Below the pieces are notes generated by a model. It saw only the letters and a list, made by a program, of their open reading frames with translations. It had not been told where the DNA came from and searched no databases. Source: an uncultured Candidatus Rokubacteria bacterium (GTDB lineage Bacteria; Methylomirabilota; Methylomirabilia; Rokubacteriales; CSP1-6). From it: 64,000 nt of DNA. Made by a program: the position numbers and the translations under genes. Shown here one piece after another: positions 1 through 64,000 of the stretch. Location of the stretch: positions 67,048 through 131,047 of the forward strand of contig CAWJDX010000025.1 in assembly GCA_963841755.1 (NCBI GenBank), read 5' to 3'. How positions within the stretch are numbered: position 1 is the first letter of the stretch; each line of letters starts with the position of its first letter.

Positions 1-931
1 TGGCGGGCACGAAGGCCAGGCCTCGCGGCGCGTCGCCGTCGGTGAAGCGCGCCAGGCTGGTGCGCCCCCCGTCCGCGGTGAGGGCGAAGATCTCGGTGCC
101 CTGCCGGTCGGCCACGAAGAGCAGCCCGGCCGGGCCGGCCGCGAGGGCCTGCGCCATCGGGCCCTCGAGGACGAGGCGGGGCTCGCCGCGAGGGCTCACC
201 CGCCAGATCGCGCCGGGGCCTGCCTGCCACGGCGCCTCCGCGGCGCCGTCGCTGCCGACCCAGAGGTGATCCGATTCGTCCACCGCGAGCGCGCGGGGCC
301 GCGCCACCCGCACGTTGTCGAGCATCCGCCCGTCGCCGTCGAGGCGCAGCACGACGCCGCGGTCGCGGTCCGCGACGTAGATCTCGCCGGCCGCGCTCGC
401 CGCCGCGCCCTCCGGCTGGACCATCAGCGGCGCCCGCGCGGGCTCGGGCGGGGTGCCCCCGGCGAGGAAGCTGATCCGTCCGTCCGCTACGCGGTAGAGC
501 ACCCCCACCCGCCGATCGCGGTCGAAGGTGGTGACGAAGAGGTCGCGGCCCGCGCGGCCGGCGCTGACCTGGGCGTTGACCAGCGGCGGGCCGTGGAGGA
601 AGCGGGCCTCGGTCGCGGGCGTCAGGCGCGCCCCGCCCGGCGGGATGCGATAGAGCGAGGTGAGGTAGTCGAACTCGCCGCCGCTGTAGCGCCGGCCGGT
701 GCGCGCGAGGTAGAGGGCGCCGGTCGGGTCCACCGCGAGGGTGGAGGTCGACGGGATGCCGCGGCCGCGCGGCCCGCTGTCGCCGCCGAAGCCCTCGCCG
801 GTCACGTAGACGCGCGCGGTGAAGCCGGGCGGCAGCAGGATGTCGGCGGCGGCCGCGGCGGGGGAGAGCACTCCAGACAGGAGCGCCAGCCCCAGCCCGA
901 TGAGCTTCCGCGCCGTCCGCGTCGTGATCAT
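1..931 (-). CDS. secreted beta-propeller repeat protein (NHL/SGL-like); start inside window, 3' end runs off the left edge
   Basis: Own translation of the minus strand from ATG 931..929: MITTRTARKLIGLGLALLSGVLSPAAAAAD... (signal-peptide-like). It is stop-free with GC-rich third positions down to base 2. Recurrent strand motifs such as GEIYVADRDRGVVLRLDGDG and LLFVADRQGTEIFALTADG. It is absent from the ORF track, presumably because no stop lies inside the window. Confidence 0.6.
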   Translation of the reverse strand, partial: MITTRTARKLIGLGLALLSGVLSPAAAAADILLPPGFTARVYVTGEGFGGDSGPRGRGIPSTSTLAVDPTGALYLARTGRRYSGGEFDYLTSLYRIPPGGARLTPATEARFLHGPPLVNAQVSAGRAGRDLFVTTFDRDRRVGVLYRVADGRISFLAGGTPPEPARAPLMVQPEGAAASAAGEIYVADRDRGVVLRLDGDGRMLDNVRVARPRALAVDESDHLWVGSDGAAEAPWQAGPGAIWRVSPRGEPRLVLEGPMAQALAAGPAGLLFVADRQGTEIFALTADGGRTSLARFTDGDAPRGLAFVPA

Positions 932-983
932 CCGCCGAGATCATAGCCTCGGCGATCGGATGCGGCAACCGCGGGGGTCCGGA

Positions 984-1925
984 CTAGGGTGCGCGGTCCA
1001 CGATGAGGGCGGGCAGCGCCTCGAGCGGGAAGCCGGCGTCGATCCACGCCGTGAGCCCGCCGTGCAGCGGGTAGACCCAGCGGACCCCGCTCCGCTTGAG
1101 CTGGAGCGCCACCCGGGCGCTCGTGGCCTCGTTGGGTCAGGAGCAGTAGAGGACGACCTTCCGATCGAGGGGAATCTCGGCGCGGCGGCTCTCGATGACC
1201 TCGGCGGGGATCCAGAGGGCGCCGGGGATCTTGTGGGGGGCCGCGCCCACGTCGAGGGTCGAGCGGGTGTCGATCACGATCAGGTCGGGGTCGGCCGCGT
1301 CGAGGCGGCGCTTGAGCTCCGCCGGCTCGATCCGGGCCACCCGCAGGCTGCGCAGGAAGCGCCGGCGGCGGACGAACTTGACCACGACGTAGCCGGCGAG
1401 GGCCACCGCGCCGGCCGCGAGCCCCCAGTGGCCCACGCGCGCCCCCAGATCGAGCAGCGGGGCCAGCGCGTCGCTCGAGAGGTAGCCCAGGGTGATCCAC
1501 GTCCCGGCCCAGAGGAGGGCGCCCATGATGTCGAGCACGAGGAACGACGCCCGGCTGAGGCCGACGATGCCGGCCAGCGGCGGCGCGATGGTGCTGAGCC
1601 CGGGCAGGAACTTGGCGACGAGCAGGGCCCAGCGGCCGCGGGTCATGAACAGGTTCTCGGTGCGGCGGACGCACGAGTCCGGCTCGAGAGAGAGCCGACA
1701 GATGACGTCGAGGACCCGCTTGCCCCGTGCGCGCCCGAGCTCGTACCAGACGACGTCGGGGGGCAGGGAGGCGGCCAGCGCGGTGGCGAGGCCCGCGAGC
1801 GCGCTCATGCGGCCGGTGCCCGCGAAGGCCCCGACCCCCAGCAGCAGGGGGACCGCGGGGATCGGCAGGCCGATCTGCTCGGCGAGCACGAAGGCGAAGA
1901 GCATGAGGTAGCTGTCCATGGCCAC
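984..1925 (-). CDS. DedA-family membrane domain fused to a C-terminal rhodanese domain; candidate selenoprotein (in-frame UGA at 1139..1137)
   Basis: The ORF track entry 1137..1925 ends ...DRKVVLYCS. The TGA is followed in the same frame by PNEATSARVALQLKRSGVRWVYPLHGGLTAWIDAGFPLEALPALIVDRAP and then TAG (986..984). That stretch supplies the missing C-terminal half of the rhodanese fold. The N-terminal 190 aa are hydrophobic and DedA-like. Confidence 0.6.
1104..1122 (-). promoter_or_regulatory. SECIS-like stem-loop downstream of the rhodanese UGA
   Basis: Minus-strand RNA GAGCGCC-CGGGU-GGCGCUC forms a perfect 7-bp stem with a 5-nt loop containing GU. The stem starts 14 nt and the loop 22 nt after the UGA. 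Confidence 0.45.
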
Positions 1926-1933
1926 ATCCTAGC

Positions 1934-1961
1934 TTGACAGGGTCCCGGATCGCGCTATACG
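1934..1961 (+). promoter_or_regulatory. sigma70-like promoter candidate for the OsmC gene
   Basis: TTGACA (1934..1939), 16-nt spacer, TATACG (1956..1961). GGGAGGA lies 7 nt before the ATG at 1981. Confidence 0.35.
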
Positions 1962-1980
1962 GGAGCGGGAGGATCGCGAC

Positions 1981-2472
<492 letters not shown>

Positions 2473-2574
2473 ACGCTGTGTTCTCTCTTCAGCGCGGTGT
2501 GCTCGCAACGATGCGGTGCCCAGTTCACTCGCAACCCGGGCTCGCTCAGCGGGCGCCGGGCGGAGGAGGGTGTC

Positions 2575-4267
2575 ATGGAAGAAGAGCGCACCACGTTCGA
2601 GACCCTCGAAGCGGCCTTCGTCGAGGGACGGCTCACCCGGCGTGAGCTGCTTCGCCGCAGCGCCCTGATCGGGGCCAGCGCCGCCGCCGCGCACCTCCTC
2701 GGCTCGCTCGGGCTCGCCCGTCCGGCGCACGCGCAGGGGACCCCCAAGAAGGGCGGCACCCTCGTCATCGCCAAGGAGAGCGAGCTCGACATCCTCGACC
2801 CGCACAGCGCGGGCGGCTGGGTGACCTGGCGGGTCAGCAAGCAGATGCACGAGGGCCTGATCGACGAGGACCTCACCCAGGCCAACGTGCCCTACCCGAA
2901 GCTCGTCCCCAAGCTCGCGACCTCGTGGGACGTCTCCAAGGACTCGCTGACCTACACCTTCAAGCTCCGCAAGGGGGTCAAGTTCCACGACGGCACGAAC
3001 TTCGACGCGGCGGCGGTGAAGTACAACATCGACCGCTGCGCGGCCAAGGACTCGCCCCAGTTCTACGCGCGGGCCAACGCCTACACCACGTGGATCTGGC
3101 AGTTCCTCAAGGAGGTGAAGACCCCCGACGAGGGCACCGTGCAGATCGTCCTGCGCGAGCCCTACGGCGACTTCCTCCGCCAGCTCGTCCAGGGCGGCGG
3201 CGGCGCCGCGGTGTTCATCAGCCCCACCGCGCTCAAGAAGTACGGCAACGAGGGCATCGCCGAGCACCCGACCGGGACCGGGCCGTTCCGCTTCGTGGAG
3301 CGCGTGCGCGGCGAGAAGGTGGTCACCGAGCGCAACCCCAACTACTGGGGGACGCAGCCGTTCCTCGACCGGATCATCGACCGGCCGATGCCGGAGCCGG
3401 CCGCGCGCATGACCGCGCTGCAGGCCGGCGAGGTCGACATGATCTACGTGCCGCATCCCGACGGCATCGCGGAGCTCAAGACCAAGGGCTTCAAGCTCGA
3501 GCAGGGGCCGGCCCCCCACGTCTGGTACTTCGCGTTCAACCTCAAGGACAAGAACTACCAGGACGTGCGCGTGCGGCGGGCCATCAACATGGCCATCGAC
3601 CGCGAGGGCATGGCCAAGCAGCTCCTGAAGGGGACCGCGGTCGCCGCGCGCGGGCTGCAGGCGCCGTGCTGCCCGTCCTACGATCCGAACTTCAAGGACT
3701 ATCCCTACGACCCCGCGCAGGCCAAGAAGCTCCTCGCGGAGGCCGGCTTCCCGAACGGCTTCGAGACGGTGTGGCAGACGTCGGTCGACGGCAGCGGCCA
3801 GCTCATCCCGGTGCCGATGGCGGAGTGGATCCAGCGCGACCTCGCCAAGATCGGCATCCGGATGAAGCTGCGCACCTACGAGTGGATCACCTACATCGGC
3901 TACTGGATCAAGGGCATGGACGACGCCTCCAACAAGGTCGGCGGCCAGCAGATGAGCTGGGGGATGACGAGCGACTACTGGCTCGACATCGTCACCAACT
4001 CCTCGCACATCGCCCCCGCGGGCGGGGCGGGCCAGAACGGCGGCTACTACTCGGGCGCCGACGCGATGCTGAACGCGGCGCGCGGCGAGATGGACGAGAC
4101 CAAGCGCGCCGGCTCTCTACCGGAAGATCAACCAGAAGATCAAGGAAGACGCCCCCGCGGTGCCCATCATCAACGACCTCGCGCCGCTGATGCTGAGCCC
4201 CAAGGTGAGGGGCTTCGTCCACGCGCCGGAGGAGTGGTACGACATGACCACGGTCTGGCTCGCGTGA
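2575..4267 (+). CDS. ABC transporter substrate-binding protein, family 5 (peptide/nickel type), Tat signal; frame broken near 4110
   Basis: ATG 2575 is preceded by GGAGGAGGG. N-terminus MEEERTTFETLEAAFVEGRLTRRELLRRSALIGASAAAAHLLG. After ...DETKRA the listed frame turns into Pro/Arg/Gly-rich sequence unlike the family C-terminus. The +1 frame reads LYRKINQKIKEDAPAVPIINDLAPLMLSPKVRGFVHAPEEWYDMTTVWLA* (stop 4265..4267). Length is 1 mod 3. Confidence 0.85.
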
Positions 4268-4317
4268 GCCCTCGCGTCGGCCCGGGAGGCGCAGGCCTCC
4301 CGGGCTGACCTCTCGCC

Positions 4318-5271
4318 ATGCTCAAGTTCCTCGTCTACCGCGTCGCGACGATCGTGCCCGTCCTCTTCGGGGTGTCGGTCGTGGTGTTCCTGATGATGAA
4401 GCTGATCCCGGGCGATCCCGCGGAGGCGATCCTGGGCCCCGCGGCCACCACCGAGAAGATCGAGATGGTCCGGAAGTCGCTCGGGCTCGACCAGCCGTTC
4501 TACGTGCAGTACGTGCGCTGGCTGTGGAAGGTCCTCCAGGGCGACTTCGGCACCTCGATCGCGGTCAACGTGCCGGTGGCCCAGCTGGTGTGGCCGAAGT
4601 TCTGGAACACGGTGCTGCTCACCGCGGGCAGCCTGGTGATCTGCATCGTGATCGGCCTCGGGGTGGGCATCGTCTCCGGGACCCGCCAGTACTCGTGGTT
4701 CGACCGCATCAGCATGTCCCTGACCCTCATCGTCGCCAACACCCCCGCGTTCTGGCTGGGCCTCATCCTCATGGTGGTGCTGGCCCTCTATCTCGGCTGG
4801 TTCCCGGCCACCGGGATGTACTCGATGCGGGCCTCGCAGAAGACCTTCGGCGACCTGATCCACCACATGGTGCTGCCCGCGATCACCACCGCCTCGGTGT
4901 CGGCCGCGATCATCGCGCGGCTGGTCCGCTCGTCGTTTCTGGACGTCATCCGCAAGCACTACATCACCGCGCTGCGGGCCAAGGGGCTGTCCGAGCGCGA
5001 CATCATCCTGCGCCACGGGATGAAGAACGCGCTGCCGCCGATCATCAACATCGTGGGCCTCCAGGTCGGCTACCTGATGGGCGGGGCGCTGTTCACCGAG
5101 GTGGTCTTCTCGTGGCCGGGCATCGGGCTGCAGATCTACAGCTCGATCGTGGCCCGGGACCTGCCGGTGGTGCAGGCCGCGGTGCTGGTGACCACCTTCG
5201 TGTTCGTGCTGGTCAATCTCGGGACCGACGTCGTCGTCGCGGCCCTCGATCCCCGAATCCGTCGGGCCTGA
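4318..5271 (+). CDS. ABC transporter permease (DppB/OppB-like)
   Basis: Intact 317-aa ORF with multiple TM segments and family-typical N- and C-termini (MLKFLVYRVATIVPVLFGVS..., ...DPRIR). Confidence 0.9.
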   Translation: MLKFLVYRVATIVPVLFGVSVVVFLMMKLIPGDPAEAILGPAATTEKIEMVRKSLGLDQPFYVQYVRWLWKVLQGDFGTSIAVNVPVAQLVWPKFWNTVLLTAGSLVICIVIGLGVGIVSGTRQYSWFDRISMSLTLIVANTPAFWLGLILMVVLALYLGWFPATGMYSMRASQKTFGDLIHHMVLPAITTASVSAAIIARLVRSSFLDVIRKHYITALRAKGLSERDIILRHGMKNALPPIINIVGLQVGYLMGGALFTEVVFSWPGIGLQIYSSIVARDLPVVQAAVLVTTFVFVLVNLGTDVVVAALDPRIRRA

Positions 5272-5282
5272 GGAGGCGCGCG

Positions 5283-6215
5283 ATGAGCGTCGTGAATCTG
5301 CCCCTGAAGGACGAGCCGGTCGATGGGCGGGCGCTGCCGCTCGACGCGGCCGAGGCCCAGATGTTCCGCCGGCCGTCGGAGTGGCGGATCTTCTGGGAGG
5401 CCTTCAGCCGGGACCGCCTGGCGGTGGGCGCCGCGGCGCTGATCGGGCTCGTGTGCCTGATCTCGGCGCTGGCCCCGGTGCTGAGCCCCTACGACCCGAC
5501 GGTGGGCGACAACGCCCTGCGCCTGGCCCCCATCGGCACGCCGGGGCACCTGCTGGGCCTGGACGGGCAGGGGCGCGACATCCTGAGCCGGCTCATCTGG
5601 GGCGGCCAGGTCTCCATCATCATCGCGCTGCTGCCGGTGACGGTGGCGAGCCTCATCAGCGTGCTGCTGGGCCTGGTGGCGGGGTTCTTCGGGGGCAAGG
5701 TCGACATGGTGATCATGCGCACCCTCGACGTGTTCTTCGCCTTCCCGGCGGTGCTGCTGGCGGTGGCGATCGCGGGGGTGCTGGGCCCCGGCATGCTCAA
5801 CGTGATGCTCTCGCTCACCATCGTGCTGATCCCGTACATCTCGCGGGTCGCCTACATGGCCACCGTCACCGTGAAGAGCGAGCTGTTCGTGGACCAGGCG
5901 CGGGTGTCGGGGGCGCGGCCGAGCCAGATCCTCTTCCACCACATCCTGCCCAACACGCTCTCCCCGGTGATCGTCTACGGCAGCACCCTGGTGGGCATCC
6001 TGATCGTGCTCGGGGCCGGGCTCTCCTTCCTCGGGCTCGGCATCACCCCGCCCCGGCCGGACTGGGGCATCATGTGCTCGGACGGGCGCAACTTCCTCTC
6101 GGTGGCGCCCCACGTCTCGGCGGTGCCCGGGATCATGCTGATCCTGGTCGCCATGTCCTTCAACATCGTCGGGGACGGCCTGCGGGACGCGCTCGACCCG
6201 AAGCTCCGCAAGTGA
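5283..6215 (+). CDS. ABC transporter permease (DppC/OppC-like)
   Basis: ATG 5283 lies within long ORF 4524..6215. Sequence ...GHLLGLDGQGRDILSRLIWGG... and ...NIVGDGLRDALDPKLRK are typical of the family. Confidence 0.9.
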   Translation: MSVVNLPLKDEPVDGRALPLDAAEAQMFRRPSEWRIFWEAFSRDRLAVGAAALIGLVCLISALAPVLSPYDPTVGDNALRLAPIGTPGHLLGLDGQGRDILSRLIWGGQVSIIIALLPVTVASLISVLLGLVAGFFGGKVDMVIMRTLDVFFAFPAVLLAVAIAGVLGPGMLNVMLSLTIVLIPYISRVAYMATVTVKSELFVDQARVSGARPSQILFHHILPNTLSPVIVYGSTLVGILIVLGAGLSFLGLGITPPRPDWGIMCSDGRNFLSVAPHVSAVPGIMLILVAMSFNIVGDGLRDALDPKLRK

Positions 6216-6223
6216 GCCCCGCG

Positions 6224-7192
6224 ATGAGCGAGGCGCTCCTCGAGGTCGACGACCTCCACACCCACTTCCACCTCAAGAACAAGACGGTGCGGGCGGTGAA
6301 CGGGGTCTCGTTCGCGATCAAGCGCGGGGAGATCGTCGGGATCGCGGGGGAGTCGGGGGCGGGCAAGAGCGTGGCCTGTCTCTCCATCCTGCGACTCGTC
6401 CCGAGCCCGGGGCGGATCGAGCGCGGCCGGATCCTCTTCTCCGGCGAGGATCTGCTCACCAAGAGCGACCGGCAGATGCGGGATCTACGGGGCCAGACCG
6501 TCTCGATGGTGTTCGAGGACCCGCTGAACTCCCTGGACCCGGCCTACACGGTCGGCAGCCTGATCGGGGAGGCCCTGATCCTCCACAAGGGCCTGTCCAA
6601 GCGCGCGGCCCGGGCCAAGGCGGGGGATCTGCTGCGGCTGGTGGGCATCCCGGACCCGGAGCGGCGGCTCGACAACTACGCCCACGAGCTGTCGGGCGGC
6701 ATGCAGCAGCGGGTGATGATCGCGATCGCGCTCTCCTGCGACCCGGCGCTGCTGATCGCGGACAACCCGACCACCGCGCTCGACGTGACCATCCAGATCC
6801 AGATCCTCGACCTGGTGAAGCAGCTCCGCGACCGGCTCGGCATGGGGGTGCTGTGGATCACCCACGACCTCGGGGTGGTGGCCAAGCTCTGCGACCGGGT
6901 GGTGATCATGTACGCGGGCGAGGTCATGGAGCAGGGCCGGGTGTACGACGTGCTGAAGCACCCGCGTCATCCCTACACGCGCCGGCTCATCGACGCGCTG
7001 CCCAAGCTCGGGCGCCCCGACCAGCGGCTCATGCCGATCGAGGGGCGCCCGCCCGATCCCGCGAACCTGCCCGCCGGATGTCCCTTCGCGCCGCGCTGCC
7101 ACCGGGCGCGCCCGGAGTGCGAGGCGGGCGACGTGCCGCTCGTCGAGACCGGCGACGGGCACGCGGTTCGCTGCCTGTTCCCGGAGGAGTGA
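6224..7192 (+). CDS. ABC transporter ATP-binding protein (DppD/OppD-like) with Asn in place of the Walker-B catalytic Glu
   Basis: Walker A GESGAGKS, signature LSGGMQQR, Walker [14 protein letters not shown]-terminal oligopeptide-type CPFAPRC motif. ATG at 6224. Confidence 0.9.
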
Positions 7193-7193
7193 G

Positions 7194-8270
7194 ATGACGA
7201 TCGCCGCGCCGCCCGAGGCGCCCAAGCTGCTGGAGGTCCCCATTCTGCTGGAGGTGAAGGATCTGGTGAAGCACTTCCCGGTGCGCCGGGGGCTCTGGGC
7301 GAGCGGCCCGCCCGCCGCGGTGCGCGCGGTCGACGGCATCAGCTTCGACATCCGGCGCGGCGAGACGGTCGGGCTGGTGGGCGAGTCCGGCTGCGGCAAG
7401 ACCACCACCGGGCGGATGATCATGAAGCTGATCGACCCGACCTCGGGGGAGATCCGCTTCGAGGGCAAGTCGATCGGGGGCATCCCGTTCGACGAGGAGC
7501 GCGCCTACCGCCGCCACGTGCAGATGGTCTTCCAGGATCCGTACTCGTCGCTGAACCCGCGGATGACGGTGGGCTCGATCATCGGCTACCCGATGCGGAT
7601 CCAGAACGCGTACCCCGGGGCCGCCCGCGACGCCCGCATCCGCGAGCTGCTGGAGCTGGTCGGCCTCTCGCGCTACCAGGCGAGCTGGTACCCGCACGAG
7701 TTCAGCGGGGGCGAGCGCCAGCGGGTGGGCATCGCGGCCGCCCTGGCGCTGAACCCCAAGTTCATCTTCTGCGACGAGCCGGTCTCCTCCCTCGACGTCT
7801 CGGCCCAGGCGCAGATCCTGAATCTGCTGAAGGACGTCCGCCGCGAGTTCAACCTCACCATCCTGATCGTGACCCACAACCTGAGCGTGGTGGAGTACCT
7901 GAGCGATCGGGTGGTGGTGATGTACCTCGGCAAGATCGTGGAGGTGGCCAGCACCGCCGATCTCTACCGCGAGACGCTCCACCCCTACAGCAAGGCCCTG
8001 GTCTCCGCGATCCCCACCCCGGACCCCGACGTGGAGCGCGAGCGGGAGCAGATCATCCTGAGAGGGGAGATCCCGAGCCCGCTCAATCCGCCCACCGGGT
8101 GCCGCTTCCACACCCGGTGCCAGGCCTACATCGGGGACGTCTGCCGAGACGTCGAGCCGGAGCTGCGCGAGGTGCGCCCCGGCCACTTCACCGCCTGTCA
8201 CCTCTACTCCGGGCTCACCGCGGCGCCGGCCGCGCCCGGGGCGTCCCGCGCCGCCGGCCAGCTCGTCTAG
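7194..8270 (+). CDS. ABC transporter ATP-binding protein (DppF/OppF-like)
   Basis: Walker A GESGCGKTT, signature FSGGERQR, Walker B FIFCDEPVSSLD. The ATG follows the preceding stop with a 1-nt gap. Confidence 0.9.
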   Translation: MTIAAPPEAPKLLEVPILLEVKDLVKHFPVRRGLWASGPPAAVRAVDGISFDIRRGETVGLVGESGCGKTTTGRMIMKLIDPTSGEIRFEGKSIGGIPFDEERAYRRHVQMVFQDPYSSLNPRMTVGSIIGYPMRIQNAYPGAARDARIRELLELVGLSRYQASWYPHEFSGGERQRVGIAAALALNPKFIFCDEPVSSLDVSAQAQILNLLKDVRREFNLTILIVTHNLSVVEYLSDRVVVMYLGKIVEVASTADLYRETLHPYSKALVSAIPTPDPDVEREREQIILRGEIPSPLNPPTGCRFHTRCQAYIGDVCRDVEPELREVRPGHFTACHLYSGLTAAPAAPGASRAAGQLV

Positions 8271-8289
8271 CGCCAAGGAGGACACCACC

Positions 8290-9805
8290 ATGCCCGTCTC
8301 GCTGCCCACCCCGGACCAGCTCAAGCGCATCGCCGAGAAGATGAACCTCTCGCTCACCGACGCCGACGTCGCGTCGTTCCTCGGCCTGATGAAGCCGAGC
8401 ATCGACGGCTACAACGTGGTCGACCAGCTCCCGGACAACCTGCCGCCGGTGAAGTACCCCCGCACCCCGGGCTACCGGCCCGGGCCGGAGGAGAACAAGC
8501 ACAACGCCTGGTACTACAAGTCGAAGATCGAGGGCGCGCCCCAGGGCAAGCTCAAGGGCAAGCGCGTCGTCGATCAAGGACAACGTGATGGTGGCCGGGG
8601 TGCCGATGATGAACGGGGCCTCGACCCTCGAGGGCTACACCCCGGAGATCGACGCCACCGTGGTGACCCGCATCCTGGACGCGGGCGGCACCATCCTCGG
8701 CAAGGCCCACTGCGAGTACTACTGCCTCTCCGGCGGCAGCCACACCAACGCGACCGGCCCGGTGCACAACCCTCACAAGATGGGCTACTCCGCGGGCGGC
8801 TCCTCGTCGGGCAGCGCGGTGCTGGTGGCGCTGGGCGAGGCCGACATGGCGATCGGCGGCGACCAGGGCGGCTCGATCCGCATGCCCGCCTCGTTCTGCG
8901 GCATCTACGGGATGAAGGCGACCCACGGGCTCGTGCCCTACACCGGCATCATGCCGATCGAGATCTACGTCGACCACACCGGCCCGATGACCGCCACCGT
9001 GGCAGACAACGCCCTGCTCCTCGAGGCGATCGCGGGACCGGACGGCTACGACCCGCGGCAGTTCGCGCCGAAGGTCCATCCCTACACCCAGCTTCTGGGC
9101 GGCGGGGCGAGCGGGCTCCGCATCGGGGTGGTGAAGGAGGGCTTCGGGCATCCGCAGTCGGAGGCGGTGGTCGACGCCAAGGTCCGTCAGGCGGCCGATC
9201 TCTTCAAGCGCCTCGGGGCCACCGTCACCGATATCTCGATCCCGGAGCATCTGCTCGCGGGCGCCTTGTGGCTGCCGATCGGGGTCGAGGGGCTCACCCA
9301 GACCATGATGTGGGGCGACGGCTACGGGGTCAGCCGGCAGGATCTCTACGTGACCAGCCTGATGGACCACCAGCGTGGCTGGCGCCAGCGGGCCAACGAG
9401 ATGTCCGAGACCACCAAGCTCTTCACGATGCTCGGCACCTACATCAACGAGCAGCACGGCAGCCGCTACTACGGCAAGGCGATGAACATCACCCGGCGCC
9501 TCACCGCCGCCTACGACGCGGCGCTGGCCGACTGCGACCTCCTGCTGATGCCGACCACGCCGATGAAGGCCCAGCCGATGCCGGGGCCGGGGGCGTCGCG
9601 GGAGGAGTACGTCGGGGGCGCGCTCAACATGATCACCAACACCGCGCCCTTCGACATCAGCCACCATCCGGCGATGGCGATCCCGTGCGGCATGGCCGAC
9701 GGGCTGCCGGTCAGCGTGATGCTGGCGGGCAAGCACTGGGACGAGCCGACGATCTACCGCGCGGCGCATGCCTTCGAGCAGGCCGGCGACTGGAAGGCGA
9801 TGTAA
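8290..9805 (+). CDS. amidase (amidase-signature family); frame broken near 8572
   Basis: AAGGAGG precedes ATG 8290. N-terminus MPVSLPTPDQLKRIAEKMNLSL... up to ...LKGKRVV, then the +1 frame reads IKDNVMVAGVPMMNGAS...GGSSSGSA...GGSIRMPA (ORF 8585..9805). Length is 1 mod 3. Confidence 0.85.
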
Positions 9806-9840
9806 ACAGGCCCTACACCCATCGCTCGGGAGGAGACACC

Positions 9841-11049
9841 ATGACTCGACGTGTGCTCGTGACGGCAATCGCCCTCATCGCCCTGGTGACCATGCTCGCC
9901 GGCCTGCCCGCCGGCCTGACCGCGCAGGGCAAGGTCGTGAAGATCGGCCTCTCGCTGCCGCTGACCGGGGCGGACGCCGACGGCGCGGACGCGATCCTGA
10001 AGGGCGCCCAGATGGCGATCGCCGAGATCAACGCCAAGGGCGGCGCGGCGGGCTACAAGCTCGAGGCGCTGGTCTTCGACAGCGCCACCCCCGCGGCGGG
10101 CCAGTACGATCCGGCCCAGGCGGCCACCAACTACAAGAAGTTCATCGCGGACGCCCTCGTGCTCGCCGCGGTCGGGCCCAACATGAGCGGGGAGGGCAAG
10201 GCGATCTCGCCGATCCTGTCCGAGGCCGACATGGCCACGATCACCCCCAGCTCCACCAACCCCGACATCACCGATCCCAAGTTCCAGTCCCAGTACCGGC
10301 CCAAGGGCAAGGCGGTGTACTTCCGCACCGTGACCACCGACGCCTACCAGGGCCCGAACATGGCCAACTACCTCTTCCACGCCCAGAAGGTGAAGACCGT
10401 CTTCGTCCTCGACGACGGCGGGGCCTTCGGGGTGGGCATCGCGGACAGCTTCCAGAAGCGGGCCACCGACCTCGGGGTGAAGATCCTCGGCCGCGACCGT
10501 CTCGATCCCAAGGAAGCCGACTACAAGACCATCCTCACCAAGATCAAGGGCCTGAACCCGGACGCGCTCTACTACGGCGGGGTCATGCAGGCCGCGGCCA
10601 AGCTCGCCACCCAGGGCTTCGAGGTGATGCCCCGCGTGATCAAGGCGGGCTCGGACGGGGTCTACGACCTCTCGTGGCCGAAGCAGTCGGGCAAGGAGTC
10701 GGTCGAGGGCTGGTTCTGCTCGCAGGCCTCCCCGGAGCTGGTGACCTCCCAGAAGCTCGAGGCGTGGGTGACCAAGTTCAAGAACGAGATGAAGCGCGAG
10801 CCCACCAACTACGCGATCACGTCCTACAACGCGGTGCTGGTCATCGCGGACGCGGTCGGGCGCGCCGCCTCCGGCAACAAGCCGGTCACCCGCAGCAGCC
10901 TGCGGGACGCGATCCAGGCCACCAAGATGTCCTCGATGCAGGGGCCGATCGCCTTCGACGCCAACGGCGACATCCTGACCCGGACCGTCTCGATCTACCA
11001 GTGGCGGGACGGCGAGATCAAGTACGTCGGCGTGGCGCCCGAGAAGTAG
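9841..11049 (+). CDS. branched-chain amino acid (Leu/Ile/Val-type) ABC transporter substrate-binding protein
   Basis: ATG 9841 after GGGAGGAG. Signal peptide MTRRVLVTAIALIALVTMLAGLPAGLTAQG, then KIGLSLPLTG... typical of family 1 periplasmic binding proteins. Confidence 0.85.
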   Translation: MTRRVLVTAIALIALVTMLAGLPAGLTAQGKVVKIGLSLPLTGADADGADAILKGAQMAIAEINAKGGAAGYKLEALVFDSATPAAGQYDPAQAATNYKKFIADALVLAAVGPNMSGEGKAISPILSEADMATITPSSTNPDITDPKFQSQYRPKGKAVYFRTVTTDAYQGPNMANYLFHAQKVKTVFVLDDGGAFGVGIADSFQKRATDLGVKILGRDRLDPKEADYKTILTKIKGLNPDALYYGGVMQAAAKLATQGFEVMPRVIKAGSDGVYDLSWPKQSGKESVEGWFCSQASPELVTSQKLEAWVTKFKNEMKREPTNYAITSYNAVLVIADAVGRAASGNKPVTRSSLRDAIQATKMSSMQGPIAFDANGDILTRTVSIYQWRDGEIKYVGVAPEK

Positions 11050-11070
11050 GCGGAAGCCCGCGGGAGAGAG

Positions 11071-11103
11071 CCCCGGGCCCGGCGCCCTCGCGCCGGCCCG
11101 GGG
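11071..11103 (+). promoter_or_regulatory. GC-rich hairpin just after the binding-protein gene (intra-operon attenuator/stabiliser candidate)
   Basis: CCCCGGGC(C)GGCGC-CCTC-GCGCCGGCCCGGGG: 14 bp with one bulge and a 4-nt loop. There is no T-tract, so it is not a classical terminator. Confidence 0.3.
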
Positions 11104-11118
11104 CGCCTCTCGCCCGAC

Positions 11119-12045
11119 ATGATGGACGTCGTCCTGCAGCAGGTGGTCAACGGGCTCGCGCTCGGCATGATGTACGCCCTGCTCGCGCTCGGCTTCACCA
11201 TGGTCTACGGCATCATCGAGCTGATCAACTTCTCCCACTTCAGCGTCTTCATGACCGGGACCTTCGTGGGGCTCACCGTCCTGAACCTCATGGGCGTCAC
11301 CGCGGTGTCCCGGGCGCTGACCGGCTGGACCCTGGTGGCCACCCTGATCGTCCTCTTCCTCGTCACCATGGTCATCACCGGCCTGCTCGGGATGGCGATC
11401 GAGCGGCTCTGTCTCCGCCCGCTGCGCAACGTCTCCGGGACCGCGCCGATGATCACCACCATCGGGGTCGCCTTCGTCCTCATCAACGTCATGCTGCTGA
11501 CCTTCGGGCCGCAGGCGCAGCGCTTCCCGTCGCTCCTGCCGAACTGGCGCTGGCCGCTCTACGGCACCGCCGAGATCACCTTCAAGCAGCTCGTGCTGTT
11601 CGCGGTCGGGCTCGTGCTCATGGTGATCCTCTCCCACCTGGTCAAGCGGACCACGCTCGGCAAGGCGATGCGCGCCACCGCGCAGGACGCCGACGCGGCC
11701 CGCATGATGGGCATCGACGTGGACCGGGTGGTGGTGCTCACGTTCTTCCTGGGCTCGGCGCTGGCCGGGGCGGGGAGCCTCTTCTTCGGCCTCTACTACG
11801 GCTTCACCGGCTACTACATCGGCTACACCACCGGGCTGCGCGCCTTCACCTCGGCGGTGCTCGGGGGCATCGGGAGCATCCCGGGCGCGGTGCTGGGCGG
11901 CCTCTGCATCGGGCTCACCCAGTCCCTCGGGGGCCAGCTCCTGGGCGTGAAGTGGACCGACGTGATGATCTTCTCGATCCTGATCTTCGTGATGGTCCTC
12001 CGCCCGAGCGGCCTGCTCGGCGTGCGCGCGCCGCAGAAGGCATGA
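11119..12045 (+). CDS. branched-chain amino acid ABC transporter permease (LivH-like)
   Basis: Intact 308-aa ORF, MMDVVLQQVVNGLALGMMYALLALGFTMVYG..., highly hydrophobic. Confidence 0.9.
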   Translation: MMDVVLQQVVNGLALGMMYALLALGFTMVYGIIELINFSHFSVFMTGTFVGLTVLNLMGVTAVSRALTGWTLVATLIVLFLVTMVITGLLGMAIERLCLRPLRNVSGTAPMITTIGVAFVLINVMLLTFGPQAQRFPSLLPNWRWPLYGTAEITFKQLVLFAVGLVLMVILSHLVKRTTLGKAMRATAQDADAARMMGIDVDRVVVLTFFLGSALAGAGSLFFGLYYGFTGYYIGYTTGLRAFTSAVLGGIGSIPGAVLGGLCIGLTQSLGGQLLGVKWTDVMIFSILIFVMVLRPSGLLGVRAPQKA

Positions 12046-14059
12046 TCGCGCTGCTGCTGCGGCGGCTCGGCGCGCGCCTGGGGATGGAGCGCTGGCGCGC
12101 GCTGCCGATCTCCCGGCGGCGGCAGATCCTCACTCCGGTGCTGCTCGGTCTCGGGCTGCTGTTCCCGGTGCTCAGCGGCAACGCGGGCAACGTGGACGCG
12201 GCGGCCAACGCCTTCACCTACGTCCTGCTGGCCCTCGGCCTCAACATCGTGGTCGGCTTCGCGGGCCTGCTCGACCTGGGGTACGCCGCGTTCTTCGCCA
12301 TCGGGGCCTACGGCTACGGGATCGCCGCCTCCGGCCAGCTCAAGCCCGAGTGGTCGAGCTTCTGGGCGCCGCTCGAGTGGGCCGGGCAGGTGAGCCGGCT
12401 CGTGATCCCCGGCCAGCCGGACACCGTGCAGTTCCACGTCGCGTTCTGGCCCATGCTGGCGGTGGCCGCGATCATCTGCGCGATCTTCGGCATGCTCTTC
12501 GGCGCGCCGACTCTTCGTCTGCGCGGTGATTACTTGGCGATCGTCACCCTCGGCTTCGGCGAGATCGTGCCGGTGGTGGCGCGCAACTGGGAAGGGCTCA
12601 CCAACGGGGCCCAGGGGCTGGGCGGCATCCGGACCCCGCGCTGGTTCGGCTACGACTTCGGTTTCTCGCCGTACCCCTACTACTTCCTCGGGCTGGCGCT
12701 GGTGGCGGCCGCGGTGTGGATCTCGATCCGGCTGCAGGAGTCGCGGGTCGGGCGGGCCTGGATGGCCATCCGCGAGGACGAGCTGGCCGCGGGGGCGATG
12801 GGGGTCAACCACGTCCACTACAAGCTGCTCGCCTTCGCGATGGGCGCGGCGGTGGGCGGGCTCGGCGGCACCTTCTACGTGGCCAAGCTCACCACCGCCA
12901 CCCCGGACATGTTCACGTTCCCGGTGTCGGTGATGCTGCTGGTCATGGTGGTGCTGGGCGGCCTCGGGTCGATTCGCGGGGTGGTGCTGGCCGCCCTCTT
13001 CGTGTCCTTCCTCCAGTCGGTGATCCTGCAGGACCTCACCGAGTACGTCCACGCCCTCGGCCGGCTCGTCGGGAGCGCCTTTCTCCAGCGGGTCGAGCTG
13101 ATCACCTCCCTCGAGCTGATCTTCGGGGTCATCCTGGTCGTGATGATGATCTTCCGGCGCGAGGGCCTGTGGCCGGCGGTGCGGCGGGTGTCGGCCCTCA
13201 CGCGCGAGCAGCAGACCGCGGCGCCCACCCGCGGCTCGGTCGTGGACCTGGCGTGGGCGCGCCCGGAGGCGGCGGGCGGGGCGGGCCGGCCCCTGCTCGA
13301 GATCGAGGGGCTGCGCAAGAGCTTCGGCGGGGTCGCGGCGGCCGACGACATCGCCCTGACCGTTCACGCCGGCGAGCTGGTCAGCGTGATCGGGCCCAAC
13401 GGGTCCGGCAAGACCACGCTCTTCAACCTGATCACCGGGCTCATCGTGCCGGACGGAGGGAGCATCCGGCTGGAGGGCCGCGAGATCGGCGGGCGGCCGT
13501 CGCACGAGATCGTCGCCGCAGGGGTCGGGCGGACCTTCCAGAACATCCGGCTCTTCAACAACCTGAGCGTGATGGAGAACCTCCTGGTCGGCGAGCACGC
13601 GCGGCTCGGGGCGGGCGTGCTCGGGGCGATCTTCCGTCCGCGGCGGGTCCGGCAGGAGGAGGCGCAGGCGGTGGAGCGCGCCCTCGAGGGCGTCGCGATC
13701 TTCGGCAACCGGCTGCTGCCGCGCATCGACCACCCGGTGTACGGGCTCTCCTACGCCAACCGGCGACGCACCGAGATCGCGCGCGCCATCATGACCCGGC
13801 CCAAGGTGCTCCTGCTGGACGAGCCCGCCGCCGGCATGAACCCGGCCGAGACCCTCGAGCTGATGGACCTGATCCGCGGGCTCCGCGGCCTCGGGATCAC
13901 GATCATCCTGATCGAGCACAAGCTCGACGTGGTCATGGACGTGTCCGACCGGGTGGTGGTGCTCGACCACGGGGTGAAGATCGCGGAGGGCGCGCCGGCC
14001 CAGGTCCGGAGCGACGAGCGGGTGATCGAGGCCTACCTGGGCCGCCGGCGGCGCGCCGC

Positions 14060-14063
<4 letters not shown>
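12042..14063 (+). CDS. fused branched-chain amino acid ABC permease (LivM-like) and ATP-binding (LivG-like) protein
   Basis: ATG 12042 overlaps the previous stop (ATGA). The N-terminal ~390 aa are hydrophobic (LNIVVGFAGLLDLGYAAFFAIGAYG). The C-terminal part has Walker A GPNGSGKT and Walker B LLLDEPAAGMN in one uninterrupted frame. Confidence 0.85.
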
Positions 14064-14794
<731 letters not shown>

Positions 14795-14828
14795 GGCCGG
14801 CGGCGCAGCCTAGGGCCAGCGGCGCCGC

Positions 14829-16948
14829 CTACGGAATGGTCGGCACGGCGCACAGCGCCGCGAGCTCCGGCGCGGTGACCTCCACCTCGAACCCCGCCTC
14901 CTGACGGTCCCGGTCCGGCCCGAGCTCGGTGAAGCACGCCTCGTCGCCGTAGCGGTGCGGGCCGAGCCGCTGGTAGAGCAGCGCGGTGCGGAACGCGGAG
15001 CCGGCGGCGCGGGCGGAGACGCGCAGGTAGCGCTCGGCCGGGGGCGCCTCCGCGACCCTGGGCGAGCGCCTCCCGGATCACCCGGCCGCTCAGCGGGCCC
15101 TTGGCCTGTAGCTCGATGCCGAGCACGTGGGCCAGCGTGATCGCGATGTCCGCGTTGCCGACCGGGGCGGTGTTCACGAAGCCCGGCTTGAAGTCGGGCC
15201 CGGCGGCGGCCATGAAGTTGTAGGTGTCGGCGCGGCTGAAGCTGCCGTGCATGCCCTGGCCGTGCTGGAGGTTGTTGTCGGTGATCTCCACCGCGGTCAT
15301 GTAGCGGTTGCCCGGGTCGGTGGCGAAGCTGCGGAAGTTCAGCACGACCGCCGGCGTGGGCAGTGTCGGCGAGCCCTTGAGGCCGATGGCGCTGAGCGGC
15401 AGCGTCCCCGGCACCTCCCCGTAGTTGTCGTCCACGAAGAGCCCGCCGGTGTAGTCCTGGCGGGACAGGATCGCCACGATCTGCCGCACCAGCGCCGGAT
15501 CGCGGTCGGGCACGTAGATGAGGTCGGAGCCGCCGTTGGCCGCCACCACGACTTTTGCATCAGTGGGGGCGTTGGTGGCCGGATCGGTGGGGCCGCCGAC
15601 GCGCCCGGTGCCGCCCACCAGGCCGTGGCCGGTGGCGGGCCGCGGCCGGGTCGTCGCGGTCGGCTGCTCGACGGTCGGGTCCACCGACTGGTAGACCCGC
15701 CGGCCGTCGACCGTGATCTGGCTGTCGGGGTCGAAGAGCGGCAGCGAGAGCCCGTGGGCGAGGTCGATGGCCACGAACCCCGGCGGCAGCGAGCCGGCGG
15801 TGACCTCCTGGCGGCCGGAGGCGTCGCGATAGGTCCGGCTCGCCGCGTAGCTCCGGGTGAAGCGCCGGCCGGAGGCGTCCAGGTCGCGCTTGCTGACCGT
15901 GGAGAAGCCGTGGTCGGCGGTGACGAAGACGTCGGTGCTGGCGGCCAGGTCCGGGTCGCTCTGGACGTAGTCGAGGATCTGCCGGAGGTTGTCGTCCGCG
16001 TTGCGGATGGCCGCCCGGGACGTCGGGCCATTGATGCCGGGTACGAGCGAGCCGAGGCTATCTCCCTGGTTGTGCTGGGTTCCGTCCGGGTCGCGCGACC
16101 AGTAGACCAGGATGAAGCCGGGACCGGCGGGCGAGGCCGCCTGCTGCTGCCTGAACGCGGGCAGGATCGCGCGGGTGATGGCGTCGGTGAAGTAGCGCTG
16201 CTGGGCGATGTTGGCCTCCCGCGTGCCCGGGGTCACGTTGTTCCCCGCGCGGCTGGGTGCGGGGAGGAGGCGCCAGCGGCAGGCCCGCCGCCTGCAGCGC
16301 CGCCTGGATCGTCGGCGTGAGCGGCAGGCCCGCGGGCGAGCCGGTGCGGTCGTCGATCACCACGGTGTCGGGCATCGCGAAGGCCCCGTTGACCGGGTTG
16401 CCCTGGGTGACGTCCTGGATGAGGGTCGGCCCGAGCTTGCCCACCGCGGCGGTCCGGAAGCCGTGCCGGCGTCCGGCGGCCAGCAGCGCCTCCTCGCCGA
16501 GGAAGTTGCCGCCCGGGACGTGGGCGTCGATGTCGCCCAGCACCTGGTTCTCCTCGATGAATGGAGTGAGGGTGCCGGGGCTCTTGCCGGTGAAGCTCGC
16601 GGGCCGGCCGTCGAAGACCGGGAAGCCCGCGAACAGGAAGTTGCTGAAGTCGGCGGTGTCCCCGGGATAGTGCCCGGTGGCGATGGCCGCCGCGTTCGGG
16701 GTGGTGAAGGTCGGGAACAGGGCGTGGCTGTTCGCGAAGTGGACCCCGCGGGTGCGGAGCGCGGTCATGGTCGGCGCGTCGGTCGGGTTCACCGCCTCGG
16801 CGCGGAGCCCGTCCATCACCACCACGATGACGTTGCGGCGCGGCCGGCTCTCGCGGCTCTGCGCGGACGACTCGCCGGTGGAGACGAAGCCGGCGCCGCA
16901 GATGATGACCGCGCCGAGAAGGAGCGGGAAGAACCGTCGACCTCGCAT
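14829..16948 (-). CDS. secreted alkaline-phosphatase / nucleotide pyrophosphatase family protein; two frame breaks (about 16250-16290 and about 15045)
   Basis: ATG 16948 after GGAGG. MRGRRFFPLLLGAVIICGAG signal, then NVIVVVMDGLRAEA...FPTFTTPNAAAIATG. It continues in ORF 14791..16236 (NNVTPGTREANIAQQRYF...VTADHGFS). My translation of the last segment in the next +1 frame gives ...ERYLRVSARAAGSAFRTALLYQRLGPHRYGDEACFTELGPDRDRQEAGFEVEVTAPELAALCAVPTIP* (stop 14831..14829). Length is 2 mod 3. Confidence 0.7.
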
Positions 16949-17006
16949 GGGTGCACCTCCGAGCGGGATCGTAGCGGAGCGGGATGACGCCACGATGACC
17001 GGCTCG

Positions 17007-18044
17007 CTACGGTTGGATCACGCCGCGCGCCGGCGCGATGTGGAAGAGGACGTCGCCGCCGGCCTCGCGCGCGGCGTCGAGCCGGAGGCTCCGATCGTGC
17101 GCCGCGAGGGCGCCCCGCCAGAGCTCGCTCCACGCCTCGAAGGCGGCGGGGTCGAGCGGCTCGAGGCCGCGGACGAGCCGCCAGCCCCGCAGCCGCACCG
17201 AGGCGACGCCGGATCCGCCCGTGACCTCGACCGCCTCGCCCTGCGCCTCCGCGAGCGCGGCCAGGTAACGCGCGAACGGCTCGGGCCCGCGGCCCTCGAT
17301 CTCGAGGAGCCGCGCGGTCTCGTCGTGGTACTGCATGCCGATGAGCCGGGCCGCGTGGCCGAGGAGCGCGCGGGTGTCGTCGGGCCCGAGCAGCGCGAGC
17401 GCGACCGGCAGCGTGGTTCGCACGTACTCCATCGCGTACCGGGCGACCACGGTGTCGAGCCGCTCGGGCGGCCACGCCACCGGGTCGAGCCGGGGCGCGG
17501 CGGCGGGGTCGAACGCGGGCATGCGCTCGCCGCGCGCGAAGCGCACGCGCTCGTCGGGGGCGAGGTCGCGGTCGTGCTCCAGGTAGTAGCCCTCGAGCCC
17601 GGGGTCGCCGTCCACCGTCTGACCGGTGCAGACGAAGCCCAGGCGCGGGTTGCCGAGGGTGACCCCGTTGTGGCCGTGCCAGCCGTGGAGCATGGCCGCG
17701 TTCACCCGGCTCGGGATCCCGCAGATCGACGCGCCGTACCAGATCCAGCGGGGCGGCGGGTAGCGCACCCACGCCTTGCGGTCGGACTCGCGCGCGTACT
17801 CGGTCTTCACCCCGCCGACCTGGTTGGAGAGGTAGTGGTACTGCGCGCACGCGACCGGGTGGGGCAGGCGGTCGAGGCCGAGCTTGGCGAGCCCGGGGAG
17901 GAACTTCTCGAGGTGCTGGCGCCGGAAGAGCCGGAAGACGAACTCCGCGGCCTGGTCCTCGCCCCGTCGCGTGACCAGGGTGAGGACCAGGCCGGTCAGA
18001 AGCGCCTGGTAGAGGACCGAGACGGCCCGGTGGCCGGCGGGCAA
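17007..18044 (-). CDS. hypothetical protein (about 345 aa), no family recognised
   Basis: Intact ORF with strong GC3 bias, directly downstream of the serine-hydrolase gene. The first in-frame start is TTG 18044, so the exact start is uncertain. Confidence 0.6.
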   Translation of the reverse strand: MPAGHRAVSVLYQALLTGLVLTLVTRRGEDQAAEFVFRLFRRQHLEKFLPGLAKLGLDRLPHPVACAQYHYLSNQVGGVKTEYARESDRKAWVRYPPPRWIWYGASICGIPSRVNAAMLHGWHGHNGVTLGNPRLGFVCTGQTVDGDPGLEGYYLEHDRDLAPDERVRFARGERMPAFDPAAAPRLDPVAWPPERLDTVVARYAMEYVRTTLPVALALLGPDDTRALLGHAARLIGMQYHDETARLLEIEGRGPEPFARYLAALAEAQGEAVEVTGGSGVASVRLRGWRLVRGLEPLDPAAFEAWSELWRGALAAHDRSLRLDAAREAGGDVLFHIAPARGVIQP

Positions 18045-18047
18045 CGG

Positions 18048-19320
18048 TCAGTCGACGAGCGCCGCCTGCACGAGCTGGCGGAAGAGATCGCGGTCCTCGC
18101 CGCGCCGCGGCCCCGGCTGCGCCTGGGTCATCCACACCACGATCATCTGCTCCTTCGGATCGACCCAGAACGCGGTGCCGGCGGCGCCGCCCCAGCGGTA
18201 CTCGCCCGCCGAGCCGGTGACCCAGCTGAGGCCCGTCTCCTTGCGCACCGCGAAGCCGAGCCCGAAGCCGTAGCCGCGCGCCAGGATCGGGGAGGCCACC
18301 CGGATGTCGCCCAGGTGATCGGAGGACATCTGGGCCACGGTGGCGCGGCCGAGGATCCGGACGCGGTCGAGCTGGCCGCCGTTCAGCAGCATCTGCGAGA
18401 AGCGCGCGTAGTCGGCGACCGTCCCCGCGCTTCCCGCGCCGCCCGCGTCGTTCTTCTGCGCCACCGTGACGTCGAGGAGCTTCACCGCGTCGCCGCTCAC
18501 CGGGTCCTTCGCGAAGGGCTGCGCCAGGCGCGCCGCCTTGCCGTTCGGCACCAGGAACGCGGTGTCGGTCATCCCGAGCGGGGCGAAGAGGCGCTCCTGG
18601 AGGAACTGGCCGAGGGTGGCGCCGCTCACCGATTCGACCACACGCCCCAGGACGTCGGTCGAGAGGCTGTACTCCCAGGCCGATCCCGGCTGGTGCGCGA
18701 GCGGCACACGCGCCAGGCGCTCGATCTGCTCGGCCGGCGTCACGTTCTCCCAGTCGACGCCTTCCTTCGCGTACGCCTCCTTCACCCCGGCGTGGCTCGT
18801 GAAGACGCCGTAGACGAGGCCCGACGTGTGGCGCAGGAGATCCTGGATGGTGATCTCGCGCTCGGCCGGCACCAGCGCGTAGGACACCCGGCCGGTCTGT
18901 GGATCCACGCGCGGGACGCTCACCTGGAGGCCCTTGAGCTTCGGGAGGTACTTGGAGACCGGGTCGTTGAGCAGGATCTTGCCGTCCTCGACCAGGGTCA
19001 TGACCGCCACCGAGGTGAAGGGCTTCGTCATCGAGTAGAGGCGGAAGATGGCGTCCTTGGTCATCGGCGCGCCGGACTGCGGATCGCGCTGGCCGAGCGC
19101 CTCGAAGTAGGCGACCTTCCCGCGGCGGGCCACGAGCGCCACCGCGCCGGGGTACCGGCCCTTGGCGATCTCGCCCTTCACCAGCTCGGTCACGCGCGCG
19201 AGGCGCGCGGAGGAGAGGCCGACCGCCTCGGGGCTGGCGGTGGGCAGGCCCTGGGCGAAGGCGAGGGAGGCGGTGAGGATGCAAGGCGAGCAGCGTGGCG
19301 CACGTCAGCGAGCGCTTCAT
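18048..19320 (-). CDS. serine hydrolase, beta-lactamase/esterase family (SxxK), signal peptide; frame broken near 19283
   Basis: ATG 19320 after GGAGG: MKRSLTCATLLA. The +1 frame then reads CILTASLAFAQGLPTASPEAVGLSSARLARVTELVKGEIAKG... into ORF 18048..19193, which carries the LYSMTKPFTS (S-x-x-K) motif. Length is 1 mod 3. Confidence 0.8.
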
Positions 19321-19354
19321 GGACGACCTCCTGGGCATGTGAAGGGTCACGGGG

Positions 19355-20881
19355 TCACTGCGCCTTGAGGCGGATGTCCTCGTAGGCCGGGAAGGCGAAG
19401 ACGGGGATCGCGTTGATGGTGTGCTCGGCCACGCGGGGTCCGACCCCGATGAGGCCGCGCAGGTCCATGATCGGGGCGAACATCACCCGGTCCACCGTGG
19501 CCTGCTGGATCCGGTGGAGCAGCGGCCTCGCGGCGGGCCGGGTCGCGCTCGCGCGCCTGCTGCAGGAACAGCTCGTCGAGATCGGGGTAGCCGCCGTAGG
19601 CCGCCGCGCCCTTCGAGTAGACGAACGATTCGATGCGGCTGGCCGCGTTGCCGGAGTTGCCGACCGCGACCATGAAGAGCCCGCGGAGCTTCTTCTCCTG
19701 CCAGTCCGCGTAGAAGGCGGCGCGCTCGGTCGGGCGCATCCGCACCCGGATGCCGACCGCGTTGAGGTTGTTGAGCACGGCGTCGCCGACGGTGGAGAAG
19801 CCGGGAATCGCGGTGAAGGTGCCCGCGTCGATGCCGCGCGGGTAGCCGGCCTCCGCGAGGAGCTGCTTGGCCTTCGCGGGATCGTAGGCGGGCGGCGGGA
19901 CCTGGAGCGCGAAGTCCATCACCCGCGGCACGAAGACCCCGGTGGGCGGGCAGTGGCCGAGGCAGGCCGCCTCGTTCGTGCGCCTTGCGGTCGAGCGCGT
20001 GGTTGACGGCCAGGCGCAGCCGCCGGTCGGCCCAGGGCGACTTGGGATCCCACTGGTCCGCGAACTCGATCCAGAAGATCGACGCGTGGCGCGTGGCCAC
20101 GAGCTGGTAGCGCGGGTCGCGCGTCACCGCCTCCGCCTCGGGGCCGTCGAGGAAGAGGGCGTAGTCGGTCTCGCCGCTCTTGAGCATGGTCAGGCGCGTG
20201 GTGCTGTCGGGCACGCTCTTCATGACGAGCCGCTTGACGTAGGGCGCGTGCCGCCAGTACCCGGGGAAGGCCTCGAAGGTGATGTCGATCCCGGGCCGCT
20301 GGCTCACGAACTTGTAGGGGCCCGCGCCCACCGGCCGCTGGCGGAAGCCGTCGGCCCCGACCTGCTCGAAGTACTTGCGGGGCAGGACGATCCCGGCCGC
20401 GGTGGCGGTGGTCCCGTAGAAGGTCATGAAATCGGGCCACGGCTCCTTCAGAGTGGAAGCGGATCACCGTCGGGTCGACGACCTCCACCTGGCGCACGCG
20501 GGCCCGGAACTCGCGCGCGCCCGCGCCCTGGTAGCGCTCGAAGCTCCACTTCACGTCGTCGGTGGTGAGCGGGTCGCCGTTGTGGAACTTGAGGCCGCGC
20601 CGCAGCCGGAACTCGTAGACGAGCCCGTCGGCGCTCTCGGTCCACGACTCGGCGAGGCTCGGCCCCATCTTCTGGCCCGGGAGCGGGCGGACCAGCGCGT
20701 CGTGGATCGCGTAGAGCACGCCGAAGGGCGTGATCTGGGCCGGCGCGGTCGAGGGATCGAACCAGGTCGGGGCCAGCGTGACGTGGAAGGAGACCGCGAC
20801 CTCGCCCGCGGGCGTCTGGGCCGCGGCCGGCGCCGCGCCCAGCAGGAGCAGCAGACGATCAGGAGCATCGACTCTGAGCAT
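19355..20881 (-). CDS. ABC transporter substrate-binding protein, family 5 (orphan); three frame breaks (about 20450, 19988, 19527)
   Basis: ATG 20881 after GAGGAGGG. The pieces 19919..20881, 19483..20427 and 19347..19931 join as ...VIRFH/LKEPWPDFMTFYGTT..., ...DRKA/TNEAACLGHCPPTGVFVPRVMDF... and ...DPARRE(A)/LLHRIQQATVDRVMFAPIMDL...AYEDIRLKAQ* (stop 19357..19355). Confidence 0.75.
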
Positions 20882-20903
20882 CGGCGGCCCTCCTCGAGAC
20901 CCC

Positions 20904-21960
20904 TCAGGCGTAGGTGAAGGCCCGGCGGGGGTTGTCGACCAGCAAGGTCTGGATGGTCCGGTCGTCGGCGCCCCGGTCGCGCAGGCGCGGGATCACGTTG
21001 ACGAGCAGGTGGTGATAGCCGAAGCCGCCCCACTTCGTCAGGCAGTGCTTGTAGGCGATGTCGTGCGACATGAGGATCTGGGCCAGGTGGCCGCGCTCGA
21101 TCAGGAACAGGATCTGCCGCATCCGCTCGCCGTCGTTCGGCATGTCGAAGGCCGGGTTGTACGGGTAGTACGAGGTCTCGAGGCCGAAGAGGTCGTACTC
21201 GAGGCGCACCCCGGTCGCGGCCAGCTCGAGCAGCACGCCGCGGTCGGCGATGGTGCGCTCGATGTGGCACATGATCGTGCGCTCGAGATCGGCGCCTTCT
21301 TTTCGGATGAAGTCGACGATCGCGAGCGGCAGCCGCTCGTGGCGGCCGGGGTGGATCATGAGGGCGGCGCCGGTCTCGCGCTGGGCCGCCACCGCCGCCC
21401 GCACCACCTTCTTCTCGTTGTCGGTCCAGGGCCACGTGGTGCCGATCTCGCCGATGAAGCCCGCGCGCACCCCGGTGCCGTCGACCCCGACGGTGAGATC
21501 GGTGACCAGCTCCCGCGCGATGTCGTCGACGGTCCTCGTGTCCATGCCGGGCGGGTGAGCGGCCGCGACGTAGTAGCCCGAGCCCATGATGATGTTGAGG
21601 CCGGTCGCCCGCGCCACCCGCGCGAGCGCGAGCGGATCGCGCGCGAGGCCTCGATTGGTCGGGTCCACGAAGGTCTGCCCGCCCGCGTGCTTGAACAGGA
21701 GGGCCTCGTCGCGGGCCACCGTCTCGTCCAGGAGCTGGAGGTTGTCGAGGTTGGAGCTGAAGTGGTGCCGGACCCATCCGAGGTTGGCCAGGCTCACCGG
21801 CTGCCGCGAGAGCCCGCGCTCAGCACCGGTGGCGGGCTCGCGGAACATGACCTCGAAGTCGATGAGCAGGTGCTCGTGGGGCAGGGTGATGCCCATCGCG
21901 TCCCCCGCGATGGGGCCGAGCACGGTCTGGGCCTGGCCGGCGAGCGCGTGCGTGCGCCAT
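20904..21960 (-). CDS. phosphotriesterase-related (PTE/aryldialkylphosphatase family) metal hydrolase; probable frame break in the first ~12 codons
   Basis: ORF 20904..21923 has GITLPHEHLL (HxH) and a TIM-barrel amidohydrolase-like body. The listed start is GTG 21923. An ATG at 21960 directly abuts the upstream stop (TGAATG) and is one base out of frame. Length to that ATG is 1 mod 3. Confidence 0.8.
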
Positions 21961-22734
21961 TCAGATCCCCGCGTACCACTCGTAGCCGCGGTCTTCCCAG
22001 TAGCCGCCGCGGCCGCGGGCGATGTGGTCGAAGCGCTCCACCAGCTCGACCGCCATCACGTACTTGGCCATCTTGTAGCCGAGCTGCCGCTCGACGCGCA
22101 GGCGGAGCGGGGCGCCCTGCGCCACCGGCAGGGCCTGGTCGTTCATCTCGTAGGCCAGGATGGTCTGCTCGTGGTAGGCGTCCACGAGGTCGATGGATTC
22201 GTAGTATGCCTCGCCCGAGCCCGCCATGAGATCGGCGCAGCGGAGGACCACGTAGCGGGCCTCGGGCCGCACCCCGGCCCCGTCGAGGAGCGCGCTCATC
22301 CGCACCCCGGTCCACTTGGCGATCGCGCTCCAGCCCTCGACGCAGTCGTGCCGGGTGACCTGGGTGCGGGCGGGCAGGCGGCGCAGCTCGGCGAGGGACA
22401 GGCGCGCGGGGCGCTCGACGAGGCCACGGACCTCGAGCCGCCAGTTCGCGAAGCCGGCGGTGGCCATGGCCTGGTAGGCGTCGGTGCCGGGATCGATGGT
22501 GCCGTTGCCCGGGAACACCGCGGAGCGGGCGGACTCCGGGAACTCGCGGGCGAGGGCGCCCCGCCGCGTGAGGGTCCGCTGCACCCGGTGGGTGACGGCC
22601 TCGCCCGCGTGCAGGAGCCGTGCGACCCACGGCGTGCCGGAGAGACGATCGCAGCCGGCCAGGAGCGGGGCCGCGGCCAGGGCCAGGCCGCGCAGCACGA
22701 AGCGCCGCCGGTCGAGCGGACGCGGCTCAGCCAT
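21961..22734 (-). CDS. molybdopterin-dependent oxidoreductase (sulfite-oxidase/YedY-MsrP fold), Tat signal
   Basis: ATG 22734 after GGGAGGG. MAEPRPLDRRRFVLRGLALAAAPLLAGC, then ...RHDCVEGWSAIAKWTGV...PLRLRVERQLGYKMAKYV. Confidence 0.8.
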   Translation of the reverse strand: MAEPRPLDRRRFVLRGLALAAAPLLAGCDRLSGTPWVARLLHAGEAVTHRVQRTLTRRGALAREFPESARSAVFPGNGTIDPGTDAYQAMATAGFANWRLEVRGLVERPARLSLAELRRLPARTQVTRHDCVEGWSAIAKWTGVRMSALLDGAGVRPEARYVVLRCADLMAGSGEAYYESIDLVDAYHEQTILAYEMNDQALPVAQGAPLRLRVERQLGYKMAKYVMAVELVERFDHIARGRGGYWEDRGYEWYAGI

Positions 22735-23552
22735 CCGACCCTCCCGGGTGATGCACGCGCGCCCAGCCGGTGAGGATCGCGCGCAGGTTGTTGACGACGC
22801 CGGTCGCGGCCACCATGAAGACGTGCATGACGGTGAACCCGACGAGCGCCCAGGTGAGCGCGAAGTGCACGGTGCGCGCGGACTGGCGGCCGCCGAGGAG
22901 CGCGGGCAGGAGCGGCAGCGTCGCGTCGGCCCACGGGCGACATGGCGAGCCCGGTGAGCACCACGAGCGGGCCCAGGACGACGATCACGGTGACGTAGGC
23001 CATCTTCTGCAGCACGTTGTAGCGCGGCTCGCCGGCCGGGAAGCGGAAGCGCAGGTGATCGCGCAGGGAGGCGCCGAGCCCGGCCAGGTCGCGCCCGCCC
23101 GGGACGAGATCGCGCGTCAGGTGGCGGCTCAGGAGCGCGTAGACGCCGAAGGTCAGCGCGTTCAGCACGAAGATCCAGGCGAAGAAGAGGTGCCAGCGCC
23201 GGCCCATGGCGAGCCACTGCGATCCCGGCAGGGTCATCCAGGCCGGGAAGCCCCGCGCGACGCGCTCGCCGTCCTCGGTGGAGGCGCCCAGGAGCCCGGT
23301 GGTGTCGAGGCGGTGGCCCCAGAGCTCGGTGACGCCGCGGATCTCGTCGTCGCCGGTCTCGATCGCGCGGAGGGCGAAGACCGCGTGCTCCGGGTCGGAG
23401 CGCTCGCCCCAGTAGAGCGCCGGGTGCGCGTTGAAGATCTGCAGCCCGCTGGGCACGAGCACGAGCAGGCAGAGCACGGTGATCCAGTGCGAGAGGCGGG
23501 TGGCCGCCGTGTGGCGGTAGAGCCAGGTGCGGGACGCGGGCCCGTCGGTCAT
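22727..23552 (-). CDS. membrane cytochrome b (b561 / Ni-Fe-hydrogenase b-type family), partner of the molybdoenzyme; frame broken near 22933
   Basis: ATG 23552: MTDGPASRTWLYRHTAATRLSHWITVLCLLVLVPSGLQIF.... After ...LTGLAMSP the +1 frame gives WADATLPLLPALLGGRQSARTVHFALTWALVGFTVMHVFMVAATGVVNNLRAILTGWARVHHPGGSDG*. This overlaps the next ATG by 8 nt. Length is 1 mod 3. Confidence 0.75.
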
Positions 23553-23569
23553 GCCGAGGACCCCGTGGG

Positions 23570-24851
23570 TCAGGCGGGCGAGGGAGGCGGCGTGCCGCCG
23601 CCACCGCCACCACCGCCGCGCCGGCGGCGGCCTCGACGGCGGCCCCGGCGCCGCGGGCGCCCGGGCGCGCCGTCCGGCGGGGGCGCGCCCGGCTCCTGGT
23701 CCGCCTCGTTCCCGGGCTCGGGACCGGTGTCGGCGTCGTCGTCGGTCTCGGCCTCGACGTCGCGAGGACCGCGATCGTCCTCGACCTCGGGCTCGGGGCC
23801 CTCGTCCCTGCCTGGTGTCGCCCTGCGGCCCGGAGACCCCCACGAGGGTGATCATGCCGGTGCGGCTCACCGCGAGCTCGTGGATGCGCCGCAGGCGCGT
23901 GATGAGCCGCGGCGAGTTCGGCGGGCGGCTGAAGCCGCGCTCCTTGAGGGTCCGGGCGAGGGTGTCGATGAGGACGGAGCCGTTGGGCGAGCGCTGCGCC
24001 AGCTCGCGCACGATGTCGACCAGCTCGTCGAGCGGCGCGGTATGGGCCTGGCCGTCGGCGGCCGGGACGGCGGGAGCCGGGGCGTGGTGAGCGACCGGGC
24101 GCGGGGGCATCGGGGCGCGAGGCGCGTGATCGGGGCGCCCTCCGCCACCACCACCCCGGCCACGACGGCGACCGCGCCGACCCCGCCGGCCCGAGCCCTC
24201 GCGCGGGGCCGGGGCCTCCAGCTCCACCGGCTCCACGATGGAGGAGGCGCCGGTGAGGCCGCGGTGGGACAGGCGCCGGTACTCGACGCCCAGCAGGGCG
24301 GCCACGTCGCCGACCGCGTCGAACGCGCGATCGTCCGAGATGATCTCGATCAGGTCGCCGGGCCGGGCGCTGCCGAGCCACACCCCCGCGCTCACCGCGA
24401 TGCGCAGGTCGCTCCAGTCCTTCACCCCGGTGGACGGGGCGCTGTGCACGAGGTGGGCGCCGCGCCGGGCGAGCAGCCGGGCGCTGTCCGCGCCGATCAC
24501 CCGCCAGTTCCCGACCGCGATCAGGTCGACCCGGCGGTCCTGCCGGTCGATGGCCAGGTGGTCGAGGACGCGGCTCACGTGGTCGGCGCGGCTCGAGTTC
24601 TCCACGTCCACGAAGATCGCGCGGCGCCCCGTCGGCAGCGGCGGGCTCGGCGCCGGCGGCTTGAAGCGCGCCGCGAACCCCCGCTCGGGCGTGGCGGTGC
24701 GCACCGCCGGGAGCGTGCTCTCGGGCTCGGGGGCCTCCACCGGGGTCGGGGCGGTCGCGGCCCGGGGGCGGGTGGGCTTCGGGGTCGGTTTCGGGGTGGG
24801 CTTGCGGGTGGGCTTCTTCGTCTGCTTGGCGGCGCGCTTGGGTTTGGCCAT
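23570..24851 (-). CDS. NYN (PIN-like RNase) domain protein with OST-HTH/LOTUS-like domain, Lys/Pro-rich N-terminus and acidic + RGG C-terminal tail; frame broken near 23809
   Basis: MAKPKRAAKQTKKPTRKPTPKPTPKPT...RRAIFVDVENS...LIAVGNW (NYN-like) ...LDELVDIVRELAQRSPNGSVLIDTLARTLKERGF (OST-HTH-like). In the +1 frame the tail reads DEGPEPEVEDDRGPRDVEAETDDDADTGPEPGNEADQEPG...RRRGRRRGRRRRGGGGGGGTPPPSPA* (stop 23572..23570) instead of running into the cytochrome gene. Confidence 0.65.
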
Positions 24852-24933
24852 GTCTGCTGAGCCGAAGAATCGCAGAAGTCGGCACGCGAGCCAAGCACTT
24901 CGTCACGGAGCGGCCCCGAGCCCAAATCTCCGG

Positions 24934-24962
24934 TTGACAACGCCGCGGGATACCCCTATCAC
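24934..24962 (+). promoter_or_regulatory. sigma70-like promoter candidate for the 24987 binding-protein gene
   Basis: TTGACA (24934..24939), exactly 17 nt, TATCAC (24957..24962). AGGAGG lies 8 nt before the ATG at 24987. Confidence 0.4.
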
Positions 24963-24986
24963 CGTCGGCACAGGAGGCCCCACCCC

Positions 24987-26525
24987 ATGGACGTGACCCG
25001 TCGAGATCTGCTGAAAGGCGCGGCAATGATCGGGCTCGGCGGCACGCTGTCCCGGCCGGAGCCGACCCACGCCCAGACCACCCAGAAGCGGGAGCTGGTG
25101 ACCGCGCAGGGCGGCGACATCGCGAAGCTCGACCCGCACTTCAGCACGAACTCGAACGAGATCCGGGTCTCGTTCAACCTCTTCGACAACCTGACCTCGC
25201 GCCACCCGGACGGCAAGCTCTACCCCGGGCTCGCCACCGAGTGGAAGCTCGAGGGGCAGACCACGTGGCGCTTCAAGCTGCGCCAGGGCGTCAAGTTCCA
25301 CAACGGCGACCCGTTCACCTCGGCCGACGCCAAGTGGAGCATCGAGCGCACCTACGACCCGGCGGTCAAGACCATGGTGGCCACCGCGCTCACCACGATC
25401 GACCACATCGACGCGCCGGACCCCTACACCCTGGTGATCACCACCAAGAAGCCCGACCCGCTGCTGCCCGCGCGCCTCGCCTTCTACGGCGGGCAGATCG
25501 TGCCGCGGAAGTACGTCGAGGCGGTGGGCAACGACACCTTCAACGCCAAGCCGGTGGGCACCGGGCCGGTGCGCTTCGTGTCGTGGGTCAAGGACGACCG
25601 GGCCGTCTTCGACGCCAACCCGGACTACTGGGGCGGGCGGATCGACGTGGATCGCTGGATCATGCGCCCGATCCCCGAGACCGCCCCGCGCATCGCCGCG
25701 CTGCTCAAGGGCGAGGTCGACATCATCACCCAGCTGCCGCCCGACCAGGCGGAGCGGGTGACCGGCAACGCCTCGACCCGGGTCACCGGCGCGCTCTACG
25801 CCGGCCTCTACGTGCTGGGCGTGAACAGCAAGCGCCCCCCGCTCGACAACCCGCTCGTGAAGCAGGCCCTGTCGCTCGCGATCGACCGCGAGGCGATCGT
25901 GAAGGAGCTGTGGCGCGGGCGCGGGCTCGTGCCCAACGGCCCCATCGCGAAGGGCGACAACCACTACGACGCGAGCCTGCCGCCGCTGGGCTACCGGCCG
26001 GGCGAGGCGCGCGATCTCCTGAAGAAGGCGGGCTACCGGAACGAGGAGATCTTCATCGAGACCACGGTGGCCTACGTCTCGCAGGACAAGGCGATGTCGG
26101 AAGCCATCGCCGCGATGTGGCGCGAGATCGGGGTCAACGTGAAGGTCGAGGTCATCGAGTACTCGGTGCGCGCGCAGAAGAGCCGCGAGAAGAGCTTCAA
26201 GGGCCTCTGGTGGTCCGATCCCACCTCCACCCTGGGCGACCCCGACGGCATGATGTGGCGCCTGCTCGGCCCGGGCGGGCCGATGGACTACTGGCGCGAC
26301 GCGCGCTGGGACGAGCTGGGCAACGCGGCGCGCTTCAGCGTGGACGAGCGCTTCCGCGGCCAGGCCTACCGCGAGATGACCAAGATCTTCCTCGAGGTGC
26401 TCCCGTGGCTGCCGGTCATCCAGCCCTACGAGGACTACGGCCTGCAGAAGTACGTGGAGTGGACCGCGAACCCGAACCAGCAGTTCGAGCTCCGGCGCTT
26501 CAACTTCAAGCTGAAGCGCGCCTAG
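24987..26525 (+). CDS. ABC transporter substrate-binding protein, family 5 (orphan), Tat signal
   Basis: Intact 512-aa ORF, MDVTRRDLLKGAAMIGLGGTLSRPEPTHAQ..., with a family-5 body (KFHNGDPFTSADAKWSIER). Confidence 0.9.
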   Translation: MDVTRRDLLKGAAMIGLGGTLSRPEPTHAQTTQKRELVTAQGGDIAKLDPHFSTNSNEIRVSFNLFDNLTSRHPDGKLYPGLATEWKLEGQTTWRFKLRQGVKFHNGDPFTSADAKWSIERTYDPAVKTMVATALTTIDHIDAPDPYTLVITTKKPDPLLPARLAFYGGQIVPRKYVEAVGNDTFNAKPVGTGPVRFVSWVKDDRAVFDANPDYWGGRIDVDRWIMRPIPETAPRIAALLKGEVDIITQLPPDQAERVTGNASTRVTGALYAGLYVLGVNSKRPPLDNPLVKQALSLAIDREAIVKELWRGRGLVPNGPIAKGDNHYDASLPPLGYRPGEARDLLKKAGYRNEEIFIETTVAYVSQDKAMSEAIAAMWREIGVNVKVEVIEYSVRAQKSREKSFKGLWWSDPTSTLGDPDGMMWRLLGPGGPMDYWRDARWDELGNAARFSVDERFRGQAYREMTKIFLEVLPWLPVIQPYEDYGLQKYVEWTANPNQQFELRRFNFKLKRA

Positions 26526-27796
26526 TCGAGCGCACGGTCGAGCAGGGCGCCCTCGACCGCCTCCATGCGGAGGCCGAGGGTGGCCGCCACCGTCGGGGCG
26601 ACATCTCGGCTCCGGATCGGGCCGAGCGCGACGCCGCGGCGGATCCCCGCGCCGGCGGCCAGGAAGAAGGCCGCGTTGTCGGCGTAGAGCGGGCGCTGGC
26701 CGTGGGTGCCCAGGTACTTGGGCGCGCCGTGCTCGTCGTCTCCGTCCGCGCCGTCACCGCCCGCACCATCACCAAACGAGTAGCCGGGCGCGGCCTCGAA
26801 CATCACGTCGGCGACCTGGTGGTGCGCGGCGGGCGAGGGCAGGCCGAGAGGCCCGTACTCCGCCGCCGGCCACATGCCGCTCACGCCCTCGATGGACGCG
26901 ATCTCGCGCGCGAGCTGCGCGAGCGCCGAGGGATCGGCGTCCAGTCGATAGAGGGCGCCCGCGCCGTGATTCATCACGAAGCGGGCCTCGCGCTGCGCGC
27001 CGAGCTTCCGCAGCCGTACGTTGGGCCGGATCTCGCGGCTCGAAGGCAGGAAGCCGTGGTCGGACACCACGAACACCGACGTGCGGTCGAGGCCGGGATC
27101 GCCGAGGGTGGCGAGGAAGCGGCCGATCAGGCCGTCGACGTACTCGAGCGCCCAGTAGGCCTCCGGCGAGCGCGGGCCGTGGAGATGCTGGAGGCTGTCC
27201 ACGCAGAGGAAGTGGAGCAGGAGCAGGGCGGGCTCGTGGCGCTGGGCCACGTGGGTGGCCACCCGGCCCACCATCTCGTCCTTGTGCAGGCGCCTGGGCA
27301 GGAGCGCCCACTCGCCCTGGCGGTGCATCGGGAAGCCGAGCGCGGTCAGCTCGTCCCACACCGCCTTCGCGGTCTGGGTCTCGAACACCCGCTGATCCTT
27401 GAAGAACGGGAGGTTGAAGTCGAGGGTGGTCGCGTTCCGGGTGGCCGGCCAGTCGATCGCCGCGGTGCGATGCCCGGCCCGGTGAGCCAGGTCGTACACG
27501 GTGGGCGCGCGCAGCAGCGCGGGCGCGTCGTAGATGGGATCGCCGGTCAGGTCCTCGGTGGCCCCGGTCCGGCGGTTCAGGATGTGGTTGGCCACGACGC
27601 CGTGCGTGCGCGGGCTGACGCCGGTCACCATGGAGACGTGGGTCGGCCACGTGGTGCTGGGGAAGACCGTCTCCATGCCCGAGGCGCGGGCGCCGCGCTC
27701 GGCCAGGCGCCGGAGCACGGGCAGGCGCGCCTGCAGATCGTCCCAGTAGAACGCCGCGAAGCCGTCGATGCTGATGACGACCACGCGGGGCTTCAC
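26522..27796 (-). CDS. nucleotide pyrophosphatase/phosphodiesterase (alkaline phosphatase superfamily, type I phosphodiesterase)
   Basis: Intact 424-aa ORF with a GTG start. VVVISIDGFAAFYW...FPSTTWPTHVSMVTG...VVSDHGF. Confidence 0.85.
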   Translation of the reverse strand: MKPRVVVISIDGFAAFYWDDLQARLPVLRRLAERGARASGMETVFPSTTWPTHVSMVTGVSPRTHGVVANHILNRRTGATEDLTGDPIYDAPALLRAPTVYDLAHRAGHRTAAIDWPATRNATTLDFNLPFFKDQRVFETQTAKAVWDELTALGFPMHRQGEWALLPRRLHKDEMVGRVATHVAQRHEPALLLLHFLCVDSLQHLHGPRSPEAYWALEYVDGLIGRFLATLGDPGLDRTSVFVVSDHGFLPSSREIRPNVRLRKLGAQREARFVMNHGAGALYRLDADPSALAQLAREIASIEGVSGMWPAAEYGPLGLPSPAAHHQVADVMFEAAPGYSFGDGAGGDGADGDDEHGAPKYLGTHGQRPLYADNAAFFLAAGAGIRRGVALGPIRSRDVAPTVAATLGLRMEAVEGALLDRALD

Positions 27797-27812
27797 GACG
27801 CGGACCGGCGAC

Positions 27813-28793
27813 TCAGGCCGTCGCGGGGGCGGCGGCCCGCGCGCGGGCGCGGTACTTCTCGAGGTTGCCGCCCGACTTCAGCTTGCCGGGCAGCGGGTGG
27901 CCCACCACGCGCTCGGCGAGCTGGCCCGCCTCGATCATCGCGTCGAGGTCGATGCCGGTGTCCACCCCCAGCTCCTGGCAGAGGAAGACCAGGTCCTCGG
28001 TGGTCACGTTGCCCGCCGCGCCCTTGTGGGCCGCGAAGGGGCAGCCACCCAGGCCCGCGACCGCGCTGTCGAAGCGGTCCACGCCCATCTCGAGCGCGGC
28101 CACCACGTTGGCGATGGCGAGCGCGCGGGTGTCGTGCAGATGGAGCTTCACCGGGATCTCGGGCCAGCGCGCCCGCACCGCGCCCACCAGCCGCTTGATC
28201 TGGAGCGGGTTGGCCCAGCCCATGGTGTCGGCCAGGCTGATGTTGCCGAGCCGCGAGCCGCAGCCCACCGCCTGCGCCTCGACCTTCTCGATGACGCCGA
28301 TCACCTGGGCCGGCGTCACGTCGCCCTCGTAGTTGCAGCCGAAGGCGGCCATCACCCCCACGTCGATCCAGTCCATGCCGAGGGCCTGGTAGCGCCGGGC
28401 CCAGCCGGGCAGCTCGGCGATCTTCTCGTCCACGCTGCGGTTGGTGTTCTTGCGCGTGAAGGTGTCGGTGGCCGCCACCCCGAACATCGGGCGCAGCGCG
28501 AGCGACTCGCGCAGGCGCGCGGCCCGCTCGAGGCCGGCCTCGTTGAGCCAGATCGCCTCGTAGGCCACCCCGGGCACCCGCTTGATGCCGGCCACCATCT
28601 GCTCGGCGTCGGCCATCTGGGGCACCCACTTCGGGCTCACGAACGAGGTGAACTCGATCGTCCCGACGCCGGTGTCGGACAGCGCGTCCACGAGGGAGAT
28701 CTTGGCCGCGAGGGTGATGTCGCCCTTCTCGAACTGGAAGCCCTCGCGCGGGCCCACTTCCTTGATGTGCACGTGCTTCGGCATGTCGCTCAT
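27813..28793 (-). CDS. HMG-CoA lyase-like (DRE-TIM metallolyase) protein
   Basis: ATG 28793 overlaps the upstream stop (ATGA). KEVGPREGFQFEK...LHLHDTRALAIANVVAALEMGVDRFDSAVAGLGGCPFA. Confidence 0.85.
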   Translation of the reverse strand: MSDMPKHVHIKEVGPREGFQFEKGDITLAAKISLVDALSDTGVGTIEFTSFVSPKWVPQMADAEQMVAGIKRVPGVAYEAIWLNEAGLERAARLRESLALRPMFGVAATDTFTRKNTNRSVDEKIAELPGWARRYQALGMDWIDVGVMAAFGCNYEGDVTPAQVIGVIEKVEAQAVGCGSRLGNISLADTMGWANPLQIKRLVGAVRARWPEIPVKLHLHDTRALAIANVVAALEMGVDRFDSAVAGLGGCPFAAHKGAAGNVTTEDLVFLCQELGVDTGIDLDAMIEAGQLAERVVGHPLPGKLKSGGNLEKYRARARAAAPATA

Positions 28794-29995
28794 ATGACCC
28801 TCCGTGACGCGAGCGCGTCGATCTCGTCCTTGTCGAGGCCCAGCTCGGCCAGCACCTCGCGGGTGTGCTCGCCCAGGCGCGGGGCGGGCCGCCGCAGCTC
28901 CATCTCGAACGCGCTGCTGTGCACCGGCAGCTTGGGCAGCTTGGCCGGCGCGCGGTCGGGCAGGGGGGTGATCATGAACTGCCCGGACGCGTTGAGATGC
29001 GGATCGTCCACCAGCTGGTCCGGCCGGCGCAGCGGAGCATACGGCACCCGCGCCTTCTCGAGGCGCTCCGACAGCACGGCGCTCGAGTGCCGCGCCATCT
29101 CCTGGGCGATGCGGCCGGGCAGCCAGTCGCGGGCGGCCACGCGCTTGGCGTTGTCGTCGAGGCGCGGATCGGCCAGCAGATCGTCGAGGCCGAACTCGGC
29201 GCAGAAGCGCTCCCAGTGGCCGTTGGAGGTGATGCCGATGAAGACCTGCTCCCCGTCGGCGGCGGTGAAGAGCTGGTAGACCCCCCAGCCCATCCGCGTG
29301 CCCTGGCGGATCTCCGGCATCGGCACCGACGGCTGGCCGGTGGCCGCGTACTGCGCGAGCCACTGGCCGACCCAGAAGACGGTGGTCTCGAAGAGGCCCG
29401 AGGTGATCTTCTGGCCGCGCTTGGTCTCCGCGCGCTGGTGGAGCGCGGCGAGCACCGCGATCACCCCGTAGGCGGCGGCGCCCACGTCCACGATCGAGGC
29501 GCCCGCGCGCAGCGGCTGGCCGCGGGGCCCGGTCATGAAGGCGAGCCCGGCGGACATCTGGGCCAGCTCGTCGAGGAAGGGGCGCGCCTCGTGCGGGCCG
29601 GGGAGGAAGCCCTTGAGCGCGAGGTAGATGATGCCGGGATTGGTCCGGGCCAGCACGTCGTAGCCCAGGCCGAGGGCCTCCACCGCGCCGTGCGCGAAGT
29701 TGTCGATGACCACGTCGGAGCCGGCCACCAGCCGCAGGAAGAGCGCGCGGGCCTCCTCCGACCCCTTGAGATCGATCGCGATCGAGCGCTTGTTGCGGTT
29801 GAGGAAGTGAAAGTTGGCCGAGGTCCCGGCCGGCATGCCGCGCGACTGGTCGCCCTCGCCGGGACGCTCGATCTTGATGACGTCGGCGCCCAGGTCGGCG
29901 AGCAGGAGGCCCGCGGAGGGCCCCGCGATGATGTGGCCCAGCTCGAGGACGCGCAGGCCCTCGAGCGGTAGCGCGCTGGTCATGTCGCCCCGCAT
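28790..29995 (-). CDS. CoA transferase, family III (CaiB/BaiF-type)
   Basis: Intact ORF with LEGLRVLELGHIIAGPSAGLLLADLGADVIKIE. The second ATG at 29983 (MTSALPLEG...) is the more likely start, because a TACAAT box overlaps the first ATG. Confidence 0.9.
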   Translation of the reverse strand: MRGDMTSALPLEGLRVLELGHIIAGPSAGLLLADLGADVIKIERPGEGDQSRGMPAGTSANFHFLNRNKRSIAIDLKGSEEARALFLRLVAGSDVVIDNFAHGAVEALGLGYDVLARTNPGIIYLALKGFLPGPHEARPFLDELAQMSAGLAFMTGPRGQPLRAGASIVDVGAAAYGVIAVLAALHQRAETKRGQKITSGLFETTVFWVGQWLAQYAATGQPSVPMPEIRQGTRMGWGVYQLFTAADGEQVFIGITSNGHWERFCAEFGLDDLLADPRLDDNAKRVAARDWLPGRIAQEMARHSSAVLSERLEKARVPYAPLRRPDQLVDDPHLNASGQFMITPLPDRAPAKLPKLPVHSSAFEMELRRPAPRLGEHTREVLAELGLDKDEIDALASRRVI

Positions 29996-30058
29996 TGTAC
30001 TGCAACGCGAGGAGTACGGGCTTCGTGAGTGCCCGTCGGTCGCGCAAGCGGCGGGGCG

Positions 30059-30292
30059 CTAGTTCTCGAACGCCAGCAGCGCCGACCGCAGCAACGCTTG
30101 GTCCGGGTCCTCGGGCGCGACCCACTGCGTGAGCTCTCGCCCACAGCCGCACTTGACGAGCACGCTATAACCGGAAGGGGTGGCTAGGCTCGTATCGGCG
30201 CGGCGTCGCCCCGCGCACTTGCGATGCTCCAGTGCGAAGTGGCGAAGCTCGGCATAGGCGCCGGCCATCACACACCCGCCGGCGAGGGCCAA
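30059..30292 (-). CDS. small Cys-containing hypothetical protein (69-77 aa)
   Basis: ORF-track 77-aa entry (TTG start; internal ATG at 30268). Codon usage is visibly less GC3-biased than the neighbours (TAT, CTT, CAT, GAT, CCT, GGT, TGT, CAA, TTG). Contains HRKC...CGC. Confidence 0.35.
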   Translation of the reverse strand: MALAGGCVMAGAYAELRHFALEHRKCAGRRRADTSLATPSGYSVLVKCGCGRELTQWVAPEDPDQALLRSALLAFEN

Positions 30293-30492
30293 CTAGTTTC
30301 CGAACACCTGCTCAGGATTTACCGTGATCGCGCCGCCGATCGCGCCGCCCCGGCTGTCCGCCGAAACGCCGGCCGTTCTGTACTCTCGTATTCTGCAAGG
30401 CGGGCATTGAATGGCTCTTCCGGTACCTGTCGTGTGGCGCATCCGAAGAGCGCTGCGCTGCCGATCACGAACACCAGAACCCGGGTTTTCAT
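30293..30492 (-). CDS. small lipoprotein, probably with a glycine-zipper C-terminus (frame uncertain)
   Basis: ATG 30492: MKTRVLVFVIGSAALFGC (lipobox LFGC). The straight frame ends at TAA 30321..30319 after an Arg/Ala-rich tail. Another frame with better GC3 reads ...YRTAGVSADSRGGAIGGAITVNPEQVFGN* (stop 30295..30293). Confidence 0.4.
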
Positions 30493-30784
30493 GATTGCCC
30501 CCCTCACTCGATGAGTCCAGAGCGACTCCCGGCATCGACTGGTCGCATAGCGCATGCCAGTGGGTTGTTCAACGCAAGCCCGCGCTGTAGAAGCACATCC
30601 GCGCGCCCGACGCGAGCCCAGCAAGAGGGAGTGGAAGGAACTACCGCGTAAGTCTGGGATCAGCGTGCGCGGGCCCCGCCGCTTCCAGGAGGGGAGTGTT
30701 CGCTCAAGGAAAACGGGAGGATCGAGCAGAGCGGTCACGCCCCGCCGAAATTGGACCGGGCTTAATTCGCTCGGCAGGACAATT

Positions 30785-30816
30785 GAGGCGAAGGTTTGGC
30801 GAGGCGAAGGTCTGGA
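30785..30816 (+). repeat. imperfect 16-nt tandem direct repeat upstream of the small secreted-protein gene
   Basis: GAGGCGAAGGTTTGGC / GAGGCGAAGGTCTGGA (14/16 identical), ending 18 nt before the ATG at 30835. Confidence 0.6.
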
Positions 30817-30834
30817 GCGCCAAGGGGGACAACG

Positions 30835-31140
30835 ATGCTGAGATTGCTCGTGATTGCGCTGGGATTGGGAGCGGTCGTCGCCATGCCGGCTGCCGCGCAG
30901 TACCGGTACACGAACGACAAGGGCGTGACCAAGGAGGCGCAGTACAAGCTGGACGTGCCCGAGCCGTACCGCGATGCGGCGGTCTGGGTCGGGCCGACCG
31001 GGGTAGGCAAGCCGGCCTTGAGCGAGGACCAGCGCAAGATGAAGGAGCGCTGGGATCCGATACAGAAGAAGGCGGACGACGCGAGGAAGGCGGAGGACGC
31101 GCGGGCGGCCGAGCGCCAGCGGCTCGCGCCGACCCGCTAG
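30835..31140 (+). CDS. small secreted protein (101 aa), DUF4124-like N-terminal motif, Lys/Glu/Arg-rich tail
   Basis: ATG 30835 after AAGGGGG. MLRLLVIALGLGAVVAMPAAAQ signal, then YRYTNDKGVTKEAQYKLDVPEPYR. The C-terminus is charged and low-complexity. Confidence 0.55.
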   Translation: MLRLLVIALGLGAVVAMPAAAQYRYTNDKGVTKEAQYKLDVPEPYRDAAVWVGPTGVGKPALSEDQRKMKERWDPIQKKADDARKAEDARAAERQRLAPTR

Positions 31141-31152
31141 TCGCCCGGCGGC

Positions 31153-32007
31153 TTGCCGGGTCCGCATCGCTCTGATACCGTCCGCGAGGTGAACGGCAAG
31201 CTCGACCGTCCCGGCGGCGCGCTCCATTTCGAGGTCATCGACGCCACGCCTCCGTGGCTCGGAGAAGCGCCGCTCATCGTCTTCCATCACGGCATCGGCG
31301 CGACCGCCGACATCTGGGCCGAGTGGCTTCCCGCCCTCGTGGACCGCTTCCGGATCGCGCGCTTCGACACCCTCGGCTTCGGCCGCTCCGCCGTGCCCGG
31401 TCCCGGGTACGCGTGGTCGCTCGACGGGCTCGTGGAGGACGTGCTCGCGGTGGCGCGGGCCGCCGGCGGCGGGCCCTTCCACTTCGTGGGTGAGTCGCTG
31501 GGCGGCACCGTCGGGCTCCGGCTCGCGAGCCGGCATCCGGAGGCGCTCCTGAGCCTGACCGCGTCCAACGCCTCCCACCGGGGCGGGTCCATCCAGCGCG
31601 CGCGGGAGTGGCGCGAGTTCATCGGGGCGAAGGGCATGGCCGCCTGGGGCGAGATGATGACCCCGCTCCGGCTGGATCGCGCGCGGGTGTCGGAGGCGCA
31701 GTGGCGCTGGTTCGAGCGGGCGCAGGCCGAGGCCTCGCCCGATTCGGTCCTCGACCTCGCCGACCTGCTCATCGGCGCCGATCTCACGCCGGAGCTGGGG
31801 CGAATCGGCGTGCCGACGCTCCTGCTCGCGCCCGCGCGGAGCCCCTTCGTGCCGCTCGCGGTGATGGAGGCGATCCACGCCGCGATCCCGGGCTCCGAGC
31901 TCGCCGTGTTCGCGGACGCGCGGCACGGGCTGCCCTGCTCGCACGGGCCGGCCTGCGGTCGCGCGCTCCGGGCGTTCCTCGACCGCCGCGTGCCCTCCGC
32001 CGCCTAG
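31153..32007 (+). CDS. alpha/beta hydrolase (enol-lactonase-like)
   Basis: ORF-track 284 aa. HHGIGATADIW..., nucleophile elbow GESLGG, C-terminal His region ADARHG. The listed start is TTG, so the exact start is uncertain. Confidence 0.8.
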   Translation: MPGPHRSDTVREVNGKLDRPGGALHFEVIDATPPWLGEAPLIVFHHGIGATADIWAEWLPALVDRFRIARFDTLGFGRSAVPGPGYAWSLDGLVEDVLAVARAAGGGPFHFVGESLGGTVGLRLASRHPEALLSLTASNASHRGGSIQRAREWREFIGAKGMAAWGEMMTPLRLDRARVSEAQWRWFERAQAEASPDSVLDLADLLIGADLTPELGRIGVPTLLLAPARSPFVPLAVMEAIHAAIPGSELAVFADARHGLPCSHGPACGRALRAFLDRRVPSAA

Positions 32008-32010
32008 CGC

Positions 32011-33105
32011 ATGCTCTCGCCCGCGTGTGCCGAGGCGACCGGGGCCCTGCTCTCGGCGCTGCTCGGCGCCCTCGATCGCGCGGAGTGGGTGCAGCGCCAG
32101 CTCTTTCCGCCCCAGGCCGGACGGCTCGCCCAGCAGCTCGCGCCGCACGCCGAGCGCCTGGCGGGGCCGCTCGCCGCCTTCGAGGCCCAGGCGTGGCCGG
32201 ACGATCTGCGATTCCTGCGCGAGCGGCTGGCCCAGGTGGCGCGCCAGGCCCTCGAGCTGATCGAGGCCTTCGGCGTCGCGGCCGCGACCGGCGAGCCGAT
32301 CGGGCTCTACCGCGCGCTGCGGCGCTTCGGCCCGCTGCAGGAGGCGCTCTACCCGCTGTACCCGGTGCTGGGGCCGGTCAGCCGGTGGTTCCTCGAGGCC
32401 GGCCGCCGCGACGACGACGACCTCGTGGAGCGCCTGCGCGCGGGCGCGCTCCGGGAGGACGGCGTGCGGAGCGGCATCCTGCACGCGCAGAACGACCGGG
32501 CCAGCCGCGGCGGGCTCTCGCTCTACGTGCCCGAGACGTCAGATGGCCGGAAGCAGGCGCCGCTGATCGTCGCGCTCCACGGCGGCAGCGGCCACGGGCG
32601 CGACTTCCTGTGGGCCTGGCTCCGCGAGGCGCGCACCCGCGGCGCGCTCCTGCTCTCGCCCACCGCCCAGGATCGCACCTGGTCGATCATGGGCGGCGAG
32701 GACGTCGACGCCCCGCGGCTCGTCGCCGCGGTGGAGGAGGTGGCGCAGCGCTACCCGGTCGACCGCTCGCGGGTGCTGCTCACCGGCATGTCGGACGGCG
32801 CCACCTACGCGCTGCTGGCCGGGCTCGCCGAGGACACGCCGTTCACCCACCTGGCTCCGGCCTGCGGGGTGCTGCATCCGTACCTGCTGGCCGAGGGCGG
32901 CATCCACCGCGCGCGCGGGCGACCGATCTACCTGGTCCACGGCGCGCTCGACTGGATGTTCCCGGTGGAGACCGCGCGGATGGCGCGGCGGGCGCTCGAG
33001 GGCGCGGGGGCGCGGGTGGTCTACCGCGAGATCGAGGACCTCTCCCACACCTATCCGCGCGACGAGAATCCGCGGATCCTCGACTGGCTGGGCGCCGCGG
33101 GCTAG
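32011..33105 (+). CDS. phospholipase/carboxylesterase-family alpha/beta hydrolase with ~170-aa helical N-terminal extension
   Basis: Intact 364-aa ORF. PLIVALHGGSGHG...LLTGMSDGA (GxSxG)...YLVHGALDWMFP...EDLSHTYP. Confidence 0.75.
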   Translation: MLSPACAEATGALLSALLGALDRAEWVQRQLFPPQAGRLAQQLAPHAERLAGPLAAFEAQAWPDDLRFLRERLAQVARQALELIEAFGVAAATGEPIGLYRALRRFGPLQEALYPLYPVLGPVSRWFLEAGRRDDDDLVERLRAGALREDGVRSGILHAQNDRASRGGLSLYVPETSDGRKQAPLIVALHGGSGHGRDFLWAWLREARTRGALLLSPTAQDRTWSIMGGEDVDAPRLVAAVEEVAQRYPVDRSRVLLTGMSDGATYALLAGLAEDTPFTHLAPACGVLHPYLLAEGGIHRARGRPIYLVHGALDWMFPVETARMARRALEGAGARVVYREIEDLSHTYPRDENPRILDWLGAAG

Positions 33106-33875
33106 CCCTCGCCCTGGGGGTTGAGCCAGGGGCACACGAAGCGCTCCACGAGGGAGACCGCCGCGAAGAGGACGATCGCCATCAGGGAGAGCAGGATCAT
33201 CGCGCTGAACGCGACCTCGGTCTTCCAGTACGAGGTGGACGAGAGGATCACGTAGCCGAGGCCCCGGTCCGAGCCCACGAACTCGCCCACCACCGCGCCG
33301 ATCACCGAGAGCGTGATCGCGACCTTGGCCCCCGCGAAGATGAACGGCAGGGCCATCGGCAGGCGCACCTTCATGAAGGTCTTGAACGCGCTCGCCCGGT
33401 AGGAGCGGCTCAGGTCGAGCAGCTCGGGCGGGGTGGCCGCGAGGCCGGTGGCGGTGTCCACCACCACCGGGAAGAACGCCACCAGGAAGGCCACCACCAT
33501 CTTCGGGACCTCGCCGTAGCCCAGGACCAGCAGCAGCACCGGGGCGATGGCGATCTTGGGCACCGACTGGGCCAGGATCACCAGCGGGTAGATCGCGGCG
33601 CGGAGCACCGGCGAGTAGACGATGAGCACCGCCAGCGGCACCCCCACCACCATGGAGAGGGCGAAGCCGCCGAGCGTCTCGTAGAGCGTCACCCACGTGT
33701 GGCCGATGAAGCGGTAGCGCCACTCCCAGCCCTCGCCGAGGATGGCCGACGGCGCGGGCATGATGAAGCGCGGGATGCGGAAGGCGTGCGTGGCGATCTC
33801 CCACGCGAGCAGCGCCGCGAGCAGGGTCGCGGCGGGGATGAGGGTCTCGCCCAGGAGCCGGCGCGCCGTCCTCAC
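33102..33875 (-). CDS. ABC transporter permease, NitT/TauT (nitrate/sulfonate/bicarbonate-type) family
   Basis: GTG 33875 overlaps the upstream TGA (GTGA). The 257-aa hydrophobic sequence ...LAQSVPKIAIAPVLLLVLGYGEVPKMVVAFLVAFFPVVV... is typical of the family. Confidence 0.85.
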   Translation of the reverse strand: MRTARRLLGETLIPAATLLAALLAWEIATHAFRIPRFIMPAPSAILGEGWEWRYRFIGHTWVTLYETLGGFALSMVVGVPLAVLIVYSPVLRAAIYPLVILAQSVPKIAIAPVLLLVLGYGEVPKMVVAFLVAFFPVVVDTATGLAATPPELLDLSRSYRASAFKTFMKVRLPMALPFIFAGAKVAITLSVIGAVVGEFVGSDRGLGYVILSSTSYWKTEVAFSAMILLSLMAIVLFAAVSLVERFVCPWLNPQGEG

Positions 33876-34640
33876 GGCCGCTCCTTCCGGCCCGAGAAGA
33901 TCAGCCCGCGCACCTCGTCGCTGTGGGCCTTGAAGCGCGGGTCGAACTCGAGGGCCATGGTGCGCGGGCGGGGGAGGTCGACCGTGATCATCCGCGCCAC
34001 GCGGCCGGGCCGCGGCGTCATCACGACCACGCGGTCCGCGAGCAGGATGGCCTCCGGGATCGAGTGGGTGACGAAGAGGATGGTCTTGCGCCGCTCCTCC
34101 CAGATGCGCAGCAGCTCGAGGCTCATCTCCTCCCGGGTCAGCGCGTCGAGGGCCCCGAAGGGCTCGTCCATCAGGAGCAGGCTCGGGTCGGGCAGCAGCG
34201 CGCGGCAGATGGCCACCCGCTGCTGCATGCCGCCGGAGAGCTCGCGCGGGTACTTGGTCTCGAAGCCGGCGAGCCCGGTCAGCTCCAGGAGATCGCCCGC
34301 CGGCTTGCGGTACTGGCGGGGATCGAGGCCGAGCATCTCCACCGAGAACAGGACGTTGTCGAGCACGCTGCGCCACGGCAGCAGCACCGGCTGCTGGAAG
34401 ACGAAGCCCACGTCCGGGAACGGCTCGCGCACCTCCTGGTCCCGCACCCGGATGCGGCCGCGGGTCGGGCGGCACGAGGCCCGCGACCAGCTTCAGCAGC
34501 GTGCTCTTGCCACAGCCGCTCGGCCCGACCAGGGTGACGAACTCGTTCTCCCCCACCGTGAGGGTCGTCTCGGCGAGGGCGTGGACCAGGTCGCCGGTGC
34601 GCGTGCGATAGGTCTTCTCGACCGAGTCGAGCCGGATCAC
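33872..34640 (-). CDS. ABC transporter ATP-binding protein, NitT/TauT family; frame broken near 34468
   Basis: GTG 34640 overlaps the upstream TGA. VIRLDSVEKTY...GPSGCGKSTLLKLVAGLVPP, then the +1 frame reads TRGRIRVRDQEVREPFPDVGFVFQQP...LSGGMQQR...LLLMDEPFGALD. Length is 1 mod 3. Confidence 0.85.
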
Positions 34641-36139
34641 GCGGAGGGCAAGGCCGCGGCGAAGCGATTGATGGGGAGCGGTGTGGTCACCGCGCCCCGG
34701 CACGCCGCCGCGACGAAGGGCGCGAGGCGCTCGGCCAGCGCCCACGCCTGGGCGCTCTGCCCGCGCTGGCGATCGGCCGCCGCCTGGGCCTGGGCGTAGA
34801 TGCGGTCCTCGTCGACGGTGGTCACGCGGCCGCGCTCCAGCACGACCCGGCCGTCCACCAGCACGGTGTCGATGGCCCCGCCGGTCTCCGCGTAGACCAG
34901 CGCCTTGACCGGGTCGGCCAGGGGACGCAGGAAGACCGAGTCCGCGCGCAGCAGGACCAGGTCGGCCTTGCGCCGGGGCGCCACCGCGCCCAGATCGCCG
35001 GCCTGGCCGAGCACCCGCGCGCTGCCGCTGGTGGCGAGGCCCCAGACGGTGTCCGCGTCGAGCCAGCGGGCGGTCTCGTGCGGGAAGCGAATCGTGCTGA
35101 TGACGGAGGCGATGCGGAGGGCCTCGAAGAGGTTCTGGTTGTCGGCGCAGACGGAGCCGTCGGTGCCGAGGCCCACCGCGACCCCGCGGTCGAGCATCTC
35201 GCGCACCGGCGCGATCCCGCAGCCCAGACGCAGGTTGCTGCCGGGATTGTGGGCGACGGCGGCGCCCGCGTCGGCCAGCATGCGCAGATCGTCGTCGGTG
35301 AGCCAGATCGAGTGCGCGCCCACGAAGCCGGGCCCGAGGATGCCGTGGTCGGCCAGGCGGGCCACGATGCTCTTGCCCCAGCGCCGCTGGCTCTCGACCG
35401 CCTGCACCTTGGATTCGGCCAGGTGGGTGTGGATGCCCACGCCGTACTCGCGGGCCAGCGCCGCGCAGCCGTCGAGGAACTCGTCGGTGGCCTGGTTCGG
35501 GATCGTCGGCGCGACCCCGATGCGCACGCGCCCGTCGGCCCCGCCGTGCCACCGGCGGATGGCCCGCTCGGTGAGGCCCAGCAGCCCCTTCGTCGGCGCG
35601 GGCTGCATCTCCTCGACCGTCCGCCGCAGGTCGGCCGGGAGCTGGTCGGCCAGGCCCGGGACGGTCTGGTAGAAGACGACGTCGGCGACCGCCGGGGCCA
35701 GCACCACCCGCACCCCCACGTCGGTGTAGGCGCGGACCACCGCCTCGAAGGCCTCGTCGGTGATCGCGGGCACCGCCATGTAGAGGTCGTAGGCCGACGT
35801 GCAGCCGGTCTTGAGCATCTCGATGGCCCCGACGGCGGCCGAGAGGTACTCGTCTTCCGGCGTCCTGAATCCATAGTTTGCCGCCGAGTGGGTGAGCAGG
35901 TCCTCGAGCGTCCAGCTCGCGGCCCGGCCCCGCGCCAGGTGGCTCGCGGCGTGGGTGTGGGCGTTGCCCATGCCCGGCAGCACGATGTGGCCGGAGGCGT
36001 CGACGACCGGGGTGCCTTCGGGGGCGGCGAGACCCGGCCCCACCGCGGCGATGCGATCACCCTCGACCAGCACGTCCGCTCGCGTCAGCGCGGCCGGCGT
36101 GCCGGCCAGGACCTGCCCTCCCCGGATCAGCAGAGCCAT
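34637..36139 (-). CDS. amidohydrolase (cytosine/guanine-deaminase, chlorohydrolase-like subfamily)
   Basis: Intact 500-aa ORF. MALLIRGGQVL...LPGMGNAHTHAASH (HxH)...HLAES...GTDG. Confidence 0.85.
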   Translation of the reverse strand: MALLIRGGQVLAGTPAALTRADVLVEGDRIAAVGPGLAAPEGTPVVDASGHIVLPGMGNAHTHAASHLARGRAASWTLEDLLTHSAANYGFRTPEDEYLSAAVGAIEMLKTGCTSAYDLYMAVPAITDEAFEAVVRAYTDVGVRVVLAPAVADVVFYQTVPGLADQLPADLRRTVEEMQPAPTKGLLGLTERAIRRWHGGADGRVRIGVAPTIPNQATDEFLDGCAALAREYGVGIHTHLAESKVQAVESQRRWGKSIVARLADHGILGPGFVGAHSIWLTDDDLRMLADAGAAVAHNPGSNLRLGCGIAPVREMLDRGVAVGLGTDGSVCADNQNLFEALRIASVISTIRFPHETARWLDADTVWGLATSGSARVLGQAGDLGAVAPRRKADLVLLRADSVFLRPLADPVKALVYAETGGAIDTVLVDGRVVLERGRVTTVDEDRIYAQAQAAADRQRGQSAQAWALAERLAPFVAAACRGAVTTPLPINRFAAALPSA

Positions 36140-36163
36140 CGGACGCCTCCGTGCTCCCGCGCC

Positions 36164-37225
36164 TTACTTCTTCGCGGGAAGCAGGTCGTTGGTGTAGATC
36201 TCCTCGAGGCCGACCTTCCGCTTCAGCTCGAGGTACTGGGTGTAGAGATCGCGGGTCTTCTCGAGCTGGGCCGGATCGAACTGCCCGACCGCCATCTTGC
36301 CGCTGGTGACCTCGCTCGCGTACACGAAGCGCGCGCCCACCTGGGCGGCGCCCACCGCGCCCTCCGTATCGACCTCGGGGTGCGCCTTGACCACGTAGCC
36401 CACGCCCTCGTCGAAATGCTTCTGCCGGAACGCGTAGTCCGCCCCCTTGAGGGTGGCGCGCAGGAAGGCCTTGAGCCCCTCGGGGTCCTTGGCGATGGTC
36501 TCCTCGCGCGCCACCAGGGAGGTCGAGGCCACGTCGAAGCCGAGGTCGGCCCACGCGGCCAGCACCCGGATGTCCGCGTTCTGCTGCTTGGCGATCTTGC
36601 GGATGCGCGCCTCGTGCACCACGAAGAAGGGCACCGCGTCGACCGCGCTGCGGATGAGCGCGGGCGGCATCGAGGCCGCGTCCATGGTGACCCAGGTCAC
36701 CGAGCCGGGCTTGAGGCCGGAGAGCTTCTCGAAGACCGGCCAGAGGATCTGATGGCTGTTGCCCGGCGAGATCGCGAGCTTCTTGCCCTCGAGCTCCTTC
36801 GAGGTCTTGATCGGCGAGTCGCCCCGCACGAAGACGCCGTGCGGGGGCCGGCGATACCAGAGCGCGATGGCCTTCACCGCCACGTCGGTGTTGGCGCGGG
36901 CCGCGATGAGGGCCGAGATGTCCGCGACGCCGACCTCGCCCTGGCCGGCCGCGATGCGCTTGACCGTGTCGCCCGAGCCCTGGCCCCGGAGAATCTTCAC
37001 GTCGAGGCCTTCTTCTCGGTAGTAACCCTTTTCCAGGGCGGTGTAGTGCGGGGTGTACTCACCGGTCGGAACGAAGTCGAGGATCAGCGTGTACGGGCGC
37101 AGCGGCTTCTGCTGGGCGCCGCCGCCCGCCGGCCAGAGCAGCGCCGCGGTGACGAGCAGGGCCCCGGCCAGGTACCGGGTCAGGTACCGGGTGAGCGACG
37201 GGCGAGTCGACCGGGTCATCGGCAT
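36164..37225 (-). CDS. ABC transporter substrate-binding protein, NMT1/THI5-SsuA-like
   Basis: Intact 353-aa ORF with an N-terminal hydrophobic signal (LAGALLVTAALLWPAGGGAQQ), upstream of the cognate ATPase/permease genes. Confidence 0.8.
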   Translation of the reverse strand: MPMTRSTRPSLTRYLTRYLAGALLVTAALLWPAGGGAQQKPLRPYTLILDFVPTGEYTPHYTALEKGYYREEGLDVKILRGQGSGDTVKRIAAGQGEVGVADISALIAARANTDVAVKAIALWYRRPPHGVFVRGDSPIKTSKELEGKKLAISPGNSHQILWPVFEKLSGLKPGSVTWVTMDAASMPPALIRSAVDAVPFFVVHEARIRKIAKQQNADIRVLAAWADLGFDVASTSLVAREETIAKDPEGLKAFLRATLKGADYAFRQKHFDEGVGYVVKAHPEVDTEGAVGAAQVGARFVYASEVTSGKMAVGQFDPAQLEKTRDLYTQYLELKRKVGLEEIYTNDLLPAKK

Positions 37226-37244
37226 TCTCCGTGGTGGTGGCGGG

Positions 37245-37871
37245 TCAAGCCGCGCCGGTCTCGGCCGGAGGCCGCGCGGCGAGGTCGTCGAGGTGCGCGA
37301 TGCAGTTGAGCAGCCGGACGCGCCACGTGGCAGCGCCCGCGGCCGATTGATCTAGAATGGTGACCGCGGTGTTCTCCCATCGCTCCGGGACCTCCGCGCC
37401 GTCGGGCAGGGTCAGGTGCCGGGCCGCGAGCGAGCGGCAGACGAGCCCGTGGGTGACCACGGCGAGGTGGCCGGGAGTCGCGGCGGCGGCCGCCTGCACG
37501 AGGGCCCAGGCGCGGTCCACGCGGGCGTGGAAGACCTCCCAGGTCTCCCCGTTGGGCGGCGCGTAGTCGGGCTCGAACATGTCGAAGCCCAGATCCGCGT
37601 AGGCCGTCCCGCGGATGTCGCCGAAGTTGCGCTCCTGGAGCAGGGGGTCGTGCCGGACCGCGACCCCGGTGACGCGCGCCAGCTGCTCCGCGGTCTGGGC
37701 CGCCCGGGCGTAGTCGCTGGCCAGGATCGCGGTGATCCCCTCTCGCTCGAGCCGCTTGGCGAGCCGCTCGGCCTGGGCGAGCCCCCGGGGCGACAGCGGG
37801 TTGTCGGGGAGCTGGACGGTGCGCGACGCGTTGCCGAGCGTCTCGCCGTGACGGATCAGGAAGATGGCCAT
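37245..37871 (-). CDS. histidine phosphatase family protein (phosphoglycerate-mutase-like)
   Basis: Intact 208-aa ORF beginning MAIFLIRHGETLGN (RHG catalytic motif). Confidence 0.85.
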   Translation of the reverse strand: MAIFLIRHGETLGNASRTVQLPDNPLSPRGLAQAERLAKRLEREGITAILASDYARAAQTAEQLARVTGVAVRHDPLLQERNFGDIRGTAYADLGFDMFEPDYAPPNGETWEVFHARVDRAWALVQAAAAATPGHLAVVTHGLVCRSLAARHLTLPDGAEVPERWENTAVTILDQSAAGAATWRVRLLNCIAHLDDLAARPPAETGAA

Positions 37872-37908
37872 GGGCTCTCGCGGTCGCGGGCGGCCGCGCC
37901 GGTCGCGC

Positions 37909-39105
37909 TCAGACCACGCGCTCGCGACGCAGCTCCGCGACCTGGGCCGGCGCGTACCCGAGCCCGGCCAGGATCTCGTCGGTGTGCTGGCCGAGCCGGG
38001 GCGCGGTCCGCCGCACCGCGACCGCGCTCCGCGACATGCGGATCGGGGTGCGGATGTGGGGCACGCGGCCCAGCTCCGCGTCGTCGGCGTGGACCACCAT
38101 CTCGCGGTGCTTCACCTGCGGGTCGGAGAAGAGCTGCTCGTAGTTGTAGACCGGGCCGCACGGAACCCCCGCGTCGTCGAGCACCTTGGTCCAGTGCGCG
38201 GTGGGTGCGGTGGCGAGCACCGCGACGATCTCCTTCTCGAGCGCGAAGCGGTTCTTGCGCCGCTCCGTCGCCTTGGCGAAGCGCGGGTCCGCGAGCCACT
38301 CCGGGTGGCCGAGCGCGCGGGCGCAGCGCTCCCAGATGGACTGCCCGGCCGCGCCGATCATCATGTAGCCGTCCTTGGTCTCGAAGCGCTGGTAGGGCGC
38401 GTTCTGGCGGTGGCGCGAGCCCATGCGCACCGGCTCCTGGTGATCGACCAGCCAGCCCGCGCTGGTCCACGAGGAGAAGGCCACCGCGGTCTCGAGCAGC
38501 GAGCACTCGATCTTCTGCCCCTGGCCGGTGCGGTGGCGCTCGCAGAGCGCGGCCAGGACGCCCTGGGCCCCCCACATGCCGGTGCCGAGGTCGCAGATCG
38601 GCAGGCCCACCGAGGTGGGCGGCCCGTCGGGCTCGCCGGTGACGTGCATGATGCCGCCCATGCCCTGGGCGATCAGGTCGAAGCCGCCCTTCTCGCGATA
38701 GGGGCCGTCGGAGCCGAAGCCCGAGAGCTGGGCGTAGATCAGGCGGGGGTTCGCCTCCCGCAGCACGTCCCAGCCGAGCCCGGCGCGCTCCATCACGGTC
38801 GCGCGATAGTTCTCCACCAGCACGTCCATCGACGGGAGCAGTCGGAGGAAGACCTCGCGCCCCCGCGCGCCCTTGTAGTCGAGGGTGAGGCTCTTCTTGT
38901 TGCGGTTGATGTAGCGGAAGTAGGGATTGCGCTCGGTGCCATCACCCATGCCTCGAGAGGAATCACCCGCGCCGGGGCGCTCGAGCTTGATCACCTCCGC
39001 GCCCATGTCGGCCAGGATCATGGTGCAGAAGGGGCCCGCCATGTGCTCGGTCATGTCGAGCACCTTCACGCCGTCGAGGGGGCCCCGCGCGTTCGTCTCA
39101 GCCAT
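37909..39105 (-). CDS. CoA transferase, family III (CaiB/BaiF-type), second copy
   Basis: Intact 398-aa ORF. LDGVKVLDMTEHMAGPFCTMILADMGAEVIKLE. Paralogous to 28790..29995. Confidence 0.9.
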   Translation of the reverse strand: MAETNARGPLDGVKVLDMTEHMAGPFCTMILADMGAEVIKLERPGAGDSSRGMGDGTERNPYFRYINRNKKSLTLDYKGARGREVFLRLLPSMDVLVENYRATVMERAGLGWDVLREANPRLIYAQLSGFGSDGPYREKGGFDLIAQGMGGIMHVTGEPDGPPTSVGLPICDLGTGMWGAQGVLAALCERHRTGQGQKIECSLLETAVAFSSWTSAGWLVDHQEPVRMGSRHRQNAPYQRFETKDGYMMIGAAGQSIWERCARALGHPEWLADPRFAKATERRKNRFALEKEIVAVLATAPTAHWTKVLDDAGVPCGPVYNYEQLFSDPQVKHREMVVHADDAELGRVPHIRTPIRMSRSAVAVRRTAPRLGQHTDEILAGLGYAPAQVAELRRERVV

Positions 39106-39625
39106 GGTCGGTCGTATCTCCGGCGATATCTCGCGCGTGGCCCAGGACGTGGGCCACCGCGATCTGGTGGAAGACGAGGGCCAGCGGGCCGACCACGCCG
39201 CCCGCCGAGCGGATGCGCCGGGCGAAGAGCGCCTCGTCGGCCGCCTCCACCGCCTGGATGGTCGCGGCGCGGTTCTTCTCGAACTCGGCGAGCAGCTCCG
39301 CCACCGTCAGGTGCTCGCGCTTGGCCACCTGGCGGTCGTTGTAGGAATCGTTGCCGCCCTTCATGGTCCGGGTGGGCGGGGCGGATTCCTCCGCCGGCGG
39401 CGTGCGGGCGATGTCGATCAGGCGCGGATAGCTCCACTCGATCGACGCGATGTGGGCCAGGATCTGCCGGCCGTTCCAGCCGCTCTCGTAGCGGCCCTCC
39501 TCGAGGCGGGCCGGCGGCAGCGAGGAGATCAGCGCCACGACCTCGTCGCGGCTCGATCGGAGCGCCCGCAGCAGCTCCGCCTTCGACGGAGCGGGAGTGT
39601 CGGCCGTCGCGTGGTAGTCGGCCAT
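39098..39625 (-). CDS. DinB-family (four-helix-bundle, metal-dependent) protein
   Basis: Intact 175-aa ORF. ...WNGRQILAHIASIEWSY...VFHQIAVAHVLGHARDI. His spacing is typical of the DinB/YfiT fold. It overlaps the next gene by 8 nt. Confidence 0.6.
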   Translation of the reverse strand: MADYHATADTPAPSKAELLRALRSSRDEVVALISSLPPARLEEGRYESGWNGRQILAHIASIEWSYPRLIDIARTPPAEESAPPTRTMKGGNDSYNDRQVAKREHLTVAELLAEFEKNRAATIQAVEAADEALFARRIRSAGGVVGPLALVFHQIAVAHVLGHARDIAGDTTDHG

Positions 39626-39656
39626 GGCGGGAGAATGGGGCCACGCGCGGAGGCTG

Positions 39657-40562
39657 TCAAGTCGCCCCCCGGTCGGCGCTCGCGCGGTCGGTGGCGCCGA
39701 TCGCGACGCCGCCCAGCACCAGGACGATCGCGACCACCAGCTGCACGGTCAGCGGCTCGCCGAGCCAGAGCGTCGCGGTGATCGCGCTCACCACCGGCGT
39801 GGCCAGCAGCCCGAGCGAGGTCGTGACCGCGGGCAGATGCCGGCTCGCGGTCGCCACCGCCCAGTAGGCGATCGCGGTGCCCACGATGCCCAGGTAGAGC
39901 AGCAGCACGGTGAACTCGGAAGTCCACTCGAGATGGGTCGGCGGGCCGGCCGCGAGCGCGATCGGCGCCAGCAGCACGGTCGCGAGCAGGGTCTCCCACG
40001 GGATCAGCGCGAACGGGGTGGAGCGCCAGCGGTGCGCGCGGATGTGCAGGATGCTGGCGGCCCAGAGCAGCGCGCCGGCCAGGATGGCCAGGTTGCCGAG
40101 GACCACCGCGCGGTCGCTCCAGTCGAAGGTGAGCGGGTTGAAGAGGGTCACGAGGCCGGCGAGGCCGACGAGCACCCCGACCACCCGGCGCGCGGTGAGC
40201 GGCTCGCGCAGGAAGAGGGCCGCGCCGGGGGTGACCCAGAGTGGCGTGGTGTAGGCCAGCACCACGGTGCGTCCGGTGGGCACGAGGCCCAGGCCCCAGC
40301 TCGCGAGGAGGTTGAAGCCCACCATGTGGAGCAGGGTGATGCTGATCAGCACCGGCAGATCCCCCGCCGGGGGCAGCGCCACCCGGCCGCGCCAGGCGGT
40401 GAGGGCGAAGAGGGCCACGGTGGCGATGGCCGAGCGCAGGGTCACCGCCCAGAGCGGCGAGAGGCTCAGGAGAATGACCTTGTTCACCGGCCAGGTGAGT
40501 CCCCAGGCGGAGACCACGATGAGCAGGGCCGCGATGCCCTGGCCACGAGCGGTCGAAGGCAC
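39657..40562 (-). CDS. DMT-superfamily transporter (EamA-like)
   Basis: Intact 301-aa ORF with about 10 hydrophobic segments in two internally similar halves. GTG start. Confidence 0.8.
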   Translation of the reverse strand: MPSTARGQGIAALLIVVSAWGLTWPVNKVILLSLSPLWAVTLRSAIATVALFALTAWRGRVALPPAGDLPVLISITLLHMVGFNLLASWGLGLVPTGRTVVLAYTTPLWVTPGAALFLREPLTARRVVGVLVGLAGLVTLFNPLTFDWSDRAVVLGNLAILAGALLWAASILHIRAHRWRSTPFALIPWETLLATVLLAPIALAAGPPTHLEWTSEFTVLLLYLGIVGTAIAYWAVATASRHLPAVTTSLGLLATPVVSAITATLWLGEPLTVQLVVAIVLVLGGVAIGATDRASADRGAT

Positions 40563-40678
40563 GATCAGCCGCGAGGCGGCGTGGCGGCGAGGGCGTGGGG
40601 CATCGGGCGCGATACTGCCGCGCGCCCGACCGTCGCGTCAAGGCGGCCCCGCGCCGCGCGGCGATGGTAAGATCGCGC

Positions 40679-40710
40679 CCAGAGAGGACACGCCCCAGAG
40701 AGGACACGCC
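40679..40710 (+). repeat. perfect 16-nt tandem duplication containing the ribosome-binding region of the next gene
   Basis: CCAGAGAGGACACGCC occurs twice back to back (40679..40694 and 40695..40710). The second copy ends at the base before ATG 40711. Confidence 0.9.
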
Positions 40711-41811
40711 ATGATCACGCTGCTCACGGATGCGGGGGAATTCGCGGTGGACGGGGCGGCTGCCTCGACGACGACGCTCTGGTGTCCCGCGCGCGACGCG
40801 GAGGCCGCCACGGGCTGGGTCGCCAAGCCGGAGGGGCTCTGCCGGGGGCCGGTCTGCGTGCCGCTGCCCGCGGGGCGCGAGCGCGAGTTCGTCGACGGTG
40901 GGCGCATCGACCTGGCCGCGCTCTGGCGCCACCTCGGTCAGCCCGCGATCCACGGCGACCGGGGCGACGCGTGGGTGCTCTCGCAGAGCGCGCGCGACCG
41001 CGCGGCGACGCTGGGCGCGCTGGAGGCGCCGGACTTCGCGCTGCCCGACGCGGCCGGCCGGCTGCACCGGCTCTCCGAGCATCGCGGGAAGAAGGTCCTG
41101 CTCGTCACCTGGGCGTCCTGGTGAGGGTGCCGTCGCGACCTGCCCGTGTGGCAGGCGCTCTACGAGGAGCTGGGCGATCGCGGCTTCGTGGTGATCGCGG
41201 TGGCGATGGACAGCCGCGAGGGCGATCCGCTGCCGTGGATCGAGGCGGCCCGGCCCACCTATCCGACCCTGATCGATCGCGACCATCGGCTCGCCGAGCT
41301 CTACGGCATCGTCAACGTGCCGCAGGCGGTGTGGATCGACGAGGCCGGCCGCATCGTGCGTCCCGCGGAGCCGGCCGGCGCCTATGAAGGCTTCCGCAAG
41401 ATGAACCGGGCGACGCGGGAGATGCCGGAGGACGTGGCGCGTCTCACCGCGCAGGCGAAGGCGACGTATCTCGACGCGATCCGCGACTGGGTGCGCCTCG
41501 GGCCGAAGAGCTCCCACGCCCTCACCGCGGCCCAGGCGCGCGAGCACCTGCCCACGCCGCGCGAGGACACCGCCCGGGCCCAGGCGATGTTCCGGCTCGG
41601 GCAGCTCCTGATCCGGCGGGGAGAGCGCGAGGAAGGCGAGCGGTGGATCCACGAGGCGAGCCGCCTGCACCCCGACTCCTGGTGCATCTGGCGCCAGGGG
41701 GCGGGGGTCAACGAGACGGGGCTGGCCGCGCTGCCCGAGTTCTGGCAGCGGGTCGACGCGCTCGGGGAGGCGCGCTACTACGCCCGGGTCGACATGCCCG
41801 GCATGCCCTAG
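40711..41811 (+). CDS. ResA/TlpA-like thioredoxin-fold protein with W-A-x-x-U-G-C motif; candidate selenoprotein (in-frame UGA 41122..41124)
   Basis: ORFs 40267..41124 and 41146..41811 share one frame. Read-through gives ...EHRGKKVLLVTWASW-U-GCRRDLPVWQALYEELGDRGFVVIAVAMDS...NVPQAVWIDEAGRIV.... The TGA therefore sits where ResA/TlpA proteins carry the first redox Cys. Confidence 0.65.
41135..41158 (+). promoter_or_regulatory. SECIS-like stem-loop downstream of the ResA-like UGA
   Basis: GCG-A-CCUGCC [CGUGU] GGCAGG-CGC: 9 bp with one bulged A and a 5-nt loop containing GU. The stem starts 10 nt and the loop 21 nt after the UGA. Confidence 0.45.
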
Positions 41812-41817
41812 CCGGCG

Positions 41818-44046
41818 ATGGCCGGCCCGGAGCCCTCGCACACGTTTCCGGCCAGCCGAGACTTCAGCTCGCTCTCGGTTCGCGACCTGATCGAGGCGCG
41901 CGACCACTACCACGTCCACCTCGCGCACCTCCAGAACGTCAAGGCCACCGCGATCGGCCGCTACCTCATCCGCGCGGACGACTGGTACGCGGAGCATCCG
42001 CCGTCGACCCGGCCGCCGAAGGGGTACCGCCGGCCGACCGGGCCGCGCACCATGTTCAACTCGGTGGTGCGCGAATGGTCCTGGCCCTGCGTGCTGGTCT
42101 TCGTGGACCGGTGGGCCGATCGACGGCGCCTCGACAACGTGGACGATCCCGACCAGATCGTGCCGCGCCTGCTCTACCTGCCGGACGGGCGCGTGGTCCC
42201 CACCTGCGTGGTCCAGGTCAGCATGCACACGGCGCCCGCGGGCCTGCCTCACGACTACCGGTTCCCGAAGGCCTTCGTCGGGGGCGGCTACCCGGTGCTC
42301 GCGGCCGTGCAGGGGCGCGAGCACGTGGGCTCGCTCGGTTGCCTCGTCACCGACGGGAGCGTGACCTACGCGCTCACGAGCCGTCACGTGGTCGGCGACG
42401 CGGGCCGCGAGATGTACTCGATCGTGGGCGGCCGCCGGGAGCGCATCGGGGTGTCCGACGCGCGGCAGGTCGGCAAGAAGCCGTTCGAGGCGGTCTATCC
42501 CGGGTGGCCGGGAAGCCACGTGTACAGCAATCTGGACGCGGGGCTCATCCGGGTCGACGACGTCTCGCGCTGGACCACCCAGGTGCTGGGGGTGGGCGAG
42601 ATCGACGAGATGATCGACCTCAACACCGACACCATCACGCTCGACCTGATCGACTGCCCGGTGCGCGCCTTCGGGGCGGCCTCGGGCCAGCTGTTCGGCC
42701 GGGTCGCCGGCTTCTTCTACCGCTACAAGTCGGTGGGCGGCTTCGACTACGCGGCCGACCTGCTCATCCGGCCCCGGCCCGATCCGGCGGATCCGGCCCG
42801 GACGCCGAGCACGCTGCCCGGCGATTCGGGCACGCTCTGGTGCCTCGAGGAGCCGTGGCCGGCGGGCGACGAGCGCTCGCACCGGAGCCCGACGCGCCTC
42901 CGCCCGATCGCGCTGCAGTGGGGCGGGCAGGTGCTCGTGGAGGACGGGATCGCCTCGTCCACCGCCCGGAGCTTCGCGCTCGCCACCTCGCTCAGCACCG
43001 TCTGCCGCGAGCTCGACCTCGACCTGGTGCGGGACTGGAACACCGGGCTGCCGGAGTACTGGGGAGCCGTCGGCCACTACACGATCGCCGCCATCGCGTG
43101 CTCGCGGGTCAAGAGCACCAAGCTCCGGAAGCTGCTCGCGGCCAACCTCGAGCGCATCTCGTTCCCGCGCGCGGTCATCGAGAAGGGTGCGAACGCCTTC
43201 GACGGGCTCTCCAAGAAGCCGTTCATCCCGCTCGCCGACGTTCCGGACTACGCCTGGAAGGGCGGCGGGCGCAGCGGCGAGCAGCCGAACCACTTCGCGG
43301 ACATGGACGCGAAGGTGCCGTCGGGGGAGTGGAAGGGCAAGACGCTGCTCGACCTGTGCCACGACGAGGCCAACGTCGACGTGGGGGTGTGGACGCAGTA
43401 CTACAAGCTGGTGAAGGACCGCAACAAGGGGACCCTGCCGTTCCGGGTCTGGCAGATCTTCTCGGCGATGAAGGGCTTCGCCCGCGCCAAGGACGTGCCG
43501 CAGTTCGTGGCCGCCGCGGGGGTGCTCGCCCACTACGTGGGCGACGCGTGCCAGCCGCTGCACATCTCCTACATGTACAACGGCAAGCCGGTGGCGGGCG
43601 GCAAGAAGGGCGAGGGCGTCCACCACGAGTACGAGGCCGCCATGTTCAACGCGCACGTGGCCGAGCTGTGGGACGGGATCACGGCCAAGATCCCCGGCGG
43701 GGCCTTCGCCTCGATCACCACCGGCCGGGCGGCCGCGGTCGCCACCGTGCGCTTGATGGACACCACCTTCACCCTCATCCCGCCGGAGGACATCGTGAAC
43801 GCGTACGCGCAGGGGCAGGACCTGTGGGCCCGGTTCGGGGATCGGACCAAGCAGACGATGGCGAACGGGGTGCGCGCGCTCGCCGAGCTGTGGGAGAACG
43901 CGTGGAAGGCCGGCAACGGCAACGCGATCGCCACCACCGCGCTGGGGGCGGTCGACCCGGGGGTGCTGGCCGGCATCTACACCCGCGACGACTTCCTGCC
44001 CTCGCACCGGATCAAGGACATCGCCTCCGTGCTGGACGCGACCTGA
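41818..44046 (+). CDS. fusion protein: trypsin-like serine protease domain (N) + zinc-dependent phospholipase C / S1-P1 nuclease superfamily domain (C)
   Basis: Intact 742-aa ORF with no signal peptide. Protease triad motifs: TSRH190VVGD, NLD240AGLIRV, PGDS337GTLW (spacing 50/97 aa, close to the chymotrypsin-fold spacing). C-terminal motifs: YW415GAVGH420, PLAD474VPD, NH492FAD, LAH572YVGD576ACQPLH582, H602HEYE606. Confidence 0.7.
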   Translation: MAGPEPSHTFPASRDFSSLSVRDLIEARDHYHVHLAHLQNVKATAIGRYLIRADDWYAEHPPSTRPPKGYRRPTGPRTMFNSVVREWSWPCVLVFVDRWADRRRLDNVDDPDQIVPRLLYLPDGRVVPTCVVQVSMHTAPAGLPHDYRFPKAFVGGGYPVLAAVQGREHVGSLGCLVTDGSVTYALTSRHVVGDAGREMYSIVGGRRERIGVSDARQVGKKPFEAVYPGWPGSHVYSNLDAGLIRVDDVSRWTTQVLGVGEIDEMIDLNTDTITLDLIDCPVRAFGAASGQLFGRVAGFFYRYKSVGGFDYAADLLIRPRPDPADPARTPSTLPGDSGTLWCLEEPWPAGDERSHRSPTRLRPIALQWGGQVLVEDGIASSTARSFALATSLSTVCRELDLDLVRDWNTGLPEYWGAVGHYTIAAIACSRVKSTKLRKLLAANLERISFPRAVIEKGANAFDGLSKKPFIPLADVPDYAWKGGGRSGEQPNHFADMDAKVPSGEWKGKTLLDLCHDEANVDVGVWTQYYKLVKDRNKGTLPFRVWQIFSAMKGFARAKDVPQFVAAAGVLAHYVGDACQPLHISYMYNGKPVAGGKKGEGVHHEYEAAMFNAHVAELWDGITAKIPGGAFASITTGRAAAVATVRLMDTTFTLIPPEDIVNAYAQGQDLWARFGDRTKQTMANGVRALAELWENAWKAGNGNAIATTALGAVDPGVLAGIYTRDDFLPSHRIKDIASVLDAT

Positions 44047-44051
44047 GCCCG

Positions 44052-45167
44052 ATGCCCCCGCTGCCGCGCTTCGGGCTGAACCGCTTCGACTCCCGCTCGG
44101 TCGACGCCTTCGCGGCGGACGTGCGCCGCGCCGAGCAGCTCGGCTGGGACGCCGCGCTCCAGCCGGACTCGCAGCTCCGCCGGCGCGACACCTACGTGCT
44201 GCTCGCCGCGGCGGCGCGGGTCACCGAGCGGATCGCGCTCGGGCCGCTCCTGGCCAACCCGGTGAACCGCCATCCCACCGTCACCGCGTCGTCGATCGCC
44301 ACCGTGGACGAGCTGGCGCCGGGGCGGGTGCTGCTCGGCTGGGGCGTGGGCGACACCGCGGTGCGCCTGGCCGGCCTCAAGCCGGCGCGGGTCGCCGAGC
44401 TGGAGGCGAGCACGCGGCTCATGCGGGCGCTGCTCGACGGGCAGGCGGTGGAGGTGGGCGCGGCGCGGCCGGCGCGCCTGCCGCATCACCGGCCGGTGCC
44501 GATCTGGATCGCCGCCGGCGGCCCGCGCACCCTGCGCATGGCGGGCGGCGTCGCGGACGGGGTGTTCATCCGGGTGGGCACCCATCCCGCCAACATCGCC
44601 ACCGCGGTGAGCGCGATCCGCGCCGGAGCCGTCGCGGCCGGCCGCGACCCGGCCTCGGTGCGGCTCGGCGCCGTCTTCCACACCGTGCTGGTGGACGACG
44701 CGGAGCGCGCGCTCGTCATGGCGCGCTCGATGGCGGCGGGCTACTACGAGTACTCTCCCGCGCTCTTCGACCCGCCCGGGCTGGCCTGGACCGGCCCGGA
44801 TCCGGAGAGCCTCAAGCACGCCCGGGGAGTCTGGCCCGATTTTCACCACGCGACGGATCTGGAGGCGAGCGGGCGGGCGGTGGACTTCCTCCCGGAGAGC
44901 GCGGCCGATGCCTTCAGCCTCCGCGGGGCGCCCGCCGAGGTGGCGCGGCAGCTGGTGACCGCTCTCCGCGACGCGCCCGCGCCCTTCGACTACGTGGTGC
45001 TCCACCCGATCCCCGACCCGAAGTGGCCGGGCGACCCCGAGCGCGACTACACCGCCCGCGTCGCCCGCGAGGTCCTCCCGCTCGTCCGCCGCGCCGCTGG
45101 GCAGCTAAGCGAGCTGTTTGTGGACGAACTCGATGATGCGCGCGATCGTCCGCTCGACGGCGGGTGA
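44052..45167 (+). CDS. LLM-class (luciferase-like) flavin/F420-dependent oxidoreductase; 3' end probably at 45108
   Basis: ATG 44052. ...LGPLLANPVNRHPTVTASSIATVDELAPGRVLLGWGVGD.... The last 20 codons are antisense to the convergent esterase gene and use atypical codons (CTA, TTT, GAA, GATx3, CGT). In the +1 frame a TAA lies at 45106..45108. Confidence 0.8.
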   Translation: MPPLPRFGLNRFDSRSVDAFAADVRRAEQLGWDAALQPDSQLRRRDTYVLLAAAARVTERIALGPLLANPVNRHPTVTASSIATVDELAPGRVLLGWGVGDTAVRLAGLKPARVAELEASTRLMRALLDGQAVEVGAARPARLPHHRPVPIWIAAGGPRTLRMAGGVADGVFIRVGTHPANIATAVSAIRAGAVAAGRDPASVRLGAVFHTVLVDDAERALVMARSMAAGYYEYSPALFDPPGLAWTGPDPESLKHARGVWPDFHHATDLEASGRAVDFLPESAADAFSLRGAPAEVARQLVTALRDAPAPFDYVVLHPIPDPKWPGDPERDYTARVAREVLPLVRRAAGQLSELFVDELDDARDRPLDGG

Positions 45168-45980
45168 GGCCGGCTTGCGGCTGATGTAGCCTTCGGCCTC
45201 GCCGGCCAGCAGCTCGAGGTCGAGCGCGCCGCCCGCCTTGCGGTAGCCCGCCACGAAGCGATCGAGGTCCGGGCGCGGGTGCGCCATGTCGCGATCGCCC
45301 TGGATGTAGAGCACCGGCGGCAGCTCCACCGACTCACCGCGCTCGAGCGCGAGGGTCGGGTTGCCCTCCGCCATCGCGTCCTCGGTGATCCAGTACTGGT
45401 CGTGGCCGGGCAGCACCCGGTCGACCACCTCGGGGTAGGGCGCGCCCCCGGCCTTGAGCTTCTTGGCGTAGTGGTAGCGCCCGAGCGGATCGATGACCGG
45501 CCAGCAGAGCACCGCGCAGCGGACGGAGCCGTCCGCCGCGGCGGTGCCGGCGGGCAGGGGGAGCCCCGCGTACTTGGGATCGCGCGGCTTCATCGCGAGC
45601 AGCATCGCCTGATGCGCGCCGCTCGAGGCGCCCATGATCCCGACCAGGTCCGGCCGGCTGCGCAGGGTGGTCGCGCGGCTCTTGAGCCAGCGGATCCCGT
45701 AGCTGATGTCGACGAGCGAGCCCGGATACGAGGCGTCGGGCGGCATGCGGAAGTCGAGCGCGGCCACCACCACGCCGCTCCGGGCCAGGGGCTCGTTCAT
45801 GACCGCGTCGTTGGTGCGGTCGCCCCGGCACCAGGCCCCGCCGTGCAGGTCCACGATCATCGGGAAGGGTCCGTCGCCGCGCGGGCTGTAGAGCCGCGCC
45901 AGCAGCGGCCGGTCGCCGTGACGGAGGTACTCCACGTCCTGGACGTCGATCTCGTAGCCCGCGCTCGCCTGACTCGTCAT
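45105..45980 (-). CDS. alpha/beta hydrolase (esterase/lipase, HGG-type)
   Basis: Intact 291-aa ORF. VDLHGGAW oxyanion motif, GASSGAH nucleophile elbow, GDRDMAHP. Confidence 0.85.
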   Translation of the reverse strand: MTSQASAGYEIDVQDVEYLRHGDRPLLARLYSPRGDGPFPMIVDLHGGAWCRGDRTNDAVMNEPLARSGVVVAALDFRMPPDASYPGSLVDISYGIRWLKSRATTLRSRPDLVGIMGASSGAHQAMLLAMKPRDPKYAGLPLPAGTAAADGSVRCAVLCWPVIDPLGRYHYAKKLKAGGAPYPEVVDRVLPGHDQYWITEDAMAEGNPTLALERGESVELPPVLYIQGDRDMAHPRPDLDRFVAGYRKAGGALDLELLAGEAEGYISRKPASPAVERTIARIIEFVHKQLA

Positions 45981-46050
45981 GGTCGCCTCCTGGGAGGGTC
46001 AGCGTCGGCGCCGATGATACACCCAACCCGGGCCGCCGCGCGGGGCCCGC

Positions 46051-46080
46051 TTGCCAGCCGGCGGGCCCGCCCGGCATACT
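46051..46080 (+). promoter_or_regulatory. promoter candidate giving a (near-)leaderless histidine-kinase mRNA
   Basis: TTGCCA (46051..46056), 18 nt, CATACT (46075..46080). The ATG at 46088 is only 7 nt downstream of the -10 box and has no Shine-Dalgarno. Confidence 0.3.
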
Positions 46081-46087
46081 GCCGGGG

Positions 46088-47983
<1,896 letters not shown>

Positions 47984-47994
<11 letters not shown>

Positions 47995-49801
47995 GCGCCG
48001 GCTCCGCCTCGGCGGGCGGGCGCAGGGTGGGCGGCTCGAGGGCGTGGACGCGCTGCAGGTGCTCACGCGTCTCGACCAGGGTCACCCCGACCGAGTCCGC
48101 GCCCGCGGCCTCGAGCTGCCGCCGCGCGCGGGCCTCCGCCGCCCGCAGGCCCCAGCGTCCCACGATGATCCGGAGGTCCGGGAAGCGCGCCCGCAGCCGC
48201 TTGCAGAGATAGCGGGTGTGCGTGCTGCGGCTGCCCGCGGGGATGCGCGCCCAGGCAGACCACCGCGGGCCGCGTCTCCTCGACGAGGGCGACGACCTCG
48301 GCGGCGAGGAGATGGGGCGAGGTGAGGTCGATCGTCCAGTGGGCCGGGCTGACGAGGTGCTGGAGCATCGACGAGGCCGAGGTGGTCGGCCTCGTCCCGC
48401 ACCGGCACCGCGAGCACGCGGACGTTGCGCGGCGGGCGCGCCGGCTCCTCGGCCGGGGCCGCGGACGCGGCGGCGTCGCGGCGGCGCTCGCGGTGGCGCG
48501 CGCGCTCGCGGCGACCTCGTCCACGATCTCGCGCGTGGCTTCCCAGACGTAGCGCTGTCCCCCCTCCGGCAGCGCGCCCCGGCGGCGATCGCGGCGGGCG
48601 TGGCGGAGCGCGGGCACGATGACGTGGTCGTACACCGCCTCGAGCGGATGCTCCTTCGCGTGCTCGGTCACGATGCGGAGCGCCTCGTCGCGGTCCTTCG
48701 CGAGCAGCCGCTGGTAGTACGCGGCCGCGGGCGTGATGGGCGGCTCGTCGGCCATCAGGATGCCGACGAACTCGAGCCCGGGGACGTGCTTGGCGAAGAC
48801 GACCAGGCAGACCGTGAGCGGGGTGGCCAGCAGCAGGCCGACCGGCCCCCAGAGCCAGGCCCAGAACGTGATCGAGCAGAGCAGCGCCACCTGGGAGACG
48901 CCCGCGCTCTGGCCGTAGATGAAGGGCTCGAGCGCGAAGCTGCAGGCGAGCTCCAGCACCACGAAGAGCGCGCCCACCAGGAGCGGCGTGAGCCAGGTGG
49001 GGAAGGCGGCCAGCGCGAACACCACGAGCACGAGCGCGCCCAGCCAGACGCCGACATACGGGATGAAGCGCAGGACCGCGGCGAGGAAGCCCCAGAGCAG
49101 GGCGTAGGGCACGCTCAGCAGGAGCAGGCCGAGCGCGATGCCGAGGCCGAAGCTCACGTTGATGATGGTCTGCATCAGGAGGTAGCGGCTGATGCGCTGG
49201 CCCGCCTCGTCGAGCGCGCGGGTGGTCGTGGTCAGCCGCCCGTAGCCCGCGAGGCGGATGACGCGGTTTCGCAGGTCCTCGCGCTCGATCAGCATGAAGA
49301 TGACCAGGACGATCACCGCCGCCGCGCCGCCGAGGCCCTCGAGCAGCGTCGGGAGCTGCCAGAGGCCGGTCGGCGCCGAGGTGACGATCACCGGGGTGGG
49401 CTTCTGGCGCGGGCGCGCGGTGCCGGTGTCCTTCTGCAGCTCGTTGGCGACCTCGGTGACCGCGGTCTGCGCCTTCTCGAGCGCGCCGCCGCGCCCCATG
49501 CGCCGCACCTGGTCGATCTTCATGATCAGGTTGTCGCGGTAGGCCGGGAATCTCGGTGGACAGGCTCGAGAACTCGATCATCAGGATCCAGAACACGCCG
49601 CCCAGCGTCGCGAACAGCATCGTCACCACCACCGAGACCGACAGCGCCCGGCCCGAGCCCGAGCCGGGTCAGCCGATCCACGATCGGGTACACCATGAAC
49701 GCCAGCAGCATCGCCAGCGCGATCGGCACCAGCACCGCCCGCGCCAGATACAGCGCCGCCACCCCCACGATCAGCGCCGCCACGGTCGCGAGGCGATTCA
49801 T
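47984..49801 (-). CDS. AI-2E (PerM/UPF0118) family transporter with a C-terminal cobalamin-binding-like (Rossmann) domain; at least 3 and possibly 6 frame breaks
   Basis: ATG 49801: MNRLATVAALIVGVAALYLARAVLVPIALAMLLAFMVYPIVDRLTRLGLG. It shifts near 49655 to RALSVSVVVTMLFATLGGVFWILMIEF, and near 49548 to AYRDNLIMKIDQVRR... (ORF 48063..49523 body). The tail ...VRVLAVPVRDEADHL / SSMLQHLVSPAHWTIDLTSPHLLAAEVVALVEETRPAVVCLGA / IPAGSRSTHTRYLCKRLRARFPDLRIIVGRWG...* ends at 47984. Confidence 0.7.
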
Positions 49802-49914
49802 CACGCTGACTACGGAGCAATCGATGTGCCACAGCGCGCGATGGTAGAAACCACAACTGAAGGTGAGCGATGCAAGAGATGCAGGAGGAAAGAACCAAGC
49901 GCAAGGGAGGGAGC

Positions 49915-50083
49915 GGGCGGGGGGCGGGCGGCGGGGGTGGGGGGCCGGGTGACCCGTTCCCCGCCAACGGCCGCCTGCACCCGCGACTATCAGATTGGGA
50001 ACTCCTCACGCAAGCTCGATGAGGAGCGGGTCGTGGTCAGAGGCCCCCCACCCCCGCCGCCCGCCCCCCGCCCGCTCCCTCCC
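49915..50083. repeat. 169-bp intergenic element bounded by perfect 42-bp inverted repeats (G-tract arm / C-tract arm)
   Basis: 49915..49956 GGGAGGGAGCGGGCGGGGGGCGGGCGGCGGGGGTGGGGGGCC is the exact reverse complement of 50042..50083. The 85-nt spacer contains its own 7-bp hairpin (CTCCTCA 50002..50008 / TGAGGAG 50020..50026). Confidence 0.95.
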
Positions 50084-50142
50084 GCCTCCTGCCGCCGCTC
50101 AGTAGTTTGTTCGCGGTAATTCTGACTGCGCGACGGCGCCGA

Positions 50143-51240
50143 TCAGGCGTGGTGGTGGCCGTGATCGTAGTGCGCCTTGAGCAGGTCGAGGCCGAAGTCG
50201 CGCCGCGGGTCGTGCCACACGGAGTGGATGTGGTTGGCGTCGTTCTGGGTGTTGTCGTACTCGATCAGCAGCGTGGGACCGTGGAGGCGATAGTAGTGCG
50301 GCTTGCCCGGCTCGAGCGGGCCCGCCCACGCGAAGCGGATCAGCTCGGGGCCCGCCTGGCGCATGCGGCCGAGCTCCTGCTCGGCGAGCTCGCCGCGCAT
50401 GTTGCGCGCGTACTCCTCGATCAGGCGCAGCGCCTGGCTCCGCTGGTCCCCGGTCATGTCGGAGAGGGCGAGGCCGGTGGGCGTCGCGAGGCTGTCCGCG
50501 CGGCCGGGGCCGCTGACGATGTCGCCGAGCGACTGGGCCGCGATGACGCCGCGGGCGCGCTGCGGGTCGCTGAGGCTCCGCGCGAGCGCCCGGCCCAGGT
50601 CCTGCTCCGCGGCGAGGACGCGCTGGCCCTTCTGGGGACCCGACGGAACCTCGGCCGGATTGGCGCCGAGGAAGGCGGGCGTCATCGCGACCGGCCGGCC
50701 CGGCACGAGCGTGAAGTTGAGCGAGAGGTGATGGCCCTCGACCCGCCAGCCCCACGCGGCCGACGGGCCCGGATTGCCGAAGACGGTGAACGCGTAGTTG
50801 TCCGGGTCCCGCATGAGACCGAAGGTCTCGAGGCGGCGCAGCACCTCCTCGAGGCGGATGATCCCGACCGCCTTGCCGTAGCCCACCGCGCTCAGGCTCG
50901 CCTTCATGAGCTCGTGGGCCGCGGCGCGCCCCGCCGCCGGCATGTCCTTGAAGGGCACGCCCGCGCGCCGGCGTGGGATGTAGTGCCAGTCGAGCCGCTC
51001 CTTGTCCTCGACCGCGAACACCGCGTGCCGCCGCGTCTCCGCGGGCAGCGCGCCGAGGAGCGCGAGCGCGGCGCCGGCCATCGCCGCCCGCGGGGCGTCG
51101 CCGACATCGGCGAGGGACGGCGCGGGGGCGAGGGACGGCGCGGTCGGCGGGCTCTGCCCGTGCGCGGGCCGGACCAGCGCTCCCGCCGCCGCGCTCGCCG
51201 CCAGCCCGTGGAGCAGGCGGCGGCGCGTGAGCCCCGCCAT
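50143..51240 (-). CDS. DUF3500-family protein, Tat signal (periplasmic)
   Basis: Intact 365-aa ORF. MAGLTRRRLLHGLAASAAAGALVRPAHG..., C-terminal ...HYYRLHGPTLLIEYDNTQNDANHIHSVWHDPRRDFG.... The ATG directly abuts the upstream TAG. Confidence 0.7.
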   Translation of the reverse strand: MAGLTRRRLLHGLAASAAAGALVRPAHGQSPPTAPSLAPAPSLADVGDAPRAAMAGAALALLGALPAETRRHAVFAVEDKERLDWHYIPRRRAGVPFKDMPAAGRAAAHELMKASLSAVGYGKAVGIIRLEEVLRRLETFGLMRDPDNYAFTVFGNPGPSAAWGWRVEGHHLSLNFTLVPGRPVAMTPAFLGANPAEVPSGPQKGQRVLAAEQDLGRALARSLSDPQRARGVIAAQSLGDIVSGPGRADSLATPTGLALSDMTGDQRSQALRLIEEYARNMRGELAEQELGRMRQAGPELIRFAWAGPLEPGKPHYYRLHGPTLLIEYDNTQNDANHIHSVWHDPRRDFGLDLLKAHYDHGHHHA

Positions 51241-51891
51241 CTACGAGTACTTGACGGTGCAGCCGTACGCGCGCGTGATCGGCGTCTTCACCGGCTGGCC
51301 CGCGCTCACCGACTCGAGGGCCGCGCGGACGTAGTTGCTGGCGCCCGGCACGTCGGCCCGCCGGGTGGTGGGCCGGTCGTCGATGGCGCCCGCGTAGATG
51401 AGGGTGCCCGCCTTGTCCACCACGTACATGTGCGGGGTGTTGGTGGCGCCGTACATGCGCCCGACCACGCCCGGCTCGTCGAGCAGCACCGCGGTGGGCG
51501 CCGCCTTGCGGCTCGTGGTCAGCTCGTCGGCCTGCGCGGCGGTCACGTAGCCCTGCTCGCCCTTGGCCGAGGAGATCAGGGTGAGCCAGACCACGCCCTG
51601 CCCGGTGGCCTCGCGCTGCAGCGCCTGCATGTTGCCGGTCTCGTAGTGCTTCCGCACGTAGGGGCACTCGTGGTTGGTCCACTCGAGCACCACGATCTTG
51701 CCCTTGTAGGACGCGAGGCTCACCGGGGAGCCGTTCGTGGCGTTGGCGGTGAAGGCGGGGGCGGCCTCGCCGACCTTCGCCTGCACCGCGGCGGAGGCGG
51801 CGCGCGGGCCGAGGGTGGTGGCGACACCGCCGACCAGGATGGCGGCACCGGTGCGGGTGAGGAAGCGGCGGCGGCTCAGTGACTCGGGCAT
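51241..51891 (-). CDS. periplasmic thioredoxin-fold (redoxin) protein, Tat signal, single CP motif
   Basis: ATG 51891. MPESLSRRRFLTRTGAAILVGG...KIVVLEWTNHECPYVRKHYETGNMQALQ.... Confidence 0.75.
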   Translation of the reverse strand: MPESLSRRRFLTRTGAAILVGGVATTLGPRAASAAVQAKVGEAAPAFTANATNGSPVSLASYKGKIVVLEWTNHECPYVRKHYETGNMQALQREATGQGVVWLTLISSAKGEQGYVTAAQADELTTSRKAAPTAVLLDEPGVVGRMYGATNTPHMYVVDKAGTLIYAGAIDDRPTTRRADVPGASNYVRAALESVSAGQPVKTPITRAYGCTVKYS

Positions 51892-51920
51892 CGGGTGGTC
51901 TCCTTTCGCTGACGTCGGGC

Positions 51921-54034
51921 TCAGAGCTTCCGGACGGCCTCGATGATGGTTCCCTCGCTCAGGATCTGCGGTAGCACGCGCGGCGGCGAGCTGCCGCCGC
52001 GGTAGAGCACGTAGAGCGGCACACCGCTCCGCCCGAAGGATTCGAGCAGCGCCGCGATCTCGGGGCTCTTGCTGGTCCAGTCGGCCTTGAGGTAGACGAC
52101 GCCCCGCCGGGCGAAGGCGTCGGTCACCGCGGGCGAGTGCAGCGCCACCCGCTCGTTCACGAGGCAGGTGATGCACCAGGCGGCGGTGAAGTTGACGAAG
52201 ACCGGCGTGCCCTGCGCGCGCAGCGCGGCCAGGCGCTCCGCCGTGAACGGCTCCCAGGCCGCGCCCGCGGGCGCGGCCGCGGCGGGCGCGGGCGACGGGC
52301 TCGTCGCCACCAGCGGGCCGAGGCCGAGCGCGCCGGCCACGCAGCCGAGCGCGAGCACGGTGGCCGCGCGACGCCAGCGCACGGAGGTGCCCGCGCGGGT
52401 GGCCTGGTGGAGCCACGCCGCGAAGCCGATCAGGAGCAGTCCGATCAGGACCAGCGCCACTCCGTCCGGCCCGGCCTGGCGGCTCGACCACCCACACGAG
52501 CCAGGCCACGGAGGCGTAGAGCGGGAAGGCGAGCGCCTGCTTGAGCCGCTCCATCCAGGGGCCCGGGCGGGGCAGCAGGCGCCGCCACGCGGGGACCAGG
52601 GAGAGCGCCAGGAATGGCAGGGCGAGGCCGAGCCCGAGGGCCTCGAAGACCAGCAGCGCGGTGGCCGGCGGCTGGGTGAGCGCGTAGCCCACCGCCACGC
52701 CCATGAACGGGGCGGTGCAGGGCGTCGCGGCCACCGCGGCCAGCGCGCCGGTGAAGAAGGAGCCCCGGTAGCCCGGGCGGGCCGCCAGCCCGTGGCCGAC
52801 GCCGGTCAGCCGGGTGCCGAGCACCAGGACGCCCGAGAGGCTCAGGCCGAGCGCGAAGAGCAGGTAGGCGAGCGCGCCCACGACCACCGGGGACTGGAGC
52901 TGGAAGCCCCAGCCGACCTCGGCCCCGCCCGCGCGCAGCGCGATCAGGGCACCGGCCAGCGCGGCGAACGAGACCAGCACGCCGGCCGTGTAGGCGAGCC
53001 CGTGGCGCCGCAGGACGGCCGACGAGGTCTGGGCATGGGAGACCAGGGCAATCGCCTTGACGGAAAGCACCGGTAGAACGCACGGCATGAGATTCAGGAT
53101 GAGCCCGCCGGCGAGGGCCAGGCCGATCGCGACCACGAGAGAGAGCCCCGCGCGGGCGGCGGAGGACTTCGGGGGCGGCGGTCGCCCGGATCGCGAAGGC
53201 CTGGGTCACCAGCCCCTGGTCCAGCCGCTCGCGCATCACCAGGACGCCGTCGAGATCGGTCGCGGGGCCGTCCGGCAGCGCGCCGCGGGCGATGCGCAGC
53301 GTGATGCCGCCCTCGTCGATGGTGACCGCCTGGGCCGCCGCGTGATCGATGACGCCCCAGCGGGCCGGGAAGAACCACACGTCCGAGATCCGGTCGGCGG
53401 CCAGGCGAGGGGCCGCGACCGACACGCGTCACGGTCTCGGGCGTCGCGCTCAGCGTCGCGGGCCACGGGCTCGGGGCCGGGACCGCGCGGCGGGCGCTGC
53501 TCGATGGCCGGCGCGGTCACCGCCGGGGCCGGACGGCCCGCGATGACCGGCAGGGTCAGCGCGACGTCGGCCTCCTCGGGGATGCAGGTCTTCTCGCACA
53601 CGAGCCACGAGGCCCGGCCGCGCAGCGTGACGCGGCTCCCGGGCTGGGCGTCGGCCGGCACGGTGACGCGGGTGAGCAGGACGACCTCCTTGGTGTAGCC
53701 GTAGCTCATCACCGGCCCCACCGGCAGCCGCTCGGGCCGCGGCCACACGATCGGCTCCGCGCCGAACCCGGTGGGAAGAGACCATTCGATGCTCGGCGCC
53801 TCGCCGGAGTCGCCCGGGTTGAGCCAGTAGGTGTGCCAGCCCGGGGCGATGCGCTGCCGGAGCCCCACCCAGAGCGGAGAGCCCGGCTCGATGGACGCGC
53901 CCTCGCTGATCAGCGCCACCGAGACCTTGGGCGGGTCCGGCGGGGGGAGGGCCACCGGCGCGCGGCGGGGCGGCGAGCGCGGGTCCGGCCAGGAACCCGA
54001 CCAGGAGCGCGGCGGCGAGCAGGCGAATCGCCAT
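51921..54034 (-). CDS. DsbD/ScsB-like thiol:disulfide interchange protein (N-terminal domain + DsbD TM core + C-terminal thioredoxin); about five frame breaks
   Basis: ATG 54034: MAIRLLAAALLVGFLAGPALA. The pieces join across 53236..53955 (...WHTYWLNPGDSG...WLVCEKTCIPE), 52445..53425, 51241..53136 (...GGLILNLMPCVLPVLS...ATPCTAPFMG) and 51921..52460 (...FTAAWCITCLVNE...). Breaks are near 53958, 53480, 53430, 53140-53200 and 52488. Length is 2 mod 3. Confidence 0.75.
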
Positions 54035-54054
54035 CGCGGGGAAGCCGGCTACGA

Positions 54055-54510
54055 CTACGGCTTCACGTTCTCGAAGAGCGCGCGGTACTTGCCGTACCCT
54101 TCCTCTTCGAGCTTGGCGACGGGGATGAAGCGGAGCGCCGCCGAGTTGATGCAGTAGCGCATCCCGGTCGGGCGCGGGCCGTCGGGGAAGAGGTGGCCCA
54201 GGTGCGAGTCGCCCTCGGTGGAGCGCACCTCGATCCGGCGCATGCCGTACGAGGTGTCCGAGTGCTCGACCACGTTGGCCGGCTCGATCGGCTGCACGAA
54301 GCTCGGCCAGCCGGTCCCCGAGTCGAACTTGTCGGTCGAGGAGAAGAGCGGCTCGCCCGAGACCACGTCCACGTAGATGCCGGGCTCGTGGTGGTCCCAG
54401 AACTCGTTCCGGAACGGCGGCTCGGTGGCGCTGCACTGGGTGACGTTGTACTGTTCCGGGGTCAGACGCTTCTGCAGATCCGGATCGGCGGCGCGCTTGT
54501 CGGTAGCCAT
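54055..54510 (-). CDS. msrB: peptide-methionine (R)-S-oxide reductase
   Basis: ATG 54510, 151 aa. ...[47 protein letters not shown]...[21 protein letters not shown] (catalytic Cys in RYCIN). Confidence 0.9.
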
Positions 54511-54543
54511 GGCACCAGTGAGTATACCCTCGAGAGGCAAGTC

Positions 54544-55431
54544 ATGAGCGACGAGATCAATATCCAGTTCACCCGCTTCTCCGCCTTCTACTCCCCGCTG
54601 ATCGCCACGATCGCGGGCGGCTTCCTCCGGGACGAGGGGCTCACCCCCCGGCACTCGATCGCGCCCCTCGGCAAGTCGGCCATCGAGGGGGTGGCGGCCG
54701 GCACCGTGCACGTCTGCCAGTCCGCGCCGTCGCAGGGCTTCGGCCCGCTCGAGAAGGGCCAGACGCCGCCCGCCGTCCACTTCGCCCAGATCAACGAGAT
54801 GGACGGCTTCTTTCTCACCGGCCGGGCGGCCGACCCCGGGTTCGCCTGGGACAAGCTCAAGGGCAAGCGGGTCCTCGTCGACCACGGCGGCCAGCCCCTC
54901 GCCATGTTCAAGTACGCCTGCCACAAGCGCGGGCTCGACTTCGCGGCGATCCAGGCGGTGAACGTGCCGAGCGACCAGATGGACGCGGCGTTCCGGCGCG
55001 GCGAGGGCGACTACATCCATCAGCAGGGCCCCGCGCCCCAGCAGCTCGAGCACGACCGGGTCGGCCACGTGGTGGCCTCGGTGGGGCAGGCGATCGGCCC
55101 GCTCGCCTTCTCGAGCCTGGCCGCCACGCGCGCGTGGCTCCAGACCGACATGGCCCGGCGGTTCATGCGCGCCTACCGCAAGGCGCGGGCGTGGCTGCTG
55201 GCCACTCCCGCCGCCGACGTCGCGAAGGCGGAGGCCTCGTTCTTCCCCGAGATCGACCCCGCGGTGCTGACGTCGACGATCGGCTACTACCAGAAGCTCG
55301 GGTGCTGGTCCCCGCACGTGGAGATCACGCGGCCGGCCTTCGAGGTGGCGCTCGACGTCTTCGAGTACTCGAAGCTGATCACGAAGCGCCACCGCTACGA
55401 GGACGTCGTGGCGCCGCCCCCCGCGGGCTAG
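54544..55431 (+). CDS. NMT1/THI5-like (SsuA-type fold) protein without signal peptide
   Basis: ATG 54544, 295 aa. [33 protein letters not shown].... No hydrophobic N-terminus. Confidence 0.6.
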
Positions 55432-55441
55432 GCCGCTCCGA

Positions 55442-55460
55442 GCGCGGGCTTCGCCCGCGC
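55442..55460. terminator. hairpin between convergent genes
   Basis: GCGCGGGC-TTC-GCCCGCGC: perfect 8-bp stem, no clear T-tract. Confidence 0.35.
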
Positions 55461-55477
55461 AATCCTGGGGGGAGGTT

Positions 55478-55505
55478 TCGGAAGGGGGGCGAAGCCCCCC
55501 TCCGA
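55478..55505. terminator. second hairpin between convergent genes
   Basis: TCGGA(A)GGGGGGC-GAA-GCCCCCCTCCGA: 12 bp with one bulge. It lies 2 nt from the stop of the minus-strand acyl-CoA dehydrogenase gene. Confidence 0.4.
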
Positions 55506-55506
55506 G

Positions 55507-56749
55507 TCAACGATTGCCGGTCGGGAGCTGCTCGAAGGGCAGGTCGCGGTCCACGCGCACGTCCTGGGGCAGGCCGAGCACGCGCTCCGCGATGATGTTG
55601 CGCAGGATCTCGTCGGTGCCGGCCGCGATGCGGCCGCCCGGCGAGGTGAGCAGCGACTCCTGGAAGGCGGCGCGCAGCGGCGCCACGTCCTTGTCCATCA
55701 CCACCCCGCCCATGTCGAGCAGATCCATCGCGAACGAGGCGATCTCCTGGGCCTTGGGCGCGTTGACCAGCTTGCCGATGGAGTTCTCCGGCCCCGGGGT
55801 CTCCCCGCGGGAGAGCGCGGTCATGGTCCGGAAGCGGGTGAGCCGCACGCCCTGGGTCTTCACGTAGAGGTCGGCGAGCCGCTCGCGCACCGCCGCGTTG
55901 GCGATGGCGGGGCCGTCCTCGAGCGTGGTCACGCGGGCGAGGCCGAAGATCTCCTCGAAGTCGGGCCCGCGCAGGTCGCCGGAGGTGAGCCGCTCGTTCA
56001 TGAGCGTGGTGATGGCCACGCCCCAGCCCGCCCCCACCGCGCCGAGGCGCTGGCTGTCCGGGATGCGCACGTCGTTGAAGTACACCTCGTTGAAGTGGGA
56101 CGCGCCCGAGATCTGCTTGATGCGGCGGGTCTCGATGCCGGCCGACTTCATGTCGAGGAAGAAGAAGGTGAGGCCCTTGTGCTTGGCCGCCTTGGGGTCG
56201 CTGCGCGCGACCAGGATCGCCCGGTCCGCCCAGTGGGCGCCCGAGGTCCAGATCTTCTGCCCGTTGATCACCCAGTCGTCGCCGTCGCGCTGGGCGCGCG
56301 TGCGCAGGCCGGCCAGGTCGGAGCCGGCGCCCGGCTCGGAGAAGAGCTGGCACCACACCTCGTCGCCGCGGAGCGCGACGGGGGCGTAGCGCTGCTTCTG
56401 GCTCTCGGTGCCGTAGGCGAAGAGCGTGGGCATGCACATGCCGAGGCCGATCTCGAAGTAGCCGCGCGGGACCAGGAACTTCGATTCTTCCTGGGAGTAG
56501 ATCACCTGGTAGATCGGCGGCAGCGCGCGCCCGCCCCACTCGGCGGGCCAGTGGAGCGCGGCGAAGCCGGCCTCCGCCTTCTTCGACTGGAAGGCCTTGG
56601 CGCGCTCGAGCCCGTCCCAGCCCTCGCGGCCCGGGTACCGGCTCTGCCAGGTCTCGAAGGCGCCGCGCTTGGGCTCGGCGTGGGAGGCGAGCCACTGCGC
56701 GCGCCTCGGTGCGGAACGCCGCTTCTTCTCGCGTGTCGTCGAAGTCCAC
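55507..56749 (-). CDS. acyl-CoA dehydrogenase; frame broken near 56697
   Basis: GTG 56749 after AGGAG: VDFDDTREEAAFRTEARA, then the +1 frame reads WLASHAEPKRGAF...LFSEPGAGSDLAGLRTRA...WVINGQKIWTSGAH...GTDEILRNIIAERVLGLP. Length is 1 mod 3. Confidence 0.85.
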
Positions 56750-56758
56750 GGTGCGCTC

Positions 56759-57892
56759 CTAGGCGGCGCCCGCCTCGAGGCGGGAGACCAGCAGATCCTT
56801 CCAGCGACGGGCGCTGCCCAGCATGAGGCCGGTGAGCTTGGCGCGCCGGTAGTGGAGATGGCAGTCGAACTCCCAGGTGAAGCCCATGCCGCCGTGGATC
56901 TGGATGTTCTCCTTGGCGGCCTGGTAGTAGGCCTCGCTCGCGGCGACGCGCGCCGCGGCGGCGGCCACCGGCAGCTCGGGGGCGTCCTTGGTGAGCGCCC
57001 ACGCGCCGTAGTAGGCATTCGAGCGCGCCAGCTCCACGCCCACGTACATGTCGGCGAGCTTGTGCTTGATCGCCTGGAACGAGGCGATCTGCCGGCCGAA
57101 CGCGAAGCGGCCGAGGGCGTACTCGCGGGCCATCTCGAGCGCGGCCTGCGCGCCGCCGAGCTGCTCGAAGGCCACCAGCACCGCGGCGCGGTCGAGGAGC
57201 CGCTCGGTGAGCGGCCAGCCCTGGCCCGGCGCGCCGAGGGGCTCGGCGGGCGCGGCGTCGAACGAGAGGCGCGCGTGCGAGCGGGTGGGGTCGACGGTGG
57301 CCACGGAGGCGCGCGTGACGCCGGGGCCCTTCAGGTCGACCAGGAAGAGCCCGGCGCGGCCGGCGCCCTCGGCGGCGAGGACGATGGCGAAGTCCGCCAC
57401 GTCGCCGTCCGCCACCGGCACCTTGGCGCCGGTCAGGCGCGAGCCCTCGGCGCGCGTCGAGAGGTTGGCGGGCGTCGCCACCTGCGGCCCTTCGGCGATC
57501 GCGAGGCAGCCGATGGCCTCGCCCTGCGCGATGCGCGGGAGCCAGCGCTTCTTCTGCGCGTCGCTGCCCGCGAGCAGGAGCGCCTCGGCGGCCAGGTAGA
57601 TCGTCGAGGCGAACGGGGTGGGGGCGAGGCTCCGGCCCAGCTCCTCGGCGATGACGCACAGCTCGAGGTGGCCGAAGCCGGCGCCGCCGAGGGGCTCGGG
57701 GATCGCGGTGCCCATCCAGCCCATCTCGCCCATCCCGCGCCAGAGCTCCGCGTCGTAGGGCGCGGCGCCCTCGAGGATGCGGCGGACGCGGGTGGAGGAG
57801 GCGTGCTCGGAGAGGAACTTCCGCGCCTGGTCGCGCAGGGACTTCTGGTCGGCCGAGAAGTCGAAGTTCACGGCGGGGGGATCATACGGCAT
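56759..57892 (-). CDS. acyl-CoA dehydrogenase family protein
   Basis: Intact 377-aa ORF. ...QIASFQAIKHKLADM...QIHGGMGFTWEFDCHLHYRRAK. Confidence 0.85.
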   Translation of the reverse strand: MPYDPPAVNFDFSADQKSLRDQARKFLSEHASSTRVRRILEGAAPYDAELWRGMGEMGWMGTAIPEPLGGAGFGHLELCVIAEELGRSLAPTPFASTIYLAAEALLLAGSDAQKKRWLPRIAQGEAIGCLAIAEGPQVATPANLSTRAEGSRLTGAKVPVADGDVADFAIVLAAEGAGRAGLFLVDLKGPGVTRASVATVDPTRSHARLSFDAAPAEPLGAPGQGWPLTERLLDRAAVLVAFEQLGGAQAALEMAREYALGRFAFGRQIASFQAIKHKLADMYVGVELARSNAYYGAWALTKDAPELPVAAAAARVAASEAYYQAAKENIQIHGGMGFTWEFDCHLHYRRAKLTGLMLGSARRWKDLLVSRLEAGAA

Positions 57893-58005
57893 CCGCGGCG
57901 GGACGCCAGCCGGGGGCGCGCTTCTTCGGGCTTGCGCGCGGCGCCCGCGCCCGCGAGACTACGCGCCACGGGTCTACACCCCTCAGCTCTAGACCCCTCA
58001 CCCTG

Positions 58006-58028
58006 CCCTCTCCCCTCAGGGGAGAGGG
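58006..58028. repeat. REP-like perfect hairpin in a divergent intergenic region
   Basis: CCCTCTCCCC-TCA-GGGGAGAGGG: 10-bp stem, 17 nt upstream of ATG 58046. Confidence 0.7.
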
Positions 58029-58045
58029 AGACATGGAGGCGAGCC

Positions 58046-59140
58046 ATGCAGGCGACGGCGGCGGTGCTCTACGAGGCGAAGAAGCCGGTGGTGGTGGAGG
58101 ACGTGGAGGTGCTGGAGCCCGGCTCGCACGAGGTGGCCGTGCGCTGGGCCGCCAACGGGGTGTGCCACAGCGACCTGCACGTGGTCACCGGCGACTACCC
58201 GCATCCGCTCCCGGTGATCCTCGGACACGAGGCGGCCGGGGTGGTGGAGAAGATCGGGCCCGGGGTGGAGACGGTGAAGGTGGGCGATCACGTCTGCTCG
58301 AGCTACATCCCGTCGTGCGGCCGCTGCGCCTACTGCATCGGGGGCCAGCCCACCATGTGCGCGCTGCGCGACAAGCCGCGGTGGTTCATGCACGACGGCA
58401 CGAGCCGCTTCCGGCGGAACGGCCAGCCGCTCCATCACTTCCTCCAGGTCGCGGGCTACGCGACCCACGCGGTGCTGCCCGAGCTGAGCGTGATCCCGAT
58501 CCGGGCCGACGCGCCGCTCGACGTGGTCTGCCTGGTGAGCTGCGGGGTGCTGGCCGGGGCGGGCCCGGTGTTCAACCGCGCCAAGGTGCCGCCGGGGGCG
58601 AGCGTGGCGGTGTGGGGCGCGGGCGGGGTCGGCCTCAACACCATCCAGGCCGCGCGCATGGTCGGCGCGGGCAAGGTCATCGCGGTGGACGTCATGCGCC
58701 AGAAGCTCGAGTGGGCCCAGGAGTTCGGGGCCACCCACATCGTCGACGCCTCGAAGGAGGACCCGGTCGCCGCGGTGCAGCGGCTCTCGGGCACCGGCGG
58801 GGTGGACTTCGCGTTCGAGGTGGTCGGGACCCAGAAGACCATCGAGCAGGCGGTGCTGGCCACCCACCGGGGCGGCACCTGCGTGGTGGTCGGCGTCTCG
58901 CCGGCGGGGACGCGGATCTCGCTCGATCCGTCGCTCTTCCTGCAGCAGCGCGTGCTCACCGGCTCGTCCTTCGGCGGCGGGCACCAGCGCACCGACGTCC
59001 CGATGCTGATCGACCTCTACATGGCCGGGCAGTACAAGCTCGACGAGCTGATCAGCCGGCGGCTGCCGCTCGCGGAGCTGAACGAGGGCTTCGACCTCAT
59101 GCTCCAGGGCGAGGTGAAGCGGAGCGTGATCGTCTACTAG
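58046..59140 (+). CDS. zinc-dependent alcohol dehydrogenase (class III / MDR family)
   Basis: ATG 58046. GVCHSDLH, GHEAAGVV, CGRCAYC structural-zinc motif, GAGGVG Rossmann motif. 364 aa. Confidence 0.9.
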   Translation: MQATAAVLYEAKKPVVVEDVEVLEPGSHEVAVRWAANGVCHSDLHVVTGDYPHPLPVILGHEAAGVVEKIGPGVETVKVGDHVCSSYIPSCGRCAYCIGGQPTMCALRDKPRWFMHDGTSRFRRNGQPLHHFLQVAGYATHAVLPELSVIPIRADAPLDVVCLVSCGVLAGAGPVFNRAKVPPGASVAVWGAGGVGLNTIQAARMVGAGKVIAVDVMRQKLEWAQEFGATHIVDASKEDPVAAVQRLSGTGGVDFAFEVVGTQKTIEQAVLATHRGGTCVVVGVSPAGTRISLDPSLFLQQRVLTGSSFGGGHQRTDVPMLIDLYMAGQYKLDELISRRLPLAELNEGFDLMLQGEVKRSVIVY

Positions 59141-60202
59141 CGATGGCGCCCGGTACGTCACGTAGTCGTGCTCGCAGGGCGGGCCGACCGCGACCTCCAT
59201 CCGTCCGGCCTCGAGGTCGGAGATGATCGAGGCGAAGCTGTAGGAGACGCGCTCGCCGGGGTGCGCGCAGATCGAGTGGGGCCGGTTGGCGTGGTCGCGC
59301 AGCACCGTCTTGAGCGTCTCCGCGTCGAGCCGCCCGCGATGCGTCTCCATCAGCGCCGCGATGCGCTCCTGGCGGCAGGTGGAGTTGTGGAGCTCGTCGG
59401 CGTTCGCGGTCTCGTGCGCGGCCATCCCGGGGACCACGTGGTGATTGGCGTGCACCAGGCAGCCGTCGCCCCAGGCGAGGCCGTGCTCCCGCGCGGTGGT
59501 CTCGATGTCGACCATCGCGCCGGCGCGGTCGGCCAGCAGCAGGTTGCGTGACGACGCGCGCCGCGGGGTCAGCGCCGCGTCCACCGCGGCCTTGAGGGTC
59601 GGCTGCTCGATGGCGAGCCGGGTCAGCAGGTAGCGCGGGAAGCCGGTGCGCCAGCCCGCCGAGCGCAGGAAGTTGGCGTCGGCCGAGAGGCCCTCGCTGC
59701 TCATCCCGAGGTAGCTGATCTGCCCCGCCGGCACCAGCATCATCACCGCGGGCTTGCCGGTGACCGCGAAGGTGAGCACCGCGCTGAAGGCCTCGATGCC
59801 GCCCGCGAGGTCCGCGTTCTGGCCCGCGAAGGTCCCGCCGGTGCGGGTGTAGGGGCCCGAGACCGCGAAGCTCGTGCACTCGAGGTCCACGGTGCCGAAG
59901 CGGGCCACGTGCGCGACCTCCTGGCGGACCTGCAGCAGGAGCGCCTCCGCGAGCTCGATCCCGGCCCCCTCGGCCACGCCCTCGATCTCGTCCAGGAAGT
60001 GGGGCGCGGCCTCGCCGATCATGGGCCCGAAGGCCAGCGCCCAGCGTCGCGCGGTATCCGGGGCGAGCTGCGAGCGCTGGGCGCCCTGGGTGTAGATCAG
60101 CTCGAGGTGCGCCCGGATCATCGGACGCAGGGCCTCGCCGTGCAGCCGACCGACTTCACGGTGGCTGCCGCGCAGGACGTGGTGCGGAAACGTCGCGCTC
60201 AT
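59137..60202 (-). CDS. C45-family (acyl-CoA:6-APA acyltransferase-like, Ntn) hydrolase/acyltransferase; 3' end uncertain (no in-frame stop)
   Basis: ATG 60202 overlaps the upstream TGA (ATGA). MSATFPHHVLRGSHREVGRLHG...VDLECTSFAVSG (Cys nucleophile)...GQNADL.... The body frame has no stop until 58016. The +1 frame has a double TAG TAG at 59139..59134. Length to it is 1 mod 3. Confidence 0.65.
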
Positions 60203-61579
60203 GCCGCGGCCTCCGGGCAGATCTCGGGGATCACCCGGTCCAGCACCGACACGATGCGGTCGATCTCGGGGCGGGTGAGGACCAGCGGCGGCGCGAGGAC
60301 GAGGGTGTTGCCGAGATGGCGGCCGCCGCCCGAGCGGCCCACGATCACCCCCAGCTCCTGGCAGCGCTCGGTGATGCGCTTGATCTGGGCCTGCGGCATC
60401 ACCGCCTTCGAGGCGCGGTCGGTCACCAGCTCCACGCCCGCGTAGAGGCCCTTGCCGCGCACGTCGCCCACCCACTTGTGCCGGGTCAGGGTCCGGAGCG
60501 CGTCGAGCAGGTACGCGCCGTTCTCGGCGGAGCGCTCGGCGAGCTTCTCCTGCAGCAGGATCTCGATGTTCCGGAGCGGCCACCGCGGCCGCCACCGGAT
60601 GGCCGCCGTAGGTGTTGACCTGGTTCACCTGCCGGTTCTCCGACGGATCGCCGAGGAAGGACTGGAAGACGGTGTTGCGGACCACGGTGGCCGCCATCGG
60701 CAGGTAGGCGCTCGAGATGCCCTTGGCCACCGTGACGATGTCGGGCTTGATCCCCGCGTGCTCGTGGGCGAAGAGCCGGCCGGTCCGGCCGAAGCCGTTG
60801 ATGACCTCGTCGACGTGCAGGAGGACCCCGTGCTTCTTGCAGAGCTCGGCCACCGCGGGCAGGTAGCCGTCCGGCGGGACCGCGACGCCCACCGCGCTCA
60901 TGATCGGCTCGATGATCACCTCGGCCACCGTCTCCGGCCCCTCGCCCTGGATGGTGGTCTCCATGTTCTTGACGCAGGCCAGCTCGCAGCTCGTCGGCTC
61001 GAGCCCGAACGGGCAGCGGTAGCAGTAGGGCGGGGCCACGTGGACGAAGTCGTTGCCGGAGAGCGGCTCGAACTTCATCTTGCGGTCGCCCATGCCGCCC
61101 GCGGCGAGGGTGGCGAGCGTGGTGCCGTGATAGGCGTAGTAGCGGCTGATCGTCTTGTAGCGGTTCTGCTGGGGGAACTCGTGCCGCGCGTACTGCCGCG
61201 CGAACTTGAAGGCGGCCTCGTTGGCCTCCGAGCCCGAGCTGACGAAGTAGACGTGGTTGTCGCCGCCCAGCAGCCCGTTCACCTTCTCGGCGAGCGCGGC
61301 GGCGGGCCGGTTCATCGCGGTGTGCGGGTAGTAGGCGAGATCCCGCATCTGGTCGGCCGCCACCTCGGCCAGCTCGGTGCGCCCGTAGCCGATGTTCACG
61401 CACCAGAGCCCGGCCATGCCGTCGAGGTACTCGCGGCCGTCGGCGTCGACCACGGTGGAGTCCTTGCCGGAGACGATGACGAGCTGCTGCTGCTCGAGCT
61501 GCTTGTGGGGCACGATCGGGTGGATGACGTTGTCCAGGTCCTGCCGGACCACCGCGGGCCGGTCGGGGGCGTTCGACAT
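60199..61579 (-). CDS. class III (omega-type) pyridoxal-phosphate aminotransferase; frame broken near 60581
   Basis: ATG 61579 after AGGAGA. ...GLWCVNIGYGR...SGSEANE...LHVDEVINGFGRTG...AKGISSAYLPM...TYGGHPVAAAVA, then the +1 frame reads LRNIEILLQEKL...GDVRGKGLYAGVEL.... Length is 1 mod 3. Confidence 0.85.
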
Positions 61580-61602
61580 GGGGAGTCTCCTGTCTTCCCG
61601 CG

Positions 61603-63245
61603 CTAGCGGGAGGCGCGCTCGCGCTCGAGGCCGGGCCGCGGCAGGCGGAGCGGCGGCACGGGCGTGGGCGGCGCGGCCGGGACGCGGGGGGCGTAGAACG
61701 AGGCCTCGTGGGCTCCGCGGAGGCACTGGCGGGTGAACTCGATCAGGTGATAGCTCACCACCGCGGCCTGGATCAGCTCCTCGATCTGGCCGCGGCGCAG
61801 GGCCTGGCGGGCGACCCGCCAGAAGGTGCGCCGGTAGTCGCCGCGCACTCCGACCCGCCAGACGATGCGTCCGAGCAGGGCGAGCCCGGACACCGCGTTG
61901 CGCATCGACGCCCGCCGCGGGTTGCGCGGATAGGCCGGGCGCTTCGAGAACGTGTGCGCGAGGTTGTGGGCGAAGCGCCGGTAGATGGCCTCCGGGGCGT
62001 AGGCGGCCCCGATGGCGCGGCGCCACATGCCGATCACGGTCTCCTCGGGCAGGCGGAACACCACGTTGGACTCGCGCCCGCCCTGGGGCAGGATGCGGCC
62101 CTCGGCGGCGAGCCGGTCCCAGAGCGGGGTCCGGGGCAGCGCGTAGAGGATGTTGATCGTGAGCATCGGGATCTGGGAGGCCTCGATGAACTCGATCAGG
62201 TGATCGGCGGTCGCGGGGGTGTCGGTGTCGAGCCCGAGGATGATGCCGGAGACCACCTCGAGGCCGTAGTCGTTGAGCTTCCGCACCGCATCGAGGATCG
62301 GCATGCGGAGGTTCTGGTCCTTGGACATCGACCGGAGCGCGTCCGGCTCCGGGGTCTCGATGCCGCAGAACACCACGTGGAAGCCGGCGTCGCGCATGAG
62401 GCCGAGCACGCGCTCGTTCTTGGCGATGTTGAGCGTCGCCTCGCAGGCGAAGCGCACCGGGAACCGATGGCGCCGCTGCCATTCCACCAGGTGGGGGAGG
62501 AGCTCGAGGGCCGCCTTCTGGTTCGCGATGAAGTTGTCGTCCACGAAGTAGATCGCGACCGCGCCGCCCGCGACGAGGGCGTCGAGCTCGGCCAGCACCT
62601 GCCCGGGCGTCTTGAGCCGCGGGATTGCGGCCGTAGAGCGCGGGGATGTCGCAGAACTCGCACGTGTACGGGCAGCCGCTCGAGAACTGGACGCTCGAGA
62701 TGAAGTACTGCGGCAGCCGGATCAGGTGATAGGCGGGGAGCGGGAAGTCGGTGAGCGGCAGCCGCGTCGTGGTGTCGAAGCGGAGCTGGGCGGCCGGGCG
62801 TCCGGCGTGCTCGTCGAGCCAGCGGATGATGGAGTCGGTGGAATCGCCCATCTCGCCGACCTGGATCAGGTCCGCGCCCGGGTAGTGCTCGGGGCAGCCC
62901 GACACCGAGGGCCCGCCGAGCACCACCGGCTTGCCGGCGCTGGTGGGCCCGCGCGATCGCGTCCTCGATGAACGGGCGCTGCACGTGCATGCCGGAGAGG
63001 AAGACCGCGTCCGCCCACGCGAGGTCCTCCGCGGTGGCCGGCCGCGAGTTCTCGTCCACGAAGCGCACCTCCCACGACTCCGGCAGGTAGGCGGCCACCA
63101 CCAGCAGCCCCTGCGGCGGCATGAAGGCCCGGATGCGGCCGCCGAAGAGCGGGTAGGAGTAGTGGAACGTCCCGAACGACGGCGCGTAGCGCGGCGAGAT
63201 GCAGAGGATCCGCCGCCGGTGTCGGGGCTCGTAGGGCGTGCGCAT
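61603..63245 (-). CDS. B12-binding-domain radical SAM protein with DUF4070-like C-terminus; two frame breaks (about 62950 and 62621)
   Basis: MRTPYEPRHRRRILCISPRY...VVAAYLPESWEVRFVDEN...FLSGMHVQ (B12-binding-like) / SAGKPVVLGGPSVSGCPEHY...SSGCPYTCEFCDIPALYGRNP (CxxxCxxC) / RLKTPGQVLAELDALV...FVDDNF...GIETPEP... to stop 61603. Length is 2 mod 3. Confidence 0.8.
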
Positions 63246-63288
63246 GGGGCGGGCGGGTCGAGGCCGGGAGGCGACGGGAGGGGGCCGG

Positions 63289-64000
63289 TCAGGCCCCGGT
63301 GGTCACGGCGGCCGGCTGCTCCACGTCGAGGGTCGTCACGCGCCGCAGCTCGCGCCGGTAGCGCGCGTCGTCGAACGGGCGCGCGCGGTGCATGGTGGCG
63401 CGGTTGTCCCAGATCACGAGATCGCCGACGCGCCACTGGTGCCGGTACACGAAGCGCGGCTGGGTCGCGTGCTCGATCAGCTCGCGGAGGAGCAGCCGCC
63501 CCTCCGGGACCGGCCAGTCGATGATCCGCGAGGCGTGCGAGGCCAGGTAGAGCGAGCGCCGGTTCGAGCGGGGGATCGTGCGCACCAGCGGGTGCACCGC
63601 GCCCTTCAGCGCCTCCTGCTCGTTCTCCGAGAACTCGAAGCCGAGGGTCTGGCGCGAGTAGGCGATCGAGTGGTGCACGCGCAGACCCTCGAGCCGCGCC
63701 TTCTCCGCCGTCGGACAGGGCGTCGTAGGCCGCGCGCATGTCGGCGAACTCGGTGTCCGCGTCGACCGGCGGCACCACCTTGGCCGAGAGCATCGAGTAG
63801 CGGCCGGGCGGGTCCTGGAACGAGGCGTCGGTGTGCCAGAGGCGGTTGCCGAGGCCGTACATGCGCCTGCGGTTGTCCGACTTCATGATCTCGCCGCTCT
63901 CGTCGAGGTTCGAGATGTCGCCGAGCGCCTCGTTGCCCAGGCGGTTCTTCTGGAGCGCGCTGATGCCGAGCTTGGTGTGGAGCCGGCCGTCGAGGCGCTG
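63289..64000 (-). CDS. TauD/TfdA-family Fe(II)/2-oxoglutarate dioxygenase; 5' end outside window; frame broken near 63711
   Basis: The minus frame is open from the window edge: ...LGISALQKNRLGNEALGDISNLDESGEIMKSDNRRRMYGLGNRLWHTDASF (HxD)...EFADMRAAYDALSD. The +1 frame then reads AEKARLEGLRVHHSIAYS...VIWDNRATMHRARPF...* (stop 63291..63289). Confidence 0.8.

What the first reader, a model, noticed from the sequence alone, without database searches (positions are those of the whole stretch)
984..1925. DedA-rhodanese fusion with Cys-Ser-UGA in the rhodanese active-site loop and a matching SECIS-like hairpin
- **Truncated call:** the annotated ORF stops at ...VVLYCS-TGA, in the middle of the rhodanese domain.
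- **Continuation:** the same frame continues for 50 codons (PNEATSARVALQLKRSGVRWVYPLHGGLTAWIDAGFPLE...). This is exactly the missing helix/strand part of a rhodanese fold, ending at TAG 986..984.
- **Motif:** as I remember related DedA-rhodanese proteins, they read C-x-C-P-N-E-A at this place. The UGA would then replace the second Cys, giving a C-S-U selenenylsulfide-capable motif.
- **Hairpin:** on the mRNA a perfect hairpin GAGCGCC[CGGGU]GGCGCUC (1122..1104) places its loop 22 nt after the UGA.
- **Parallel:** the second candidate at 41122 has almost the same distance and the same CGNGU loop pattern. Two independent occurrences of the same architecture in one window argue against chance nonsense mutations.
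Basis: partly seen in the sequence, partly recalled or inferred. Interest (0 to 1): 0.75.

Follow-up and report, generated by a model that had tools for sequence, protein, structure and literature searches.

The report
Selenocysteine-containing DedA–rhodanese membrane protein gene
The apparent premature stop in this membrane-protein gene almost certainly encodes selenocysteine, so this is a real but routinely mis-annotated selenoprotein: a known kind of selenium-containing rhodanese domain fused to a DedA membrane domain.

Summary
The minus-strand ORF ends ...VVLYCS-TGA (1139..1137). The same frame then runs 50 more codons to TAG 986..984. A perfect 7-bp hairpin (1122..1104, loop CGGGU) starts its loop 21 nt after the UGA.

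Comparative data show the UGA is a selenocysteine codon:
- In 80 species-level genomes, 44 carry TGA and 36 carry TGC/TGT at this column.
- None of the 44 has a stop in the next 39 codons, and the coding pattern continues past the TGA.
- The stem AGCGCC/GGCGCU is fixed even at synonymous sites in TGA genes only, and it meets the published bacterial SECIS model.
- A second gene in the window, at 41122, belongs to the known WAxxUGC selenoprotein family and has the same type of hairpin.

The rhodanese C-x-U selenoprotein type is already catalogued (NCBIfam NF041203, LYCAU). DedA–rhodanese fusions are also known, in Cys form and with unknown function. I found no description of a Sec-containing fusion. 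Public records truncate it to "DedA family protein".

The DedA domain lacks three of the four charged residues that are essential in E. coli YghB. It has two invariant cysteines of its own, so I infer a cytoplasm-facing Cys/Sec redox or chalcogen-transfer site. This is a new variant of a known kind, of moderate interest.

The parts
984..1919 (-). Full selenoprotein coding sequence: 260 aa, then Sec, then 50 aa, then TAG. This assumes the start is ATG 1919..1917; an alternative start is GTG 1925..1923.
   Evidence: Searches give the sequence. Most close homologues start MDSYL, and AGGA at 1930..1927 lies 7 nt upstream of the ATG. The coding signature continues after the TGA, and none of 44 orthologues has a stop within 39 codons.
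1479..1862 (-). DedA / VTT membrane domain (residues 22-149, numbered from the GTG start).
   Evidence: Pfam PF09335 scores 42.3 bits against a cut-off of 33.9. Alignment to E. coli YghB: E39 is kept, D51 becomes V, R130 becomes K105 and R136 becomes S111.
1671..1700 (-). Family-specific motif C76-R-L-S-L-E-P-D-S-C85 with two invariant cysteines (TGT 1700..1698, TGC 1673..1671). It lies in a positively charged, presumably cytoplasmic, loop of the DedA domain.
   Evidence: The cysteines are invariant in alignment A1, conserved in the sequences shown of A2, and absent from YghB. The cytoplasmic location is inferred from the positive-inside rule.
1038..1325 (-). Rhodanese domain (residues 201-296), interrupted by the UGA.
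   Evidence: Pfam PF00581 scores 42.3 bits against a cut-off of 22.2. The best NCBIfam match is NF041203 rhodanese_LYCAU at 88.4 bits. PDB rhodaneses are matched by sequence and by fold.
1143..1145 (-). Cys261 (TGC), at the canonical rhodanese catalytic position: the first residue of the active-site loop C-S-U-P-N-E.
   Evidence: In the AF2 model of the Cys homologue P0097, the strand is 264-268, the loop is C269-E274 and the helix starts at 275. The residue is nearly invariant.
1137..1139 (-). In-frame UGA read as selenocysteine (U263), two residues after Cys261.
   Evidence: TGA in 44 and TGC/TGT in 36 of 80 species-level genomes at this column. 118 of the 120 nearest database proteins end at LYC[ST].
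1104..1122 (-). SECIS hairpin: stem GAGCGCC/GGCGCUC and loop CGGGU (1115..1111). There are 21 nt between the UGA and the loop.
   Evidence: MFE -12.1 kcal/mol. RNAalifold consensus of 7 pairs. The core stem is fully paired in 40 of 42 TGA genes and 7 of 36 Cys genes. Entropy at synonymous sites is 0-0.16 bits in TGA genes and 1.1-1.66 bits in Cys genes.
984..986 (-). True stop codon, TAG.
   Evidence: A sigma-70-like promoter match for the next gene (968..940) follows directly.

Best explanation
This is an intact selenoprotein gene of a Methylomirabilota (Rokubacteria) bacterium.

Shown or strongly supported:
- UGA 1139..1137 is decoded as selenocysteine.
- The hairpin 21 nt downstream has all the features of a bacterial SECIS element, the structure that SelB with Sec-tRNA binds. 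The binding itself is inferred.
- The product is about 311 aa: an N-terminal DedA/VTT membrane domain, a basic linker, and a C-terminal rhodanese domain whose active-site loop reads C-S-U-P-N-E.
- The family hallmark is C-x-[C/U]-P. About one third of sequence clusters use Sec at that position and the rest use Cys.

Inferred:
- Cys261 is the canonical rhodanese nucleophile. Sec263 sits two residues further along the same loop, close enough to form a selenenylsulfide with it or to accept a sulfur or selenium atom from it.
- The loop is acidic rather than cationic. The domain therefore more likely acts as a Cys/Sec redox or chalcogen-relay centre than as a classical thiosulfate sulfurtransferase.
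- The positive-inside rule places the rhodanese domain on the cytoplasmic face. The two invariant cysteines of the DedA domain (C76, C85) lie on the same face, so the four residues could form a relay.
- The DedA domain lacks three of the four charged residues that are essential in the E. coli homologue YghB. Its cargo is therefore probably not handled in the canonical way. I propose it couples membrane passage or handling of a sulfur- or selenium-containing or otherwise redox-active substrate to the C-x-U site. This last step is speculative.
For: Sec decoding:
- Cys/Sec pair in 80 species genomes across Methylomirabilota, Acidobacteriota and Dormibacterota (TGA) and Nitrospirota (Cys).
- 118 of the 120 nearest proteins are truncated at LYC[ST], and one full-length Cys form reads LYCSCPDE.
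- Among 150 representatives of 50%-identity clusters, 78 read C-x-C and at least 43 are truncated at ..C-x.
- The coding signature after the TGA (entropy by codon position 0.75/0.74/1.53) matches that upstream (0.76/0.46/1.37). None of 44 orthologues has a stop within 39 codons.

SECIS:
- Stem third-codon positions are invariant in TGA genes only.
- 40 of 42 TGA genes have an intact stem, against 7 of 36 Cys genes.
- The loop is C-G-[G/U]-G-[U/C], or A-G-[G/U]-C-U. It fits the published consensus N1-G-[G|U]-N-N2, the 16-37 nt spacing and MFE <= -7.5 kcal/mol.

Sec use by this organism:
- A WAxxUGC-family gene at 41122 scores 295 bits with Cys standing in for Sec, and has the same type of hairpin.
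- Methylomirabilota are reported as exceptionally rich in selenoproteins (PMC13188914).

Structure and domains:
- AF2 model of a 58%-identical Cys homologue, mean pLDDT 88.9.
- YghB alignment.
- Best family match is NF041203, 'rhodanese-related (seleno)protein' LYCAU.
Against: - No tRNA-Sec was found in the 64-kb window, and none of the nine further ORFs scanned against NCBIfam matched a selA, selB or selD family. Many ORFs of the window were not scanned. Sec machinery is therefore only inferred for this genome.
- The core stem does not vary, so it offers no covariation. Only the seventh pair covaries, and it is broken in 16 of 42 sequences.
- The encoded peptide S-A-R-V-A-L itself predisposes to the stem (8% by chance).
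- Which residue is the catalytic one is ambiguous. phmmer against PDB 6mxv aligns the U, not Cys261, with the catalytic Cys. One orthologue (L002) reads LYYS-UGA, without the first Cys.
- No gene neighbour is conserved across the family to support any particular substrate.
- The functional model rests on domain logic alone.
Confidence: 0.9

Rival explanations
1. The TGA is a nonsense mutation, an assembly error or a base-call error, so the gene is a pseudogene or is mis-sequenced.
For: Gene callers stop here, and every public record of the TGA forms is a truncated 'DedA family protein'.
Against: The same TGA is present at the same column in 44 independent species-level assemblies from several phyla. 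The downstream frame is open and under purifying selection in all of them. The column aligns with Cys in 36 others.
Confidence: 0.02
2. The UGA is a genuine terminator. The cell makes a DedA protein with a C-terminal half-rhodanese stub, and the downstream 50 codons are conserved for another reason, for example an RNA element or a separately translated peptide.
For: No Sec machinery is visible in the window. The hairpin could in principle be a regulatory or attenuator structure.
Against: A rhodanese fold cut after its central strand would lack the active-site loop and two helices. The downstream codons show the codon-position pattern of protein coding and complete the rhodanese domain, as in Cys homologues. 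There is no start codon or RBS logic for a separate peptide. No terminator-like site was found.
Confidence: 0.03
3. Same selenoprotein, different chemistry. Sec263 itself is the catalytic rhodanese residue (loop U-P-N-E-A-T, canonical C-X4-[R/T] length) and Cys261 is an auxiliary or resolving residue.
For: phmmer aligns the U column with the catalytic Cys of PDB 6mxv and T/S-A with R-S-A. Orthologue L002 keeps U but has Tyr in place of the first Cys. The C/U column is conserved in more than 90% of the family representatives that cover the motif.
Against: The AF2 model puts the first Cys directly after the central strand, with a six-residue loop before the helix, as in canonical rhodaneses. MAFFT and the 1yt8 alignment pair the first Cys with the catalytic Cys. 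Relatives with C-A-E-P, C-A-S-P and C-T-E-P keep only the first Cys.
Confidence: 0.3
4. The DedA domain is an ordinary undecaprenyl-phosphate flippase of the COG0586 subfamily, and the Sec-rhodanese domain only regulates it, for example by sensing redox state.
For: DedA-rhodanese fusions are assigned to COG0586, whose members are proposed UndP flippases. PAP2 fusions in the same subfamily fit that role (PMC10127716). E39 and a basic residue at the R130 position are retained.
Against: D51 becomes V. R136 becomes an invariant Ser. R130 and R136 are the residues proposed to bind the phosphate of UndP (PMC10127716). Scores against the NCBIfam DedA and UptA models are far below their cut-offs: 33.9 against 236 and 30 against 300. 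The authors themselves call the rhodanese connection to UndP unclear.
Confidence: 0.2

Closest known systems
NCBIfam NF041203 'rhodanese_LYCAU', rhodanese-related (seleno)protein. [quoted passage not shown]
   Same: Rhodanese fold with the motif L-Y-C-x-U and Sec two residues after the conserved Cys. It is the best-scoring NCBIfam family, covering model positions 17-124 of 126. Its function is equally unknown.
   Different: The score of 88.4 bits is below the curated cut-off of 115. The known family is a stand-alone domain of about 126 aa. Here the domain is the C-terminal part of a 311-aa membrane protein with a DedA domain. The spacer residue is S or T rather than A.
Cys-type DedA-rhodanese fusions of DedA subfamily COG0586, for example P. 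aeruginosa PA1209 (PMC10127716, PMC12893004), and the Nitrospira proteins annotated 'DedA family protein/thiosulfate sulfurtransferase GlpE'.
   Same: Same two-domain architecture. The Nitrospira and other Cys forms are clear orthologues (47-57% identity) that read C-x-C-P-N-E where this gene reads C-x-U-P-N-E.
   Different: Those proteins carry Cys, not Sec. None is described as a selenoprotein. I could not check whether PA1209 itself has the C-x-C motif.
Bacterial SECIS elements (consensus model of Zhang and Gladyshev, as summarised in PMC13188914).
   Same: A stem-loop inside the coding region directly after the UGA, with a 5-nt loop, G at loop position 2 followed by G or U, a 7-bp stem, 21-nt spacing and MFE of -12 kcal/mol.
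   Different: There is no sequence similarity to the E. coli fdhF element. The loop consensus here is C-G-[G/U]-G-[U/C]. It is shared with the unrelated WAxxUGC gene in the same window, which suggests a lineage-typical loop.
E. coli YghB/YqjA and B. subtilis UptA (DedA-family proteins proposed to be undecaprenyl-phosphate flippases).
   Same: VTT/DedA domain with the first re-entrant-helix glutamate (E39) and the P-x-x-P and A-G motifs conserved.
   Different: Only 26-30% identity. D51, R130 and R136 are replaced by V, K and S. There is an extra C-x8-C loop and a rhodanese extension.

Membership tests
Bacterial selenoprotein gene (Sec-UGA plus SECIS) | In-frame UGA aligned with Cys in non-selenoprotein homologues (a Cys/Sec pair) | tested here: met
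   36 TGC/TGT against 44 TGA at the same column. Full-length Cys forms P0097, P0214 and others.
Bacterial selenoprotein gene (Sec-UGA plus SECIS) | UGA-containing orthologues in other organisms, with a conserved open frame downstream | tested here: met
   44 species-level genomes. None has a stop within 39 codons. The codon-position entropy pattern is maintained.
Bacterial selenoprotein gene (Sec-UGA plus SECIS) | bSECIS model: 3-9 nt loop, 4-16 bp stem, G in the first two loop positions, 16-37 nt from the UGA, MFE <= -7.5 kcal/mol | tested here: met
   Loop CGGGU (5 nt), 7-bp stem, 21 nt spacing, -12.1 kcal/mol. The stem is conserved at synonymous sites in TGA genes only.
Bacterial selenoprotein gene (Sec-UGA plus SECIS) | selA, selB, selD and tRNA-Sec present in the same genome | not testable with these tools
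   No tRNA gene in the window and no sel gene among the ORFs scanned. The rest of the genome is not available. Indirect support comes from a second gene in the window that matches a known selenoprotein family and from the literature on Methylomirabilota.
Bacterial selenoprotein gene (Sec-UGA plus SECIS) | Selenium physically incorporated at the UGA position | not testable with these tools
   This needs 75Se labelling or mass spectrometry.
NCBIfam NF041203 rhodanese_LYCAU | Whole-protein score at or above the curated cut-off (115 bits) | tested here: not met
   88.4 bits, E = 2.8e-25, with Cys substituted for Sec.
NCBIfam NF041203 rhodanese_LYCAU | L-Y-C-x-U motif in the rhodanese active-site loop | tested here: met
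   The window reads L-Y-C-S-U. Orthologues read L-Y-C-[ST]-U.
Rhodanese domain (Pfam PF00581), catalytically active type | Domain score above the gathering threshold, and Cys as first residue of the six-residue loop after the central strand | tested here: met
   42.3 bits against 22.2. In the AF2 model of a homologue, Cys directly follows strand 264-268. The residue-level assignment is contested by one phmmer alignment.
Rhodanese domain (Pfam PF00581), catalytically active type | Cationic active-site loop, as in thiosulfate sulfurtransferases (for example CRxGxR; this feature is recalled from my own knowledge) | tested here: not met
   The loop is C-S-U-P-N-E, with no basic residue and one acidic residue.
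DedA COG0586 / UndP flippase (YghB, YqjA, UptA) | VTT/DedA domain present | tested here: met
   PF09335 scores 42.3 bits against 33.9.
DedA COG0586 / UndP flippase (YghB, YqjA, UptA) | Membrane-embedded charged residues. R130 and R136 are reported as essential (PMC10127716). E39 and D51 are recalled from my own knowledge. | tested here: not met
   E39 is kept, D51 becomes V, R130 becomes K105 and R136 becomes S111. The K and S are invariant in the family.
DedA COG0586 / UndP flippase (YghB, YqjA, UptA) | NCBIfam equivalog cut-offs for DedA (236 bits) or UptA (300 and 250 bits) | tested here: not met
   33.9, 30 and 20.6 bits.

The most novel reading that the evidence does not exclude
The DedA-rhodanese C-x-U proteins would be the first selenoenzymes within the DedA/VTT membrane-protein superfamily. 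In this reading, a four-residue cytoplasmic Cys/Sec relay (C76, C85, C261, U263) captures or reduces a sulfur- or selenium-containing substrate as the DedA domain moves it across or along the membrane. Candidate substrates are selenite, thiosulfate or polysulfide. This would give a biochemical basis to the old genetic link between DedA and selenite uptake (Ledgham et al. 2005, cited in PMC10127716). It would also explain what the unexplained rhodanese fusions of DedA proteins are for.
Probability: 0.2. Interest if true: 0.65.

Novelty: new variant of a known kind. Interest (0 to 1): 0.42.

Why it matters
- Annotation: a widespread gene family of soil and groundwater bacteria (Methylomirabilota, Acidobacteriota, Dormibacterota) is systematically truncated in public databases. 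About one third of its sequence clusters are Sec forms. All the named records I looked up are called 'DedA family protein' or similar.
- Biology: use of Sec marks the C-x-[C/U] position as catalytically redox-active. This is the first concrete clue to the function of DedA-rhodanese fusions, whose role DedA specialists call unclear. It also argues that this DedA subgroup is not a standard UndP flippase.
- Method: the invariant hairpin, whose loop type is shared with an unrelated selenoprotein gene in the same window, gives a usable lineage-specific SECIS signature for finding more selenoproteins in these phyla.

Tried and rejected
- Rfam at gathering thresholds found nothing in the window, and ARAGORN found no tRNA, so no tRNA-Sec.
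- Mononucleotide-shuffle z-scores of a 45-nt downstream segment were uninformative, because GC-rich sequence folds anyway. I replaced them with synonymous-site entropy and synonymous resampling.
- The protein search with the rhodanese domain alone returned only 21 hits, because of the word prefilter. I recovered full-length Cys forms by searching with P0097 instead.
I modelled the 58%-identical Cys homologue P0097 instead.
- Foldseek against the PDB listed only entries matched through their rhodanese domains among its top 50.
- Neighbourhood analysis: the OsmC, NHL-repeat and peptide ABC-transporter neighbours are conserved only in the closest relatives. No partner is conserved across the family.
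- Nine further window ORFs were scanned for sel genes and none was found.
- A window-wide scan for other in-frame TGA codons with coding flanks and a CG[GU]G[UC]-loop hairpin found only this site and 41122.
- Literature: no paper in the library contains DedA, rhodanese and selenoprotein together. Haft and Tolstoy 2025 (PMC12013261) is not held. Deng et al. 2026, the groundwater MAG selenoproteome study cited in the review, did not turn up in a full-text search. Prior description there cannot be excluded.
Full report
**Observation.** The minus strand between 1925 and 984 carries one reading frame.
- It opens at GTG 1925. More probably it opens at ATG 1919, which has AGGA seven nucleotides upstream and matches the MDSYL start of most homologues.
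- It reads ...DRKVVLYCS and then meets TGA at 1139..1137.
- It continues without a stop for 50 codons (PNEATSARVALQLKRSGVRWVYPLHGGLTAWIDAGFPLEALPALIVDRAP) to TAG 986..984.
- With Cys placed at the TGA, Pfam finds a DedA/VTT domain (residues 22-149) and a rhodanese domain (residues 201-296). The TGA therefore sits inside the rhodanese domain.
- The hairpin GAGCGCC-CGGGU-GGCGCUC lies at 1122..1104. Twenty-one nucleotides separate the UGA from the loop, and the MFE is -12.1 kcal/mol.

**Is the UGA a selenocysteine codon?**

*Database proteins.* Of the 120 nearest proteins in a 5.8-billion-sequence database (63-98% identity), 118 end at exactly this point with [LIV][LIV][LV]YC[ST]. One full-length relative reads LYCSCPDEVTSARAAL.

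*Species genomes.* A scan of one genome per prokaryotic species returned 80 loci. At the column of the window's TGA, 44 carry TGA and 36 carry TGC or TGT.
- TGA forms come from Methylomirabilota/Rokubacteria, Acidobacteriota (Terriglobia, Bryobacteraceae, Acidoferrum) and Dormibacterota.
- Cys forms come mainly from Nitrospirota.

*Downstream frame.*
- None of the 44 TGA loci has a stop within the next 39 codons.
- The peptide PNEA.SAR.AL.L.R.G..RVRPL.GG...W is conserved.
- Nucleotide entropy by codon position after the hairpin (0.75/0.74/1.53 bits) matches that upstream of the TGA (0.76/0.46/1.37).

*Wider family.* Among the best 150 representatives of 50%-identity clusters in a 1.8-billion-protein library, 78 read C-x-C-P and at least 43 stop at ..C-x.

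A nonsense mutation, a sequencing error or a true terminator cannot produce this pattern.

**The hairpin.** Taken alone it is weak evidence. If the encoded peptide is kept and codons are redrawn from local usage, a 6-bp stem appears in 8% of draws and a 7-bp stem in 4%. The comparison between gene types is what counts.
- In TGA genes the third-codon positions inside the stem have 0-0.16 bits of entropy. The same positions in Cys genes have 1.1-1.66 bits. Flanking third positions in TGA genes have 1.0-1.9 bits.
- The six core pairs AGCGCC/GGCGCU are all formed in 40 of 42 TGA genes and in 7 of 36 Cys genes.
- The loop reads C-G-[G/U]-G-[U/C], or A-G-[G/U]-C-U in two Acidobacteria.
- The published bacterial SECIS model asks for a 3-9 nt loop, a 4-16 bp stem, G in the first two loop positions (usually followed by G or U), 16-37 nt spacing and MFE <= -7.5 kcal/mol (PMC13188914). 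All four criteria are met.
- Because the core never varies, only the seventh pair can covary: GC 15, CG 7, other standard pairs 4, broken 16 of 42.
- Two Cys-form loci with the PNEATSA peptide typical of the Sec forms (L073, L032) keep remnants of the hairpin. This looks like recent Sec-to-Cys replacement.

**Does this organism use Sec?**
- The window holds no tRNA gene, and none of the ORFs I scanned is selA, selB or selD.
Gene 40711..41811 (+) has an in-frame TGA at 41122 in the motif W-A-S-W-U-G-C. With Cys standing in for Sec it scores 295 bits against NCBIfam NF041054, 'ResA-like WAxxUGC motif-containing protein' (cut-off 300).
- That gene's hairpin CCUGCC-CGUGU-GGCAGG starts its loop 20 nt after the UGA.
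- A scan of the whole window for in-frame TGA with coding-like flanks and such a hairpin finds these two sites and nothing else of the same type.
- The closest loci are Methylomirabilota MAGs at 85-87% protein identity. A 2026 review reports a MAG of this phylum with 63 predicted selenoprotein genes.

**What the protein is.**

*Rhodanese domain.*
- The best NCBIfam match is NF041203, 'rhodanese_LYCAU, rhodanese-related (seleno)protein', at 88.4 bits, below its cut-off of 115.
- The selenoprotein catalogues list this type as a rhodanese form with a CxU motif.
- An AlphaFold2 model of the 58%-identical Cys homologue P0097 (mean pLDDT 88.9) places the first Cys directly after the central strand. 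It is followed by a six-residue loop (C-S-C-P-D-E) and then a helix. This is the canonical position of the rhodanese catalytic Cys, so Sec lies at loop position +2.
- This assignment is not certain. A phmmer alignment to PDB 6mxv puts the U on the catalytic Cys. One orthologue (L002) reads L-Y-Y-S-U. A few relatives keep only the first Cys.
- The loop has no basic residue, unlike thiosulfate sulfurtransferases (that comparison is from my own knowledge).

*DedA domain.* It aligns with E. coli YghB at 26-30% identity.
- Of the four membrane-embedded charged residues of YghB, E39 is kept, D51 becomes Val, R130 becomes Lys and R136 becomes Ser. The Lys and Ser are invariant in the family.
- R130 and R136 are reported as essential and are thought to bind the phosphate of undecaprenyl phosphate (PMC10127716). 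E39 and D51 as essential residues I recall from my own knowledge.
- The family has its own invariant motif, C-R-x-S-L-E-P-D-S-C (C76, C85), which YghB lacks.
- The positive-inside rule places this basic loop and the basic linker before the rhodanese domain (KFVRRRRFLRSLR) in the cytoplasm. This placement is an inference.

**How it most likely works.**
- Shown: UGA recoding directed by a conserved hairpin with all the features of a bacterial SECIS. The product is a membrane-anchored rhodanese domain with a C-x-U active-site loop.
- Inferred: Cys261 and Sec263 form a selenenylsulfide or persulfide/perselenide relay on the cytoplasmic face, possibly extended by C76 and C85. A DedA domain that has lost the phosphate-binding arginines handles a different, probably chalcogen-containing or redox-active, substrate.
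- No conserved gene neighbour narrows the substrate. The OsmC-like, NHL-repeat and peptide ABC-transporter neighbours are shared only with the closest relatives.
- DedA specialists note that DedA-rhodanese fusions exist (for example PA1209) and that their link to undecaprenyl phosphate is unclear.

**Novelty.**
- The C-x-U rhodanese selenoprotein type, bacterial SECIS elements, DedA-rhodanese fusions and the richness of Methylomirabilota in selenoproteins are all known.
- I could not find any description of the Sec-containing DedA-rhodanese fusion. The two selenoprotein catalogues I searched do not mention DedA, and the 2026 one does not mention PF09335, VTT or SNARE either.
- NCBIfam has no model that fits the full-length protein.
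- The public records I looked up name the TGA forms as truncated DedA proteins.
- Two relevant papers could not be read, so prior listing is not excluded.

I rate it a new variant of a known kind. It is a correct and useful catch with moderate interest, and the functional lead is more interesting than the recoding itself.

Noticed in passing
window 40711..41811 (+), TGA at 41122..41124, hairpin about 41142..41158: A second selenoprotein gene. It is an AhpC/TSA-fold protein with the motif W-A-S-W-U-G-C. It scores 295 bits against NCBIfam NF041054, 'ResA-like WAxxUGC motif-containing protein' (cut-off 300, with Cys substituted for Sec). Its SECIS-like hairpin CCUGCC-CGUGU-GGCAGG lies 20 nt after the UGA and has the same loop type as the DedA-rhodanese gene.
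   Followed up: partly
window 51241..53136 (-): A 631-aa ORF combining a DsbD-like membrane domain (it matches the DsbD-like part of the selenoprotein TsoB model, 67 bits) with a C-terminal ResA-like thioredoxin-fold domain. This is another thiol-redox membrane protein in the same window. I did not check it for recoding.
   Followed up: no
locus L002 (Methylomirabilia MAG JBGQHJ010000083.1), TGA at 2631: This orthologue reads V-V-L-Y-Y-S-UGA. The otherwise nearly invariant first Cys of the C-x-U motif is Tyr (TAC for TGC), while the UGA and hairpin are intact. It is either a sequencing or population variant, or a hint that Sec can work without the neighbouring Cys.
   Followed up: no
loci L073 (TGT at 3769) and L032 (TGC at 1441): These Cys-form genes from Acidobacteria MAGs keep the Sec-type peptide PNEATSA and remnants of the SECIS stem. 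L073 has an intact stem with the loop changed to CACGU. L032 has an intact loop with one stem mismatch. This suggests recent Sec-to-Cys conversions.
   Followed up: partly
window 1671..1700 (-): An invariant C-R-x-S-L-E-P-D-S-C motif (C76, C85) lies inside the DedA domain. It is present in both Sec and Cys forms of the family and absent from E. coli YghB. It may be a second redox pair facing the rhodanese domain.
   Followed up: partly
window 1981..2472 (+): An OsmC-like protein gene (Pfam PF02566) is transcribed divergently from the selenoprotein gene. OsmC-like proteins are themselves a known selenoprotein family elsewhere, but this copy has Cys. The pairing is conserved only in the four closest Methylomirabilota loci.
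   Followed up: partly
window 940..968 (-): This is the only sigma-70-like promoter match in 700..2300 (TTGCCG-17-TATGAT; 0.0 expected in shuffles). It lies between the true stop TAG 984 and the ATG (931) of the downstream NHL-repeat protein gene. This fits an intergenic region that begins after the extended ORF, not after the TGA.
   Followed up: no

What the first reader, a model, noticed from the sequence alone, without database searches (positions are those of the whole stretch)
40711..41811. In-frame UGA at the redox position of a ResA/TlpA-like thioredoxin-fold gene, with a SECIS-like hairpin: probable selenoprotein split into two ORFs
- **Same frame:** the two track ORFs (40267..41124 and 41146..41811) are in the same frame and separated only by TGA 41122..41124.
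- **Read-through:** it gives one 366-aa protein, ...GKKVLLVTWASW-U-GCRRDLPVWQALYEELGDRGFVVIAV....
- **Position:** this is where ResA/TlpA-type proteins carry W-C-x-x-C. Here the motif is W-A-S-W-U-G-C, with only one residue between Sec and Cys.
- **Hairpin:** ten nt after the UGA starts GCG-A-CCUGCC[CGUGU]GGCAGG-CGC (41135..41158). It has a bulged base and a GU-containing apical loop 21 nt from the UGA, which is the geometry expected of a bacterial SECIS.
- **Not an artefact:** the frame is identical on both sides, so the insertion-type errors seen elsewhere in this window cannot explain it.
- **Prior knowledge:** I recall a curated family description of the form 'ResA-like WAxxUGC motif' but cannot verify it here.
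Basis: partly seen in the sequence, partly recalled or inferred. Interest (0 to 1): 0.75.

Follow-up and report, generated by a model that had tools for sequence, protein, structure and literature searches.

The report
Selenocysteine gene of the UGC thioredoxin-fold family
The apparent stop codon inside this thioredoxin-like gene is almost certainly a selenocysteine codon with its own RNA signal, but the gene belongs to a selenoprotein family that is already catalogued, so it is a correct and fairly ordinary finding.

Summary
ATG 40711 to TAG 41811 is one reading frame broken only by TGA 41122-41124, inside the motif W-A-S-W-*-G-C.

- **Orthologues:** in 80 related loci from other genomes this codon is TGA in 70, TGC or TGT in 10, and never TAA or TAG.
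- **Cys homologues:** all 13 full-length Cys homologues read are single fused proteins with W(A/S)SWCGC.
- **SECIS hairpin:** a hairpin with a 6-bp stem and 5-nt loop (41139-41155) starts 14 nt after the TGA. All 71 TGA forms keep it. Two pairs covary (C-G to U-A) through mostly synonymous changes. Most Cys forms have lost it. It fits the published bacterial SECIS model.
- **Genetic code:** TGA is also the usual stop codon in this window, so the code is not reassigned.
- **Product:** a 366-aa, apparently cytoplasmic protein with three parts: an N-terminal CxxxxC domain, a ResA/TlpA-type thioredoxin fold carrying U138-G-C140, and a TPR-like tail.

The family is already known. It is NCBIfam NF041054, "ResA-like WAxxUGC motif-containing protein" (295.2 bits, cut-off 300). 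[quoted passage not shown]

The Sec machinery of this genome could not be checked. Its phylum, Methylomirabilota, is reported to be rich in selenoproteins. The biochemical function has not been tested.

The parts
40711..41811 (+). Complete selenoprotein coding sequence: 366 aa with Sec at residue 138, ATG start, TAG stop.
   Evidence: The translation has a single internal TGA. NF041054 matches residues 26-359 over model positions 9-351 of 354, E = 7e-88. Orthologues in 80 loci are collinear across this span.
40678..40709 (+). Shine-Dalgarno region: a 16-nt unit CCCAGAGAGGACACGC present twice in tandem. The second GAGG lies about 7 nt before the ATG.
   Evidence: Read directly from the sequence. 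The duplication is shared with L002 and absent from L004 and L007.
40840..40857 (+). Codons for Cys44 to Cys49 (C-R-G-P-V-C), a Cys pair in the N-terminal domain that is invariant in the aligned homologues.
   Evidence: C44 and C49 are invariant columns in the alignment of the window protein with 27 full-length homologues.
41023..41358 (+). Thioredoxin-fold (ResA/TlpA-type) domain, residues 105-216. The TGA splits it.
   Evidence: Pfam AhpC-TSA (E = 4.6e-20) and Redoxin match residues 105-216. PDB profile hits: 3kcm, ResA 1st9, TlpA 1jfu. Foldseek on the AF2 model of the 59%-identical Cys homologue P0003 gives ResA TMt 0.79.
41122..41124 (+). In-frame UGA read as selenocysteine (U138), at the position of the first Cys of the thioredoxin-fold CxxC motif.
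   Evidence: The column is TGA in 70 loci plus the window, TGC in 8 and TGT in 2, never TAA or TAG. It is Cys in all full-length homologues. HMMER aligns it to WATWCPPC of 3kcm.
41128..41130 (+). Cys140 (TGC), the proposed resolving partner of Sec138 in the U-G-C motif.
   Evidence: C140 is an invariant column. The motif is W-A-S-W-U-G-C in 70 of 71 TGA forms; L039 has U-R-C.
41139..41155 (+). Conserved SECIS core: 6-bp stem CCUGCC/GGCAGG and 5-nt loop CGUGU. The G at loop position 2 (41146) is invariant.
   Evidence: This is the RNAalifold consensus of the 71 TGA forms. Pairs 41139-41155 and 41140-41154 covary CG to UA in 23 and 15 sequences. Folding energy is -9.3 kcal/mol. Kept in 71 of 71 TGA forms and 3 of 10 Cys forms.
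41135..41158 (+). Extended hairpin with a bulged A (41138) and a lower GCG/CGC stem. It is present in the Rokubacteria-type clade only.
   Evidence: Folding energy is -14.7 kcal/mol. The lower pairs form in only 28-46 of 70 distinct sequences.
41563..41694 (+). TPR-like helical repeat in the C-terminal domain, residues 285-328.
   Evidence: The profile matches consensus TPR proteins over profile positions 285-328. The AF2 model is helical from 238 to 326.
44052..45167 (+). Gene for a 371-aa protein. By its sequence I take it to be a luciferase-like monooxygenase; no family search was run on it. In 18 relatives it directly follows the selenoprotein gene, so it is the likely ancestral operon partner. 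Here it is displaced by an insertion.
   Evidence: tblastn finds it starting 15-27 nt after the stop of the selenoprotein gene in 18 loci. Collinearity is shown by blastn.

Best explanation
The region 40711-41811 is one gene for a 366-aa selenoprotein of the UGC-motif, ResA/TlpA-like thioredoxin-fold family.

**Translation (inferred).** The ribosome reaches UGA 41122-41124. The hairpin 41139-41155 is then still unmelted just downstream. With its G-containing apical loop 20 nt beyond the UGA, it recruits SelB-GTP-Sec-tRNA(Sec), and selenocysteine is inserted instead of termination. Translation continues to TAG 41811.

**Product (domains shown; mechanism inferred).**
- An N-terminal domain of about 100 aa with an invariant CxxxxC pair.
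- A thioredoxin fold in which Sec138 takes the place of the nucleophilic first Cys, just before helix alpha-1. Cys140 lies two residues later.
- A helical, TPR-like tail.

Sec138 would attack a substrate disulfide or another oxidised sulfur or selenium species. Cys140 would resolve the intermediate into an intramolecular selenenylsulfide, which a cellular reductant then recycles.

The window protein has no signal peptide, so it should work in the cytoplasm. The substrate is unknown.
For: **Shown**
- There is a single in-frame TGA, and both halves are coding.
- The column is TGA in 70 of 80 orthologous loci from Methylomirabilota/Rokubacteria, Blastocatellia, Chloroflexota, Myxococcota, SAR324 and Alpha-, Gamma- and 'Delta'-proteobacteria. 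It is TGC or TGT in the other 10 and never TAA or TAG.
- All 13 full-length Cys homologues read are fused proteins with W(A/S)SWCGC. C138, G139 and C140 are invariant columns among all 27 aligned.
- The RNAalifold consensus is a 6-bp helix with a 5-nt loop. Two pairs covary, and all six pairs form in at least 65 of the 70 distinct sequences.
- The covariation runs through mostly synonymous sites. Leu CUG/UUG pairs with Gln CAG/CAA. Asp GAC/GAU pairs with the first base of the next codon. The third base of the Leu codon is G in all 71 TGA forms.
- The stem and the loop G are lost in 7 of 10 Cys forms, although the peptide DLPVWQ is often kept.
- The hairpin meets all four constraints of the published bSECIS model: a 3-9 nt loop with a 4-16 bp stem, a G in the first two loop positions, 16-37 nt spacing, and MFE of -7.5 kcal/mol or lower (PMC13188914).
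- TGA ends 15 of 27 long, high-GC3 ORFs in the window, so the code is standard.
- Best family match: NF041054, 'ResA-like WAxxUGC motif-containing protein', E = 7e-88.
- Fold: PDB profile and Foldseek matches to ResA, TlpA and DsbE.

**From the literature**
- A 'Prx-like (UGC-containing)' selenoprotein family is listed in PMC2398784 and PMC9312934.
- PMC13582414 reports Sec-type hydrogenases in Methylomirabilota.
Against: - No selA, selB, selD or tRNA-Sec was found in the 64-kb window or in the 80 loci. The rest of this genome could not be read.
- The hairpin of this one sequence is not more stable than shuffled sequence of the same composition.
- No Rfam model matches it.
- The NF041054 score, 295.2 bits, is just below the curated cut-off of 300.
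- The stem lies in a conserved peptide (D-L-P-V/G-W-Q), so part of its conservation comes from coding constraint.
- The sequences are phylogenetically related, so the Fisher test and the shuffle controls overstate significance.
- The catalytic mechanism and the cytoplasmic location are inferred, not measured.
- The structure model is of a 59%-identical Cys homologue, not of the window protein.
Confidence: 0.9

Rival explanations
1. The TGA is a nonsense mutation or a sequencing or assembly error, and the locus is a broken copy of a Cys-type TlpA-like gene.
For: The window and some related long-read MAGs carry indel errors. The copies in L024, L050 and L056 are frameshifted. Cys forms with TGC or TGT, one substitution away from TGA, exist.
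Against: The same TGA is found in 70 independent assemblies from several phyla, made with different sequencing technologies. The column is never TAA or TAG. Both halves stay under purifying selection in one frame. A structured element downstream tracks TGA against Cys.
Confidence: 0.02
2. These are two real genes: a 137-aa N-terminal protein that ends at TGA, and a separate 221-aa protein that starts at GTG 41146.
For: Gene callers produce exactly these pieces. Dozens of 221-aa entries are in the protein database.
Against: The split falls between strand beta-1 and helix alpha-1 of a single thioredoxin fold and would remove the active site. All Cys homologues are fused. The proposed GTG start is the Val codon inside the hairpin, and it is GGN (Gly) in the Blastocatellia orthologues and in five of the Rokubacteria-type loci. 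No ribosome-binding site is needed to explain the data.
Confidence: 0.02
3. The UGA is read through, but not as Sec. Candidates are Cys inserted by the Sec pathway, or Trp or another residue inserted by near-cognate suppression. The hairpin would act only as a read-through stimulator.
For: The Sec machinery was not found in the sequence available. The homologous column is Cys, so a Cys product would be functional.
Against: The hairpin has the geometry and loop G of SelB-binding bSECIS elements (PMC13188914). The family is listed as a selenoprotein family in PMC2398784 and PMC13188914. The phylum is reported to be rich in selenoproteins (PMC13188914, PMC13582414). A lineage without Sec would be expected to fix TGC or TGT, as the Cys forms did.
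Confidence: 0.05

Closest known systems
NCBIfam NF041054, 'WAxxUGC_long': ResA-like WAxxUGC motif-containing protein (equivalog model)
   Same: The match covers nearly the whole length (model positions 9-351 of 354, E = 7e-88). The W-A-x-x-U-G-C motif is the same, and so is the three-part architecture. Orthologues 50-61% identical to the window protein pass the cut-off: L023 304.8, L028 308.7, L044 355.4 bits. The more distant L077 scores 325.7.
   Different: The window protein (295.2 bits) and its closest relative L002 (297.0) fall just below the curated cut-off of 300. NCBI's pipeline would therefore probably not name them from this model.
[quoted passage not shown]
   Same: The Pfam domain is the same (PF00578, AhpC-TSA). 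So are the U-G-C Sec motif, the single Sec, and the many Cys homologues (the papers' tables).
   Different: The papers give only a motif, a domain and one accession. I could not confirm that their representative has the long, three-domain architecture. None reports a tested function.
ResA (Bacillus subtilis) and TlpA (Bradyrhizobium), extracytoplasmic thiol-disulfide oxidoreductases
   Same: The thioredoxin fold is shared (Foldseek TMt 0.73-0.79 to ResA on the homologue model; profile E of 1e-15 to 1e-17). The W before the first active-site residue and the Pro that aligns with the 'vP' of 3kcm (the thioredoxin-fold cis-Pro position, from my knowledge of the fold) are also shared. Blastocatellia orthologues have a signal-peptide-like N-terminus and lie downstream of cytochrome oxidase genes, as would suit a TlpA-like role.
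   Different: The active site is U-x-C, with one spacer residue and Sec, not C-x-x-C. The window protein has no membrane anchor or signal peptide. It carries an extra N-terminal CxxxxC domain and a C-terminal TPR-like domain that ResA and TlpA lack.
Escherichia coli fdhF-type bacterial SECIS and the bSECISearch consensus model
   Same: The stem-loop lies inside the coding region just after the UGA. It has a small apical loop with G then U at positions 2-3, 20-nt spacing and adequate stability (PMC13188914).
   Different: There is no sequence similarity to fdhF and no Rfam match. The conserved core is a plain 6-bp stem. A bulged base occurs only in the clade-specific lower part.

Membership tests
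NCBIfam NF041054 (ResA-like WAxxUGC motif-containing protein) | HMM score at or above the curated equivalog cut-off of 300 bits | tested here: not met
   295.2 bits, E = 7.4e-88, which is 4.8 bits short. The closest relative, L002, scores 297.0. More distant orthologues score 301-355. The shortfall is an operational threshold for this clade, not a lack of homology.
NCBIfam NF041054 (ResA-like WAxxUGC motif-containing protein) | W-A-x-x-U-G-C motif with Sec encoded by TGA | tested here: met
   W134-A-S-W-U138-G-C140, with TGA at 41122-41124.
NCBIfam NF041054 (ResA-like WAxxUGC motif-containing protein) | Long architecture matched end to end | tested here: met
   One stretch: protein residues 26-359 against model positions 9-351 of 354.
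Bacterial selenoprotein gene (criteria used in the field, PMC13188914) | In-frame TGA aligned with Cys in homologues (Sec/Cys pair) | tested here: met
   All 13 full-length homologues read carry Cys at the column, and the column is invariant among all 27 aligned. Ten genomic loci carry TGC or TGT.
Bacterial selenoprotein gene (criteria used in the field, PMC13188914) | TGA-containing orthologues in other organisms | tested here: met
   70 of 80 loci from several phyla carry TGA. None carries TAA or TAG.
Bacterial selenoprotein gene (criteria used in the field, PMC13188914) | bSECIS downstream: 3-9 nt loop, 4-16 bp stem, G in the first two loop positions, 16-37 nt from the UGA, MFE of -7.5 kcal/mol or lower | tested here: met
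   The loop is 5 nt (CGUGU) and the stem 6 bp, or 9 bp with the bulge. The G is at loop position 2, and 20 nt separate the UGA from the loop. MFE is -9.3 or -14.7 kcal/mol. The helix is conserved and covaries.
Bacterial selenoprotein gene (criteria used in the field, PMC13188914) | selA, selB, selD and tRNA-Sec present in the same genome | not testable with these tools
   None is in the 64-kb window or in the 80 loci. The window's contig is not in the look-up collection. There is only phylum-level support from the literature (PMC13188914, PMC13582414).
Bacterial selenoprotein gene (criteria used in the field, PMC13188914) | Selenium actually incorporated at the UGA position | not testable with these tools
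   This needs 75Se labelling or mass spectrometry.
ResA/TlpA-type thiol-disulfide oxidoreductases | Thioredoxin fold of the TlpA/ResA/DsbE type | tested here: met
   PDB profile: 3kcm 9e-21, ResA 1st9 3e-17, TlpA 1jfu 4e-15. Foldseek on the homologue model: ResA TMt 0.79, rmsd 1.5 over 118 columns.
ResA/TlpA-type thiol-disulfide oxidoreductases | C-x-x-C active site | tested here: not met
   The motif is U-G-C, with one spacer residue. HMMER needs a one-residue gap to align it with WCPPC.
ResA/TlpA-type thiol-disulfide oxidoreductases | N-terminal membrane anchor or signal peptide (extracytoplasmic location) | tested here: not met
   The window N-terminus MITLLTDAGEFAVDGAAAS has no hydrophobic segment. 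Only 148 nt separate the ATG from the divergent EamA gene. Blastocatellia orthologues do have a signal-peptide-like extension.
Peroxiredoxins (Pfam AhpC-TSA, the best Pfam hit) | P-x-x-x-T-x-x-C/U peroxidatic motif | tested here: not met
   The sequence before Sec is K-V-L-L-V-T-W-A-S-W-U. Thr is at -5, not -3, and there is no Pro at -7. TlpA/ResA proteins routinely match this Pfam model as well.

The most novel reading that the evidence does not exclude
The UGC-motif family may not be a generic disulfide reductase. It could be a dedicated redox relay: the invariant N-terminal CxxxxC pair would pass electrons to, or a chalcogen or metal ligand to, the U-x-C centre, and the TPR tail would hold a specific partner.

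In Blastocatellia, the version with a signal-peptide-like N-terminus lies downstream of coxA/coxC/coxD-like genes. It would then be a Sec-dependent counterpart of TlpA in cytochrome oxidase (CuA) maturation. That would be the first selenoprotein implicated in assembly of a respiratory complex.

The cytoplasmic Rokubacteria-type form, ancestrally followed directly by a gene I read as a luciferase-like monooxygenase (no family search was run on it), would serve a different partner.
Probability: 0.15. Interest if true: 0.5.

Novelty: new member of a known kind. Interest (0 to 1): 0.25.

Why it matters
**Annotation.** Standard gene callers split this gene into a 137-aa orphan and a 221-aa "AhpC/TSA" or "TPR" fragment. 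Dozens of such fragments are in public protein sets. The curated NCBIfam model misses the Rokubacteria-type clade by a few bits, so these copies are likely to stay mis-annotated.

**Biology.** The gene adds a soil Methylomirabilota/Rokubacteria member to a selenoprotein family with an unusual U-x-C centre whose function nobody has tested. The comparative data here define the minimal conserved SECIS, a 6-bp stem and a 5-nt loop with covarying pairs. They also give two context clues that make experiments easier to design:
- linkage to cytochrome oxidase genes in Blastocatellia
- linkage in Rokubacteria-type genomes to a gene I read as a luciferase-like monooxygenase

None of this changes current understanding of selenoprotein biology.

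Tried and rejected
- **Rfam.** The search at gathering thresholds over the whole window and a permissive search over 41100-41200 found no SECIS or other credible RNA family. The only hits were chance matches with E of 4-10.
- **tRNA-Sec.** ARAGORN found no tRNA in the window or in 60 loci.
- **Sec machinery genes.** tblastn with E. coli SelA, SelB and SelD against the window and all 80 loci found nothing. This says nothing about the rest of the genome.
- **Source contig.** The exact-sequence look-up of the 221-aa C-terminal ORF found no record.
- **Structure of the window protein.** I modelled the 59%-identical Cys homologue P0003 instead.
- **Other selenoprotein genes in the window.** I looked among same-frame adjacent ORFs. 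The junctions examined look like ordinary gene boundaries, for example TGA 4306 followed by a new start MLKFLVYR.
- **Family-wide conserved neighbour.** Clustering the flanking ORFs of all loci found only clade-specific neighbours.
- **Single-sequence thermodynamics.** The z-score of +0.46 cannot be used as evidence for the hairpin. The comparative data were used instead.
- **Peroxiredoxin reading of the Pfam AhpC-TSA hit.** Rejected because the PxxxTxxC motif is absent.
- **Literature search for 'WAxxUGC'.** It returned nothing. The family appears under other names.
Full report
**1. The observation**

The window is 72% G+C. The ORF listing gives 40267..41124 (+) and 41146..41811 (+) in the same frame.
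- Translating 40711-41811 gives MITLL...KKVLLVTWASW*GCRRDLPVWQALYEEL...PGMP*. It has one internal stop, at codon 138.
- The DNA reads TGG TGA GGG TGC at 41119-41130.
- The ATG at 40711 follows a GAGAGGA Shine-Dalgarno-like element. Only 148 nt separate it from a divergent EamA transporter gene (39657-40562, minus strand).
- The hairpin GCG-A-CCUGCC[CGUGU]GGCAGG-CGC is at 41135-41158 as described.

**2. Is it more than chance?**

For this sequence alone the hairpin proves nothing. The 57-nt region folds no better than dinucleotide shuffles (z = +0.46), as expected in G+C-rich DNA. The comparative evidence decides the matter.

A scan of one genome per species found 260 stretches that encode relatives, and 80 loci were kept.
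- The codon at the Sec column is TGA in 70 loci plus the window, TGC in 8 and TGT in 2. It is never TAA or TAG.
- The TGA forms come from Methylomirabilota/Rokubacteria, Blastocatellia and other Acidobacteriota, Chloroflexota, SAR324, Myxococcota, and Alpha-, Gamma- and 'Delta'-proteobacterial MAGs. They come from many projects and sequencing technologies.
- This excludes a sequencing error or a private nonsense mutation.
- The codons on both sides (GCN TCN TGG | TGA | GGN TGC CGN) vary mainly at third positions, in the same frame. Both halves are therefore translated as one frame.

**3. Sec/Cys pairing and position in the fold**

The protein database holds two kinds of relatives.
- One kind is 221-aa entries covering only the C-terminal 60% (78-98% identical). 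These are the gene-caller artefact that starts at the GTG inside the hairpin.
- The other kind is full-length proteins of 361-384 aa (51-59% identical).

All 13 full-length sequences I read carry W(A/S)SWCGC. In the alignment of the window protein with 27 of them, W134, S136, W137, C138, G139, C140 and R141 are invariant. So are C44 and C49 in the N-terminal region.

Pfam places AhpC-TSA and Redoxin on residues 105-216. A profile search of solved structures hits TlpA/ResA/DsbE-type proteins: 3kcm 9e-21, ResA 1st9 3e-17, TlpA 1jfu 4e-15. HMMER aligns WasWCG-C with WATWCPPC. The Sec column is therefore the first, nucleophilic Cys of the CxxC motif, and the second Cys sits one residue closer than usual.

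An AlphaFold2 model of the Cys homologue P0003 (59% identical) is confident, with pLDDT 91.8 and pTM 0.89. The C-G-C triplet lies between strand 126-132 and helix 137-155. Foldseek matches ResA with TMt 0.79 and rmsd 1.5 Å over 118 columns. It covers only the middle third of the protein (TMq about 0.3).

Residues 285-328 match consensus TPR repeats. The N-terminal 100 residues match nothing outside the family.

**4. The RNA element**

I aligned 54 nt, starting at the TGA, from the 71 TGA forms.
- RNAalifold on its own predicts one helix, columns 18-23 with 29-34. That is window 41139-41144 with 41150-41155, plus a 5-nt loop.
- Counting pairs, all six pairs form in at least 65 of the 70 distinct sequences. 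Pair 18-34 is C-G in 40 and U-A in 23. Pair 19-33 is C-G in 52, U-A in 15 and U-G in 3.
- These changes are mostly synonymous. Leu CUG or UUG pairs with Gln CAG or CAA. Asp GAC or GAU pairs with the first base of the following codon. The third base of the Leu codon is G in all 71 TGA forms.
- Sliding the 3' partner by 1-3 columns drops pairing from 84% to 33-60%.
- The lower GCG/CGC stem with the bulged A forms in only 28-46 of 70 distinct sequences, so it is specific to the Rokubacteria-type clade.
- All 71 TGA forms keep at least 5 of 6 pairs and a G at loop position 2. Only 3 of 10 Cys forms do, although they often keep the peptide DLPVWQ. Fisher p = 3e-8, not corrected for shared ancestry.

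The published bacterial SECIS model asks for four things (PMC13188914, legend of its Fig. 2):
- a 3-9 nt loop on a 4-16 bp stem
- a G in the first two loop positions, usually followed by G or U
- 16-37 nt between the UGA and the loop
- MFE of -7.5 kcal/mol or lower

The window element has a CGUGU loop, 6 bp (9 bp with the bulge), 20 nt of spacing, and -9.3 or -14.7 kcal/mol. It meets all four. Rfam has no matching model. PMC13188914 notes that many predicted bacterial SECIS elements bear no resemblance to one another, so this absence carries little weight.

**5. Genetic code and Sec machinery**

TGA ends 15 of 27 long, high-GC3 ORFs in the window, so TGA is not reassigned genome-wide.

No tRNA gene and no selA, selB or selD homologue lies in the window or in the 80 loci. 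The contig could not be traced.

The indirect evidence points the same way.
- The window is 91.6% identical in DNA and syntenic over 4.1 kb with a Methylomirabilota MAG (L002).
- A Methylomirabilota MAG has been reported with 63 predicted selenoprotein genes (PMC13188914, citing Deng et al. 2026).
- Sec-type [NiFeSe] hydrogenases are reported from the phylum (PMC13582414).

**6. Comparison with what is known**

NCBIfam NF041054, 'WAxxUGC_long: ResA-like WAxxUGC motif-containing protein', is by far the best family match: E = 7e-88 over model positions 9-351 of 354. The score of 295.2 bits is 4.8 bits under the curated cut-off of 300.
- The closest relative, L002, scores 297.0.
- Orthologues from other clades pass: SAR324 304.8, Hyphomicrobiaceae 308.7, Blastocatellia 325.7, a 'delta proteobacterium' 355.4, and a Myxococcus Cys form 301.0.
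- The Rokubacteria-type clade is therefore a peripheral member of the same family, not a different one.

The term 'WAxxUGC' appears in no paper of the library. The family is listed under other names:
- 'Prx-like (UGC-containing)', pfam00578, motif UGC, with 46 selenoproteins and 855 Cys homologues in the GOS data, more abundant in non-marine samples (PMC2398784)
- 'UGC-containing Prx-like protein' (PMC9312934)

None of these papers reports an experimental function.

The protein is not a peroxiredoxin, because the PxxxTxxC motif is absent. It departs from ResA and TlpA in four ways: the U-x-C centre, the two extra domains, and, for the window protein, no export signal.

**7. Context**

In 18 Rokubacteria-type relatives a gene for a 371-aa protein starts 15-27 nt after the stop of the selenoprotein gene. 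By its sequence I take it to be a luciferase-like monooxygenase, but no family search was run on it. In the window that gene is at 44052-45167, and one 742-aa gene (41818-44046) is inserted cleanly between the two.

Upstream lie EamA, DinB_2 and CoA-transferase III genes, shared with 11-12 close relatives. No neighbour is conserved across clades.

In 11 Blastocatellia loci the orthologue sits 0.15-1.5 kb downstream, on the same strand, of COX1/COX3/COX4_pro genes. Where the start could be read, for example in L077, it has a signal-peptide-like N-terminus. This hints at a TlpA-like role in oxidase maturation in that clade only.

**8. Verdict**

This is a real selenoprotein gene with a conserved, covarying SECIS, and gene callers split it. 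It is a new, probably unannotated member of an already catalogued family, so the novelty is low. What remains unknown is the biochemical role of the U-x-C centre and of the two accessory domains.

Noticed in passing
window 41818-44046 (+); insertion boundaries about 41836 and 44057: One 742-aa gene is inserted cleanly between the selenoprotein gene and the gene that directly follows it in relatives (which I read as a luciferase-like monooxygenase). The six closest relatives checked by blastn (L002, L004, L005, L007, L008, L013) are collinear on both sides and lack it, and no locus holds a homologue. It matches the PADLOC model PDLC03017 'trypsin-like' (E = 2.7e-37) and, weakly, Pfam S1-P1_nuclease and Nal1_C. 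It may be a recently acquired defence-type gene.
   Followed up: partly
window 40678-40709: The 16-nt unit CCCAGAGAGGACACGC, which holds the Shine-Dalgarno-like GAGAGGA, occurs twice in tandem just before the ATG. L002 shares the duplication, L005 has a variant, and L004 and L007 lack it. The effect on translation initiation is unknown.
   Followed up: partly
L063, L065, L066, L068, L069, L071, L073, L076, L077, L079, L080 (Blastocatellia), about 1-4100 in each locus: The orthologue lies on the same strand 0.15-1.5 kb downstream of cytochrome c oxidase subunit genes (COX1, COX3, COX4_pro). It has a signal-peptide-like N-terminal extension, for example L077 MIKLSMWAMIVCLLAATKLMAADQ. The window copy has neither feature.
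   Followed up: partly
L005, L008, L014, L015, L016, L019: These contigs are labelled Verrucomicrobiia, Nitrosotalea (an archaeon), Deferrimicrobiaceae, Limnocylindria, Acidoferrum and Dormiibacterota. They nevertheless carry orthologues 77-85% identical to the window protein, and all have the same downstream neighbour gene as Methylomirabilota/Rokubacteria contigs. They are probably mis-binned contigs in the soil MAG catalogue.
   Followed up: no
L024 (3001-3849), L050 (3001-4917), L056 (2934-3575): In three long-read Rokubacteria MAGs the orthologous gene is frameshifted. The reading frames end early or run on (282, 638 and 213 codons instead of about 366), and the match lengths are not multiples of three. 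These look like indel errors of the assemblies. The TGA column itself is intact in all three.
   Followed up: no
window 40610-40674: Three short blocks in the intergenic region between the divergent EamA gene and the selenoprotein gene are largely conserved among the syntenic Rokubacteria-type relatives: CGATACTG (40610-40617), GTCAAGGCG (40637-40645) and GGTAAGATC (40666-40674). L001 and L003, which have a different context, lack them. They may be divergent promoter or operator elements.
   Followed up: no

Follow-up and report, generated by a model that had tools for sequence, protein, structure and literature searches.

The rice protease NARROW LEAF 1 (NAL1; PDB 7Y77, 8PMG/8PMI/8PMM, 8HAS-8HAU), an intracellular protein without a signal peptide, works as a hexameric cage, which its triad needs in order to be active. 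It is a substrate-selective cage protease with the catalytic triad H234/D291/S385 and an ATP-Mg binding loop that includes R120, R122, K123, K139 and other residues (PMC12012508). The NAL1 chain runs past residue 458 to residue 582, a tail that is missing from the solved constructs. The S1/P1 nucleases (P1, 1AK0; S1, 5FB9; Arabidopsis ENDO2/BFN2, 3W52; Stenotrophomonas SmNuc1, 8QJL) are all-helical, secreted enzymes with the zinc ligands W1, H6, D45, H60, H116, D120, H126, H149 and D153, and in the superfamily that they form with the zinc phospholipases C (PLCs) the mature N-terminal Trp binds the first zinc through its free alpha-amino group and its carbonyl. Nucleases of the S1/P1 family use zinc to cleave single-stranded nucleic acids and act as 3'-nucleotidases. 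In the PLCs (B. cereus PC-PLC, 1AH7; Listeria PC-PLC, 8CQM; C. perfringens alpha-toxin) the ligands follow the pattern W1...H14 and end in H...E. The PLC system is extracellular, and a propeptide ahead of Trp1 silences the enzyme until it is removed by a protease; in Listeria PC-PLC, whose proenzyme requires the separate metalloprotease Mpl for activation, a single extra residue ahead of W1 kills activity (PMC10576769). Within cells, trypsin-like proteases activate gated pro-nucleases in the Hachiman and AVAST defence systems, and proteases are frequent outputs of defence systems (PMC12799240). In the trypsin + MBL modules of Hachiman, AVAST and canu, a chymotrypsin-fold protease fused to an infection sensor unmasks a latent intracellular nuclease of the MBL fold, which is encoded by a separate, adjacent gene (PMC12799240). 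Such a nuclease stays inactive until cut at a specific site, and the modules confer resistance to phages.

The window analysed here, the whole 64,000-nt stretch of an uncultured Candidatus Rokubacteria contig, contains a complete gene that combines elements of these systems in a single chain (Table 1). An earlier note, made from the sequence alone, had described it as an intact ORF of 742 aa with an unusual architecture. The ORF and its ATG start were verified, and the residues listed for its motifs (H190, D240, S337, W415, G416, G419, H420, D474, H492, H572, D576, H582, H602 and E606) all stand at the positions given. An identical 742-aa protein is also present in public sequence collections, on a 300-kb contig.

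Table 1. Coordinates of the fusion gene, its predicted functional elements and its immediate neighbours. Conservation is given for 56 homologues (47-74% identity) and for 66 divergent cluster representatives (38-52% identity), in that order unless stated.
Feature	Position in window	Strand	Basis or remark	Conservation
TlpA-like disulfide reductase, candidate selenoprotein	40711..41811	+	In-frame TGA at 41122-41124; ends 6 nt before the fusion ATG	
Fusion gene, 742 aa	41818..44046	+	ATG start, intact ORF; stop codon 44044-44046	
Nal1-type module, residues 1-~405	41818..43032	+	N-terminal and ABD-like parts, chymotrypsin-fold serine-protease domain; phmmer, Foldseek	
His190 codon, catalytic triad	42385..42387	+	Aligns to Nal1 H234	56/56, 65/66
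Asp240 codon, catalytic triad	42535..42537	+	Aligns to Nal1 D291	56/56, 64/66
Ser337 codon (GDSGT), predicted nucleophile	42826..42828	+	Aligns to Nal1 S385	56/56, 65/66
Linker D-W-N-x-G-L-P-E-Y, residues 406-414	43033..43059	+	Conserved, fixed length; proposed P side of cleavage site, Tyr414 as P1	
Predicted all-helical trinuclear-zinc phosphoesterase domain, S1/P1-nuclease/zinc-PLC superfamily, residues 415-742	43060..44043	+	Pfam, profile, Foldseek	
W415...H420 (WGxxGH), first zinc site	43060..43077	+	HMMER; Trp1/His6 of S1/P1 nucleases	W415 56/56, 64/66; H420 56/56, 65/66
D474 (in LADVPD477) and N-H492-F-A-D-M-D497	43237..43305	+	Putative D45/H60 equivalents, within Pfam S1-P1 match	D474 54/56, 62/66; D477, H492, D497 invariant
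H572-Y-V-G-D576-A-C-Q-P-L-H582, predicted core metal-binding helix	43531..43563	+	HMMER against HFMGDIHQPLH (ENDO2) and HLVGDIHQPMH (SmNuc1)	H572, D576 66/66 representatives; H582 65/66
H602-x-x-x-E606, predicted last two metal ligands	43621..43635	+	Aligns to H..D of ENDO2 (NLHHIWD)	H602 65/66 representatives
Luciferase-like (LLM) oxidoreductase	44052..45167	+	Bac_luciferase E 3e-42; starts 5 nt after the fusion stop	

Two enzyme folds in one polypeptide

Structural searches with the N-terminal half rank 34 Nal1 chains first (E 8e-21 to 8e-14, alignments of 404-433 columns against chain lengths of 333-409 residues), led by 8pmi_B (E 7.7e-21, TM 0.72) and followed by proteases of the alpha-lytic/SGPB type at E ~1e-8. 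Nal1 chains of 343-409 residues, matched at E ~1e-20 with target TM 0.70-0.79, align over 414-433 columns, nearly their full length. With phmmer, residues 89-370 match Nal1 chains (E 9e-7) and H190, D240 and S337 pair with the Nal1 triad, although sequence identity to NAL1 is only ~21%. The Pfam family Nal1_C (PF25819) scores 22.7 bits for the query, under its cut-off of 26.1, and a precomputed PF25819 match is present in most homologues. Some basic residues are kept in the segment that phmmer aligns to Nal1, an alignment that gives no reliable mapping of the ATP-Mg loop residues. The fold and triad order are those of NAL1, and the N-terminal half is of the Nal1 type specifically, rather than a generic trypsin. 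The chymotrypsin-fold triad recognised in the earlier note is thus borne out by the Nal1 alignments and by conservation, and its label of trypsin-like protease proved right as to the fold and too generic as to the family.

In place of the NAL1 tail, the bacterial chain has a zinc phosphoesterase domain of 328 residues. The best Pfam match of this domain is S1-P1_nuclease (PF02265), a marginal hit of 29.3 bits against a cut-off of 29.5 (E 9.6e-7) that spans residues 415-620 and profile positions 1-156 of 258, while Zn_dep_PLPC (PF00882) reaches 14.8 bits, under its cut-off of 26.8. A profile of the domain run across the whole PDB returned S1/P1 nucleases as its sole match (ENDO2, E 2e-4). The structure model of the domain is confident (pLDDT 92.9, pTM 0.93), and its best 32 Foldseek matches are all SmNuc1, S1, BFN2, TBN1, PC-PLC or alpha-toxin, with probabilities of 0.93-1.00 except for one and target TM of 0.37-0.67; noise follows thereafter. 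The nine zinc-ligand positions of the S1/P1 nucleases are present in order, the last being Glu and not Asp. W415/H420, H572/D576/H582 and H602/E606 were aligned by HMMER, the first motif lining up with the mature N-termini WGKEGH of ENDO2 and WGAQGH of SmNuc1. D474 and H492 were placed by motif order, and from this order and the P1 sequence we take them to be putative equivalents of D45 and H60.

These results support the assignment of the C-terminal half to a divergent member of the S1/P1-nuclease/zinc-PLC superfamily, as first proposed from its motifs. With the nucleases the domain shares the all-helical fold, the order of the metal-ligand motifs, the HxxGDxxQPLH signature and a Trp-His spacing of five residues, as opposed to 13 in PLC; with the PLCs it shares the fold and the H...E ending, a PLC-type feature already pointed out in the earlier note and found here in most of the divergent representatives (position 606 is Glu in 61 and Asp in 5). 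It differs from the nucleases in being ~60-80 residues larger, with TM values of only 0.45-0.65, and in its last ligand. Judged by sequence, the domain appears somewhat nearer to the nucleases than to the PLCs, and because its Trp-His spacing is S1/P1-like and its final Glu is PLC-like, nuclease and lipase substrates are not separable on this basis.

The full-length model has a pLDDT of 88 and a pTM of 0.60, and because of the latter value the relative orientation of the two domains is uncertain. The protein lacks both a signal peptide and a TM segment (Kyte-Doolittle means over 19 residues peak at 1.32), and a hydrophilic N-terminus is shared by the query and its homologues, so that the fusion protein is predicted to be cytoplasmic. 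This agrees with the location given in the earlier note, which had also stated that both parent families are normally secreted; Nal1 is intracellular, and only the C-terminal family is typically secreted. An NCBIfam search of the protein returned no match, and no characterised protein of the same architecture was found. The union of a Nal1-type serine protease and an S1/P1-nuclease/zinc-PLC superfamily domain in one polypeptide is confirmed by the searches outlined above, which place both halves in their superfamilies.

Distribution, conservation and genomic context

The novelty claimed for this architecture holds for its lack of characterisation, but not for its frequency. More than 2,548 homologue clusters exist, and all 120 among the matches listed are near full length, covering 89-100% of the query. 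A further 395 matching stretches were found in species-representative genomes, and the survey of phylogenetic distribution suggested in the earlier note shows the fusion to be spread over more than 10 phyla, mostly in soil bacteria, with members in Bradyrhizobium, Burkholderia, Archangium and Ktedonobacter and with thousands of entries carried as 'hypothetical proteins'. Literature searches found no account of the fusion or of Nal1-like proteins in bacteria, leaving an architecture that is uncharacterised yet widespread. The named triad and metal-ligand residues are invariant or nearly so in the 56 homologues and hold in the 66 representatives as well (Table 1), bar one degenerate sequence (P0255) in which the triad and five metal ligands have been lost together. 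An exhaustive search with the C-terminal domain revealed no stand-alone version: all 15 of the 15 short matches inspected retain the tail of the protease domain and are for this reason regarded as fragments. Within this subfamily, the C-terminal domain is obligately fused to the protease.

The possibility that faulty sequencing or assembly joined two adjacent genes, or that the motifs arose by chance, has a practically negligible probability. It is ruled out by the coverage of the listed homologues, which come from many independent assemblies, by the spread across genomes and by a uniform coding signature (GC3 of 0.97, typical of real genes in a window of 72% GC), and the confident models of the full-length protein and of the C-terminal domain (pLDDT 88 and 93) also argue against it.

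The immediate neighbours of the gene are specific to its lineage. The upstream TlpA-like gene does not adjoin the fusion in other phyla, and the downstream LLM oxidoreductase shares 97.7% identity with its positional counterpart in another locus (L001). A SECIS-like hairpin follows the TGA of the upstream gene, with a folding energy in the ordinary range (z 0.46). Scans of the window with Rfam and for tRNAs detected no RNA genes. The survey of conserved neighbours proposed in the earlier note yielded none of general value: all-versus-all clustering of ORFs across 84 loci identified recurrent neighbours only among close Bradyrhizobium genomes, disfavouring a conserved operon partner, and in 123 flanking ORFs from ~62 loci Pfam recognised 146 families, none with more than three occurrences. 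No sensor or partner gene was recognisable, and most genomes present ordinary metabolic neighbourhoods around the fusion. Enrichment in defence islands was likewise rejected, as PADLOC returned few matches on the same 123 neighbours, mostly to generic helicases and ATPases. A phage or mobile origin was discarded: the fusion is absent from IMG/VR and INPHARED phages, and among 72,556 plasmids only five carry it, all of them replicons of 0.39-2.2 Mb, one copy adjoining a ParDE pair, an annotated anti-phage dGTPase and Tn7-like genes. Overall, genomic context does not support a defence role.

The same neighbourhoods bear on whether the protein might be a toxin, secreted or injected by a non-classical route (type VI or contact-dependent) and processed outside the producer. 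The parent phosphoesterase families are extracellular (PMC10576769), and one of the 123 neighbouring genes encodes a Tle1-like phospholipase of the type VI secretion system (T6SS). We nonetheless consider export highly improbable: the homologues examined show no signal peptide, TM segment or secretion-marker domain, secretion genes do not recur near the fusion, and Nal1 proteases are intracellular.

The Tyr414-Trp415 junction and a proposed proenzyme

In the secreted nucleases the ligand Trp is the mature N-terminus, whereas in the fusion it stands at position 415 of the translated chain of a predicted cytoplasmic protein, and is not a free N-terminus. The linker that precedes it is predicted to be flexible (pLDDT <50 for residues 408-414) and is closely conserved: Tyr414 is found in 56 of 56 homologues, with a spacing of 15 between residues 400 and 415 in 55 of the 56. 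Among the 66 divergent representatives position 414 is Y in 44, T in 6, S in 6, F in 5, R in 3 and V in 1, so that an aromatic residue before the Trp is not strict, being replaced by T, S, R or V in 16 of the 66. Taken from these alignments, the junction appears to be conserved to the same degree as the active sites, and the conserved Tyr-Trp pair together with the fixed linker length speaks for a dedicated site of processing or latching and against a passive tether.

In the uncut chain, Trp415 is peptide-bonded to Tyr414, and because its amino group is tied up in this bond the phosphodiesterase should be latent as translated. The fused protease, acting in cis or across the subunits of an oligomer, would then cut L-P-E-Tyr414 from Trp415-Gly, creating an N-terminal Trp, completing the metal site and releasing an active enzyme. 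The phosphodiesterase would thus probably be switched on only once the protease frees it, a zymogen logic akin to that of the PLCs, with the differences that the activating protease would be part of the same chain and that the Trp1-His14 spacing of the PLCs is not that of the fusion. The freed enzyme might degrade intracellular nucleic acid or, less likely, phospholipid, and could serve as a trigger-dependent, self-contained toxic effector for defence or abortive infection, or else be an enzyme of stress or cell death. We regard this proposal, a cytoplasmic one-chain proenzyme whose cleavage at Tyr414-Trp415 would release a phosphodiesterase for an effector or stress role, with about equal measures of belief and doubt. 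The idea of an auto-activated effector, put forward as speculation in the earlier note, gains a concrete structural rationale from the internal position of Trp415.

The conservation of both active sites would also be expected of a bifunctional enzyme that stays uncleaved, active for instance in the degradation of nucleoproteins or ribosomes during starvation or turnover, and tolerating the internal Trp through its carbonyl or through a two-metal site. Metabolic neighbourhoods in most genomes and hosts that are large-genome soil bacteria fit this reading, but the best-studied relative is dead after the addition of one residue before W1 (PMC10576769), and the Tyr-Trp junction and fixed linker length indicate a processing or latch site. 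We therefore hold an uncleaved enzyme to be unlikely.

Comparison with defence systems

The PADLOC-DB v2 model PDLC03017, named 'trypsin-like', has the same two-domain layout as the fusion, with the N-terminal half aligning to positions 19-300 and the C-terminal half to positions 434-585 of its 611. It scores 127 bits for the query and matches 30 of 30 divergent family members (best E 1.4e-66), modest scores which suggest that PDLC03017 represents a sister lineage rather than the subfamily of the fusion itself. A search of the PADLOC papers and of retron and defence preprints did not reveal the system to which PDLC03017 belongs. The coverage of both halves by a PADLOC-DB model and the plasmid copy next to the anti-phage dGTPase are the points in favour of a defence link.

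The name of this model is also compatible with a reversed division of labour, in which a Nal1-type cage protease acts as the effector against cellular or viral proteins, gated by an S1/P1-like domain that serves as sensor or regulator and binds nucleic acid, a nucleotide or a lipid. As a cage protease, Nal1 selects its substrates (PMC12012508), and defence systems often act through proteases (PMC12799240). Yet conservation extends to all nine catalytic metal ligands, which is unexpected in a mere binding domain, and the Trp lies exactly at the position where catalysis needs a new N-terminus. Both observations make this reading distinctly unlikely.

For the one-chain proenzyme, the closest parallel in logic is that of the trypsin-MBL modules, from which the fusion differs in its phosphoesterase fold, in its single polypeptide and in lacking a recognisable sensor or partner gene. 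A self-contained suicide or defence enzyme, in which the Nal1-type cage protease itself would sense a trigger, cut its own Tyr-Trp bond and complete the three-zinc site, is a tentative and rather doubtful extension of the proposal; it would bring folds new to immunity. If the proenzyme proposal is true, the family would embody a new zymogen design, compact and minimal in its genetics, with proteolytic unmasking of a metal site and with protease and latent effector in one chain, and a one-polypeptide, protease-gated effector built from folds other than those of the trypsin-MBL defence modules. It would likewise provide a first way into the function of thousands of 'hypothetical proteins' of soil bacteria. 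The ancestor of NAL1, a plant yield gene, may have been a relative of this bacterial family, which would also offer bacterial relatives for the study of an agronomically important protease.

Domain composition of the fusion protein

The fusion ORF (Table) starts with ATG, is intact and encodes 742 residues, and its third-codon-position GC of 0.97, typical of real genes in a window with ~72% GC, indicates that it is a genuine gene; an identical protein sequence is present in public collections. All residue positions named in the earlier note were found in the protein where that note had placed them. Its reading of a chain without signal peptide or membrane segment also held (maximum 19-residue Kyte-Doolittle mean of 1.32), and the N-termini of query and homologues alike are hydrophilic. 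That the protein comprises two domains, a protease half (residues 1 to ~405) and a zinc phosphoesterase-type C-domain (residues 415-742), we regard as practically certain.

For the N-terminal half, described earlier as trypsin-like, the protease fold and the catalytic triad stand, but the generic label proved too broad, the domain being specifically of the Nal1 type. A sequence search of the PDB with the fusion protein returned only rice NARROW LEAF 1 (Nal1) below an E-value of 0.01 (E 9e-7, query residues 89-370), with H190, D240 and S337 lying opposite the Nal1 catalytic triad, H234, D291 and S385 (PMC12012508). A full-length AlphaFold2 model built on 56 homologues reached a mean pLDDT of 88, and in a structural search with this model the best 34 matches were all Nal1 chains (E 8e-21 to 8e-14, target TM 0.69-0.79), aligned over 404-433 columns, which takes in nearly all of these chains of 333-409 residues. 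Among the chains are several (constructs 31-458 and 36-458) that contain the Nal1 N-terminal and ATP-binding-domain regions. Next came proteases of the alpha-lytic and Streptomyces griseus types, at E ~1e-8. The Pfam Nal1_C model scored 22.7 bits, slightly below its 26.1-bit cut-off. Nal1 is an intracellular protease, and the missing signal peptide is therefore normal for this half.

The assignment of the C-terminal half to the PLC/P1-nuclease superfamily was supported by both profile and structural searches. The Pfam S1-P1_nuclease profile, aligned from its first position, covers residues 415-620 with 29.3 bits, marginally under its 29.5-bit cut-off, and Zn_dep_PLPC scored 14.8 bits on the C-domain. 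When a C-domain profile built with sequences from 26 phylogenetically diverse genomes was compared with the whole PDB, only S1/P1 nucleases matched: ENDO2 (E 2e-4), then SmNuc1, S1 and P1. These alignments place W415-G-x-x-G-H420 opposite the mature N-terminus W1-G-x-x-G-H6, H572-x-x-G-D576-x-x-Q-P-L-H582 opposite HFMGDIHQPLH, and H602...E606 opposite the H...D of S1/P1 nucleases. For a separate model of residues 410-742 (pLDDT 92.9, pTM 0.93), every one of the top 32 structural matches is either an S1/P1 nuclease or a zinc phospholipase C, with probabilities of 0.93-1.00 in all but one and noise below them. Given target TM values of 0.37-0.67 and E-values of 2e-3 to 0.4 for the top matches, the modeled C-domain is a divergent member of the superfamily. 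Its Trp-His spacing and sequence scores lean toward S1/P1 nucleases, whereas its terminal Glu (E606) leans toward zinc PLCs, so that the domain cannot be assigned to either the nuclease or the lipase branch.

Distribution and conservation of the family

A word-indexed search returned at least 2,548 homologue clusters; among the matches listed, 120 of 120 clusters were near full length and almost all were labelled hypothetical. Scanning one genome per species yielded 395 matching stretches. Hosts include Acidobacteriota, Myxococcota (Archangium), Chloroflexota (Ktedonobacter), Bacteroidota, and Alpha- and Betaproteobacteria (Bradyrhizobium, Sphingomonas, Burkholderia); matches in Gemmatimonadota, Planctomycetota, Verrucomicrobiota and further phyla are only 42-55% identical to the query. 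As the earlier note's metal-ligand reading would predict, the triad and all nine putative ligands (W415, H420, D474, H492, H572, D576, H582, H602, E606) vary little or not at all across 56 homologues, and they are equally kept in 66 representatives at 38-52% identity. The sole exception is P0255, a divergent member of 777 aa that has lost the triad (H190S, D240E, S337V) together with five ligands (W415C, H420A, D474K, H582R, H602N); this joint loss, a single case, hints that the protease and phosphoesterase activities may be functionally coupled. When the C-domain by itself served as query in an exhaustive HMMER search, 872 representatives at 50% clustering were obtained. The 15 short matches inspected all open with the end of the protease domain, which identifies them as fragments, and no stand-alone C-domain of the fusion subfamily was found among them.

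No literature was found on bacterial Nal1-like proteases or on the pairing of a Nal1-type protease with a zinc phosphoesterase domain. The earlier statement that no characterised protein is known with this architecture stands as to characterisation, yet the layout is frequent among database sequences, and one PADLOC model touches on it.

A candidate cleavage-activation mechanism

One zinc of S1/P1 nucleases and zinc PLCs is coordinated by the N-terminal Trp, whose free alpha-amino group and carbonyl act as ligands. The corresponding residue of the fusion lies within the interdomain segment R-D-W-N-x-G-L-P-E-Y414/W415-G-x-V-G-H, in which Tyr414 and Trp415 are shared by all 56 homologues and only one of the 56 departs from the fixed spacing; residues 408-414 are modeled with pLDDT below 50 despite this conservation. 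Among the 66 divergent representatives, the residue preceding Trp is Y (44), T (6), S (6), F (5), R (3) or V (1). In Listeria PC-PLC, addition of one residue before W1 is reported to turn the enzyme off, and its proenzyme becomes active once the propeptide has been cut away by the protease Mpl (PMC10576769). Bacterial immunity offers a recent parallel: in Hachiman and AVAST, gated pro-nucleases of the MBL fold are unmasked by trypsin-like proteases (PMC12799240).

Because Trp415 is internal, the phosphoesterase should be latent in the uncut chain as translated. The activator would be the protease half, its constant fusion partner, and the one-chain zymogen would cut itself between Tyr414 and Trp415, in cis or within an oligomer. 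We give this proposed mechanism roughly even chances. It would be best described as belonging with the protease-activated latent phosphodiesterases (Mpl/PlcB, trypsin-MBL modules), from which the fusion differs in being a single polypeptide and in its folds.

Genomic context and biological role

The fusion is the middle member of an apparent same-strand three-gene cluster (Table), separated by 6 nt from the upstream redoxin gene and by 5 nt from the downstream luciferase-like (LLM) oxidoreductase gene, and no terminator-like site was found between the three. The same order occurs in the L001 homologue contig (fusion protein 94% identical) and is absent in other phyla.

Features of the gene cluster and of its surroundings in the window
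Feature	Coordinates	Strand	Remarks
TlpA/AhpC-like thiol-disulfide reductase (redoxin)	40711-41811	+	TPR tail; first of three packed genes
In-frame TGA of redoxin gene	41122-41124	+	redox motif TWASW-TGA-G-C-R
Fusion	41818-44046	+	
LLM oxidoreductase	44052-45167	+	Bac_luciferase E 3e-42; shares frame with long shadow ORF 41643-45167
PAS-PAS-HisKA histidine-kinase ORF	46088-47782	+	HATPase_c match only positions 1-34 of 111
Overlapping ORF, other frame	47482-47994	+	response-regulator receiver domain
DsbD-type transmembrane/AhpC/TSA-redoxin fusion gene and adjoining DUF3500 gene	51241-53136 and 50143-51240	-	

A relative at 90% DNA identity also has the in-frame TGA of the redoxin gene, and the differences to either side of it are mostly synonymous; among the matches listed, most homologue clusters at 78-98% identity break at this site, and full-length homologues at 51-59% identity carry W-C-G-C where the query gene has W-TGA-G-C. 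On this sequence evidence the redoxin is very probably a selenoprotein whose motif would read U-G-C. A hairpin of unremarkable folding energy (CCUGCC-CGUGU-GGCAGG) begins 20 nt downstream of the TGA.

Six cysteines of the fusion (C91, C130, C175, C396, C428, C578; window ~42088-43551) are invariant or nearly so across the family, and one of them, C578, is part of the metal-binding GDACQPLH motif, at a position held by His in S1/P1 nucleases. In a cytoplasmic protein such cysteines might serve as additional metal ligands or form a redox switch, a point of note given the adjoining disulfide-reductase gene in the query lineage. Elsewhere in the window, the DsbD/AhpC/TSA-redoxin gene is a second thiol-redox gene, and the stretch 46088-47994 may represent either a hybrid kinase gene broken by a frameshift or a pair of genes that overlap. 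Scans of the 64 kb for tRNA genes and for Rfam-recognised RNAs found none. A CoA-transferase encoded nearby shares 93% identity with proteins that NCBI places in Methylomirabilota MAGs, which makes this phylum the probable source of the window.

Across the family, no neighbour gene is conserved beyond close relatives. A survey of 123 flanking ORFs from ~62 loci gave 146 Pfam families, none seen more than three times, and few defence-model matches. The family is absent from the viral and phage collections searched and was found on only five plasmids, all large. These results speak against a life in defence islands. On the conjugative Sphingobium fuliginis plasmid p1 (NZ_CP060037.1, 6992-9271), the homologue is flanked on one side by a ParD/ParE toxin-antitoxin pair and an annotated anti-phage dGTPase, and on the other by a CYTH-domain gene and Tn7-like TniQ/TniB/transposase genes, a neighbourhood that is of accessory or defence type, unlike most chromosomal contexts; another copy sits in an ordinary gene context. 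The plasmid matches in Neorhizobium galegae (CP090555.1) and Sinorhizobium sp. B11 (CP091033.1) are in four and two pieces, respectively, every piece carrying its own hypothetical-protein annotation, and these copies may be decaying or frameshifted.

The PADLOC-DB model PDLC03017 ("trypsin-like") matches both halves of the fusion protein and 30 of 30 divergent family members tested (best E 1.4e-66), which places a sister family of the same layout among already catalogued known or candidate defence components. The fusion could act as a stand-alone defence or abortive-infection effector, as a stress or cell-death enzyme, or as a housekeeping hydrolase; a role in defence we consider possible, though less likely than not.
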